Source: Fimicolochytrium jonesii (lineage: Eukaryota). Taken from it: DNA of 64,000 nt. Under the pieces are notes generated by a model. That model made no database searches, was not told where the DNA came from, and saw only the letters and a program-made list of their open reading frames with translations. Location of the stretch: contig NW_026515670.1 of the NCBI RefSeq assembly GCF_025526975.1, forward strand, positions 1,426,001-1,490,000, written 5' to 3'. Position 1 is the stretch's first letter. Each line of letters starts with the position of its first letter. Shown piece by piece: positions 1-64,000 of the stretch. The position numbers and the translations under genes are program-made.

Positions 1-3000
1 GACCAAGCCCGCCTTTACTGGTTTCTCCACAGGCACCGGCAGAAAGATGGCGGAGCCTTCAGGTGCCGCACGTGAGCGGGCACGCCTTATGGGACTCTAC
101 GATGGGATGCACAACAGTGCGGCATTAGACGAAACATCGGCGAAATCGTTTCAAGCCCCGGCCGAAACGCCCGTCCATCGTGAAGTCGCTGCGTTTCCTG
201 GTTTCTCGACGGGAACGGGAAGGCAAATGACTGAGCCGTCAGGTGCTGCTCGGGAGCGTGCCCGCCTCATGGGTTTTGTCGACGGTCCAGCGGAGACGAG
301 GACGGATGAAAGGGACGCCCTTGCAATCGTCGAAACACCCCGGCCAAAAATGGACGCTAGCTATGGATTCTCGAGCGGGAGCGGCAAGGCTCTTCCCAAG
401 ATTTCGGAAGCAGCGACGAGGAAAGCTCGTGCATTAGGTCTGTACCCGGAAGACGAAACTTTGATTGCGGACACAACTCCACAAGAGACGCCGTGTAGAC
501 CTTCGAGGCCATCCATGATGGGTTTCGCGTCGGGAACTGGAAAGGATTTGCCCAAATTGTCTTTGGAAGCTCAAGAAAAGGCGAAAGCAATGGGGTTTGC
601 AGAAAGCAACGGTTCCCGTGTGACCTTGGGATCTCCTGCAAACAGTGGTTTAGGCGCCCTTCGAAACGGAGCCGATCCGCAAAACCATGACGCCGTTGAT
701 AGATCCGGACTCGGTCGCATCACCTCGATGTCTTGTCCTTCGAAACGGAGACTGAATGGGGATACCAGCAACTTTCCACTTGCCGCTACGGCTCCGGTTT
801 CTCCCACTTCGCTCATGACCCCGCGCATGGCGAAATCCGGCCCTGTCGACCGAAATCGCAAGCCGTTCAGACCGTTGCGCCAGAAAGTGAAGCAAGTTGC
901 AGCGGTAACACCTGGGGACTCTGCGCTCGCGGCAAAGCCAACGACGCAACCACCCACTCGACGGGTGCTTTTCGACTTTACGGCTTCAGGAGAGCGGCAG
1001 AGCTTGCGCAAACGTGTGGATGCATCTTCGAAATCCGCCCTTGCACATAGTATACCGGCGGTCATTGCCTCGATTACATTACACACTGCTCATCTGCAGC
1101 GATTCGAGAAACATGACGGAGACACATGGGGATTGGATGATGCGAAGCTTTCTCTCGTGGAAGCAGGTGCCTCTCCAACGTTGCTGACGGACGAGTGGAT
1201 GCGGAATCATTATCAGCTAATTCTCTGGAATCTTGCCGGACTTGTCCGCTCGTTTCCGGATTTGATGGAACAGTTATGGCAGCCAGCTGCCGTCATCCAT
1301 CGACTTTGCTACCGATATGAGAGAGAGATCAACCGAGCTGAGCGCTCCGCCGTCAAGCTGATTGTCGAACGCGATAATGTTCCTGATCGATTCATGGTCC
1401 TATGCATCTCGCAAATCGCGCCGGAGCCGAGGAAGGCCACCAGTGTCTGGCACTTGGAGCTGACCGACGGCTGGTACACCATCAAAGCGAAGGCAGATGA
1501 GGTGTTGCTCGAAGCTATCCGGCAGAGGAAGCTTTTTTTGGGTATGAAAATCAGGGTTTGCGGTTCCCAGCTGGGAGGGCCGGCCAAACCATGTCCGGTG
1601 CTGGAAGTCACGGATAAGACACACCTCGTACTCAGTGCAAACGGGACGAGACGAGCACCGTGGGATGCACTCCTGGGTTATCAGCGACCAAGAAGTTTTG
1701 TGATATCCTTGCGACACCTGTCTGCCGACGGCGGGCTTGTGCCGGCGATCGACGTAATTATTTGTCGGAGGTATCCTATGCGGTATTACGAGAAGAGCGC
1801 GGATGGAGTTGGCGTCGTGCGAACGCAGAAAGAGGAGGAAGAGGCGGCCGCGCGTTGGCAGGTACGAAGAGTCTGCTCCAATCGTCGTCAACATATGTGT
1901 TACGTCCTCACTCGAAAGGTTCGCTACAGAAACATTACAGTTCAGCGATGCAGGAGATTGCGGGTCAACTCGAAAAAGAAGCCGGGAAATCGGAAACCAG
2001 AAGTGCACAGAACCTTACAGGCCGAGGTAGGCACGGCAGAATTAATCTGACCACTTAACGCCCTTTAATTTTGTGAACTTGTGCAGTAGCGCTGTCCGAA
2101 ATCCAAGATGGCGAGGAGTTGCACGAACACGCCAAAGCTTTTGGGAACCACGCCGAATTCATCTCCAAGCTCGAAACCGATCAACGCCATGCGCTGGAAG
2201 ACGCGATGCGAGAATCTCACGAAAAGCAGCGTGCACAGCTTTCTGAGGACCTTCGAGAACAACTGGAGACGGTTGCACCGCCGCGAAATGTGATTACGTT
2301 CTTGACGTTTCGCGTCTGCGATTACCCACCGGATGGGATTCCACGGGAGAAAACGGGTCAATCGATGCTGACGATATGGGGTCCCGACGAAGGATTGCTG
2401 GCACGCCTCGTTGAAGGCAAGCGATTCAAGATTTTCAACCTCATACCGAAAGAGAACAGTCGTGACAAGCTCTGCCCGGTCTACCTGAGAGCGCAACGCA
2501 ATACGCAATATGTGGAGCTGCCAAGTCGACCGCAAAGGGTGGAACAAACCTTGTATTCTCCCAGAGTGTATACTACATGCGCCAAGTCGAGTCCGCTCCC
2601 GAGTACGGAGGAGATCGATCTCGTTCTTGTTGTGATTGGTACGTGCACCCCAGATCCTTGTAGCTATTGCCACTGCTCTCATCATTGGCTCCAGACATCG
2701 GTGATCCCTCTCAACATGTGTTTGGCACCGGGACGGCCCGATACGAGACGAACTTGATATGCACAAATGAGCATGGAGAATTTGTCGTGGTGGAAATCAT
2801 CTCCAAAACCCCGACAGTGGTGAGATTCAAGGTATGGCACGGTGTGGTGTGGACGAGCGACGTTGAGACCCTCGTCCTCACATCACCATAGCCATGGTCG
2901 ATTCTATTCTGCAGAAACCTGGAGTACATGGGCTACGATCCCGGCTGCGACGCGTACAAGTTGAAAGCCGCAGGCAACGCAGAGCTGCTCCTATCTGACC

Positions 3001-4196
3001 GCTCTACGATGGGACAAAAGCTGAAGCAGTCCTTGACAGATTACATCGAAACGTATGATTCGCTGCATGCATGAGATATATAACGGTGCTGCACCACTCA
3101 CACCATCATCGCAGAAACGAAGGCAACATCAGACAAGAAGCCGCAGCACGCAGGTTTCTAATCCAACCCAAATCGGGAGTCAACGTGACGTACCATACTT
3201 CCCCACCGCAGCGATCAGTGAAGGATGCCATCCGGGCGGATATCAAATTTGAGCGGCCGCCGGTCATACCGCATCGCATCAATGGATACGTGTACCCGTT
3301 CGAATGGATCGAGAGGACTGTGTTGCATGGGCAGACCGGGACGCCCGCATCCATTCTCTTGTCACTGACGCAGAACATACCAACCGACGTCGACAAATCG
3401 AGTATGTATTCCCCCGATGTAGGACCAGATGTCTTCACAGAGATCGCACTCGACGACGGCGTCCAGATCCACCACGTCCGCATCCCACCGTCTATCTTGC
3501 GCAATATGTTCCACGACTCCTCGTGCCTTACCATCTTCGAAGCCATGACCGCCCCACATCCGCTCGAAGAGGACGGCACCGTGCCGTCTTTGCAGGGCGC
3601 CCTTACGCGACAAAGGGCTAACCGTCTCTCCCACTCCCACGACGGACAGCTCAATCCGGCCACACTCATCAAGACCCTATCTTCAGCGCGCATCATGGCC
3701 GACCCGGCCATCAACGAATTTCTAGACGCCTGGACGATGCGGAATGGGAAGACGAAGGACACGTTGAGTGAGGCTGATATGGAAACGTTCGTTGCGGACT
3801 CGTTGTATGGTGGACACGGTCCCAGTCCCGCGGATAATGATGACGGCGTCGTGTTCTGTTGGACGGAATGGCGGGATTTGTGTCGGGTTGTGTCGCAGGA
3901 ACTGGGGGAGAATCGGGTTGAGGTAAAGCGAAGTGAAGCGCTGGTTTTATCACGAGCTATGTAAAGTGATCGGGAAGACTGATACCCGATTACTATTCTT
4001 TTTCTTGGCTGTATTGTAGATCAATGTAAGATCCGAGGCCGGGGTCCTGGTCGCGGAAGAGATCTCGACGCCGAGGGTTTTGGAACAGGTGCAGGGGCTG
4101 CTTTCTTCGCTGTCGCACATGCAGTATAACGTGTGCCCCCAGGCCGCGAGTGTAGTCCATGTATCGTACATACGGCTTATGTCTGTAGAGCGGTAG
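1..4196 (+). CDS. BRCA2: BRCA2/Brh2-like recombination mediator, 5' end outside window, multi-exon
   Basis: Four BRC-like repeats (GFSTGTGRKM, GFSTGTGRQM, GFSSGSGKAL, GFASGTGKDL). Helical/OB1 motifs WMRNHYQLILW, YRYEREI, LELTDGWY, NGTRRAPWDALLG, GGLVPAIDVIICRRYP. In-frame introns at about 1862-1929, 2027-2088, 2639-2693, 2832-2891 and 3052-3114. The last exon (4020-4196, via donor 3923) is tentative; the alternative stop is at 3964. Confidence 0.92.
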
Positions 4197-4534
4197 ACTG
4201 ATTGATACTTTTTGGTTGTTGGAGAATGAAAATCTGGTAACAGGGATGTTCGCAGCATTGGATCTTCCGGACATTATTCCCATTGAATCTGGAGAACGTA
4301 AATAGAGCGCCGATTTCAGAGCAAGAGAAACGGAAAATTTGTATTCGGAAATATATATACATCAAGGGAAAAAAAAAAAGCCGATGGAAATTCGTCAGTC
4401 CGCCAAGAGGAGTGGGTATACAAGAGTTGCTATAATATAAAGACGTCGATCCCCGTGTGCCTGTCGATATGTCCTGAGCGCCGACCCCGAGAAAGGCGCG
4501 AAATTCAGTTACGCCGGCAGGGAGGTGTCGAGGT

Positions 4535-6946
4535 TCACCCATTTACGATTTTATCACTACAGCGAGGACAGGAAGGGATGGATGTGAGTATATACCGCCC
4601 AGGCGCGGATTGTAAGGAAAGGACCGAGACTTACCGATACTCCTCAATATTCTCATGCGTCAATACAACCAATTCGCGCTTCGTGAGCGGTTTCTTCGTC
4701 AGCGGGCATATGTTCTTGCGGTCTTCGGAGCCTAGGCAGCGGATCCAGCTGTCATAGCTGTGTCGCGGTATCCACCAAAAAAAGAGGGATCGTCAATAAA
4801 AAATCACCCCAACTCTCCACCCAGAAAAACACCCACAACCCCAAAAACACGCACCTCATAACATGCCCAAAAGGCGAAATAGCCGGCTTCACAACCTCCT
4901 CCAAACTAATCGGGTCCGTAAACCCCGGCAACGGGTTCTCGGTCCCCTCATTCGGGTCCGCTTCCGCCGCTTCCAATCGTGCACGGGTACGGCGCGTGGT
5001 GGCCCAGGAGACTTTACACGTGAAGTTGCCCGAATCGTCCTGGTCAAATAGATCGTCGACGTTCCCGTCATCGGCGTCGTCGTCGTCTGAATCATCGTTG
5101 TTTCGGTTGCGGCGTTTACGTTTTTTGACAGTGGAGGAGGATGATGTGGTGCGTTGGGTTTTGACGCCGCCCGAGCCGTGTTTGGAGTGGTGGCGGATGA
5201 CGCCTTCGCCGCCGTCCTTTTTGCCAAAGAGGTACCGGAGCTCGCCTTTGGCATCGATAAGGTAGTTGGGGTCAACTATCTCGCCGGATTTGAGCAGGCC
5301 GCGGTAGAAGTTGGAACACTGATGGCGGAAATGTAAGCAGATGTTGCCCACGTACATTCCAGCTGAACACCAGTACCTGGTATCCCACACGCCCGGGAAT
5401 CGTCTGCGAGAAAATACCCCATTGTCCATCCGCTCCCATCTCGTCCAGCCGTTTGAAGAACAACGTCCTCTCCTCCTATAGAAGCCCAAGAGATGTCAAC
5501 TCCGGATCGTTTTTTGAGCGGGTTACATAATGCCTGTACACCCACTTTCGTCCAAACACCGTTCCTCTGCTTCTCCCCCGGGGCATTAAATCGATAATAG
5601 TACGAATTCGGCTTCGTCTTAATCTGTTGGTAGGCTCTCACACGCGCGTCGCTCCATCCCTCAAAGACTTTGGAAGGGTCATGGCCTGCTTCCAATTGAC
5701 TGAGAGCTTCGTCTAGCCGCAGTCGAGAGTATTTGATGCATCGCCTAGATCAATGATTGTGACCGTGAGTGACTGACTCTTCCTGATGCACTCAAGGGCG
5801 CTATCTCTCTCTCTCTCGGTCTCACTTTTTGGCATCCTCGGCAGTCGTTTTCTTCACTGCCTTCTTTCGCTTTTCCATCAGTCGGTCATATGCCTGTTGC
5901 TGTTCCTCCGTGAGCCCAACTTGAAAAGAGGAGATAAATCTTAGTACTCGCCACCTTTGCTGAATGAACCCTAATATCTGTCACCAACCTTCTTGCTGTG
6001 CTGTCTGATACTTGAGCGCCATTTGCTTCCGCAAAGTCGTCAAGTATTGCGGCTTGGTGAAATTGAGTATGGTGGTATCCTACATAACGCGAGCCTTGAG
6101 CTTCCGCATATCCACACGAGTTTTTCTGCAAAGGCGGTCCTAACCTCGTCATCCTTGGCATCCGCCAAGGCCTCAGCAATCTCCTCCGGCTTCAAAAACT
6201 CAAACATGCTTCGGACCTTGTCCACCTTCCGTGCGACTTCTCGGCGTTGATATTCTTGAAACTATGATCTGACGTGAGCTTCCCGAATGACGCACCCACA
6301 CTTGACTGCAATCTTACGCGTCGCTGTTGCAATGCCACCCGTTGTTGAATGATGCTCATCTCTTCCTCAGTAACCTCGTCGTCAAAAACGCGCTCCTTTC
6401 TCACTGTTTGGATGGAGTCGCTGATGGGAGAGTATCAGTGCATTCGTCAGCGGAGGGCTGCGTCGAGGTGCGCGTACTAACTTTTCGTTGGAAAGCTCCT
6501 GGATGGTGTCTCTCAAACCCAAAGTATCCTCCCCTCTTTCGCGCCGTTCCATCTTTTCGCGCCATTGGTTGCGCAGGGCTTCCTAAAGAAAGGTCAAAGT
6601 TTCAATGGCGGCGTCGGTTGAGCGCGGATGATGAGAGTACAACTAACCAAGACTGTCGGGGGAGAGTCCTTTTCATCAATAGCCGCCCGCCCCTTTGCGT
6701 CCTGGCGCCTTCCTCGGGTCCGGGCAGGCACAGCTTCGAAGTAGGCAAGAAGGTTGAGTTCAGTGCTCAGTCCGTGGGAAAATGACTGACGCGGGGAGTA
6801 AACTGCGAACCTTCGGGATAGAACTTTGTTACTTTGACTTCCTGCTGTTCCTCAGCAGCGGGGTCTTCTGCGGCAGTCGTCGCCGCCGCCGCAGCAGCTC
6901 TTGCCGACGAACGCCCACGAGGCGAAGCCACACTATCGCTTGCCAT
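4535..6946 (-). CDS. Uncharacterised protein with CUE/UBA-like helix, Myb/SANT-like domain and C-terminal U-box-like domain (multi-exon)
   Basis: Spliced reading from MASDSVAS (6946) to RDKIVNG* (4535). Motifs: VRSMFEFLKPEEIAEAL; YYYRFNAPGEKQRNGVWT...QWGIFSQTIPGRVGYQCSNFYR (Myb-like); FTDPISLEEVVKPAISPFGHVM...WIRCL...CPLTKKPL (U-box-like). Confidence 0.7.
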
Positions 6947-7576
6947 GGCGTCAAAGGCTACACTCAAGACTGAACAGACACACTACGAACGCCGGAGAAC
7001 TGCGAACTTCTGCGACGAGGGGTTTCGCCGAAGCTGGTGGAGGGAGATGCGCTGTTGGTTTCCCTTTCTGTGCAGTATTGCTGAGTGGGGCGGGAGGGTT
7101 GAGAGTGCTCACGAAGGTCGAACGTGGACTGGAAGCGCAGGACGTGAGGATTCCCCGGAAGGGTGTCCGACAATGGAGTGGGGCGTCCGTCCGGACATGC
7201 GCACGCTAACAGGAGAACACGACGGAGCGGACGCCTTTCGACAGCAGATCCGTTCATTGGAGAGGCCGACACGTTACATACGCATACATAGATGGGAATC
7301 GATAGATGAGGTAGTAGGTTGTAGGCTATCATAGAGCTCTTCCTACTCTCCCCTTCGTTAGACTTGGATCCGCTCTGCAGTGATATGAACCTGCATTACA
7401 AAAAAGTTCCAACGTTCATTCTCACTGATGCCTAACAGTGCGTTTCTATATACATTGAAAACAGAGACTGCCTCAGCCTGTGAAGCTACAAAACGCAATC
7501 TACATGCAAAAAAGACCCCCTACCAATAAATTACTCTACCCCAACCTCTCCACGCCTGCCAAACCATCCCACTTCT

Positions 7577-8367
7577 CTAAACAAGATGCTCCTCATCCCT
7601 CAAATACTCCCCAACATCCGCCTGATGAAACACGGTGATCGTCGTCGGATCCAGTTTCCTACAATCCTGCGTTGACCGCGCCGTAACGCCAAACCCAAGT
7701 GGAACATCCCCCATCGAGTAAATCACCACGCCCTGGTGCTCCGGCGTGTCTTCGGTGATACGGCCCAGGTGCGCTTTCAGGATGTGGTTGCCGTAGAGGA
7801 AGGGCATCTCGCCGTTGGGTTTTACCCAGACTTTGTACTGGTAGAGGGGAAGGGGTGATGTTAGTGGGAGAAAATAGGGTATTGGGTTTTGAGTGGGTAT
7901 AGCTTCATAAGGGAGTATACCTTTGCGTATTGCGCCAGGTAGTCCAGCGCTGTGATATGCAGCTTGAATTTCAAAGTTTTTGTAAATTTGCCGAAACACA
8001 CTCCTAGGGTGAGCAGGTTGTCCCGTCCGACGGACGTCGCTCGTTTCATAATTGCCTCACTAAAGACAGGGTTGCGGGCCTTCATTAGTATGCCCTCTGC
8101 AGTGCCCGAACCCACCAACGCTCAAAAAGCGCACCTGACATAGAAGACCCTGTCCCGCTGTAACCTAAAGCAGTGTGGGTCGTCTGCCCTGTCTATCAGG
8201 TGCACAATGTTACGCCCAATGCTGCGAGGAGGGGACAAGAGGAAAAGTCATTCCAATTTAGTCATAGGCGAAAGACCTGCCGCAAGACCGGTGTGGCTGG
8301 TGAAAACTTACTATTTGGCGAGCTTCTCGAAGAATATCTTCGTTTCTTCTTCTGTTAAGGGTCTCAT
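7577..8367 (-). CDS. NIP7: 60S ribosome biogenesis protein Nip7
   Basis: [97 protein letters not shown]. Confidence 0.97.
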
Positions 8368-8946
8368 GTTTGGCGGGAGTCTTTCGTGGAGGAGTGGGTT
8401 GTGCCGTTGGGGGGGTTTGCAGTCTGTAAAGTTTTGCAATGCAAGCCAAGTGCGAAGCCCATGCGACGGAGCAGCGTGCGCCACATCTGCGCTTACGAGA
8501 GGAAGGGGGTCTGTTGTCCCTCTCACGCGTCGGACGGAAGCGACAGCTGCCGAACTCCGCCCAGCACAAGCAGCACAGGTTGTGCAAAAGGCTCGAGGGA
8601 GGATTGTTGTTCCGCCCTTTTCGTCCATCCAATCTTCCAACGTCACTCTCGATCTCATCCTCGCCATCTCCCCCAGCATCTCCCCCAGCATCTCATACCA
8701 CTGAATGGGGTTAACTACATCCGTCAACAAATTCGACGCATAATGTTATTTCGATAAGCTTCAAAACCAAATATGATATATGTAGTACTGTGATGTACAT
8801 TTTTACACGTCAAACACTAAGGCTGGCTTCCCATATATGCTTTTACTCTAGGATAAGTTACATAGCAACCGTGGACAACGCACACAAATACATACAGTAC
8901 ACAGTTTTGTACAGAAAACCCCGGTGTCCTCATCCCAGAAACCCAA

Positions 8947-10682
8947 TCACATCCACCACACACCGCACCCAATCCCAAAAATCATCAACACCCACCGTCC
9001 ATAAACCCCCTCCCCTCTCCCCACCACCCCACTACTCTCCGCCCTAAGTTCAAAAGCCCCATACGGCATCCACAACCTCGCCGTCTCCCACCTCCCCCCA
9101 CCCTGCCCCCGCACCACCGCATCCCTATACCTCCCCTCTCCCCACACAACCCACGCGACCCCCACCATTCCCCAAAACTGGGCCCCAACACTAAACGTCT
9201 CATTCGGCCCCGTCGGCCACCCGGTCCCGTTCGCCAACGCATACGGGAGCAGAAAATCCAACGCGCCACGAATGGATCGGTTGTCGGTGGTTGTCACCGA
9301 GAAGAGAGAGGGGAGCGGCGGGTTGTTGAGGGTGAGGAGGCCGAGGGTGAAGAGGGAGGAGAGATAGGACACGGAGTTCTGCCATGTGTCCGCGCCGCCG
9401 GATGTCAGTGCAGACGCGACACGGCCGTCGGGCCCGATCGCCCCCGTGACTCTCGGGATCGTGGTGTTCCGCACGTATGTGTCGGCTTCGGCGGTGCGGT
9501 TGAGGAAGAGGAGGAGGGCGAGGTGTTGGATGTCGGTGTTGAGGCCGCGGATGGAGGGTTGGGATTGTTCGGCGACGGCTCGGGGTGACGTGAGCAGCCA
9601 GGAGTGGTAGGTTGTGAACCAGGTTGTGAGGGCGGGGAGGAGGGGGGTGATTGAGGACGTCGGGGAGAGGAGGAGGATGGCGTCGAGGAGGAGGTGGAGG
9701 GATGTGAAGGCTGTAAGGGAGTTGGGAGGAGGGGGTGTTAGATATAGGGATGTCATGACTCGGGGATTATGACATTCATACCTTCCAGGCCAGTCATAAT
9801 CGGCGCCGGCGGTGTCCATCCAGCAGCAGCGGGTGTCGCAGCAGCCGCGGGAGGAGTTGCAACCGCACTCGGCGTCGATGTCACATCCTGCCGCTTTCGC
9901 ACCTCCCTCCTCCCCTTCGCTCCATTGAACTCATCCACCAACCCCGCATCAACAACACTCAAGTCCATCCCCGTAGCCAAATCCGTCAAATTATTACCCC
10001 CTACCCCCACCGTCCCATTCCTCCCACCCACCGTCCCATTCCCCCCACCCACACTACTCCTCCCGACCACCCAATTATCCCACTCCAACCCTACCGCAGC
10101 ATTCATCCTCGTCCCCTCCTCAACAAACCAAACGCGCAACCGCTCCCCCGCCATCCCACTAAACCGCTCATCCCTTGTCCAAAACCACGCCAGCGCGCCC
10201 GTCCACACGCTCTCGATCACGGCATCCAGCGAGGCCCGGTCGTTGGGGAGGGACGTTGAGGAAGGGTTGATTTGGCCGGGGCGGGGGATGTAGGGGAGGC
10301 CGAAGGGAGTGGCGGGGTCAGGCCAGTAGTATTTTGCGAGGGAGAAGTAGTCGTGGGGGTCGCCTGAGGGCGCGATCCGTGCGGTGGTGTTGTTATCGGT
10401 TGTGGAATGGGTCATTTTGTTCATGACGGTGTAGGTGGTGGGATCAGCGATCCACCCCTCGGCGAGACGCACGACGTGGTTGATGGCGGGGTTGAGGTCG
10501 GAGCCTTCACCGGAAAGGTAAAGTAGGCGGTTGCGGTAGAGGTCGCGGGCGGAGATGTAGTTTGTTGTTAGGGAGTCGGGGAGGAGGGGGAGGGGGTACG
10601 TTGACCCCTGCGTTGGCGGGTGGGGAAGGAGGAGGAGGAGGAGGAGGAGTGGGATGAGCAGTCTGGGCGTTGGTTGGGGCAT
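8947..10682 (-). CDS. Secreted/membrane-anchored alginate-lyase-fold (PL5-like) protein, catalytic motifs degenerate
   Basis: Signal peptide (MPQPTPRLLIPLLLLLLL); APSGDPHDYFSLAKYYWPDP...PYIPRPGQINP; LRVWF...TRMN; RSIRGALDFLLPY; hydrophobic C-terminus; intron at about 9712-9778. Confidence 0.8.
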
Positions 10683-11126
10683 GGTGGTGGTGGAGCAGTT
10701 GTGCTGGTGAGAGCGGCGGAGATCTTGTGTCGGCGGGTTCTCTGGACAAAGAATCGGTTGCAATACCACACCGAATCCGGGCCGGTTTTTGCGCGCTGAA
10801 AGTTGAGACGAATTCAACTCTCTGAGGATGGGCGACTCCAATTTGCCAAGATGAGCTCGTGCGCCAAGATGAGACGCTGTTGGGGATAGTACGTTTGCGT
10901 AGAGGGGAGAGCGACGGGCGATGGCTGGGCGTCTGCGAGAAGCCGACGCGTTCTAAGCAAGAGCGAAAAGAACGTCTGGACGCGTTTGGACTCGCCCCCT
11001 CGTCATCGGCGTCCTCCCCGTCGTATAAGATATCCCTCTCCCCTCATCGTTTGACGTTCACCCCTCCCCCATATACACCCCACCCCACGGCAGGATACCC
11101 ATACCGCTCACCCCTACTCAAACAAG

Positions 11127-12376
11127 ATGGTCCTGATAACCCTCAAAAAAGCCGAAGAATCGCTCTTCCTCTTTGAAGCCCCAGCGACATCTCCGCTCAG
11201 CGAGCTTGTCCCGCAACTCGCCAAGCTCCAGAACTACCGACTCAGGCTCAGGCGGCTTATCGACGGTAAACTACTCCTTCTTTTGGCAACACACCCTTTT
11301 GGCCTCCTTCTTTTGGATACTAATTGTTCATATCAAACAGCCGCAGAAGATCTGATCGAGTACGGCCCGCTGAAACCCGACGACCAGCATGGCTACGATG
11401 AAGATCAGCTGGAGGCGCTGTCGAAGGAGAAGCCGGCCACACCGCCTTTGAAGCAGGAGGTGGAGAGGGATGGGAGGAAGGTGTTGCTGAACCCGGATCC
11501 GACTGGGAGGCGGACTGGTGAAGGTACGGGGAGTTGGGAGCTTACCCGGGGGTGCAGTTTTTTTGCGGGACCCGGAGCGCTGATGGGAGCCCGGTGTGAA
11601 TCTTCGTTACGCAGCGCCGACGGAGGATATGGCAGAGATCATCCAAAAGACATTGACGAATGCCAAGGCGTGTCTATCACAAGTACGTATCTTCATCCCA
11701 AGATCATATTGCCATCAAACTCCCGCCTAACCCCGAGACTCGCTCCCCAGGATCTAGTGAAATCCAACAAATGCCTCACATTCCCAGACCTCGACGAAGC
11801 ATTCTCCAACATCCGCGGCGCAGTAGCGATCGTCTGGCCGATGGGGCTGCCTGAATGGGAACCGGTACGGGAGATATTGGAGGATAAGGAGGATTTAACG
11901 GGGACTGCTGTGAGTAGACGCGACGGAGGGGGAGGTCGTACAGCTGAGGGGGCAATTCTGACACATCATAATCAGGCATCAAAGGAAGTAATCGACATCG
12001 ACACCGCCTCCCTCTGGTGGGCCGGCAAAGAGCTCCAGCGCGAAAAGAAACTCGTCGACTACGTCGGCAAAAACGACAAGACCAAAATCATCGTCAAGAT
12101 CCAAAAGGTAACATGCCCCCTCCCTCTTCCGCCCCCCACCCCTCTCCCGTATACTCACACCCATCACAGAAAGGCCAAGGCCCACCCCTCCGCGAAGCGC
12201 CCCTCAGCGAACAACAGCAAAAGGACATGATGGCCTACTACTACCGCAAGCAGGAGGAGCACAAGAAACTGGCGGAGAATGATGAGGATGACTATGTGAA
12301 TTCGGCGTGGGCGAATACTAAGGCGCTCAAGTCGGCTTTTAGTGGGGTCGGGAATGTCTCGTGGAGGCCTACGTAG
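11127..12376 (+). CDS. CFAP298: Cilia- and flagella-associated protein 298 (C21orf59/Kurly)
   Basis: MVLITLKKAEESLFLFE; DPTGRRTG; IRGAVAIVWPMGLPEWEPVR; LWWAGKELQREKKLVDYVGKNDKTKIIVKIQK; MMAYYYRKQEEHKKL. Confidence 0.95.
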
Positions 12377-12727
12377 GGGAGATTGGGCGTGTGTTTTGAG
12401 GTGGTGGGGTATTTATGTATCTTGGGATGTAATGGATTCGATAACGCCTATATGCCAACAGCTTTGGAAACCAAGAAGACAAATGGATCCATGTATGTAC
12501 AGCCAATCGGAGCTCGAAAGACGGATGTCTCTACACGTACACTTCGCAGCACCTACCTCACCCGCGACCCTCATTTACGCGTCTCATCCCAGGAACATTG
12601 GACAAGATGGAAAGCGATGGAAGACGCGCGAACCTTACGCGTGAGGGGGGACTCAGCCCGTGAGAACATAAATCCGCCCTTCTCCTCCGCCCCGTTTCTC
12701 ACAACACAACCGCTTCAACCACCAAAG

Positions 12728-14344
12728 ATGATCTCCCACACAAGCCCCAAGTGAGTCAGTCGTTCCCTTTCCTCTCACCTATCAAGACCCCCCTTCTAAC
12801 TTCTTTCCAATTCACAAACAGCCCACGAACCTACTTCGACATAACAATCGGGGGCACCCCCGCCGGCCGCATCGTCTTTGAGCTCTACAAGGATGTCGTG
12901 CCCAAGACCGCCGAGAACTTCCGCGCGCTGTGTACGGGCGAGGTCAACTCCAAGACTCGCGGGGTGCCGCTGACGTTCAAGGGAAGCGCTTTTCATAGGG
13001 TCATTAAAGGGTTCATGATTCAGGGGTATGTTGGCCGGAGTTTGGGAGGTGGGAGTGGTCTGTCGGGGGGAATGCTCATGAACGATTGCTCATGTCCTAT
13101 AGGGGCGACTTCACAGCGGTAACTACCAGAGTCTGTAGAACTGAAACCGAACTGTTCTCAAGGGCTAATATGAAGGACGGGCTTGAATAGGGCAACGGAA
13201 CGGGCGGCGAGAGTATCTACGGCGAAAAGTTCGAGGATGAGAAGTTCGAATATGTGCACGACAAGCCTGGACTTCTCAGCATGGCGAATGCTGGGCCAAA
13301 CACAAATGGAAGGTACGTTAGGATAGTCTGCTGATGTTGCAGCGTCGGTCAACAGGCTTGACATGTGAGAGTAACCTCGATGTTTCATTATTTGCAGCCA
13401 GTTCTTCGTGACGACCGTCCCAACGCCGCATCTCAACGGCAAACATGTCGTGTTTGGTCGTGTGATCAAGGTACGGTGTTAAAATGCATATGCTCAGGTA
13501 CGAGCGATCGCGCCATTGTACTCAACCTTCCTTACCTCGCAGGGCATGAACATCGTCCGCCGCATCGAAAACCTCGAAACCATCTCCGACAAACCTACCG
13601 AACCTGTCGTCATCGCTTCCTGCGGCGAACTCACCCCAGGACAAGACGACGGCGTCCCCACGCCCACCGACGGCGACGTCTACGAAGAGTACCCCGAAGA
13701 CATGCCCGGCGACGCCGACAAGCCCGCCGAGGAGATGCTCGACATTGCGGGCAAGGTGAAGGTGTTTGGGAACGAGGCGTTCAAGAAGGCGGAGTACAGG
13801 AAGGCGGTAGAGAAGTATGAGAAGGCAGTGCGGTATTTGAATGCGATACACCCGAGCCCAGAGGATTTGGAGGAGTTGAGTGTGGAGCAGAAACAGACGT
13901 TTTTTGCGATTAAGGTTTCGTGTTTGTTGAATAGTGCTATGGTATGTTGGGCTTTCTTCTGCGCGGCGACCGCTCTACTAAATCCCTTCTGTTGGTGTTG
14001 TCCGTACTCACCTGCCCACCTTCCTTCCTTAGTGCCACCTAAAAGTTACCTCCTACCGCCCTGCCGTCGACACAACCACCCAAGTCCTCGACCTCTCCCA
14101 AAAACTCGCCCCATACGCCCCAACATTCTCCATCACCCCCTCCGACAAATGCAAAGCCCACTTCCGTCGCGGGCAGGCCCTCGCGGCCCTCAAGGACACC
14201 GACGCGGCGCTGGTGGACTTGCAGGCCGCGCTGGCGATCACGCCGGAGGATAAGCTGATCCAGCGGGAGGTGGCGGTGGTGCAGCGCGCGGTGAAGGAGA
14301 GGAAGGAGAGGGAGAAGAAGGCGTATGCTAAGATGTTTGCTTAG
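12728..14344 (+). CDS. CPR6: Cyclophilin-40-type peptidyl-prolyl isomerase with TPR domain
   Basis: [11 protein letters not shown]...[15 protein letters not shown]...[12 protein letters not shown]; 16-nt exon 13103-13118 (GDFTA); [26 protein letters not shown] motifs GNEAFKK and KAHFRRGQA; ends AYAKMFA*. Confidence 0.95.
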
Positions 14345-14557
14345 AGGGTTAGGTAGCGTTGATAGCAGGCGTAATGATAGTTTAGATGGATAATCATGAT
14401 AAAGCATCTTTACATACTATCCAAAATTACTGGTACATAGCGAGCACAGAGTTGGTCACAGAGATCGCGCCGACTCTGACAGCTGGACTTTGCAAAAAGT
14501 GGCTTCGAACCTTTCGAACTTTCTGGCCAAACTTCAAATCCACAAGTCTCAACAAAA

Positions 14558-15616
14558 ATGACATTCCCTCAGGTCGACGCCGTTCTGCACTGGCTAAGCG
14601 CCGCCTCAACTACTAATACGTCCTCGCTGGACAAACCGTCGGCCCTCAAAGCGACCGCAACCGCCACCGCCACGTCAGACGGCCGTACGGTGATCATAAC
14701 CGATGAAGTCCGCGCGGAGGGAGGTTTTCTGCTGAATCACTTCCTATCCCGACATTTGCGAGCGGATGACCAAGAATGGAAGGTCGTATTGGTTGGAGTT
14801 GCGCAGACACTGGGGCACTATGGGGCTGTTGGGAAGAAGCTGGTATGTTGGGGCGGTTTTTTCCTTGTTCATACAGACTTTGGATTCCTGACCGAATGAT
14901 CACCAGGGTCTGAATATTGCGGCATATCAACAAACTGGAAAGTTGACCTTCATCGATGCGCTGTCAGGCCTTTCCGGAAAAAGGAGTCCGCTAGCGAGGG
15001 ATGAAACCCATGTTCTCCGGGACCTGTTCACAAACATCGAAGCGGCGTCGCACACCTCGTCCGGGGTCCACCCACACAAACTATGCCTAGTTATCGATGA
15101 CATCAGTGCGTTCTCCTACTGCGGGATACAAGCGAACCAGACCGCGGCGTTCATCACGAACTGTCTGAAGCTTGTATCACAGGTGAGCATGCGTGCTGAT
15201 AGTACGCTTTCCTCAGCGACCCACTAATCGATAGCCATTGCACATAGACCAATGGTTGCTTTGTAGGCTTACTACACGATGCTAACGCGCTGGAGAAGGA
15301 CCTTCCGGATCTCTCTCGGCTGAGTAAAGCGATTCTGCATAAGGCCGACTATGTCTTGCATGTGCGGATGCTGGAAAGTGGAGCGACGCAAGGAGTGGAT
15401 GGGCAGGTGAGGATTAAAGCTGAATGGTCCTTGATCTTTCACACCAAACAGCTGAACGGCGCTTGTTCCGCTTTACGTCTCCGATTTCAGGTGTCATTCT
15501 GCCGCGGTCCCCTCCTCAGTAGAGATGTCCCGTTCCATCCTGAAGTACTGCACTATCAAATCACGGATGCGCACGTGCAGTTTTTCAAGAAGGGATTTTC
15601 CAAGGGTCTGCTCTGA
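14558..15616 (+). CDS. ELP6: Elongator complex subunit 6
   Basis: VIITDEVRAEGGFLLNHFL; LVGVAQTLGHYGAVGKKL; LVIDDIS; LESGATQGVDGQ; LHYQITDAHVQFFKKG. Confidence 0.85.
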
Positions 15617-16183
15617 TGCGGCAGTGGATATGGTGAGGTGGTGAGGCTTTGCAAGCCTTGTCGCCTCACATTCGCGGGAAGATAGGGGCCTGTAGACAGG
15701 CCTCTCGCCAGGCCTTCCAAGACCCCAACGAGCTTTGTGCCAAGAACTCACATGACCGCGCACAGGTTGGCAGGCTATGATGAGTCGGCCGATGCAAACG
15801 CCATTCGGAAGAGGCTACTGCAGGGCGGACATCGACTTGCCAGCAAATCGAATGGTCCACACTCGGCGGGTTATTTGAGCACTGAATGACTCCCATGTCC
15901 AGTTTGGAACACCAGACGAGGTAGTGTCCAAAACCAGTTGTTCCGCCTCACTCCCGCTACGGCTCCGGTTACGCCAGGGCACAATAGGCGGGGCAAAGGT
16001 AGAATACTTAGATATATGTACAAACTCAGGTGGCCAGCACAAATCGGTCGAAATCTACGATCTATCTGATTCGCGAGTTGTTGGTCGCCCTTCATCTACG
16101 GCCGATTGTCAAAACGCACCCTTTCTGGAAATGTTCTTGTATGAAAATAGGCTAGTATTACCTCGCTTACAATCATGACGCAC

Positions 16184-16936
16184 TTACGATGCCCTTTCTG
16201 ACGGCGTTGGTACTTGCTCAGGTTTGCCGTCTTTTGCTGTCTCTCTTGAGCTCGGTTGTCCGTTATTCCCCTGCTGCTGTGAACCAGACGACTTTCCAGA
16301 TCCTGGTCTCCCCTCCGCCTTGCCCTGTTCTCTCCGTGGGCCTGTCGCAGGAAGCCTTCCGCTCGCTCTCCCAGCAGCCGCGGGTGCCCCTCCACTGCCA
16401 CCTTTACCATTGGAAGTCGCCTGTCGTCCAGACGAGCTCTTATTCACGACATCCTTCGCTTTCCCACCAGCGCCTTCGGCAAAAATCCTCGCTCTTGCCG
16501 CGGCATACTCGGCCTCACGGTCTGCCTGAGACTTCTGACTGGATCCGGAAGGGGTACGCTCCATCTTCTGTCCCGATGTAGGTGTATTTGTATCACGTTT
16601 CAGGAGTTTCACTTGAGGTACATAGCTGACTTTGTCGGTTTCGATTCCTCGGAAGTTGGCTGGCAGACTTTAGGGAATTTTCCGAAGAGAACTCTTAATT
16701 CCCGTTGTTTACAAACAGCTGTGTAGGTATGGAGCAGCTCTGACAAGTACTCACGTCGAAGAAGCTGACTGGCCCGTCAAAGGTGGCGGCAGCGCTATAG
16801 GCTCGGCTGTTTCCCACTACAGGCGATGGAATACTCGTCAATGAGCGCTATATCAAACACCGCTGCGGTATCACGATGGTAGATACAGTACTTCGTCTTC
16901 CCACGAGCCATCCTGTTGATCCGCAACGTCGCTCAT
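16184..16936 (-). CDS. SUZ-domain RNA-binding protein (SZRD1-like)
   Basis: Spliced start MSDVADQQDGSWEDE; YVPQVKLLKR...KSQADREAEYAAARARIF is the SUZ signature. Confidence 0.75.
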
Positions 16937-17140
16937 GAGGGCTCGATCGTGGGAAACGAAGGTGGCGCACGTCCTAGGCGCTGGCTCGCTTAAGATGGCG
17001 AAGGATGCACGCGACAGCGGTCTCTCACTCAACGCTGCTTCCTGCGCTCGCTCTTCCGCTCTCTGCTTTTGCGCTCTCTGCCTTCATCCGGCCAACAGCT
17101 CGTCCTTGAACAATCCATAACTACAAACGCTTGAACCAAA

Positions 17141-19336
17141 ATGGCAGCAACAACGCTCTCCTTCCCTCCCTCCACTCCACCATCCCTCCCACTCCCCAAA
17201 CAACAACCCCACCGCTTCACTGACACCGCCCCGCACAGCGCAGCCATCCAAATCCCTTCCACCTGGCGCACAGCGAAACCCAAGCGCGAGAATGAAGTGC
17301 AGACGGACACCATCCATGTGAGGGACGTAGAGGTGCAGGTGCTCGCGAGGAGGGATGCCAACGTGAGTACCACCGCTCCGTGTGATTTCCAGGAGCATGA
17401 TCTGAGGAGCGATGAATCTGATGTTGAATACAGATGCCGCTTCTCCTATCCAGCTACAAACAGATCCGGAACCGCCGCCTCGATTCAGACTACTTAGCAC
17501 GTACGATCAAGGCGCGATGCGGGATTTCCTTGCTGGCGCAGAACCGATGATCTCGGCGCAGTTGCTGCAGAACATCCGTAGTTCTGCATTCGATGGTAAG
17601 TTTATACATTCACATTTGAAGCTTCACCTGCCCCACGCCGTTAGGTACCTATTGACACGCATGAACAGGCTGGCTACCCCAATGGCAAACCCCCCACACA
17701 TCCACCACCCTCCTGCACGAGCTCGTAGACCCCAATCTACCCTCCGACATGCTCATCACCGACCTCTCGTGGAACAAGAACGGCACCACGGTTGCATGTG
17801 GGTATGGCCGACTGGACCATGAGAGCTGGTGTGGGCATAAGGGGGGTGTTGTGACGTGGAGTTTGGGGGGGAGAGGAGTGGGAGAAAGGCCGGGGTGGGA
17901 GGTTGAGACTGAGGTGTGTGAGGGGGTCGTGTGGGGATGGTTGTTTGGAGTAGTGGTTGATGAGATGTCTTGCATGGAATAGAGCTGTGTGATGTGCGTA
18001 GCCTTCCATCCTGAGCTCCCATCACGGATCGCCGTAGGTGTCTACAACGGTAAGCTCCACCGGATAGGCTCACCATCGTCCTATCTTCACAACTCACATT
18101 CATATGCACAGGCCAGATTCTAATCCTACAAACGACTGACATCGCCACCTCCATCGTCGCCATCTCGCGCATGAGTGACGAAGCGCACCAGGAGCCTGTT
18201 GCGAAAGTGGAATGGGTGCGCAGCGATAAGGAGGGGGTCTGGAATGTGAGTTGGGGCTACCTATGTCAACCCCCATTGAGGAATAGGGAGCTGATCTGCC
18301 TTGCGATTAGATTGTAAGCATCGCAAACGATGGCAAGATCTTGACCTGGGATCCGAGTAATGGGCTAAGTATGCCGATTGCGGGGTGAGTCTCGGTTTCC
18401 ATTTGTATGGCCATACATTTGTTTGCTCATTCCCTTTCGAATTTCCATCGATATCAATGTTATGCGACCATTGTCCTGTATCCTGCAGATCCCGCCTGAC
18501 GATGGAAAAAATCCCTCGCAAATTCCGCGGCGGCCCCACGGTAAAATCCGACATTGTCCTCGGCGGTTCGTACTACTCCATTGCCTCCTTCCCCCCTTTC
18601 CCTGAACTCACCCCGTCCTCCCCATAACAGGCACAGCATTCTCCCTCTCAACTCCCACCCTCCACTCCCAAACCTACATCGCAGCCACCGAATCCGGACA
18701 CATCATCAAATGCTCACGGGACCTCTGCACACCCATCAGCACCAATAAACCCCAGCATCAATTGTTGCGAAACCCGATAACATTTGCGTATGAACCCCAT
18801 ACGGGAGCGGTGAACGCGGTGGCCTGCTCGCCGTTCCATCGGAATGTGTTTGTGAGTGCGGGGTCGGATGGGGGGGTGCGGGTTTGGAACGGGTTGCAGG
18901 TGCGTTCTTCTTTGTTTAATGTTGTTGTTGAGACCCACTGGCGAACTGAACATCTTCCATACACACACAGCCAAAGCCCCTCCTAACACTCTTCCCAACA
19001 CCCTACCCGCACTCGCCCCTAGCCCTCCTCTTCTCCCCCACCCGCGCCACCGTCTTTGCGCTCACAACTTCCACCGGCTTGCTGCACATCTATGACCTCG
19101 CTTCCTCGACATCTTTACCGCATACGACGGTGCAGTGCACGGCGAACGCAGGGGTTGCAGGGACCGCGTTGGCTTTTAGTGGTGCGGTAGGTGTGGGCGG
19201 GGAAGGGCAGTATTTGGCGACGGCGGATGCGGAGGGAAAGCTGAGAGTTTGGAGAGTTGCGAGTGGGTTGGCGGAGGAGTGTAATGGGAGGGAGTGGGGG
19301 GTGGTGGAGAGGTTGGGGAGTGTTTTGGGGGAGTGA
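17141..19336 (+). CDS. DYNC2I2: Cytoplasmic dynein-2 intermediate chain WDR34 (IFT dynein)
   Basis: Light-chain-binding VQT motifs (EVQTD); FLAGAEPMISAQLLQNIRSSAFDG; LSWNKNGTTVACGYGRLDHESWCGHKG; YEPHTGAVNAVACSPFHRNVFVSAGSDG. Confidence 0.9.
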
Positions 19337-19648
19337 GTGTACCTTACCTAACGTCAGCCCGGACACATCATACGATCGTAGAACTGAATGTTGGCCAACT
19401 CTCCATCCCATCGGTGACGAAGTTAGCGATCTTGCGGATACAGGATACTCTGCTCTGCTCCATCACCTCTTAAGAGCTCCGCAAACGAAACTTGTGTAAC
19501 TAAGTTATTCCGCGTGGAAGGCTATAACTTCGCGAAGGCTAAGGCACCCGGCCATCCACATCACACCGCTCTCCACGGCATCCTCCCTCGACATTTTCGA
19601 GGAGTTACGTGGAGAGACACCCTCAAACAGCCGAAACACACTGCAGCT

Positions 19649-21334
19649 ATGATCCGCAGCTCTCTGCTAGCCCGCAGCATCCGCCGCTCTCACTTACTGC
19701 GGTCATCCTCGGCGTGTCTCGCAATTCACAATAGCCATGTCGCATCCTTATCTCGAGCCCCGTCCCCCACATCGCCATCAACGTCCTGTCTCCCAAACGC
19801 ACGAGGCATACGTCTCTACAGCAGCAGCAGCAGCACCCCGTCTCCCAAAGGAGAAGACACACCTCCAACCGATAGTGCGGACGCTGACAGCATAGACTCC
19901 CTCAACATAGACGATCTGATGGAAGCATACCCCTTGGAGTTGACCGGTGACCCACGACGAGGGCCATTCGAACCGGTGCCAAAATGGTGGCCTTGGTTGG
20001 AACGGAAGTTTTTGGGGCCGGCGAGGAGAAAGGTTGCGAAGCTGACGAGTGTGTCTTGGTTGGAGACAAGGAGTCCGAAGGTATGGGAAGCGGGTGTTGC
20101 GCGTGCGATGGTGGTTATCTGCTGCGAGCCGAGTGAGCGTGGGTGTGTAACTGCATCGAGCGATGCGAGCACGAGCGGAGCGAATTCCTTGCGCCAAAGG
20201 CGCAATACCTCTAACCATCGCTCTTAGCGAGCTACGCTCCTGCCCCACCGCATCCCAACATCCTCGTCGCGAGCGGGAGCGAGCAGGGTATCGTTTGTTG
20301 ATGGGTGGTTGATGGATGATGGTTGATGGTTGTTGATGGGTTGATGGTTGATGGGTTGCCAACCAACTTCTTTTCTGTAGATTGACTCATCCGAACCAGA
20401 AGGCGTAAAATACTTCCCCGACATCTTCCTCCGGGGCAGCGTCCTCGCCTTCGCCTCGCTTATCCCGCGCCTCTCCAACTGGGACGGGCGGCCCGAAACC
20501 GACAACGGTCTGTCCTCCCTCCTCGGCCCCGAGCTGTACGACCGGTTCCAGAAATCACACGCGGACCTCACTGCCGCGGGTATCCGGATTGAAATCACGT
20601 TTTTTGACCCGGCAGGTGACCCGGAGGCGGCGGAGGCGAGGAAGGCGAGGCGACCTGAACCGCCGAGGACGTTCTTTGATGAGGAGATTGATGCGGAAAG
20701 CCCGAGGATGGGTGATGTGTGGTTTACGTTTGGGAAGAAGGGTTTGGCGACCTCGACGTTGTTGAGAGGGAGGGTTGTGAGGCGGATGAATCCGTTGACG
20801 CTTGTCAGGGATCTGAATCCCAGTCATTACCTCTACCGCGAGGTCACTTTTGGTGCGTCTTTGAAAACCCCCTTATGTAGCACAGTCTGCATGGACTAGC
20901 GCTCTAGTAGTGACCCCTCATATCGCGCAGAATACGTAATCCCGAAATCCTCCATGCCCCTCACCACCCTCTCCACCACCTCCGTCCCCGTCCCCGTCTC
21001 TCCCGCCTTCACCGACCGTCGCACGGCCATGGATCTTGGCCAAACCGTCGGCATCGACCTCTCGATCCCCATCTCGCTCGACATCACGCTGCACCATATC
21101 CGCACTAACACCGTCCTCGCGTCGGAGGCGATTGATCGGGATGTGAATATGAGGATGGAAACGGGGCATTTTGAGGGGGGGTTGGAGGGGGTAACGTGGA
21201 GGGTGGCGGATGTGGATTGGGTGAGGGCGGATGAGAAGGTTAGGGAGGAGGAGGAGTGTTTGGGCGAGGCGCCGGGGGATGATGATGAGGAGGAGGATGA
21301 GACGCAGCAGAGGAGGAAGCCTGATGGGTTCTAG
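19649..21334 (+). CDS. Hypothetical mitochondrial protein
   Basis: Arg/Ser-rich presequence MIRSSLLARSIRR...RLYS; in-frame splicing via introns 20081-20380 and about 20853-20929; ends WRVADVD...PDGF*. Possible Tim44/MAIP1-like fold is only an impression. Confidence 0.65.
20124..20290 (+). repeat. Dispersed hairpin-rich intronic element, copy 1
   Basis: CGCCAAAGGCGCAATAC (20192-20208) and GTCGCGAGCGGGAGCGAGCAGGGT (20266-20289) recur in the same order at 48181-48248. Confidence 0.65.
20297..20358 (+). repeat. Imperfect (GGTTGAT)n tandem repeat in intron
   Basis: Directly visible ttgatgg/ggttgat units. Confidence 0.85.
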
Positions 21335-22023
21335 AAAGTCTTCCCCGTGCCAGCTGGCATTGTATATACATATATAGCACCCCACGCCGCTTAGGGAGAA
21401 GATGGGACGGGAGCAAACTCCAGCGATCGGAGCTTCCCTCAGCAGGTCACTGAACGCGCGGAAGGCGGACTTTATGTGACGCGATGCTCCAATGCAAGAC
21501 GTGTGAGTTTACTGGGAGCGTATGAATGGGAAGCTCGCAAAAGAGGCATGCTACAAATATGACAGGCCAGAGAACAAGAAGAGGTGACAGCGGGGATGCG
21601 TGTGAAGTTCATGAGATACGACAACCTGATGAGCGACACAGTGACGCCGTGATGCACGGCCAGCGCGGGGAAATCCGATCGGTGTGGGACTAGCGGTGCT
21701 ATGTTCGTCGCTCGTTTTGCTCGGGTGGCAGGATACACTGCTCACGAACGACGGGACACACTTCGCTGGGAGAGCGCTCATCGTCGTTATTGACGGCACA
21801 CGCGTCGAACGCATGCTGTCGATTCAGAAACTCCGCTCCCCATCCCTCCGCTGCCGTCTCTCCTCGTCCTCCGTGAGCGCCGCAAATCGTTTTCCTCTTC
21901 GGACCGCCCCAAACGCCGTTGAATTACGGTTAATCTACTTGTCGCGTCCCCAACTCGCAAGCAAAACGCATCACTTTCTTTTCGCGTGGGTGGGGTTCTT
22001 TCGTTGTGAGGAAAGTTCGCGCG

Positions 22024-24731
22024 ATGGTGCATACTCGGAAGGTAGGCCAAGGTCCCCTCAGTCCCCTCAGCTTCCCCCATTTTTTCGAATGAAATAGCTT
22101 CATGGCAAAACGGGGGGGGGGATGGAAAAGTCCCATTCCGGAGGCGGGCTGACTGGGAACTTCAATCCTTTTTTTCCTCAAATCCGGGCCAGAATCGCCA
22201 GTATGACGGCACGACCCCGGACGACGTCTACGAGATCCAGAACCAGATCGGGAAAGGGTCCTTCGGGGAGGTAAAAGATCAAGAAAAAACCAGAAAAAAA
22301 CAAACCCACTCCTCCCCCTGAAATCCAAACCTCCCCCCAACCACGGCAGGTGTATCGCGGCATCCACCGCCGCACCTCCCTCCCCGTCGCGATCAAAGTG
22401 ATAGATTTCGAAGAATCCTCCGACGACATCGACGAGATCCGCCACGAGATCTCCATCCTCTCCGCGCTCGACTCGCCCTACGTCACCAAGTACTACGGGA
22501 GCTATGTCAAGGGGACGAAGCTGTGGATCGTGATGGAGTATTGTGATGGGGGCAGTTTGTTTGATCTCGTGAGTGGGGGGGGAGTGGGAGGGGAAATGCC
22601 ATCTTATCAGTCCGGTTCGTTTTTTAACGAATTTCCTTTGCGTGTAGATTAAACAGGACCCGTTGGATGAGACGGTGGTGGCGGTGGTCATGAAGGAGTT
22701 ACTGAACGGGTTAGCGTACCTGCACGCGCACGGCAAGATCCATCGGGACATCAAGGCCGCGAACGTTCTGTTGACCGGGGGTGGGGAGGTCAAGTTGGCG
22801 GATTTCGGGGTTTCTGCTCAGGTAGCGTTGTTTTTTCTTCTGAACGGGGCGGGGGTTGGGGAACATCGGGGACATGGGGAACTAACTGATGAGATGCATG
22901 ACTGATGGTTGTAACGCAAAGGTGACGGCGACGATAACGAAGAAGAATACATTTGTGGGCACCCCGTATTGGATGGCGCCGGAGGTCATACTGCGGTCGG
23001 CTTACAACGCCAAGGTAGGTTGTCCCCCTCCCACATGGGCACTTGTGAGTGTGACCTCGGTTACTTTTTCTCATTTCGCATATGTGTGTAGGCAGACATA
23101 TGGTCTCTCGGGATCTCAGCGTGGGAACTCGCAAAGTACGTTCTCCCCTTCTCCATCCAGGACCAGAACATCACTTTTGAATTTGACAGCCCCCTCAATC
23201 CCTCTGATTTGAATAGAGGCCTACCCCCGCACGCCAACATCCACCCCATGCGCGTCCTCTTCATGATCCCACAACAACCCCCGCCCACTCTCCCCGCGAC
23301 ATTCTCAGCCCCCTTCCGTGATTTCGTCGCACAGTGTCTTGCTAAGCGGCCGAGTCAGGTAATCAAAACATGTCATACGAGAACGTCACATGCACATATG
23401 TGCTAATCGGATGATGATGATTTTAGCGTCCAACAGCACAGAGTTTGTTGAAACATCCGTTTATCACGGGTGCGAGGCCGTTGAGTGTGTTGAGGGAGAA
23501 AATTGCACGGTTTCGGGAGTGGAAGCGAGGGACGGACGCCGGCGTGACTACTCCCGCCGCCCCGCCAAAAGATGTGGAGGGCGGTGTGACGTACGTTGCC
23601 CATCTCCATTCCGATTCCAGTTCCCAATCGACGTGGATATTGACGTCGTTGTTATCTATAGTGAAGACCCCGAGGCACCGTCGAGTATCGCGTGGGATTT
23701 CGGCACGGTTTCGCGTACGCTGGGCGGCAAACGGCGGGAGCGTGACACCACGACGCAGTTAGCGGACGATATCAGGCCGGTGGTTGTCGCGAGCACGTTG
23801 CGGAAGGAGTCGAAGGTGCAGCGGGCTAGTGTGCGGACACTTGGGCGGAGGTAACGCATATAGTTCTCAGTGTGAATTGACACACAACAGCGGAGGAGAT
23901 TTGGTTTTTTTGCTGACCGTTTTGGTGTGTGCAGTATCGCATGGGAGGACGAATTCGATATCCAGACGTCGGCCGAAGAAGCTGCCGCAAAGCCGGTATC
24001 CCCGCATGCCTGGTCCCGCGGCGTCGCACCACCCTCACCCTCACCCTCTGGCGAATCCAAAACATCGCTCAAGCCCCCAACATCCTCAAATTCAGATCCC
24101 GCGTCAGAATTCGCATCCACAGCCACCACAACTGCCACCACGACCCGCATGACTGTCTCCTCCTCGTCGGGCTCAGGGTCGACCACCTCCACCTCCTCCA
24201 CGCCCTCGCAGATCCGTCGACCGCCGCAGCCGGTGCTGCAGGTGATATTGCAGGCGATGGTGGAGGCACAATCACACGCCCCACCGTCATCCCAACGGTG
24301 CCTCTCAGCAGTGACGCACAATCTGCAGCAGCTGATGAAGAGCGATCCGATGGTATGTGGGGTTGTTGGGGAGGCGGTTTCGAGGTGAGGTGTGCTGGAC
24401 ATCATCCGGGGGTTTTGTTGCTGTGAGGGTCATTTTGCTGATTTGCTTTCTGGGGCGTGTTCGCTCGGCTGTCGAGAACAGAGGGTTGCAGATTCCGTCG
24501 AAATCAAACCCGGCCCCAACGTCGACGCCGTGTTCTGAAGCCCCTCATCAACCCCGGGAGTCGCTGCCGACAGGTCCATCGATCATCATTCCGAAGCAGC
24601 TTCCTCCGCCTTCGACAGTCGTCGTCCAAACGACTCCTAAGACAGTTCCAACCCAAGTCCCACAACGGTCCCCACTAGCAACCCAGCTGCTCATGCGGTG
24701 GAAAGCGCGGGGGATGCCGGTGGTCCCATGA
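22024..24731 (+). CDS. STE20-family (GCK-III / Sid1-like) Ser/Thr kinase
   Basis: First exon MVHTRK (22024-22041); [69 protein letters not shown]-terminal [13 protein letters not shown]. Confidence 0.93.
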
Positions 24732-24833
24732 CGCCCTAGGGAGTTCGCTGCCCAGATCCCATCTTTCTGCACATACGTAAAAAACGCGTCCATACCCCAA
24801 TTGTAAATACACTACATCATCGCTCGATTCTCG

Positions 24834-25822
24834 TCACTTGCGTTTCATCTTCGTCGATGCCGACCTCGCACCAACAGCAAACAGTGACCGCAAAACCATA
24901 ACGACGCCCAGAAGAATGACCATATACGTCGCCACAGCAACCGGCACATGATCCCGTTCCCGTCCAACGGGTATATCCACCGCGTACCTCCTCCCCATCG
25001 CCAGCGTCACAGCCTGGTCGCGCCGTGCATACAATTCCCCCACCCCCGTATTCCCCTCCCGCACCCCATCAAAAAGGTACGCGGCCCATTCCCCAACCTG
25101 CGCACGTGTATACACTCCCGCATCCTCAGGAACCTGGTACCGCATATGCACCGGAACCGCAATCTCAAACGGCTCCCGGTCCGATTCCACCCGTGCAAGA
25201 TCCACCCGCACAAACACCTCATTCGGCCGTGCGGCGGGGTCGTCCACAGGTACCTCCAGGTCCGCGTCGCCGAGGCATGTGACGGTGACGGCGGGATGCC
25301 ACTGCGTACGCGCGAGCTCGAACCGGTCCGCGAAGGATGACGCCGGGAGGTGGAGGGTGATGAACACGAGGGCGGCGTCGGACTCTGAAGGATGCGAGAC
25401 GGTGAAGTGGACGGTAGGGTGGAAGCCGTGGGTGGGGTGGAGGGTTGCGGAGACCGATGGTGATGGGATATCGGTGGCTGTTGTTGTGTGCGCATGAACA
25501 CTATCCTCCTGCGCCTTAACCTTCGCCAACCTCGCCGCGTTCCGTTTCCCCAGCACCCGCACCATGTTCGCCCGCTCCGACTCCGTCAAGGTCTCCCAGT
25601 TCTTTATCCTCGATAGGGTGCCATCCTGGGGGGGTGGAGAGAACGGTGTTTTAGTGGGACGGAGGGCGGACAGGAAGATTGTGTATGATGTACTGTAGAA
25701 CCTACGGAATTGACGACGATGGGACCCAGGTGGTCGAGCGCGACTGTCTGGTTTAGCAAGGTGCTTCCCGAGGCTGCGGTTGGGCTGTGTTCGAGTGCGG
25801 GGGTGCCTGGTTGCGAGGACAT
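24834..25822 (-). CDS. PIGX: Fusion of a small conserved fungal domain with PIG-X/Pbn1 (GPI mannosyltransferase I subunit)
   Basis: LDHLGPIVVNS|DGTLSRIKNW...VLGKRN (intron 25626-25705) runs without a stop into HGFHPT, LPASSFADRFEL, DLEVPV, VPVHMRYQ, IPVG, a TM helix and KMKRK tail. Confidence 0.8.
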
Positions 25823-26357
25823 CTTGCGCTGGTGAAGGGGTTTGGGGGAGGATGGGGTTCTGTGCGTTGTCCCCGAGTTGCATCCAGACTTTCCTATGTC
25901 TTTTTTTGCGCGGACAGCAGGTACAGTCTGTACGAACAACGGGAGATAGACTCAGATTACCGCTTCAAATACTCTTTGAGCCAAGACCAGTGCCCAATGC
26001 AATAGAAAAATCAGACTTCCAATCCATGACGAAACCCTACCAACATTTGGCAACAGTTGTGTTCCTCAACCTTCCTCAACCTTTTTCTTTCTTATGATAC
26101 ATGTTTTTGGGAGGAGTATTACATTCAGGGCAAACTCGTAAACAGAACAAGGGGGCAATAGACTGCAAGCAAGCGATATATTTCATTCAATTCTCGCACA
26201 CAAAAAAATCCCCAAACACGAGGGGATATGGGAATCAAAACCAGAGCGAGGGGGGGGTTGGTGGTGCTAGAAAAGAGCTAACCCTACGAAACGGGGACGC
26301 CACAAAAGACACATCAGAAAGCTTCACTCGAACAGGCACGGGCCACTTTTTCTCTCT

Positions 26358-29300
26358 TCACTCCCCAGTCAAAACCCCAATAACCCTCTCCACATCGCCC
26401 TCATGCACTCTCAGCAGCGCGCGGTTGAGGGCATCGTCGGTGAAGCCCATGGAAGCCAGGTTGCGGAGGGCGCGCGCGACGGTCGGTGGGTCGGTCGGGG
26501 TCGCGGCGGGGATGGTTGCGTTTTGCGTGGGATTAGAGGCGGGGGGCCTAGGACGGAAGGCGGAGTGGGAGAATATGGGAGTGGGCAGTGGGCGGGCGGG
26601 CCTTGAAGTGGTAGCGTTGATAGGAACGATGGGAATGGTGGTCGGCTTGCGAGTGGGGCTCACCGCTGCAGAGCTGCCAGTTTGAATGCCATCTTCCACA
26701 CGAAGCGTACCGGTTGTGGTCTTGCTACCCGAAGCCGAGGCCTCAGGGGCCGGTGTGTCGAGGCTGATCCAGGCCGGTGTGTCCGTCGCGATACTCACAC
26801 CAACATCCTTCCCCTTCTCTTCCATCTCAACACGCTCAGCACGCGCCTTTCCCTTGCCATGTCCCTTCCCCTTCTTCCCCTTCCCCTTCCCCTTCCCCTT
26901 CCCTTTCCGCCTCTCCCCCTCACTCTCCGAACTCGAACTCGACGAACTCGAACTCGACGACGAAGACGAGCTCGAAGAAGAAGAAGAAGACGTGTGTCGA
27001 CGATGACGGCGGTGTCGTTTCTCGGGGTACGGTCTGCCCCTCACATGTCCGTGTCGACCGCCCGACGGGGCACCCGAGAACATCTTCGACAGGAACGTCA
27101 AGGGGTCCGGTGGCAGCGGTACATCACCAAACGCATCCGCAAACGGACCGTGGGGATGCGGAGGTGGTGGTGGCGGCGGCGGGACAGGATGTTCGTGCAT
27201 CGGGGGCATCGGCGGCATAGGCGGCATACCCATCCCAAAAGCGGGTCCTGTGGGCGGCACCGGCGGTGTCGGCGGGACCGGAACACCGCCCTGACGCGAA
27301 AACTCACGTTCCCACCGTCTAACCTCCCGTTCCGCCTTCTGTTGCTTGCGCTGGAGACGGTGGAGGGCTTTCATTTCGCGGCGGTGGCGGTGTTTATGGT
27401 CTCGGTGGTGCTCTTTATGTTCGCGGTGCTTTTCTTTATTTTCCTCATGATCGTGGTGGTGGTGGTCTTCGTGTGCGCCAGAGTGCGGGCGCGGGTGAAT
27501 GATGTGCTCACGCTCGAGGTCGTCCCACATCGTGCGGTGGTGGTGGTGGTGGTGGCCTTCCGCGTGTTTCTCGGGACGATAGGCGTGTACGTCATCGGCA
27601 CGTTTCTCATGGCGGTGGTGGTGCTCATGTCCCTGATGATGGTGAGGGCCGTGGTGGTGTCCGCCTCTGCCCCGACCGCCAAACCCAAACCCTCCGCGGT
27701 GTCCAAACTCAAACCCACCCCTCTGGCCAAACAACCCTCCACGGTGTCCAAACCCACACCCTCCCCGGTGGCCAAAGAACCCACCGCCGCGGGAGGCGGG
27801 GAACCCACCTGGGAAGGAGGGGTCTAGACCTTCCTCCTCTTTCGGTGCAGCGGGGTCAGTGTTTCCAAACATGAATCTGAACGGACAATCCCGTTGAGCG
27901 TGGCGGCCATCACGCTGATGGTGGTGGTGGTGGCCCCCTTCACGATCCGCGCCCCGGGTCTGTTCAGCATCGTTGTATACTTCCTCATCGGCACGTCCTT
28001 CCTCAGCAGTCGTATCAAACGCAAACGCCGCCGCAGCAGCAGGGTCGGTAGTGGCGTCCGCATTTCCAGCAGATCGAGCGGTTCCCATGAAAGCCTCGCT
28101 CTGCCCAACAACATGCCTCCCAATCCCCTGCACCAACTCCGTCCACGCGCGCTCGACATCCCTCAACCCGCCGCCTTCGTTCCTCGCCTCACCGACCACC
28201 TGCGTGGCTTCCGCGACGACGCGGTGGACTGTTTCGGCGGAGACGTCGAGGGCTTCGGCGACGACGTTACGAACGATGGTGGTGAGGTGGGGCGCGAGGC
28301 GGTTGAGTTCGAGAGACATTGTTTCGAAGTAGTTTGGGAGGGATTCCATTGGGTTTGCTGATTCGGTTGCGCTAGGGGCGGGCTCCGCGCGGGGCTCGCT
28401 GTGGGTCGAGCTGGCATCGTAGTCGTATGCCTTTCCTTTACCCTTGCTGTCGATGGGAGGGACGCTGGTGTCTTCGGCGGATGTGTCCGGGTATGTAACA
28501 GGGTCAGCGGAACCCGACGGCAGAGGCGAGGCGGTGGAGGCGTTAGGCTCGTTCACTGCCGGGTACCGAGATAAAAAAGCGTCAATCTCCGAAGTGGACG
28601 CCGGGATCGGGGTCGGAGTTGCAGCGGACGAAGCCGAGGCCTGCTGAGTGACTTCGGGAATCATCTCCTCTTCAGCTTCTTTCAGAAGCTGCATGAGGAG
28701 TTTCATCGGCATCCCAATAATCGAGTCTTCATCGCCCTCACGCGCCAGGAGGTATGGGTGAAGAAGGGGGTCATCGACCACGAACCCACCACAACTATGC
28801 ATCACATCCCCCTTCCGGATCAACTCGTCGACAACCTCGTTGGGCACGGAGGCAAAGTACTGGCGCGCAACGTCAACGCCCGCGACTCGTTTACCCGTCT
28901 TGGTGTTTGTGACGACTACGGCGGAGTGCGTTTCGGCGGGGGCTTCTTCGTAACTCTTGATATAGTGGCGGCATTCGTCGGCCGATTCGGGCTTCTCGCG
29001 GACTGTGCCGGCGAAGCCGACGACTTGATCGGTTGTGATGACGAGAGAAGGAGGGGTACCGGCTGGGATCTGCGAGGCAAGGGCGGCGGCCTTGGCATGG
29101 GCGATGGCGAGTGCGGTGGCGGACGGGTCGTGTTCATCACGGCCCGGCACGGCTTTTTCATCGAGATCGGGTTTTAGGACGGTGAAATCGACATTGTGCT
29201 GCCTCAGGATTGTCGCACGGAACTTGGAGGACGAGCCGAGGATGATCGGAAGCTTGAATGAATGAGTGTCGTAAACGACTTGTTCAGGGACTTGTTCCAT

Positions 29301-29789
29301 TTGAGTCGAATAAGGAGCTGGTTCGGCAGCGGGGGTCTCGACGGGTTGCGCCTCGACAGGGGTCTGCGGGACTACGTCCATCTGAACGTCGTCACCATCG
29401 AGGAACTCCCAGGAGCCGGTCCGCTCCTTGAGAGTCGAAACCGGTTGCTCGACGTCCGAGGTCGCGGCAGCAAGAGCAGGAATCTCAAACTGTCCGGCAG
29501 GCTCGACCTTCTTAACATCCAACCTCATGCACCAGCGATCAGCAGCAACCTCCATGTACTTCAGACAAGTCTCCACCTCCGCATCACTATCCAAAGCAAC
29601 CCAATCCCCATCACGGTCCTGGTAGGTGATCTGGAGGGGAACGTCGTTTGCGATCTTGTGGGTTGTTCTGACATGCTGGGCGAGTTGGGCGAAAAGTCCA
29701 AAATAATTTGCAGAGGAGGCGGGGAAGGAGAAGGTGCGGGTCGTGCCGCTATAGGTCGCTTTGACGGCAACCTCGTAGGGAAGTGACAT
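26358..29789 (-). CDS. PB1 - Maf (NTP pyrophosphatase) - RGG/His-rich - UBA multidomain protein (p62/NBR1-like architecture)
   Basis: Intronless 1143-aa ORF. PB1: VAVKATY...ITYQDRDGDWVALDSD. Maf: IILGSSSKFR, DLDEK, AKA, VITTDQVV, REKP, SCGGF, GDEDSIIGMP. UBA: LRNLASMGFTDDALNRALLRVHEGDVERVI. Confidence 0.9.
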   Translation of the reverse strand: MSLPYEVAVKATYSGTTRTFSFPASSANYFGLFAQLAQHVRTTHKIANDVPLQITYQDRDGDWVALDSDAEVETCLKYMEVAADRWCMRLDVKKVEPAGQFEIPALAAATSDVEQPVSTLKERTGSWEFLDGDDVQMDVVPQTPVEAQPVETPAAEPAPYSTQMEQVPEQVVYDTHSFKLPIILGSSSKFRATILRQHNVDFTVLKPDLDEKAVPGRDEHDPSATALAIAHAKAAALASQIPAGTPPSLVITTDQVVGFAGTVREKPESADECRHYIKSYEEAPAETHSAVVVTNTKTGKRVAGVDVARQYFASVPNEVVDELIRKGDVMHSCGGFVVDDPLLHPYLLAREGDEDSIIGMPMKLLMQLLKEAEEEMIPEVTQQASASSAATPTPIPASTSEIDAFLSRYPAVNEPNASTASPLPSGSADPVTYPDTSAEDTSVPPIDSKGKGKAYDYDASSTHSEPRAEPAPSATESANPMESLPNYFETMSLELNRLAPHLTTIVRNVVAEALDVSAETVHRVVAEATQVVGEARNEGGGLRDVERAWTELVQGIGRHVVGQSEAFMGTARSAGNADATTDPAAAAAFAFDTTAEEGRADEEVYNDAEQTRGADREGGHHHHHQRDGRHAQRDCPFRFMFGNTDPAAPKEEEGLDPSFPGGFPASRGGGFFGHRGGCGFGHRGGLFGQRGGFEFGHRGGFGFGGRGRGGHHHGPHHHQGHEHHHRHEKRADDVHAYRPEKHAEGHHHHHHRTMWDDLEREHIIHPRPHSGAHEDHHHHDHEENKEKHREHKEHHRDHKHRHRREMKALHRLQRKQQKAEREVRRWEREFSRQGGVPVPPTPPVPPTGPAFGMGMPPMPPMPPMHEHPVPPPPPPPPHPHGPFADAFGDVPLPPDPLTFLSKMFSGAPSGGRHGHVRGRPYPEKRHRRHRRHTSSSSSSSSSSSSSSSSSSSSSESEGERRKGKGKGKGKGKKGKGHGKGKARAERVEMEEKGKDVGVSIATDTPAWISLDTPAPEASASGSKTTTGTLRVEDGIQTGSSAAVSPTRKPTTIPIVPINATTSRPARPLPTPIFSHSAFRPRPPASNPTQNATIPAATPTDPPTVARALRNLASMGFTDDALNRALLRVHEGDVERVIGVLTGE

Positions 29790-30919
29790 TGCGGCCGGAA
29801 AAGTGAGGCTTGAGGCTTGTTGAGGCTTGTTTGTAAGTGCGGCAGCCGGAAATCTACTCAGGACAATTCGAGGCTCGGATGGACTGCTTTGAGTGAATTC
29901 GGGTTATGTAGATGGCAGCAAGGGTATTATTTTTGACTCTGTACAAAAGAAGGACCGCTAAGTAAGCTGGTGTGCCTTCTGGTTGAGTTGCGGAAGGGCT
30001 TGCCCAAAACCCAAGCCTGTTTTATAGGCAGCGGAGCGACCCTTCCTTCCGCCTTCCCGAGTGCACTTACCCACGTCCCACGCTTCTGTTCCACTATGGG
30101 GGGGAAGGCGGGGCAGTGTGTTCTGTTCGGGAGCCGTGTGTTCCACGGCGTTCCGCTGGGGGTTGCTCACCCGCTTTTTGGAGCGATACGCGGCTAGGTG
30201 CGAGATACTGTACGAACGTGGCTACTTCTCAGACGAGGGTGGGGAAGGGCGGGAAGGGTCTTGGCGAAGGGATATCCACGAAGAAACGGGAGGGAGTGTG
30301 TGTGTTGATAGGAAACCCCACGGCGAACAAGGGCGGGCGGTGCTTATCGAGAGAGATCCCTGCGAGTTCCTTGGCGCTCCTCGTTGTCATTTCCGCCTGT
30401 CATTGGAGGCCCGTGACGTGTTCGTGTTCCCCCCTCCCTCCGCCTTCCGCCTTCTCTGGTCCTCGCAACGGAACCGGGCGCTACGATATACAGTACACAT
30501 CCTTTTCTCATCGGAAAACTTAACCGGTTGAGGGCATCTATTCGTTAGATAGTGGGTTTGGGTCATCAATGTGGTTGTATTATAGATATAAAAAAAGAAA
30601 AGGAAAAAGAACCGCGAAAGCCCTGTGTGATGGACAACGTCGCCATCGAGGAGTTCAACACAAAGGTGGGGGTGGTGAAAGGGATGAGGGAAAGGTGGGG
30701 AAAAAAAAGTAAAAGAAGGGGCGTCAAAAGAAGTATAGGTGGGGACGGGTCGACAGGCGCTATCGAAAAAAAAAACGGTGGAATACAAAAGCTTTGGGGG
30801 GAAGCAGCTATGTAAGAGAGGGACGGGGCGGGGCGATTTTGCACAAGTGTCCTGTCCTGTCCCGGACTCTCGCCTCCCATATCCGGGATAGTCTATGTGA
30901 AGCATTTTGCCCGAATTCT

Positions 30920-33900
30920 CTACTCCTCGTCACCAGGCATGACGACCGCTGCCTCCGCCGTTCCAGAACCAGCCTTCTTCTTCTTCTTGTTCTTGTTCTT
31001 TTTCTTCTTTTTGGCCGCTTCCTCGTCATCATCGGCGGAGGGCATCGTGGGCACGGCCCCGAATTTGCTCGCACCAGTGGTAGTCGGGGCAGTGGCAGTG
31101 GCAGCAGCAGGGTTAGCGGCGCCACCGGCAGCCAGTTTGGCCTGCTTGAATTTCTTGACCGTCTGCCATTCGTCCTCTTGTTTGGGAAGCTCTTCGAACT
31201 GCTCGTAGGCCGCGGCGGGGGCCGGGGCCGGTTCGGGCGCTTTGGGTGGGAGAGAGTCCTTGGGCGCTATTGGTTTCGCAGGCGATGATGGCCGTAAGGC
31301 GGTGGCGGGGGCGGCTACGGCCGGCGCCGATTCGGCCTTTTTCTCGACTTTCGCAGCGGGCGCGGGTGCGGGGGCGGCGGCGGCTACGGATTTGGCCTGA
31401 GGGGCTCCGTTTTGTGTGCTAGCCGTGACAGGGGCGGGCTTTGCGGGAGCGGCGGTAGCAGTGGGAGCCGGCTTAGCGGGAGCAGGGGTCGTGGCTGGTG
31501 GAGCCTTGCTCACTTCGATCGCGGGCTTCTCGTCCAAAGCCTCCACCGAAGCAGTATCAGCAGCACCGGCAGCCTTCTTCTTCTTGTTCTTCTTCTTCTT
31601 GGCCGCCGCGCTCGATGCGCCGTCTTCCGACGGCAGGTTCTCCAAACCCTTCTTGGCCTGCGGCTCAGAGGACTCATCCTCCTTCTTGGAAGATGCCGCC
31701 TTTGCCGCCTTCTTGGTCGGGACCGCCTGCCAGCCCTCATCCTTCTTCTTTGTCGTTCCGTCCACATAACTCCAGTAGTTGCCCGTGGAGCTGTCGCGGC
31801 TCAGAGATGGTGGGCTCGGCGCCGATCGGCCATCAGCCGGCAACTTACGCCCCTTGCCACCGCGGTGCACCTGCGCGCGTCCGCTCCACCCGGGAACATT
31901 CGGCGCAGAGGAACTCTCAGCGCCACGTTCACTGGACACATCCTCCTCATCATCAATGCGGGCTTCATGTCTCTTTTCAGCCCTCTCCCGCTCCGCTTCC
32001 TCGCGTTCCCTGTCCCGCGCGATGCGTTCGGCTTGGTCTTGCACGATGTTGTTGATCAGCTCGCGCGCATGCTGGACGCTTTCACTGGATGTACCACGAA
32101 TGACGACAACGTCTTTCACGTTCTTGCTTTCGCCGCGGATGAGGTCAATGTCTGCCCCGCTCTCCTCGCGGAGACGATTGATCGTCTGTCCTTGTCGGCC
32201 AATGATGTGGGGACGGAGGTCGGCGTCAAGTTGAATGCGGGCAGAGTGGGTGAAATTGGCCAGGTCCTTCAGGAGATTCTCAACCTTCTTGACAACCTTG
32301 GCAACGACGCCGGTGTCTCCGCGGAGAACGAACGATCCGTTGGCTTCTCCCTTCAAAGCAGCTGGGTCGAGCTCGGGGAAGAGACCCGTGTCCTGCTTGA
32401 CACGCTTGGCAATATCTTTGAGCGAAGCAACTTCAACCGCGTGGTCCTCGCCAGTCGTCGACCTCAGCTTTTCGAGCAGAGCTTCCGGGATCGGCACGCT
32501 CTGCACAGTACGGATCTTGGAGCTGATCTCGTTCTTGGCCGTCTGCACCTCCTTCTCCTTGCCATGGCGAGCCACAATGTGAACGGAAGCAGTGTCGGCA
32601 GCGTCCCCATCGCGGAACCAAATCGTGACGCCCAACTTTCTTATCATGTCAACCAGAGCGTCACCAAACCGTCCCGCGACCCGGGGCACGTCCACAGAGG
32701 GCACGCTCACGACCTCCGTGATGGCATCAACCTCGTCCAGCTCGACGAGCTCGTAGTCTGAGAAATCCTCCGTGGCCTGCTCTTTCAAGCCTTCGTTGAC
32801 GAGCTTGCCAAGTTCCTTGCGCACGTCGGGCAGCAGTTTGGGGTTTCCTTTGAGCACGATGGCGTCTTCGGCGGTTTTGAGGTTCATGTTCGCTTGCGGG
32901 AACTGGACCTTGACCCGGTCCTGGCCGCCGAATCGCTCCATGGCAGCGCGGATGCGCGCACCTCCAGGGCCGATGATCAGCTTATGTAAGTAGGATGGGA
33001 TTTGGACCTCGACGGACTCGACATTGATCTGGAATGTGATGTGCATCAGTAAGTTGTATGCATGTGGGGCAGTGATAAGACATGCTTACGTTGTCATCAA
33101 CAGCCGACTTTATGCTCTCCGCAGCCCCCTGACAGTTCTGACGGCTACCCTCAATCACACACTCGGTTGAAGCCTCGTCATCGGCAATGTCGTTGAAGTC
33201 AATGCGGACGTTATACTGGTCCTTGATCTTCTGGATCTTCGCGCCATGACGTCCAACAATATGCGGCAGCGCAGCGCGCGGGAACTGGAACGTCACACTC
33301 GACGAGTTCAAGAGTTCGTGTTCCACTAGGGCGACAAGCTCATCGCGGGCGGGGCCAACATCACTCTTGCTGCCCTTGATAACGACGTTGCCAGGTGCAG
33401 AGTCGGTGGCTTCCACCTCACTGACATCCACATCCTCATCGTCATCTTCTACCTTGGCTTGTTGCTTGCGCTGACGGTCGACGAAGCGGACCTGGACACC
33501 GTGCTTGTCGGTTAGCTTCTTGATGCCCTTGCCCTCCTTGCCGATGATTCGCCGCAAGACCTTGCGACGGATGTCACCGCCAGCTTCCTCCACGACTTTG
33601 CGGGCGGCGGCAGAAACAGCGGCGAAGAGGTCGATGTCCTCCGAAATCGTGTCGGCGAGCTTCTTTGCCCGCTCTGCAACGATACCCTTCGCGAGTTCAA
33701 CGATGGTCTTTGGGCCGTACAGCGTGACGGTATCCTCCGTGGCCCCGGCCTCAACCTCAGCGCGGAGGTTCAGGTTCGGCGGCGCAAGCTCCTTCTCGTT
33801 GACTTTGCTCTTGTGCACGTCGCCAGACGCAATCTTCTCCCTGATCGCACTGACGGCCCATTTGAGGTCCTTTCCGTTTCCGACCAACCTCTTGCCGAGA

Positions 33901-36334
33901 CCCTTGGGCACCTTCAGGACTTCGGTGAAGCTGCTCATGAGCTCGACGTGGCGCCATTCGGCTACTTGCTTCTGGATCTTGTCCTGGACTTCGTGTGCCT
34001 CCTTCTTGGGTCCACGGATGACGATGGCGCCCTCAGAGTCCTTCCCGGGGACGGCTTCTTTGGCGTCTTTGCTGCTGTCAGCGGACTTTGGGAACTTCAC
34101 GGTGACGGCGTTGTTATACTCGGACAATAGTTCCTTTAGGGCCGCGCCTCCGGTGCCAATAAGTCTTCCGTGGTACTTGGAGTCGATGTTGACGTTCAGA
34201 GTGACCAAGTCCGCCAAAGCCTGAGCTTGAGATTCCAACTCCTTCTTCAGCAGGTCGACCAGCTTGAGGGCTTCTTCGTCACTGGCAGCGAGGTTTCCTT
34301 TCGCCTTTCCGGTAGGAGCTCTCTTGACGACAATGATGACCTCATCGGAAGCATCGGCTTCGTGGGCAACAACCACATCGACGAATCGACCATTCCACTC
34401 CGGCTTTGCCTTCATGTTGGCGATGTTTTGCCCTTTCTTCCCAATGACAAACTTGTGCAATCCGCTGGGAATCTCAACAGCACCAAAGCAGAGAGTCTCT
34501 CCCCATTCTTTGATGCTGCTGTATAGGGCGGCACGAGCTGCGTCGGTTTCGCTTTTCGTCTTGCCTTGAATCTCCAGGACGGGGTGAGCGTCGGATGATT
34601 TTTGGCTCTGAATTGTAACGTTATGCTCGCTCTCGATGCTTTTGAGGTGGGCGCGTTCCTTTGTGTATAAAAATCGCATAAATAGTTCAGGCTGAACCGA
34701 GGAGGCGATAGTGGCGCCTACATCGACCTCATCAATAATGATCGAGTTGGACTGGAATATATCGTAGAGTAAGTGACAGTTCGGGGCAAATGGCTCCATA
34801 CCGTATGAAACATCTATTTACCTTCTCGATGACCAGTTGTAAAGCGGTGCTCAACATCTCATCGGGACCACGGATAGTCACAATGTCGGAGGGATCGGCC
34901 GTGAGAGGAAGATCCACATGGCATCCAGTCTTTTCGAAAATCTCCTGCAGCGTCACGCCCTTGGGCCCGATGATGAAGCGATGTTGGCGTTTCTTGACAG
35001 GGATTTGCAGAGTTCGTGTCGTACGTTTCTAGAGCCCAGGATTAGATTGTATCATGTCGCAAAGACTACTACTAGTGAAGTACTTACAACTTGCTCATAG
35101 ATGGCCTTCAAGCGTTCTTCTGCTGCTAGCACAGCTGAGCGTTCGCCGATGATCTTGATATCGGCCGAAGTGGATTCTCCCGCGTTTGAAACCGTTGGTG
35201 GAATGTGAATGCGGGTGTTGGTCTCGAGCTCAAGAAGCTGAACTTGCGATCCATTTGGCCCGGCAATGAAGGGGTAGTAGGATCGCTCTACGTTCATCCG
35301 GAGGGTCCTCTTGCTGGTCTAGAGGAAAAGCGGTTGGACACTCACTAATGTGATAGGCAGGGAACTTTATGCATCACGTACCCTCTGTGCTACGAGCTCG
35401 TCCACAGCCTTCTTAGCTTCTTCAACTCCTTCGTAATCACCGATAATGATGACTTCTTGCTCGGGTTCATCTTCGAGCAAATCGTCTGTGTCAGCGGCAG
35501 CGGGCTCTTCCTCCGATGTTCTCGGCATGTCGATCTTGGTCATCGTGCGTGCCATCAGGCTCTTGATGTTGGCACCGGCCTTTCCAACCAAATGACGCCT
35601 CACAGAGATGGGTATCATCACGGTCTCCTTAACCTATCGCCAAGGAAGGTCAACGCACCGCCCCATATACAGCTTACGCGTGAATGATTACGCGTACCTG
35701 CAGCGTCAAAGAGTTGATGATCTCCCGCTTCGTCTGCTTAACAGCTTCCGGTTTGCCGCTGATGATAATGGTCAAAGTACCGGTTTTCGAGTTGGTAGAC
35801 AGATCAACTGACGTGCCATGTCGGGAGGTGATCTGCTTGCACACGTAGGCAGCTGAAACAGACTTTCCCTTCTCGTTTTGCAACGGAGCCTGAGTATGGG
35901 TGAGATATCAGTCTTTCTGCCGGTGGGACTGTGGACTTCAGCTGGCACCATACCTGCAACTCGGAAGGAATCTCAAGTCGCTCAGTGGCTTTCTTCGGCC
36001 TGGCAAGGCCACCCGCCGTCGGAGCACCCGGACGTGATGGGGCACCCGCTGCAGCTTTCGGCTGCCCCGAGGGTCCTTTGGCAGCCCAGCTGCCTAAAGG
36101 AGTTTTGCCTGGGGTGGCAACCGGCAACGCAGGAAACAGGTCCTGGCTCGACATGTCTAGGCTGTTTCGTTCCGGCTCCGGTGTAGGCGGAGCCTCAACG
36201 ACAGGCTCTGGGGCCTCCTCTATAACGTCCGGCACGGGGTCGTCATGGTACGGGTCCGAGGATTGCGGTGTCGAATCAGGGTGCAGCTGGTTCTGCAGCT
36301 GATCGAGGAAAGAAGACCCGGAACTCATGTTCAT
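30920..36334 (-). CDS. SCP160: Vigilin/Scp160 multi-KH RNA-binding protein
   Basis: Many KH GxxG loops (HLVGKAG, FIAGPNG, FIIGPKG, FVIGKKG, LIGTGG, IIGKEG, HIVGRHG, LIIGPGG, HIIGRQG); N-terminal DLFPAL; about 6 introns. Confidence 0.93.
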
Positions 36335-38594
36335 ACTGGGCTAGCGGACCGAGTCGAAAGAAGAAGGATTGAAAGCAAGTGCGATATGCCTGTCAGCGTG
36401 TGACTAGTTGTCAAGAGCAGCTGATCTGGTTGCCAGCGCTTCAAAATCCTTACCCAACGCGAAAGTCGGTATCTATCAGTCTAGAAGGTGGAAAGCGAAG
36501 ACTGAAGCAATGGCGAGCAGAGCTTTTCGTCTCCCTAGTTGCTATGGTTTGCGAGAGTTGCGTGTTTGTATTAGCGATGAGTCCTTCCCGAAGTCGGTGA
36601 TCACGGCAAGCGTGTGAACCTTACCCGCGAAAACGCCGTGAACGAGCCGCCGACAGGATCGTGAACAGACAAGCTAGCGGTGAGAACTGCGAGAGGATTC
36701 GACCGTGCGCTACGCCGAAAAGACTCGCTTTGCCTTTGGGGTTGGGTATGCGGGTTGGGAGCCTGTTGCGTGCGTGGGTTTGTGCGTGCGCCTGCGGTGG
36801 GAGTTCTCTGAGTTGTTACAACTTACCAGCAGCGGCTGGGGGGGACCGACCACCTGTTGTTTGTGCCTGGTTGGCTGGCTGGCTGGCTGGTGGTTGGGAA
36901 TGGACTTGCGGCTTGCTTCAAGCTCATCATCATCATTTCTATATCATTTGGGGATCTTACAGTAATAAGAAGTTGGGGTTTTTGCCCAATCAGTTGTTTA
37001 CCGTCCGCCTGCTTCCTTTAAAGCAGAAATCTGGGGCCATTTAGCGATGGCCGCTCTATCCCGCATGCATGCCCCCAGCCCTCTCCTCAGGCCGCTACTT
37101 GAATGTGCTTGGCATGTACGGACAATATATATACGTCCGGGTTGCCATCCTCCATATCCTCATTCTCATTCGCCTCCTAGAGTCCGCCGAAGCATCGCTC
37201 GATGAACTTTGAACACGCCAGGCCTGCACAACTTTGGCAATTCGCCCAGGTCTGCCTCTGCTTCGCATTCTCCAAGACCATTGGGGGTGGATGCTTCGCA
37301 TTCATGCATTGAACTCCGAACTCCCGATGATTGCAAGGGGATATACCGCACATGGTACAGTATCTGCCCGACGCGTACCCTTTGCAGCCTGACTGATGAA
37401 AGAGCCACGACCGCTCCGCTGCATGCGAGGTGGTGCTAGAGTCCGGGCGCGCGCCAGCGTCCTGTCAAGTATAGGCAGTGGGTGCCACCCCATCTGCTGC
37501 TGCATGCATGTCTGTCATTGTCGGAGGGAACGGCGGCCTGATGTTGAATAGACCAGCAAGCTTGTACATTGCGTCGGGCGGAGCACGTTTGCCCAGCTAG
37601 CTATCGCTGTTGACCTCAGAAGTCCTCTCGGACACCATTGAGGAATTCAATGCATGCATGCATCGCAATCCCAATCAATTTATGGACCCTCATTCCAAGA
37701 CAGGATCAGCACGGCATCGAAACTGGCATGATTGGCGATGGAATAGGACCGTCTGACGCGTAGCCAAAGCAATGATGAAGGGAGACCGCAACTGATACAG
37801 TAGTAGCAGTACTGTACATACGTTGCGTTTGCGCCGGTACTATAGGCCTCGGGTCTACATGTAGATCTACTATAGAAATTGGGATAAGGCTCACATGCTG
37901 CTGCTGCACCGACATCGGAGCAGGGAATGGCTCAGGTCCACCCTGGCTGCGCCACCCAAACGCTCTACGCGTTACCTTAAGGCACAATTAGGGAAATTAA
38001 AGCAGTTTCCTCACAAAACCCTCTTTTTTGAGCAGCCATACCATCCCACAGACATGCAGGACGACCTATTCCCTTTGCATACGGCTCCAGTTGCCTACTT
38101 TGGCCAATCCCCTCTAAGTGTCTGTGGGGGTAGCTGTTGCAACAAACTTAACACAGAGGCCCAAAAGTCTGAGTAGTAAAACTGTCTTTCCTTGGCCGTT
38201 TTTGGGTAAAACTTACCAGTTAGAGGTGTCAAACCCCGAACCAGTGCCTTCTTCACCAAACTGCCTAATCAATCTTTCTGCTAGCATGTCTGGCTGTCAA
38301 GATACTGCTCAACATGTGCAGCAACTTTGGGTCTGCGAAAACCTCGTTAAGTCCAAAAGTCGTCAAAAAACTGTCAGTGGCTTAGCCAGGGTGGACCTGA
38401 GGGGAATGGGTTGTTCCCGAGTGTGAGGCGGAACGCGCATTGACAGGGTGCGAGCGCGTTGATCACCCCCGTCAAATGCTCCATCCATCACATGCCAGTG
38501 CAGCTTGTCCCAAGTTCCCAACCGGCAAGCCCTTCGACCGAATTCGCAGTTCGCTTCCAATCCAAAGCCCATTTCCCACACCGCAAAGCCCACA

Positions 38595-39712
38595 ATGTTC
38601 ACAACCATATTAGCCGGCAGAACAGCACCTCTCGCCGCAACGCGGTCCCGAGCGGTCCCCCGGGTCGCAACGCGCGCAGCGCAGGCCGCGATCAGTCTCC
38701 ATGTCGCCGGATACGCTTCCCAGGTCAAGCCCATCGAGCGCATCGCGGTCGTCGGTTCCGGTCTGATGGGCGCTGGAGTCGTCCAAGTCGCCGCCCAAGC
38801 AGGCTTGCACGTCTACATGGTCGACTTGAACGACGAGTCCTTGCGCAAGGGCGAGAAGATCATCACCTCGTCCCTGAAACGTGTCGCGAAGAAGAAGTTC
38901 GGGGGCGATGCGGAGGGAGCAGACGCACGAGCGTACATCGACGATGTCATGTCCCGCGTGAAGCTGTCCAAGGACTCGGCCGCCGCTGCGAGCGACTCCC
39001 AGCTGGTCGTGGAGGCCATCGTCGAGAACTTGCAGACCAAGCAGGCGCTGTTCCGAGGCCTGGACAAGGCTGCACCCGCGGAAACGATTTTTGTCAGCAA
39101 CACGTCCTCTCTGCCCATCGGCGACATTGCTTCTGCGACGGGAGCGGCCCGCCAAGCTCAGTTCGCAGGCATGCACTTCTTCAACCCGGTGCCACAAATG
39201 AAGCTTGTCGAAATCATCCGGACGCCTCAAACATCCGATGCTGTGTTTGATGCCTTGGTTGCCGTTACAAAGAAGATCGGAAAGGTCCCAGTTGCATGTA
39301 GGTGTTTCCCAACCAGTCCATTCTCCTAATTATCTTACTGAAATACGCCTCACATTCTCCAGGCAAAGATACTCCCGGCTTCATCGTCAACCGTCTACTC
39401 GTTCCCTACATGATGGAAGCCCTTCGCCTAGTAGAACGCGGCGACGCATCAAAGGAGGACGTCGACACCGCAATGAAACTGGGAGCAGGATACCCCATGG
39501 GGCCCTTCGAGTTGCTCGACTACGTTGGTCTGGACACCACAAAGTACATCACAGATGGGTGGTATCAGTTTGGGAAGGGTTTGAAGGGGGACAAATTGGT
39601 CGGACCGTCGTCGCTGCTGGACAAGCTTGTAGAGGAGAAGAAACTTGGGCGGAAGTCTGGGGAAGGCTTCTACTCCTATCAGGGGGTGGGTGCCGATAAG
39701 GGCAAGCGTTAA
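38595..39712 (+). CDS. HADH: Mitochondrial 3-hydroxyacyl-CoA dehydrogenase
   Basis: Presequence; [38 protein letters not shown]; intron 39298-39362; [21 protein letters not shown]. Confidence 0.97.
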
Positions 39713-40101
39713 GCTCTGCTTGCTTTACAATCAACCCATTTCGGAATATGATTTCATAGATTGACAGAAGTTGCATGTGCGAAGCAATTGGGCTTTTGGC
39801 CGGTACACTAGTCTTTGATGGTGCTGTCCCAGGCCTCCCTCAAAGCCGATGCAATAGCTGATACAGGGTCCCGGTCCCCAGGCGCTCAAGAAACGGAACG
39901 TGCAAGACGTGTTGCTGTCATTCCAGACTGTCATTCCGTGGACTCCAGAAACTCGCAATTTCCTACCCGGGTGTCAGCGCTCGGTCAACGATCTAACGAC
40001 CCCACTGTCCAACCCATCTCAAGATTGTATTGTTGAAGCGGGTGTTCTGAGGTTGTCACGAAGCCCACTCATCCCCACAATCTAAACTTCTGAACCCCGA
40101 A

Positions 40102-42959
40102 ATGGCGTTCTGGAAGGTAACCTCCCGCTGTTCGCCCTGAAATGCTAGCTTCCCCCCTAACGTTTTCCTGCACACAAATATCTATTTTGTAGCCTGGAAC
40201 AGTTGCGCCAGGTAAGAAACAGGTGACTGCCAGCCTTACCTTCCTGCGGCAAATACTCACAAGGATGCCATCGCTCGAACAGGTAGCAGCATAGACCGCG
40301 AGTCCGAGAAAGAGGAAGGCCAAGCAGTGACAGCTCAATACAATGCGAATGCCAACGCATCCCTAAGCGAACAACGCCTGCGATTACCGATATATAAAAA
40401 CAGTGCGTGGGTCTCTCGGTCGGTTGGGGGGTCGACCCTTCCGGGGCTCGACGTGACGCTGACCTCGGTTTGGCTATAGGAAAACAGATCCTGTACTTGG
40501 TGGAGAAGTACCAGGTGGTCGTGGTGGTTGGACAGACGGGGTCGGGGAAGACGACACGTAGGTCTCGGTCAAAGTTTCAGGCGAGCGATGTTGGTGGGAC
40601 ATGGGTTGCTGATCTGGTGACTTCGTAGAGGTCCCGCAGTATCTGCACGAGGCGGGATGGACAGCGCAAGGGCATGTTGTTGCGTGTACGCAGGTGAGAA
40701 AGGCCCGTGGAAGCAGGCCTTCGGCGCGATGATGCGATATGCTGATATTCTTCTCAGCCAAGGCGGGTTGCAGCAACGACGGTGGCGACGAGGGTAGCAG
40801 ATGAGATGGGGGTGGTTCTTGGGCAGCAAGTGAGTACAACATTGCGTTCCGTTCACACAACGTTCACGCCAGCTCAAACTCGCACTTTTTAGGTTGGGTA
40901 CACGATTCGCTTCGACGATTGCTCCGACAGCACCACCACGCGAATAAAATACATGACGGACGGGATGCTGTTCCGCGAGACGCTGCTGGATCCGCTGCTG
41001 ACGAAGTATAGCGTGATCATGATTGATGAGGCGCATGAACGCACGTTGTACACGGATATATTGGTTGGGACGCTGAAAAAGTACGTCCTAAGAACCTATT
41101 TGGGACAGTTTCCTAGATTGTGGCTGACGTCTTTATGTGTTAGGATTTTGAAAAAGCGACCGGAGTTGCGCGTCATTATCTCGTCGGCTACCCTGGATGC
41201 GGAAGCCTTCTATGATTTCTTTAACACCAATACCACGGAGGATGTGATGCAGGATAATGCTGTCATTATGTCTATGGAAGGACGAATGTTTCCTGGTAAG
41301 CAGAGTTCGACGGAGGGCTGGCAACCGCCCACTGAGACCTTGTTGGACCCATTTTCTAACGCCCCTGATGGTTCCAGTTGACATATGCTATCTTCAAGAG
41401 CCGTCGAGCAATTACCTGACGACAGTAGTGGAGACGGTGTTCAAGATCCACGAGAAAGAACCGGCGGGGGACGTCCTGGTCTTTCTGACCGGGCGGGACG
41501 AGATCGATACAGCGATATCGCTCATCAACGAGCGTGCGCACACGTACGGGCCCACTCATCAGATATCCGCGCTTCCGCTGTATGGCGGGCTCACGTTCGA
41601 GGAGCAGCTCGCAGCGTTCGAGCCGCCAGAACGGGGCACACGAAAAGTGGTCGTCTCTACCAACATCGCCGAAGCGTCCGTGACGATCGACGGTATCGTA
41701 TACGTCGTCGACGCCGGCTTCGTCAAACTGCGGGCGTACAACCCGAAAACGGACATGGAGAGCCTGATGGTCTCGACGATCTCCCAAGCCTCCGCGCAGC
41801 AACGCGCCGGAAGAGCGGGGCGAACGCGACCCGGCAAGGCGTTCCGTCTCTACACCGAAGCCGCGTTCAACAACCTCCCGACCAACGGGATCCCCGAGAT
41901 GCAGCGAAGCAACCTGGCTCCGCTCGTCCTGCAGCTCAAAGCCCTCGGCATCGAGAACGTGCTCTACTTTGACTTTGTGTCCCCGCCGCCCGTATCCAAC
42001 CTCACCAAAGCGCTGGAACTTCTATACTCCCTTGGCGCGTTGGACGACTACGGCCGCCTGACAATGCCGTTTGGCATGCATCTCGCTGAGTTCCCTGTCG
42101 ACCCGCTGCTGGCGACGATGCTGCTTAACTCGTTGAAGATGAAGTGCGCGGAGGATATGCTGACGATCGCGGCGATGTTGTCGGTGCAGAGCGTGTTTGT
42201 GGGTGGGGATGGGCAGCGCAGGGAGGCGGAGGAGGAACGGAGGAAGTTTGCGGTTGAGGAGGGGGATCATATCACCTACCTAAATGGTTCGTACCGACAC
42301 GTTTTCCCCGTCGCCAACATTCGCCAGCTTAATGTGATCTAATCAAGTGTGCCTTCTCCGTAAAACAGTATACAACGCCTTCCTCCGCCACAACAGATCC
42401 CCCAAATGGTGCTACCACCACCTTCTCAACCACAAATCCCTACAACGCGCCGTCGCCGTCCGCGCCCAGCTGCGCAAATACCTCGCCCGCTTTGGCATGC
42501 CGATCGAGTCTGCTAATGGTGACATTGACGTGATTAGGAAGTGTATTGTCAGCGGCTACTTTTCGCATGCGGCTAAATTGAGGCCGGATGGAAGTTATGG
42601 GACGGTTTTGCATAATGAGGTAAACAAAAATGACGCCTGAAGCGAAGAGTCTGGTTAAGGGTTTGCGAGCTGACAATCTGTTTTTTTGGTTGATGCCACA
42701 GATCCTCCACATCCACCCCAACTCCGTCCTCTTCCGACGATCCCCCGCATGGGTGGTCTTCCACGAAGGTAAAACCACTCAGGGCAGTTCCCATCTCCCC
42801 AACGCTGCCCCACTCACACGTGCGGTCACTCTTCCCCCTACAGTCGTAGAAACAACTAAACCCTTCATGCGCGACCTTACCGTTATCGAACCGGACTGGC
42901 TCACTGAACTGGCGCCGCACTTTTATGAACGGAAGACGGTTGCGCCGAGTGGGAGGTGA
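40102..42959 (+). CDS. DHX35: DEAH-box RNA helicase DHX35
   Basis: Micro-exons MAFWK (40102-40116) and PGTVAP (40193-40211); [49 protein letters not shown]. Confidence 0.93.
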
Positions 42960-43283
42960 TATGCGGGGAAATCGGGGGCAGCTGGGCCACCTAGGGCCAC
43001 AAACAACCGCGGATCGCAGCGGTATCGGGTTTTTTGCAGGCAGTAGGAATGAAATGTGGGTCGAGAGGGTGGGGATGGGTTCATGTGTGGTATTGGGTGG
43101 TGTAGGCTTATGTAGAGTGTATTGTGCATACTTATTTTTTTTGGGTGGATAGAGCTTTCGAATAGACGGGCGTAGGGAGAGAGGAACGATCTAGCTCATG
43201 GATTCGCGAACGGAAGTCGCACTTGCCGGAGGGAATACACCTCAGCGGTACATGCAGCCCACAGTAACATACACAGCAGCCCA

Positions 43284-43285
43284 CC

Positions 43286-43319
<34 letters not shown>
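43284..43319 (+). repeat. (CT)n microsatellite
   Basis: Visible dinucleotide run upstream of ASA1. Confidence 0.9.
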
Positions 43320-43387
43320 AGCACGGCTGTCCTGAGTCTCCAGTCTCAGCACGTATTCTGCATTTACTCGCCAACCCAATCCACTCA

Positions 43388-44913
43388 ATGACCCAAAGCA
43401 TCCTCCCGTCCCCCACCGCTCCCCCAACATCCCCTTCAACCGACCCAATCTACACCCTCCGCGGCCACACCGCAGACATCTCCGCCCTCTCCTTCCTTTC
43501 GTGCGACACACTCCTTGCATCCGGGTAAGCCACCAGAAAGAAACCCCCCACCCGCAATCACACACGCGTGTGAAGATCATCATGCCGTCGCGCATGCACT
43601 AAAGCTTGGAAACATTGCAGGGATGTGGAAGGCAACGTGATATTCTGGGCGGTAGCAACCCGCCGACCAGTCGGGAAGTGGAAGCTGCATGAGAAGGGGA
43701 TATTGGCTGTCGAGGGGATCGGTGGGGGGATGGTTCTCAGGTGCGAGAGATCAACCATCCCCAGCCCAGGGCCACATATGCTCAGACTGATTATGGGAAG
43801 TACAGCCATGGCAGAGACGACCAGCTCCACTTCTGGACCATCTCCTCCCTCCTATCTCAACCCGACTCCCAATCGACCCCGCCACCGGCCCCAACCCCAA
43901 CCTTGACCCTAACAGTCAACTCCCTCAACTTCTGCTCCGTCTCCTTCCTAGCTCCCCGGCCCTCCCGGTCCCTCATCACCTCCCCCTCTCTCGCCACGTC
44001 CACCCTCCTGGCCCTCCCCTCCCTCACCTCCAACGACGCCATCGATGTCTACAGCCTCGGGGAGCGCCGGTACGCTGTCTCGGGGCTAGCGTCACCCAAA
44101 ACGGGGATGTGCATGTGTCTAAAGTTGGTGAGATGGGACGATGGCGAGGTGGGGTTGGTAGCGGGTTACGAGAGTGGGGAGGTTGTTGTGTGGGACTTGG
44201 CGGCTGGGAGGGTGGTGGAGAGGAGGAGGGTTGATGATGAGCCTGGTAAGTCAACAATCGCCCCAGTTTCCCCCATTGCACAGTATGCTTGATTGTCCCC
44301 TTTGACGTTTCACAGTTCCACATCAGCACAACTGACTCCCCTTTCCCCCCTCCCATTCCGATCCAGTTCTGTCACTAGACACCGCACCCGCCGACCCCCA
44401 GACCCTCCTCACAACCACCGCCTCCACCCTCCTCACCAAACTCAACCTCGACCCCACCACCCACACCATAACCTCAACGCGTTTGGTGCAGACGCCGAGC
44501 AAAGGGAACGCGTGTGTGGCGATCAGACGGGATGGGAGGGTGGCGGTTGTGGGCGGGTGGGATAATATGTGAGTATGCCCCCGTTGTTACAGGGCGCTTT
44601 TTTTGGGAAGGGCCCATGGATCTTGATGCGCTTCTTTTTCGTTTTCAGGATACGGGTGTATGGGGTGAAAAGTATGAAGCAGTTGGCGGTGTTGAGGGCG
44701 CATCGGGGGGGGGTGCAGTGTGTGGCGTTTCCAAGGAGTAGCGGTGGAGGTGAAGATGCGGATGCGGATGCAGGTGCGGATGCGGCGGCAAACACCATCA
44801 AGGATGAGGGTGTCAGTGTGGGATTGGGCATAGGAGGACTACCACCCGCGCCGGCTAATATGTTTGCGGCGGGCGCGAAGGACGGGACTGTTACGCTTTG
44901 GCAGGTATACTGA
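43388..44913 (+). CDS. ASA1: WD40 protein Asa1/GNB1L (TTT/ASTRA-associated)
   Basis: PIYTLRGH...LASG|DVEGNVIFWAVATRRP; S|HGRDDQLHFW; VNSLNFC; KTGMCMCL; AGYESG; IRRDG...GGWD; KQLAVLRAH; AAGAKDGTVTLWQVY. Confidence 0.88.
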
Positions 44914-45498
44914 GCCGGGGGGGCGTATCGTTGCGTAGTTTGCTAGGTGGGGTCTTCTCATCGTACAGCGAGGAGCAAACGGTGTGCTCTGAATGAGAAG
45001 GTAGGGCGTATCTAGCTTTCTTCAGTTTGTAGAGAACTATGTAGTATAGAATCCGGGTCCACACAACCCGTAGCTAGCGGAGGGAGTTCACACGTAGTGC
45101 CTCGATACTGCCTGCAACGACGACTTTGATACCCATCCAATGGATGTTTCAACCTAGCGGACAAACTCCAGATGCGGGGATTGAGGGTCTAGACGGACGT
45201 TTGCTGAAGGAACATCACACTCAAATAAACGGCCACAAGTGACGAGTCCCCCAGATCATGCAACAGCCGTTGAGACGATTGGGCACCCTCGCCGCTTCGC
45301 AAGTCCGCAATGCCGACGGACCAACACGTTTGCATAACCAAATCTCGGGTACTGACAAAAGAACTGCTATTGAGCGGGGGGGTTCGATTATGTACAACGG
45401 GAATGGCCTCCCCAAAAAGAAAACTGCTCTCGTTTGCGCCGGCCCTCCCCCCAGATCAGGCACAAAAAAAAAGAAATTACAAAAACGTATATCCTCCC

Positions 45499-45753
45499 TC
45501 ACAGCCCATTCTCCGTGACCAGATTCGGCGTCAACGTGCCGTCCGCACCCTTTCTGATCCCCGCCTGCTGATTCTTCTCGGCGTCCCGCTTGGCAGGGTC
45601 GTGTTCCGCGTACGCGGCGAGGGTGGCGTCCCGCGTGGTGGAGGCTGCGGCGATGGTTGTGGTGTCGAAGGCGATGGTGGGTGGGGTGGAGGTAATGGGT
45701 GGGGTTGCGAGGGGGTTGGTGGGTTGTTGGGTGGTGGTGGGATGGGTGGACAT
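45499..45753 (-). CDS. Small hypothetical Thr/Pro-rich hydrophilic protein (84 aa)
   Basis: ORF MSTHPTTTQQPTNP...ENGL* with AAAATG start context and an upstream TATATAAAA (about 45917-45926); no recognisable domain. Confidence 0.45.
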   Translation of the reverse strand: MSTHPTTTQQPTNPLATPPITSTPPTIAFDTTTIAAASTTRDATLAAYAEHDPAKRDAEKNQQAGIRKGADGTLTPNLVTENGL

Positions 45754-46334
45754 TTTGTTGAGATGTGGGCGTGCGAGATGCGGGGTGGTTTGTTCTTTTG
45801 TGCTTTTGGGTGGTGGCCTTTTGGGGTGAGAGTGAAGTCTTGACTGCTTCTTCCTTTTTGGTTTGGTCCAATCTGGAATGAGGTTTGCTATCCGGGGCCG
45901 GCCTGCCTCCTTGGGCTTTTTATATACGTAGCAGTCCAAAACGTACAGTACAATACAGTAGGTCCGACGGGCGCGTGAAATTGACGGCACTTGGTTGTTA
46001 TATAGGGGCCCCGTCAGTCACCCCCAACGGCGATCTTCCCCTCTCCCACCGCCACCGCACAACAGTGGGATGATCACACCATAGGGGATAGGAGGAAGGG
46101 ATTTATCGATATCAAGCGAGGTATAATTCACTAGAAATCAGTAGGAACAGAAGCCGAACACCAAAAATTTCCTTTCTACATCCTATCCTACAACCCTAAA
46201 CAAAAACTTTTCGTACGCCTTCAATGAGGTTCATGTGACCTATTTCAAGTTCGCCAGTTGAAATCTTGCCGATTTGAGCCTCGGACTGGATGGCTCCGCG
46301 GGACATTATGGCGACGTCCATCACTTCCACATGG

Positions 46335-47185
46335 CTATCTGTGGTCCCCCGGTGCTCTCCTGAAGACCGTCGCGGTGAGTATCCCAAGCGCCGCGACCGC
46401 TGCCCCTACAATTGCCATTCCCACGAGTCCCTCTGTAAATCAACCACAGTGTGAGTATCAACATTGAGCCCATTGCAAAACCAAGGGAGGACATACCAGA
46501 CTTGACTTTTGCATCAATCAACTGTCTAAGAGGCAGCCCCTGCCGATTGCTCGTCTCCAGTTGGAGGAGGGTTTCGTTGTACTTGCGGGCATACTGATGC
46601 GTGTTCAGAAAAGGGGTGAGAAGAGATGATCCCCATTCCATTCTACTGACTAAACCCGCAATATACATACGCGATAATTGCCCATCTTGTACTCTCCCAA
46701 TGCTAGGTAATAGAGACATTCACGACGACGGCTGGGGACTTCTTTGTAAATTTCTGTAGGGGTTGGGTGATGGATTATCAGCAGCGTGATGATGCGGTTC
46801 ACTCAAATTCCTCTGGTTCGCCAACAGCAATAGGTATAGAGGTAAATGGTGTGCCTACCGTGCAAAAGCTCGATCCCCTTCTCCTGGTCAGTCCTAGCGC
46901 GGCTTCGCACTACACCCCACAAATTCGTTCAGCAATTGCATCCATCTGAACAACAAGGCAAAAGAAGGATACCATACCTAGCGCCCAAGCATAGTTGAAC
47001 TTTGTCTGCGGGCGGGACTTTTCCTCCTTCAAGTATGCTTCACGGAGGAGCTGGTGGGGAAATAAGCGTGCAATTGTCAGGAAAACAGCCTATGTTCATA
47101 GGGACGCAACTAGAACGAAACTCACATCAACTTCCTGCGGAGACAGCGACATTTCCGCCTCGGTGGCGTTGGGTAGGGAGTCCAT
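46335..47185 (-). CDS. FIS1: Mitochondrial fission protein Fis1 (6 exons; missed by ORF track)
   Basis: Spliced: [153 protein letters not shown]. Confidence 0.93.
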
Positions 47186-47625
47186 TTGGCGGGTGCCGCT
47201 ATTGTGGTGCGTTGCGTGAGTGGACGGAATGTCCTCGGGATGGCGACTGAATGAGGCTGAGACTAGTATCGGTGTGGAAGCGGGAACGGCGCAAACTTGG
47301 AAGTTCAGGGTATCAGGGGATTTGAATTCTATCCTTGCACTGGGGCTGCTGGCTGTGTTTTGCACTAGTAACTTGAAGCGATCTGGCAATGGAGTGTACT
47401 GTAATGCGCCAAGGAGCCTTTTGCGGGATTCCCATGACGCTCGATCTTCCTTTCCCGCATGATGACTGCATGGCCGCTGTCAAATGTGCGTCGCTTCCGC
47501 ATGCTGTCAAGTTTATACGTTTCGGCTGCCTTCCTTCCGGACTCAATGCATCCATTACTACTATACAAAAGAATACGAGGAGATAACCTTGACTCTCTGC
47601 CATCGAGCAACGGTTTCGTCCTAGT

Positions 47626-50614
47626 TCATTGGAATATCCGGAACGTCCCATCTAGAATTGAGGTGCATTGCGGTCAGTCTGCATGTCAAGAAATGTTGAA
47701 AACCGGAAGATAAATGCAACTCACCACTCCCCCCAACAACAACCCCTTCCCCCCTCCGATCAACCACAACCCCCGAACACCCCTCCTCACACGCCATCCA
47801 CTCCCTCACCGCCCCACTCCCACTCAGCCCGCCGCCCACCAACGCCTTGACCCCCACAGCCCTGCACATCCCATCATTGCTCGCAACAACCACCGTCGAC
47901 CCGCTCCCGTCAAACGCGACTTTGTTGGCTGCATGGGGCCCGAAATCGGCGGATGCGAGCTCCGAGGCGCTGCGGAGGTCCCAGAGTTTGATGGTGCCGT
48001 CGGCATCGCAGGAGGTTAGCGTGTGGGTGTTCTGCAAAATCAATTCAAGGGTTAGTCCGGGGCGAGCGAAGAGAGGTGCTGAGGATGCTTGAGCCCGAGC
48101 GTAGCGAGCGCCACCCCTAATCAGGTTAGCGAGCCTCAGCGAGCGTCAGATCTTCTGGGAGCGAAGCGAGTACCACATTCCGCCAAAGGCGTAATACTTC
48201 CCTCACCCATTCGGCCCGCCTCATGGTCGCGAGCGGAGCGAGCAGGGTGTCCTTCAAGCATCCAACCCTCCACACATCCACACATCCAACACTCAACCAT
48301 CCGACCCTTCGACACCTCCCCACCCCATCTCCCCCCCGACTCACATTAAGCGCATTCGCCGCACAATTAACCGCATTCGAATGCCCATACAGCGTCTGCA
48401 CACACAACCCGCTCCTTGCGTCCCACAACGAAATGGTCTTATCCCCCGAACACGTGTACAGCGTGTTGGTGTACGGCAGCCAGCCGACGTGGTTGACGGC
48501 GTCGGCGTGCCCGCGGAAGGTTTGGCGGCATCTCGCCCTGAAATCATCCACGCGGGGTGTGAGTTCACTGTCCACATATCACAGACGATGAGAAAAACGA
48601 GTCGACGTACGTGGTCAAATCCCACAATTTCGCAGTCTGATCCCCTGAGGCACTTGCGAGCCAATCCCCGGTATCATGGAATGCGCACCCCCACACCGCC
48701 TGCGTGTGGTCGTTCAGGGTGGCTACCACCGAGCCCTTCGCAAAGTCCCATATCTTCACTGTCCCATCGCCTGATGATGTCGCTAGTTGTGTTCCACTTC
48801 TAACAAAAAAAAATGAAGTAGTGTAGTTTTAGTGGGGTGGGTTGTGTGTGAGGGAATGCGGTGGGGGAAAAGGAAACGACGCTTACTTGGGGTGAAAATC
48901 ACACTCAGAAACCCAATCCCGATGCCCTGTCCCGCTCATCACCAGCTCGCCGGAGGGGAAGGCCCACATCTTCCAGGTCTTGTCATCCGATACCGTTACT
49001 AGTATCATCTTCTTTGGGTGGAACTTCAACCTGAGCAACAACATCAATCCCACTATCCCACCTCGTGTTGTATTTGACCTGAGATGTGAGTACGTACGAA
49101 CTGATAGCCATCTCGTGCGCCTTGACAACATGCACCTGTTTCAACCCGCCCGCTTTCAAACTCGGTAACTCGGTAGTTGCGTACGGGTTCGGCCGGTCTT
49201 CAGTGGGTAGGGTGGTTTGTTTTTTCTGCGTTGATGTTGGTTGAGGGGATTTGGTGCCGTCGGGACGGGATTTGCGGGCTGAGCCTATGGTCGGGAAGTG
49301 TGTGAGATTGGGGCGTGGGAGGGAGGAGGGAGAAGTGGGGGGAGGGGAGGGGGGGGGATGTCGCCTACCTCCGGGCGACTCGCCGGTCTTACGTTCTTGC
49401 CGTATCTGCGTTTCCAGGGCCGTAACCTATCACCCGACACCCCACCATCAGCTCTCCCTCCCAACTTGCTTCCCCACACAGATCCCCGAACCATTTACCT
49501 TCCCAGCCAACCGTTCCCTCTCCAACCGCACAAGCATCTTCTCCTTCATCGCGCTCTCATATTTCCCCCTCAGACTCTTCGCCATGGCCTCGTACCCTTC
49601 GTAATGGGTTTTGAGGCGTTTGATGTCGTTCAGCAGCCGGTTTTTTTCTTGGACGACGCGTTTGTGATGCATGCGGTGGAAGTCGCGCTCTTTGCGGAGT
49701 TTATCGTACGTTGAGCGTGCTTTACTGTTGCGAGCGAAGCAGCGGGCCAAAACCAGTAAGCGAGTACAGCGGGATCGTAAGTAGGTCATGCGAGGGGGGT
49801 GATCGGACAGATGAGGTGATAGCATACCTAGCGATATCCTTATACGTCTCCACATCCACCCTCAACTTCTGCAACGCGTCCGCGAGCTCCTGGTTGCGGA
49901 GGTAGACGTCGGGAACGGGTGTGATATCCTCTTGGCTGAGTTTGCCGCGTTGTTGGAATTCGTACCATTCATTCTGCGGGGGGGAGTTCAGAGTGTAAGG
50001 TTGACCGTGGATGGGATGGAGGAGGGGTGGGTGGGGAGGGAACGGGGTACCTGGAAGGCGTCGAGGGATTTGAGGAGGCCTTTACTGGATAGCCAGTTCC
50101 GCACATAGTCGTCGACGACTTCGGGGCGTTTGGTGAGTTTGGGCACGGGCGGTTCTTCGGATTTCGGTGATGTTTCCGTCGCCACTACCATTTCAGAAAG
50201 TACAAAGCAGGCCCATCGCCCGTCAACAAATCACATCCCGCCCCAGAACCGAAACGCCCCCCCAGTTTATTACCCCCCCCCCCCCCCTTACCCACCTCCA
50301 AACAACCGCCCCTCATTCAACCTCCGAACAGCCCTCTCAAGCGTCTCCTCATCATCATCCTCCTCATCCTCAAACTCCTCCACAGGGACCTCCTCATAAC
50401 TAATATGATCATCCTCATCTGCATCGATGGCGAAGCTGTCGAGGGCGGGTTCGAGGAAGTAGGAGGGGGTTAGGGTGGTTGTTGGCGGGTTGATTGTTGT
50501 TGGTGGGGGAGAGGGGAGGGAAGAGGTGCTGTGGACGAGGTCCGGGTGTTTTGCGGAGGGCAGGCGGGGGAGGGGGGCTGGACGGGAGGGGAGGGAGGTT
50601 ATGCCGGCGCTCAT
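47626..50614 (-). CDS. SPAG16: Axonemal central-pair WD40 protein SPAG16/PF20
   Basis: RPEVVDDYVRNWL...FQ|NEWYE; PDVYLRNQEL; DKLRKERDFHRMHHKRVVQEKNRL; WD40 repeats (FHPKK...SDDKTWKMW, CRQTFRGHADAVN); ends DGTFRIFQ*. Confidence 0.95.
48083..48263 (+). repeat. Dispersed hairpin-rich intronic element, copy 2, bounded by a 10-bp inverted repeat
   Basis: GGATGCTTGA (48083-48092) / TCAAGCATCC (48254-48263); internal motifs shared with 20192-20289; lies in the 313-nt SPAG16 intron 48032-48344. Confidence 0.65.
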
Positions 50615-50821
50615 GATGAAGCGAGGGTGTGTGTTGCCGACGGCAGTGGAAGGCCGAGAGACGACGGGAGGGAGAATGAACGCCGCACAGCGTAGAGAAC
50701 CCCCGTGGAGAAAGGGCGGAGTTGAGGGAACCGGCGGCCACGCAACGCGTCTCGCCAAAGCTTCTCCTCCCCCGAGACTTTGAACGCTCAGCTTTCGACC
50801 AACCACCAGCTGCAGACAAAC

Positions 50822-53224
50822 ATGTACAACCGCCCACCCCTGAAACGCCCCGCCCAACCCCTCTCAAAACCAAAACCCTCCAAATCCATATGGGACGACG
50901 ACGACGACGACGACGACGATGATGCCCTCGACGCCCTCGCCCGCCCTGCCAAGCGGCGGATGCTCGACTTGGACAATGACCTGGACGAGGATGGGGATGG
51001 GGTCGATACACATGCACATAGCTCAATAGGGAAGGCAGCGACGCCCACGCCCGTTGCACAGAAGGATAATGAGGAGGAGGAAGACGAATTGGACGCATTC
51101 ATGGCCAACATCAACGCCGAGATCAAACAACAAGACACCGCTCCAAACACCACCAAGCCATCCGCCCCACAGAGGCAGGAGTTCGAATCCCTCGAAGAAG
51201 AAGACCACATAGAATCCTACATAGCACACATGGCCCGCCGCGGCATCGAGATCGGCAAAGGGACCGGCGGGCAGGCGCGGCTCGACAATGCCGATGAGGT
51301 CGATTCCGACGAGGAGGTGTACGCGACCGCGCGCGCCGTCGATGCCGCGTTGGGTGGGGACCCCGACGACGACGGGATGGGTCCGAGAAGGGGGGAAATA
51401 GAGCCGTTAGCACCCACGGATCACAGCGTGATCACTTATGAGGAGATCAATAAGGATTTCTACGAGGAGCATGAGGATATCAAGCGTTTGAGCGACGCGG
51501 ATGTAGAGCGGGTTCGGAGGGAGTTGGATATGCATGTCCGCGGGGTCGGGGTGGCCAAACCATGCATCTCCTTTGCGCATTTCGGGTTCGATGATGCGCT
51601 GGTCAACGTGGTACGGAAGTTGGGATACACGGAACCAACGGGGATCCAACGCCAGGCCGTCCCCGTCGCCCTCTCGGGTCGCGACATGATCGGGATCGCG
51701 AAAACTGGGAGCGGGAAGACCGCCGCCTTCGTCTGGCCGATGCTGGTGCATATCATGGACCAACGCGAACTGGAAAAGGGCGAGGGCCCGATCGGGTTGA
51801 TCCTTGCCCCCACACGGGAACTGGCGCATCAGATATACATAGAGACGAAAAAATACGCAAAAGCGTATGGACTGAACTGCGCATGCGTCTACGGCGGCGC
51901 CTCCAAATCCGACCAATTCAAAGACCTGCGTTCCCCCGTCGAGATCCTCGTCGCGACGCCGGGGAGGTTACTCGACCTGATCAAAATGAAGGCGACCAAC
52001 CTGCGTCGCGTGTCCTACCTCGTCCTCGACGAAGCCGACCGGATGTTCGACCTCGGCTTCGAGCCGCAGGTCCGCTCCCTCTGCACGGCCGTTCGCCCCG
52101 ATCGCCAAACCCTGCTCTTCTCCGCGACGATGCGGAAACGCGTCGAACGCCTCGCGAGGGATGTGCTCACCGACCCGGTGCGGATCTCCATCGGCGCCCA
52201 GAACGCCGCGAACGCAGATATCACCCAACACATCCACGTCCTCCCCGACGACACCTACAAATGGGCCTGGCTCACGTCCCACCTCCCTGCATTCACGGCC
52301 GAGGGAAGCGTGCTGGTCTTCATTGGCCGGAAGGCGGGCGTGGACGCGCTCACGGACTCGTTGCAGGGCGCCCGCGTGGAGTGTGCCAAGCTGCACGGGG
52401 ACATGATGCAGGCGGATCGGGACCGGGTCGTGCGGGAGTTCAAGGCGGGGAAATTCAAACTCCTCGTATGCACCGATGTCGCGGCTAGAGGACTCGACAT
52501 CAAGAGTGTGCGCACCGTTATCAACTACGATGGTATGTCCCCCCCCCCTGCTTCACAACCCATTGGTCTTTGTGGGCTTGTACGATTGACACGGGGGGTT
52601 TCTTTTTGTTTGGGGATTGGTTTTTTTTTTTTAGCACCGAAGGATATAGAAACCCACATCCACCGCATCGGGCGCACGGGCCGCGCGGGCACAAAGGGCG
52701 ACGCGCACACGCTCATCACGCAGTCTGAAGACAGATTCGCGGCCGAGCTTGTGCGCAACCTTGAAGAATCGGGCGTCGCTGTTCAGAGCGATGTGATGGG
52801 GGTGGCGATGCGGAACGGGCGGTTCAGGAAGGGGAGGGAGGGGTTTGCGCGCGGTGGGAGGGGGAGGGGGAGAGGTGGGGGGCGAGGCAGGGGGAGGGGA
52901 CGGGGGGTGGGGTTCGGGCAGGGAGGTGGATCGGGGGGTGGGGCGAATAGTGTGCCGTTGGGTGGGGGTGGGTTTGCGAGGCATCCGCCGCCGCCATCGT
53001 TGGGGGCGCCGGGAGGGGGTTATTCGAGGCAGCCGCCGCCGCCGACGTCGTATGGTGCTGGGACGGGGTTTATGGCGTTCCAGCGGGCGCAGAGTGCGCA
53101 GGGGTCTTCTACTTCGTTTCTTGGTGGTACGGCACAACAACAACAACCACCTCCTCAGCGGCCCCCGCAACAGCAGCCACCGCAACAACCGGAACAGCAG
53201 AGGAGGCGACGATGGGATACTTGA
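50822..53224 (+). CDS. DDX42: DEAD-box RNA helicase DDX42
   Basis: DSDEEVYATA; IEPLAPTDHS; PCISFAHFGFD; AKTGSGKTAAF; DEADRMFDLGFEPQVRS; HRIGRTGRAG; RGG tail; intron at about 52532-52634. Confidence 0.93.
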   Translation: MYNRPPLKRPAQPLSKPKPSKSIWDDDDDDDDDDALDALARPAKRRMLDLDNDLDEDGDGVDTHAHSSIGKAATPTPVAQKDNEEEEDELDAFMANINAEIKQQDTAPNTTKPSAPQRQEFESLEEEDHIESYIAHMARRGIEIGKGTGGQARLDNADEVDSDEEVYATARAVDAALGGDPDDDGMGPRRGEIEPLAPTDHSVITYEEINKDFYEEHEDIKRLSDADVERVRRELDMHVRGVGVAKPCISFAHFGFDDALVNVVRKLGYTEPTGIQRQAVPVALSGRDMIGIAKTGSGKTAAFVWPMLVHIMDQRELEKGEGPIGLILAPTRELAHQIYIETKKYAKAYGLNCACVYGGASKSDQFKDLRSPVEILVATPGRLLDLIKMKATNLRRVSYLVLDEADRMFDLGFEPQVRSLCTAVRPDRQTLLFSATMRKRVERLARDVLTDPVRISIGAQNAANADITQHIHVLPDDTYKWAWLTSHLPAFTAEGSVLVFIGRKAGVDALTDSLQGARVECAKLHGDMMQADRDRVVREFKAGKFKLLVCTDVAARGLDIKSVRTVINYDGMSPPPASQPIGLCGLVRLTRGVSFCLGIGFFFLAPKDIETHIHRIGRTGRAGTKGDAHTLITQSEDRFAAELVRNLEESGVAVQSDVMGVAMRNGRFRKGREGFARGGRGRGRGGGRGRGRGRGVGFGQGGGSGGGANSVPLGGGGFARHPPPPSLGAPGGGYSRQPPPPTSYGAGTGFMAFQRAQSAQGSSTSFLGGTAQQQQPPPQRPPQQQPPQQPEQQRRRRWDT

Positions 53225-53462
53225 ACAATGCGTCTGGCTGTGTCTCCTTTATGATACGTGTATGTAGCGTCTCACCGCCAAGATGTGTAGGATGTGAATA
53301 TGCGTTGGAACTTGTACATACGTTACATCCGTATCTTGTACTACGAAAAAGGCAGATCGTATTCATTGAACAAAAATGTATATGCATCACCAGAAGAGCA
53401 GAAGAAAAACCAAGACCCATCCAAACGCAAACTCATACATACATTCCCCTGACGCCCGCCTT

Positions 53463-54155
53463 TCAACCCACCACCCCTCCGAAATATCCCACAACCGGCC
53501 TCGCAGGCACCAACCTGCTCCCCTTCCCACCCTCTCCCCCCGTAAACCCCTTCATAATCCCACCTCCACCCCACCGTTCCCTTCCCTCCCCAATAGCACC
53601 CAACATCGCAGTTCCTTTCGGCAAAAACGCCCCCCAACGCGTGAAGGGGATAGTCGTACCGGCACCGTTCCCGATGGAGCTCTCAACACCGGCACCATTC
53701 CCGATCGAGTTCTCAACATTCACTGATGCGGGCTCGATGTGGGGGGCGAGGTAGGCGGAGGGAACGCGGCGGTCGGTCCATTCGTCCGCGGCGGGTGTGT
53801 CGTCGGTAGAGAATTCGAAGGATGTTGCGGGTTTGAAAGGTTTTGGTTTTGGTCGCGGGTGGGTTGGGGATGAGTGGGAGTTGGATGGTAAGGAGGGAGG
53901 GAAGCTGAGGGAGGAGGGACCGCGGCTTAGGGATTGGAAATCCGGTCTATGTGGAGGAGAGCGGGTTGGGGGACTTTGCGAGGACGGGGTGAATTTGAGA
54001 TTGTGGGAAACTTACCGGGGTGGCGGGACTTTTGCGTCGGGTTCTAGGATGGCTCGTCTATCCACTCGTGTGGCTGAACCGGATACAAGTTGGACGAAGG
54101 GAAGCACCAGCAAGAGGAGGAAGTTCCACCCTGAGGAGGGTGTTGGTGGTATCAT
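53463..54155 (-). CDS. Orphan secreted protein (207 aa, 2 coding exons)
   Basis: MIPPTPSSGWNFLLLLVLPFVQLVSG signal peptide; GTAAGT...CATAG intron 53947-54015 joins in frame to the 53463-53723 ORF. Confidence 0.65.
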
Positions 54156-55978
54156 GCTGGAGCGGTGGGTTTAGTGGTAATGCGGTCCCGGCAATGCCCG
54201 ATCGGACTTGGGAGCGGTGAATTTGACGACCAGCAGTTAGACTCAGGATCTTGCGAGGAAAGGGGTACGTAAAATGGCTTCTTTCCCACCACTTGACTGT
54301 GCAGAGGGCTCTCTCAATGCCTGGCGGCCTCTAATATTCGTCGTCGTTGCATGCCTGCAGTCCGTTCAGTTCCTGTGGGTGCGATTTCCAGAGAGGCTGC
54401 GGTGCGGTCGCTTGCGGTCAATCCATCACCCGTGACTCACTCCCCTGAGAGCCTCCGAGGCGCAGCTTCTCCTCTCTCTCTCAAACGAATATAGATGCGC
54501 AAAAGCACTCCAAACTCCAAGTGTCGTTTTGGCTCGCCCGCCCAACACGCCCCTGCGCGTCCCTGTGCGCGCGAGTTCGATTCTCACTTCACGCTCCCAT
54601 CTCTGTATGAGAGAGGTTGGGAGAATGAATGTTAAGGATGATGAGATTCCAGAAATAAAACAGTTATCCCTGTCTGAGACGGGCCTCACACCCCGTCGGT
54701 GCGGATAGGTTCTTACAATCGCTTTACCTCTCTGACTTAATTTCATTTTTACCTTTTTCACTTTCGGCACCATCTGAGAGGCCAGGGCGGGGACGCGATG
54801 GAAGGAAGAGGGGCAGAAGGCAGATGGAAAGTGCGTTGTCGCTGTCAACTGCAAGCTCGGTCGCCCTCCCGTCCCGTCCCGCCCTCGCCCCTCTCTCTGA
54901 CTGTCTCCTTTGAATATACCTTTTGCTCAGCCGCCCTCCGATCCGGAAGGCTCACAAACAGCTCTCCAATTCCAATTCGACAGCGCAGGCAAAAGAACAC
55001 TCCATACACCTGTCCTTCCGTACAGTACATCCATCCTGAGTCGATAAAAGACCACCGCGCACAAGAGACGAGAGGTGCAGAACAATCGACGGTGGCGAAT
55101 TGACCCACCTCTCGATACCCAGCTGCATCCCCCGAGGTCCCGACTCCAACCTCTTTATATATAGAATCCTCTGATCCATCCATATCCAAGTGTGTTGCCG
55201 ACGGACCGTCAGTTTGGTGGGTTTCGCTTGTGGAAGTGGGAAGGCGAGCGCATCCTGAAACAGGAGCTCCGTGGCGGTCGCGTTCCGGTGTTTCAGAAGG
55301 CCGTCACGTGCCTCACTGATGCGTGTGGGAAAGCGAACGCGTCAGTCAGATTACGAAACGGGGGCAATCAACGAATTCAACAGGCGCACCAACAAGCACC
55401 GCAGCAAGCTCCCGTTTCAGGAAACTTCTGGGGGGTGACGATTCACTGGTCCATACTTAGACATAACTCCTCGTTAGGGGGGGAGCAAGGATAATTAACA
55501 ATGCGGCGGTTGATTGGGTTTGAACTGAGCGAGAAAGGGGGGGATTGGGGATGGGGAGCGCGTGGCTGGCAGTTCATATGTGCGAAATTCGTTATTGGGC
55601 ACAGCAGGCAATTAAAGTCCGTAGTAAATACTATAGCGAAGATTCCGTCCATGTCGGAGGGAAGGGGCGAGGGGGGGGCGGGGGGGGGGGCGGCAGCTGG
55701 CGCGTGTTTTGAATCTGGGGGAGTTGCGACGCCGGGAGGGAGGGAGGGAGGGGGCGAGCGAGTGGAGGCACAGCGGTTTCTCGTCGTTCGGTGTCTGTTC
55801 TGATAAAAGGAGTGGCTCGCTCGCACGCCGCCCCTCTCGTTTTCCCATTTCTCTCTTTTTCTTTGCGAATCTCTGTTTCTCTTTCCGTTCCAACAACACA
55901 AGCAGCGCTTTTCTGTCTCGCTTTCTTAGTTCTTTAGAAGGAGCACCCCCGGAGCTTGTTTCTCCCTCCTTCCCTCAC

Positions 55979-56001
55979 CACACACACACACACACACACA
56001 C
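55979..56001 (+). repeat. (CA)n microsatellite
   Basis: Visible dinucleotide run in the leader of the ferritin-like gene. Confidence 0.9.
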
Positions 56002-56029
56002 TCTTCACCACTCAAGCACAGCAGCAACC

Positions 56030-57454
56030 ATGCCAATCAAAAATATCTTCTCCGCAGTACCCCTGCTCCTCCTGCTAGCCTCCTCAGCAACCCAAGTCCT
56101 CTCGCACCCCGTGCTCTCCGACTCGTCCATCGCGGCGCTGGGCGGCATCCACGATCTCGAGCACAGGCATGTGAGTCTCAGGGCGCGGTACGCTGAGGCG
56201 GCGTTTGATGATGAAAACGGTAACGACGACGACGGTGATGATGCGGAGGACGGCGACGACAACACCCCCGCGGCATTTGCACCTGCGACTGCCGCATTTG
56301 CGTCGTTGGCCGATGTGAGTGTGGTTGATGCGAGCAATGCTGCGCCGGCTGAAGGGGGTGCTGTCGTGGCTGTCAGTGTCGGGGCCGCGAGTGCGACTGA
56401 ATCTGCGACGGCGACCGCCGCAGCTGCAACCTCGACCGACACCGCATCCGCATCCGCATCCGCATCCGCCACCGTCTCCGCCGCGTCAGGCTCCGCGACC
56501 GTATTCCCCGGCACAGCACCAACGCTCTCCACAGCCGGCGCCCCCGCGCAAGGCGACCTCTTCGTGCTCAACTACGCCCTCACCCTCGAATTCCTCGAAG
56601 CCTCGTTCTACAAGCAGGCCCTGGACAAATTCGACGCAAACGCCTTCAAAGCCGCCGGCTTCGACCCAGCCATCCGCGACCAGATGCTCGTCATCAAGGG
56701 CCACGAGGACACCCACGTCACGGCCTTGACGGGGGTGATCGAAACCGCTTTCGGCAAAGGAACCGCGGTGGGAGCATGTGAATACAACTTCAACTTTGAC
56801 ACGGTCGCCGGGTTCGTCGCCACCGCCGCCGCCCTCGAACGTACGGGTGTGAGCGCATACACGGGAGCCATCGCATTCATCCAATCCAACGCCGTCAAGA
56901 CCGCCGGCGCCGCAATCGCGACCGTCGAAGGCCGCCACGCCGCTCTGTTGAACGCCGTCAACGCCCAAAAACAGGGCGACGGATCCGCAAAGAACATCAA
57001 CCCCATCCCCGCCTCCTTCGACACCCCGCTAGGATTCGCACCCATCCTGTCCATCGCAGCCCCCTTCATCAAATCCTGCCCCTTCGCACTCCCCGTAGCC
57101 CCCTTCCCAGCGTTATCCCTCGCCAACCCCAACGGCGCAATCGGCGATAAGGTCTCCCTCCTCTTCACCGCGACCCTCACCCAAGCCCAACTGACCACGC
57201 CCGGGGCACTCCAATGCGACATCCTCTTTGGCCTCGCGCAGAAACGCACGCCGGTGACCATCTCGAAAGACGCCAAGGGGAACAACCTGGCCGACTGCGT
57301 GATCCCGCCTGAAGCCGCTGGGTTTGAGGAACTGATGGTGTTTATCGTGAATCAGGATCAGGATGTGACGATTGAGAATGACAAGCATGTTGTGGCGGGA
57401 CCCACGACGTTCCAGACGTTGGAGAAGACGCTTGTTAAGGTTTCCGCTCAGTGA
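56030..57454 (+). CDS. Secreted ferritin-like (Ferritin_2 / Rds1-like, desiccation-related) protein
   Basis: Signal peptide, acidic and Ala/Ser/Thr-rich linker, DLFVLNYALTLEFLEASFY, HEDTHV, CEYNF, LERTGVSAYTGA, IATVEGRHAA, FDTPL; intronless. Confidence 0.9.
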   Translation: MPIKNIFSAVPLLLLLASSATQVLSHPVLSDSSIAALGGIHDLEHRHVSLRARYAEAAFDDENGNDDDGDDAEDGDDNTPAAFAPATAAFASLADVSVVDASNAAPAEGGAVVAVSVGAASATESATATAAAATSTDTASASASASATVSAASGSATVFPGTAPTLSTAGAPAQGDLFVLNYALTLEFLEASFYKQALDKFDANAFKAAGFDPAIRDQMLVIKGHEDTHVTALTGVIETAFGKGTAVGACEYNFNFDTVAGFVATAAALERTGVSAYTGAIAFIQSNAVKTAGAAIATVEGRHAALLNAVNAQKQGDGSAKNINPIPASFDTPLGFAPILSIAAPFIKSCPFALPVAPFPALSLANPNGAIGDKVSLLFTATLTQAQLTTPGALQCDILFGLAQKRTPVTISKDAKGNNLADCVIPPEAAGFEELMVFIVNQDQDVTIENDKHVVAGPTTFQTLEKTLVKVSAQ

Positions 57455-57484
57455 GCGATATCTTAACCACGGGCGTTCTCTCCA

Positions 57485-57487
<3 letters not shown>

Positions 57488-57527
<40 letters not shown>
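57488..57527 (+). repeat. (CT)n microsatellite
   Basis: About 20 CT units in the 3' UTR. Confidence 0.95.
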
Positions 57528-57529
<2 letters not shown>

Positions 57530-58071
57530 ATCATCCACTTCTTTTACTGTAGAGTTTTTCACTGGCGTATGCGTTGTATCATAGATTTTTCCTTCCGTTT
57601 TCCTCCGACATCCTGCGCCTTCTTCCGAGGCCCCCCTTCTGTAAATGCTTGTATATATCCCCCTCTTGTACATTCTTTTGAAATCGGAAAAAAAAACCCG
57701 TACACCTACAGACGCCTTGTATCTCATAATGACATTGGATTGGGCGTTTTGCTGTTGAGGCGGAGTTTGAGTTGTTTGGCGTCGGAATTTGACGGGCTGG
57801 GTGAGCCACTCTATTATTAGCGGCTGTTTTCGGCGGGCGCGTCGTCCGTCAATGGAGGCTGTTTCTCGTCTGGAAACCGGCCCATAGTAACCACCGGCGG
57901 GAGATCCCGACCCCCGACCCATACCGCAAACGACAACCGGACGCATCGTAGGTTTATCAACCAACCACAAGCATATAAAGGCGGTGGAGGTTAATGTTTT
58001 TCCCCCCTCATCCAGAACTCGATAAAAGTCATATACAGCTATACAGTCATCGCAGACACCACAGAACAGCA

Positions 58072-59221
58072 ATGTCACACCACCTTCTTTCCTCACGCCT
58101 CGGCCTCTTCTGCACCCATCACACCCCCTCACCCGCGCTCCTCTCCCTCTCCGTCGCCCTGCCGCGCCGATACCTCACCTCATCCCCCCGCGTCCGCACC
58201 GGCAATTTCGCCGACCACCCGCGCGTAACAGACCCGATCCCGTCGAGCGATGCGTCCACGACGACGCTGCCGCTGACGACGAGGAGCGGGCCGCATCCGA
58301 AGGTTAATGTGGATCCTAATACTACCGCGGTGAGTTGCACGAATTTGGAAATGTGGATGGGTGTGTTGTTTCGTTGCGATGGGAGCCGGAGCGATATCGG
58401 GCGCGAGCATCGTAGACGCCGTGTGCTTGATGTTGCTTCATGATGGTTGATATCATAGTATACTGATCTTTTCTTCAACTCAGTGGCGAAAAGAAGAACC
58501 AGCAACAGAAACCAAAAAATCCTACGTCCTCGCCCGCCCTATCTACTCGCCCTCCGAACTCAACGTCGCCGTAACCCACCGCGACATCCAATCCCTCTCC
58601 GACCGCGTCTCCTACGCCCTCGTCCGCGTCATGCGCTTCGGGTTCGACACAGCCACGCGCTATTCCGATCAAGTCGGCGCCATGACCGAGCACCAATGGC
58701 TCAACCGCCTCGTCTTCCTGGAGACCGTCGCGGGGGTGCCGGGGTTCGTCGGCGGGATCCTGCGCCATCTACGATCCCTTCGGTTACTGAAACGCGACAA
58801 CGGGTGGATCCATACCTTGCTAGACGAAGCGCAGAACGAACGCATGCACCTGCTCTCCTTCCTCAAAGTCAAACAACCCAACCTCCCCTTCCGCATGATG
58901 GTCCTCCTCGCCCAAGGCACCTTCTTCAACCTCTTCTTCCTCTCCTACATCCTCTCCCCGCGCATGTGCCACCGCTTCGTCGGGTATCTCGAGGAATCCG
59001 CCGTACACACATACACCCACTGTCTGAAGGATATCGAGAGTGGACAGCTCAGGCATTGGGCCACCACCCCGGCACCCGAGATCGCGAGGGAGTATTGGCA
59101 GCTGGGCGACGGCGCGACGTTGAGGGATATGGTGCTGGCAGTGAGGGCGGACGAGGCAGAGCATCGAGATGTTAATCATACGTTGGCTAGCCTCAAGCCG
59201 GATGATAAGAACCCGTTCTGA
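58072..59221 (+). CDS. AOX: Alternative oxidase
   Basis: Presequence; intron 58330-58483; FLETVAGVPG, NERMHL, VGYLEESAV, RADEAEHRDVNH di-iron motifs; TATAAAG at about 57973. Confidence 0.97.
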
Positions 59222-59492
59222 GGGGATTGTGGTGGATGGTCGGGCCCGCCCCCCGCTGCTGGCTTTCATGAGCAACGGACTGTTAACCATAGCTTTTTTT
59301 TTTTTTTTACTCGTAGTCGTTTCTTTTTCGGATACTCGATACTCTTCATTTGTTGTTATTCCTCTTTCCTTACCATACCATAAAGTCATAATACCCCTTC
59401 TTACCTCATCTACGGCATCTCAAAATGATATACACTTTTCGCAGGTTTCCTCCGATCCTGTATCTCCAAGTGGGTCTTATGGTCTCATCCGC

Positions 59493-59600
59493 CGAAGTTC
59501 AGGTCAGGTGTGAGTGCGGGACGGTCCCGAACGCATCGCTCCTATTCATCATAGTGGGCCAATTTCGGTCTATGCGGGGGCGTCGAGGGCACCCAAAAAC
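59493..59600 (-). ncRNA. Candidate Fanzor omegaRNA (about 88-nt scaffold plus flank-derived guide)
   Basis: Downstream of and co-oriented with the Fanzor gene; GTTTTTGGG...CCCGCACT with nested complementary segments (GGTgCCCtcGA/TCGGGACC, CGCAT/ATGCG, CTAT/ATAG). Boundaries are inferred. Confidence 0.45.
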
Positions 59601-60053
59601 GTTGCTTCATGTCGTCTCGGGCCCAGTCCCTCCCCTCCGTTCGGGTTTCAATGCACACAGACGATTAAGTGTCCAATGTGCCTCGGATCTTCCGCACATA
59701 CAAATTGTGGGAGAAGCTTTTTGAGCGACTTTTTCCAAATGACAGACACACGAATATGGGACAAATCGTTCACTCTCATATCTTTTGCTTCCAAAGGATC
59801 TGAATACTCTACATGGTTTCGTAAACGGGCGTAAAACAACCAGCGCAATGCGCCATGAACAATGCCAACACTCCGACGTGTGGGTCCGCCTGATCCGCTT
59901 CCACCCCCAAGACCTTCGCCGCATACGTACCCCAGCTCACCCTTTTGTATTTCTCTTACAAGTTGCCATCATCGGCGATGCCTCCGGCAGAGGTACAATG
60001 ATGTGGATGGCAGATAACCACCACGGAAAATGGGATGGGGTGAAAACTCTAGA

Positions 60054-61731
60054 CTACCGGTTACGGGAGAATGCGTCTGGTCTGTGGCCATTGCCAAGCA
60101 CCACCGAGCGCACAATCGAGAGGAAATTCTTGGTGCTTAGGACGTCCCGATTGTGCACTTTCATCCGTAATGATTGTCTTCCAGGAATCTCAAATGGCGT
60201 CCAGTCTTGGTTGATACATTCGGGGTTGGGGCAACCCACCAATCCATGGACGAACTCCATTCTTCCCTTTCTAGCTTGCCACGGCCGAGGTGATAGCCAT
60301 CGTCGGATGTTTTTCCTCACACGACCGTGGCAGTGGGGGCACACGGACGACGTTCGATACTCATCTAGCAAGTAGCATGGAATGCTGTTTCTTGCAAAGA
60401 GTGTGCGGAATCTAATTTCCATGATGAGTTAGCATATTATAGTACATAAAAAACAATGATGGTCACTCACCCCTTGGTCTTCGATGACTCCTGAAAGCGC
60501 ATCGTTTTCCCAGCGTCGCTCCAATCACCCAAGATGACCGAAAAATGCTTTCCATACCGGCGTCGCATGTTCGTAATGAGCTTGCTCTCAGACTTTTGCC
60601 GCAGTGAGAACGCCTTGAATCTGCGAGCGACGTGAATCTCATCCCCGTAAAACTCATCCAGGGCGGGATCTGGGATATGGATGGATGTCAGCCCATGTAT
60701 TACCCAATTTAAAGATCAAAATTGAAGTAGAACATCATACCCGCATGTACGCGATCCACAATGAACGCTGAGAACGCCTCGATGTTCCTACTCTTGTGCG
60801 ATGGAATATGTGATTCCATCTCGGCAATGCCGGCATTGATCTTTCGCTCTCTCAAGTCTCTTTGAAAGTACCGCGACTTTGTCTCGACCGCCCGCTGATT
60901 GGATGTGTATCTGGTATGGTATGGTGCATTGTGAGAACGCGGCAACAGATGGCGGAGACGGTGAGTGGGGGGGGGATGGCGGGGACGGGGACGAGGGAAC
61001 CACCCCATCCAAGTAAACCGCCGCAAACACCTGCGCACCATCCTCCGCGAAGTCGGGGATTGGGAGGGGGGGGGGGGGGGGGGGGCGGGGGCGAGGGGGG
61101 TGCCAGAGATAGCAGGGACAGCGGGGACAGGGGGGACAGGTGGGCAGTAGTAATCCACTGAAACTTACCGAAATGGGCGCTCCTTTTCGATTCCTCGACA
61201 GACCAGGAGATCACGCTTGCCTGGATCAATGCAGACGATGTTTGGAGCCTCCCTTAATTCATCAATGTGGTGCTCAACATACAGCTGCTTGACCCCTTCC
61301 CGCATTTGGGCCTTGCTGCGCTTCCGCGCCTGATGCCCATACTTGAGCCCAGGCTTCTTGAAGTGGATGGCAACAGAATACCCGTTGGTGCTAATTGACC
61401 CATCGAACTTGAGACCAAGCTTCTTTCAATGTTTGAAGACCTTGTCCTACAATCCGTCATTCAGCGATGTAATCTGACTGAAATAAGAGCGGAAGGATAC
61501 AGACTTACATTCACATTGAGAAACTGCCCCCACAGCCCCTGCTTGCGTTCATCAGTGAGTTTCCCCATGCGACGTCGGCCAACATCCAGGATATGAGTGC
61601 CTAGGATCAGCGTGTCGATCCGAACAGATGACTGGATTTGAGATTTGCGCAGCGGGATAGCGGAAAACAGCCACATTCCATGGCGCTCATAGAGGCGTGA
61701 GAGCTCACAGTAGGCACCTGTGATGAGGCAG
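60054..61731 (-). pseudogene. Fanzor1 (eukaryotic TnpB-like RNA-guided endonuclease), spliced, 5'-interrupted by an LTR element, one nonsense codon
   Basis: Five exons (61730-61509, 61446-61169, 60910-60741, 60669-60471, 60411-60054) join in frame. Motifs: IPLR..IDT, IDPGKRDLL (RuvC-I), FRYTSNQR, VILGDWS, LLDEYRTS-CPHC, VHGLVGCPNPEC, HNRDVLSTKNF, RPDAFSR. In-frame TGA at 61426-61428. Confidence 0.9.
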
Positions 61732-62262
61732 TGTTAAGAATGGGCGGAGCCAACGGAAATAGAGGCGACTTGTGGTGCAGGTTGTTGACAGGTAATGGTA
61801 TTCAGACCGAAACAAGAACTAGAACAAGACTAGGAAGAACTGGTGTTGATCTGCTGGGGGATCAGGAAGTGGGGAGCTCAGGGGAGGCGGCTATTTATGC
61901 TTTTCTGGGAAGGCTGGGGAAGCGTGGGGAAGCAGAAGGGTACGGAATAAGAGGGAAGCCAAGAGAAGCGCCAAGGGTGGGGGAAGCATCGAAACAGAAG
62001 ACTGGGGATGGGGTGGCTACGCTGAGGCTGTGGGCGGGTACGTGGGGAAGTATGGAGAAGGGTTTGTAAGCGCCGAGTGTTGGGAAATGTGGCTACGTGC
62101 GGCTGCGTGGAAAAATGAAGGCAGTGGCAGGTGTGGGGTAGCGCGGCTGCGTGCGGCTGCGAGGTTTGGCAGATGTCAGGTTTTGACAGGGAATTGACAT
62201 TGACTGACTGTTGGGATGCTGTCATGAGGTAAGCGCATGGTATGGACGCGTCGTCCATAACA
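61732..62262 (-). repeat. 3' LTR (531 bp)
   Basis: Termini TGTTA...TAACA, directly following the polypurine tract GGCTAAAGGAGGGGGTGA (62280-62263, minus strand). Confidence 0.9.
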
Positions 62263-62274
62263 TCACCCCCTCCT

Positions 62275-64000
62275 TTAGCCACGGCGTCCGGATGTTGTTT
62301 TGATGTTGGCAGGCTTTGGTCGGGGTTTGTCGTGGTACTTTTGGTGGAACTGGGCAACAAGCTCTTGACAGCGGGCAAGGTGTTCCACTGGCTCCCATGT
62401 GTTCTCCGAGCTTGGCCAACCCTGCCACTTGATGAGGTACTGAAGGTGCGTGCGTCGAATACGGGAGTCAAGAATGTCTTCCACAATCTATTCCTCCTGT
62501 CCTTCGACTTCTTCTGGTGGGGTGGGTTCTGGCTCAGTTCGCTCCGGAATGGTGAAACGTGGTTCAAGAAGGGAGACATGGAAGACGTTGTGAATTTTGT
62601 AGGATGGGGGAAGCTTGAGGCGATATGTGATCGAGTTGATCTTCTCCGTGATTGTGAAGGGGCCAATCTTACGGTGATCAAGTTTCTGGGAAGGTCGGAG
62701 AGTCTTGAGATTCCGTTGTAAGAGCCAGACACTGTCCCCGGGTTTCATGTCTGGGCCAGGTGCCCTCTTAGCATCGGCAAAGCGCTTCATGCGTCCTTGG
62801 GCCTCCTTGAGCTCAGTGGCAAGCTGTTCATGGATTTCCTTGAGATGGTTGGCACGAGCTTCGGCTGCAGGATTAAGGGATTCGGTTGTGGTGGCGGAAG
62901 CCAGACTGAATCGAGGATGGAACCCATAGTTGGCGTAGAAGGGGGTTGTCTGGGTGGCGGAGTGGATGGTGTTATTGTAAGAGAACTCAGCAGAAGACAA
63001 GAGTTCCTTCCAGTTATCTTGTTGATAGTTGCAAAAGCAGCGAAGGTATTGCTCAAGAATCTGATTGGTCCGCTCGGTTTGTCCATCGCTCTGGGGATGG
63101 AACGCCGATGAGAGGTTGACCTTGGTTCCCAGGAGAGCGAAGAGACGTTTCCAGAAGTGGGGGTTGAACTGTGGGCCACGGTCAGATACAATATCGTTGG
63201 GGAGTCCATGGAGCCGGATGACATGGTGCCAGATCAGATCTGCAGTTGACTCAGCGGTGGCAGTTTTCCTGCACGGTACAAAGTGCGCCATCTTGGTGAA
63301 CCGGCAGATGACAACGAGCACAGAATCAACCCCATCACTGGCGGGTAGATCCGTGATGAAGTCCATGGAAATTGACCCCCAGGGGCGGTCAGGGACCTGC
63401 AGGGGTTGGAGGAGACCGTAGGGCTTGTGTCTGCTGGTCTTGGCTTGAGCACATACGTCGCAGGACCTGATGTAGGACTTGACAAAACGCCATTGGCTAG
63501 GCCACCAGTAGTTGCGTGAGATGAGCTCCAGGGTGTTTGACATGCCGTAGTGTCCTGCCAAACGCGTGTCATGCATGTCCCGGCAGATCTCAGCACGGAG
63601 CTTGTTGGTGGGGACGTAGACAAGGTTGTCGTACAGCAGAACCCCATTTTCCTCGGAGAATCGCTTTATCCGTTCTTGGTCTTCTTGAGATTGCTGGGAG
63701 CCCTAAGCTGTCGCCGGATGGTTTGCGCAAACACATCGGATGCCAGGGCAGCTTTGATTTGGTCAAGGAGCGAGGAGTCCAGTGGGGTCAGATAAGTGGC
63801 GGCCAGGCGGAGATGGTCAGGGGTGAGGATCGTGGTTTCCTGGGAGTGGAATGCTTCTTCCCCCTCCCTTAGCTCGTATTCAGAGCGACGAGAGAGGGCG
63901 TCAGCTTGGTGTTGCTGGGTACCAGGGCGGTATGTGATGACAAAGTCGAAATCAGCAAAGAAGATTGACCAGCGGGATTGGCGGCGGTTGAGGGTACGGG
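62275..64000 (-). pseudogene. Retrotransposon pol (RNase H end - integrase - chromodomain), disrupted
   Basis: The upstream frame ends at TAA (about 63666) while homology continues in another frame (FSEENGVLLY...). An in-frame TAG in GQEE*IVEDILD separates the chromodomain. Confidence 0.9.

Follow-up and report, generated by a model that had tools for sequence, protein, structure and literature searches.

An intron-split Fanzor1 relic in Fimicolochytrium jonesii, its likely omegaRNA gene and its multi-copy family, a sister of SPu-1

SpuFz1 of Spizellomyces punctatus, the nuclease of SPu-1 (PDB 8GKH and 9CEU-9CEZ; PMC10432273, PMC3627910; "family4" in PMC10530073, Data S1), belongs to Fanzor1, which is defined by a Gly or Pro at the canonical RuvC-II position and an alternative Glu downstream (PMC10530073). 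SPu-1-type elements have terminal inverted repeats of about 30 nt and a TA target site. The omegaRNA of SpuFz1 is described as a 75-nt scaffold followed by a 15-nt guide (PMC10432273, section 10 and supplement 5), and Ty3/Gypsy insertions in SpuFz1 genes have been reported (PMC10432273). In bacteria, repair of the break made by TnpB restores the element (PMC10690162), whereas for Fanzors restoration by repair is a proposal (PMC10432273). Introns are familiar in this group. Fanzor1 genes of five and ten exons were described in 2013 (PMC3627910), and intron-containing Fanzors with up to about 9.6 introns per kb have been mined with splice-aware tools (PMC10530073). According to the same study, CrFNuc-1 of Chlamydomonas reinhardtii was the sole intron-containing Fanzor tested, and it did not cut.

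Here we describe a Fanzor1 copy of F. jonesii that lies near one edge of a 64-kb stretch of DNA, called the window below. An initial annotation had read four GT-AG introns of 62, 258, 71 and 59 nt on the minus strand, and each of them was confirmed in position and at both splice ends (Table 1). When the exons were joined from 61730, the annotated frame of 408 codons followed by a TAG (60056-60054) was reproduced, with one internal TGA at 61428-61426. However, judged by the sibling gene models, its first four codons (C-L-I-T) are intronic: the sequence ...DAMPYL is directly joined to GAYC in 15 of 19 sibling models and the remaining four break there. Thus, the first exon of the window copy starts at 61717 and the coding remnant comprises 404 codons. 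Three models (P0011, P0013 and P0098) read through the end of this fifth, upstream intron in other frames. Because the siblings either join PYL to GAYC or read through the intron end, the long terminal repeat (LTR) that truncates the copy is located within the fifth intron and not in an exon. The annotation's view of a dead copy with a TGA and an LTR insertion was supported. The 5' half of the gene (about 350 codons) is beyond the retrotransposon and outside the window, and two further upstream introns are suggested by several sibling models, in which breaks follow KYYL and NLKVN. Intron 2, whose length and sequence vary between copies, has a GC content of 66% with poly-C and short tandem units, whereas the three short introns are AT-rich (31-42% GC).

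Table 1. Positions of the Fanzor1 copy, its right end and the retrotransposon insert in the window.
Feature	Position	Strand	Remarks
Predicted guide, 15 nt (host flank past the right end)	59942..59956	-	Inferred from the 75+15 nt layout of SpuFz1
Predicted omegaRNA scaffold, 75 nt	59957..60031	-	Contains stem-loop 1 (60024-60003); terminal TA at the element's likely right end
Last exon	60054..60411	-	Rearranged RuvC-II Glu (E of DEYRTS, 60362-60360); C4 zinc finger/TNB (CPHC 60341-60330, CPNPEC 60233-60216); RuvC-III Asp (D of NRD, 60146-60144); TAG
Intron 4	60412..60470	-	59 nt, GTGAGT..TAG
Exon with GDWS and lid	60471..60669	-	GDWS 60529-60518; Gly replaces the canonical RuvC-II Glu
Intron 3	60670..60740	-	71 nt, GTATGA..CAG
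Exon, bridge helix/REC2 region	60741..60910	-	
Intron 2	60911..61168	-	258 nt, GTAAGT..CAG; GC-rich with poly-C; in-frame stop if unspliced
Exon with premature TGA	61169..61446	-	WED strands; RuvC-I Asp (D of IDPG, 61227-61225)
Intron 1	61447..61508	-	62 nt, phase 0, GTAAGT..TAG
First retained exon	61509..61717	-	End of REC, start of WED
Fifth (upstream) Fanzor intron, 3' remnant	61718..61731	-	Ends CAG at 61720-61718; siblings join PYL to GAYC or read through
3' LTR of a Ty3/Gypsy chromovirus-type retrotransposon, 531 nt	61732..62262	-	TGTTA...TAACA; in Fanzor intron, same orientation as gene
Polypurine tract before LTR	62276-62263	-	Recognized in the sequence
3' part of retrotransposon pol	62275..64000	-	Pfam PF17921, PF00665, PF24626, PF00385; continues past window edge

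The spliced product was identical to SpuFz1 (P0057) in 195 of 405 alignment columns (48%, E=7e-120). The alignment was gap-free at junctions 2-4 and at junction 1 itself, and this match indicates that the exon structure did not arise by chance. Further, when exon 5 alone was compared with PDB sequences using phmmer (E<=10), only two matches were obtained and both were Fanzor1 proteins, SpuFz1 (8gkh, E=6.5e-28) and PpFz1 of Parasitella parasitica (9cf0, E=7.5e-11). The catalytic residues D383, E541 and D606 of SpuFz1 map onto the D/E/D residues of the window copy, GDWS occupies the canonical RuvC-II position with the alternative Glu downstream in DEYRTS, and the C4 zinc finger (CPHC...CPNPEC) is present before RuvC-III, so that the motifs reported as intact were all found in place. 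The homology extends to the fold, with the arrangement REC-WED-RuvC-TNB in the model of a sibling protein (P0022), and the identification as Fanzor1 thus stood after splicing, translation and comparison of both sequence and structure. Pfam returned nothing above its cut-off for any exon of the window copy, for P0022 or for SpuFz1 itself (a weak PF07282 match, E=0.0099, was below the cut-off); since SpuFz1 is also without a match, Pfam is uninformative for Fanzor here.

In a quick IQ-TREE phylogeny of 35 rows, each of them a SpuFz1-like match, with no Fanzor2 or TnpB outgroup, the window copy was placed among Fanzor1. It grouped with its siblings (support 100), and this family was sister to a Gaertneriomyces protein (support 100); the node joining the family to the SpuFz1 clade was poorly resolved (support 82). 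That this part of the window carries a Fanzor1 pseudogene, the 3' half of a gene from a spliced sister family of SpuFz1, is well supported. The window copy makes no enzyme.

Homologue searches found 71 gene models of the family on more than 30 contigs of F. jonesii, and the gene is thus multi-copy within one species, as expected of a Fanzor1 in a eukaryotic transposon; the 64-kb window itself holds no second Fanzor copy. Three unrelated short proteins that had been listed in the cluster (P0029, P0033 and P0040) were dropped from all counts. P0075 and P0109 come from a contig equal in length to that of P0001; P0075, which overlaps the coding region of the window copy yet differs from it, was assigned to another copy, and no link between P0109 and the window copy emerged. 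The window copy was 79-93% identical to the sibling models compared, apart from one degraded model (64%). Its introns recur among the siblings, as the annotation had expected. In the models that reach the respective junction (P0001, described below, included), intron 1 was shared by 18 of 24, intron 2 by 24 of 26, intron 3 by 40 of 43 and intron 4 by 40 of 41. These models are predictions that may derive from one shared training template, and the recurring junctions are therefore not independent proof of splicing. Every intron was read through in at least one sibling, for example in P0103 for intron 1, and the read-throughs of intron 2 in P0043 and P0054 differ from each other. The codon of the window TGA is Arg in all 20 sibling models covering it.

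The window locus had been described as hidden from the ORF track. This is true of raw ORFs, but NCBI already holds the locus as a spliced "uncharacterized protein" model of 346 aa (P0001), which is identical to the window product on exon 5 (100%) and 97.7% identical overall. P0001 does not rescue the window copy. Its later acceptor avoids the TGA at the cost of eight residues, including those that correspond to K312, R315 and R317, which bind the omegaRNA; in addition, the model has no N-terminal half. Nor did the implied novelty of spliced Fanzors overlooked by mining hold, because spliced Fanzors have been published and the locus and its siblings are NCBI models, spliced and unnamed. The family itself is apparently uncatalogued. 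The species name had no match in those tables of Saito 2023 that were searched, and three family motifs had no match in Data S1 of Jiang 2023, in which the SpuFz1 control had four (the first 400 characters of each cell were covered). Further, a full-text literature search found no paper linking Fanzor with F. jonesii.

The annotation had suggested that intact siblings may exist. Among the 55 scored models, two retain D/E/D and span 95% or more of the core, namely P0022 (761 aa), which itself served as the reference for core coverage, and P0023 (693 aa). Since such natural full-length models exist, there is no need to rebuild a consensus. P0022 matched 8gkh at E=4.6e-149 and aligned with SpuFz1 over residues 129-759 with short gaps only. 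In its AlphaFold model (mean pLDDT 74.9; the model is of this sibling, not of the window copy), residues 1-130 were disordered. The top structural matches were SpuFz1, PpFz1 and GtFz1, with Cas12 and TnpB far behind, and the TM-score for SpuFz1, taken by target, was 0.83-0.86. Across the family, the DE motif was present in 43 of 43 models. NRD occurs in 33 of the 55 scored models and accounts for 33 of 35 true positions.

Other positions have changed. At the position of the Mg-binding Asn385 of SpuFz1, 28 of 32 models have DPG; the fragment P0096 keeps an Asn there (DLNK, versus DPGK in the 28). The position of the TAM-groove Arg96 is Gly in 22 of 24 models, although the loop is shortened and the alignment uncertain at this point, and the position of N133 is Asn in none of 22 models and Ala or Gly in all of them. 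When P0022 was compared with the contact list of SpuFz1, 3 of 4 metal ligands, 4 of 6 TAM contacts, 9 of 13 duplex contacts and 13 of 26 RNA contacts were identical. Either an altered TAM or a weaker enzyme is possible from these substitutions. The sibling model P0085 joins a family fragment to a tyrosine-recombinase-like region at its N-terminus (PF00589, E=5.6e-4, below the cut-off); a DIRS/Crypton-type element may have inserted into a Fanzor copy, or the fusion may point to an association with a transposase.

The F. jonesii family is a sister family of SPu-1 and not SPu-1 itself. It is 45-48% identical to SpuFz1, with a common fold, and both have the D/E/D triad with the rearranged Glu, GDWS and the C4 zinc finger. 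Further, the family and SPu-1 are both multi-copy, with a 75-nt right-end scaffold ending in TA (a predicted one in the F. jonesii family) and Ty3/Gypsy insertions in some copies, and no transposase is seen in either (in the window, none for the Fanzor element was found). In contrast to SpuFz1, which is encoded by a single ORF in an element characterized as intronless, the family has at least five introns. Its Pro-rich N-terminal extension of about 130 aa is not in SpuFz1, the DPN of SpuFz1 is DPG, the TAM-contact positions R96 and N133 are changed and the right-end sequence differs. Two of the 55 models are intact, versus nine intact among 17 full-length copies of SPu-1.

The nearest non-self relative is HDU85_005947 of Gaertneriomyces sp. 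JEL0708 (P0053; 56-58% identity), the sister branch in the tree, which unlike the F. jonesii family keeps DPN and has no N-terminal extension. PpFz1 (PDB 9CF0-9CF3; PMC11423790) has the common Fanzor1 fold and, like the family, DPG at RuvC-I; however, the identity is about 20% in structural alignment, and the large RuvC insertion of PpFz1 is absent from the family. The Fanzor1 genes of C. reinhardtii (CRe-1/2/3, CrFNuc-1; PMC3627910, PMC10530073) are likewise described as multi-exon and multi-copy with the guide RNA at the 3' end, but they are Helitron2-borne and cleavage was not detected, whereas the F. jonesii family resembles the TA-ending Spu-1-type element. Several metagenome relatives of 620-670 aa sit on contigs of just 2.1-2.6 kb and, because the contigs are this short, are probably intronless too. 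Intron gain in the F. jonesii lineage would be a simpler reading than loss; we infer it only, because the node to the SpuFz1 clade is poorly resolved.

Two parts of the locus are new here and absent from the initial annotation, namely the element's right end, at about 59957, and an omegaRNA-like scaffold of 75 nt. Two contigs of one soil-metagenome run (X1) diverge from the window sequence at 59957, which likely marks the right end. It finishes in TA. The left end, beyond the retrotransposon, is outside the window, and so are the TIR and the TAM. The segment 60031-59957 is likely an omegaRNA gene and is apparently intact in the window copy. Compared by eye with the SpuFz1 omegaRNA, it has the same length (75 nt), the 5' UUUUCC lead, a 7-bp stem 1 and a GUUAUC loop that allows a C6-G pair. 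Its positions 35-38 pair with 72-75, with U-A and G-U as in SpuFz1 and with U-G and A-U replacing G-C and U-A, and positions 39/71 and 40/70 are unpaired. The 7-bp stem-loop 1 with the GUUAUC loop and the short stem 2 core are also found in PpFz1. Lead and loop together are found at a single place in the window.

The segment with stem-loop 1 (60031-60002), which was picked after inspection, folds at -10.6 kcal/mol (z=-3.7; none of 200 shuffles was as good). As a whole, the 75 nt do not fold with unusual stability (z=-0.6; 53 of 200 shuffles did as well), and the SpuFz1-type register of stem 2 has -10.2 kcal/mol versus -20.0 kcal/mol for the minimum-energy fold. A sliding 80-nt fold scan 3' of the stop codon gave z=-2.1 at best, Rfam had no match at E<=1 across 59500-62400, and the metagenome contigs had none to the 20-nt stem-loop-1 motif. 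We also weighed a pseudoknot joining the loop to the 3' tail but set it aside, since none is mentioned in the sections of PMC11423790 consulted. The predicted guide has no further match with two or fewer mismatches in the window, which thus contains no guide target.

The insert is of the Ty3/Gypsy chromovirus type, as indicated by an integrase with a chromodomain, a polypurine tract and a TG...CA LTR; the pol domains are the integrase zinc finger, rve, SH3 and the chromodomain. No solo LTR is present in the window. Because the LTR (62262-61732) is oriented as the Fanzor gene, its promoter could drive read-through of 61717-59942, including the omegaRNA. The retrotransposon is itself broken: its frame changes near 63700, and a TAG (62490-62488) interrupts the frame between integrase and chromodomain.

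Our preferred reading, to which we assign a probability of roughly 75%, is that a stop codon and a Ty3/Gypsy element broke this copy of a multi-copy, intron-split Fanzor1, of which the window holds the dead 3' half, that a likely omegaRNA gene follows at the probable right end of the transposon, and that the siblings would act as SpuFz1 does. By analogy with SpuFz1, full-length siblings of the P0022/P0023 type, whose products have about 760 aa and a basic, NLS-like, disordered extension at the N-terminus, would be spliced by the host spliceosome and would load an RNA of roughly 90 nt, consisting of the 75-nt right-end scaffold and about 15 nt of host flank. Double-stranded DNA would be cut at the empty or excised site, where a TAM ending in TA precedes that flank, and repair from the filled allele would restore the element, as with bacterial TnpB. 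The window copy could still donate a guide RNA in trans, as has been suggested for ghost Spu-1 loci, and mobility would require a transposase supplied in trans.

More tentatively, the family may be active, a sister of SpuFz1 that acquired five to seven spliceosomal introns together with the long N-terminal extension while remaining mobile. Since R96 and N133 are replaced, the TAM that it reads could be different or looser, and its dead copies could donate guides. If so, the family would provide an intron-rich Fanzor that actually cuts, and SpuFz1 and its sister would form a direct test of intron gain in the gene of a mobile RNA-guided nuclease. It is possible, although we doubt it, that the whole family is instead extinct, with every copy a decaying relic and the full-length models merely the least damaged. 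The copies differ by about 9-13% at the protein level, two models of 55 are full-length and one of these, P0023, has Gln at the position of SpuFz1 R407; R96, N133 and N385 are lost, and the environmental copies differ at nine non-synonymous versus six synonymous codons. However, many of these environmental differences match residues found in siblings, P0022 keeps D/E/D within an alignment interrupted by short gaps only, and the residue changes are family-wide and therefore predate the expansion to dozens of copies.

The change of N385 to Gly, the loss of the TAM-groove Arg, the divergent TNB residues and the disordered extension of 130 residues would also suit an RNA-guided DNA binder, a family that binds guide and target and cuts weakly or not at all. 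We consider this improbable, because the catalytic triad is kept, PpFz1 has DPG yet cleaves DNA (PMC11423790) and multi-copy decay is what a transposon would show, not a host gene. That the GT-AG segments are insertions into an intronless SpuFz1-like gene and not spliced introns is very improbable. SpuFz1 is indeed a single ORF, but all five segments have canonical splice ends, three of them with branch motifs of the CTGAC/CTAAC/CTGAA type near the acceptor. Further, the segments are common to the siblings and the environmental copies, and taking them out restores the alignment with SpuFz1. The environmental copies are carried by contigs of the soil metagenome (X1) and include the ends of introns 1, 3 and 4; a scan of the metagenome contigs with P0022 gave no match.

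It is through its full-length siblings and its predicted scaffold that the locus has value, and not through the dead window copy. SpuFz1 is the best characterized Fanzor editor, and a natural sister of 45% identity with changed TAM contacts and a predicted scaffold is a candidate for a new target range. The family is also a source of substitutions for engineering, and the existence of intronless and spliced close relatives bears on the entry of introns into transposon genes.

Beyond the element are neighbouring host genes: the plus strand encodes an alternative oxidase (PF01786) at 58451-59221 and a secreted ferritin-like protein (PF13668) at 56027-57454, and a DEAD-box helicase-like ORF is located at about 50825-53224. 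About 735 nt separate the element's right end from the stop codon of the oxidase gene, and the two are convergent.
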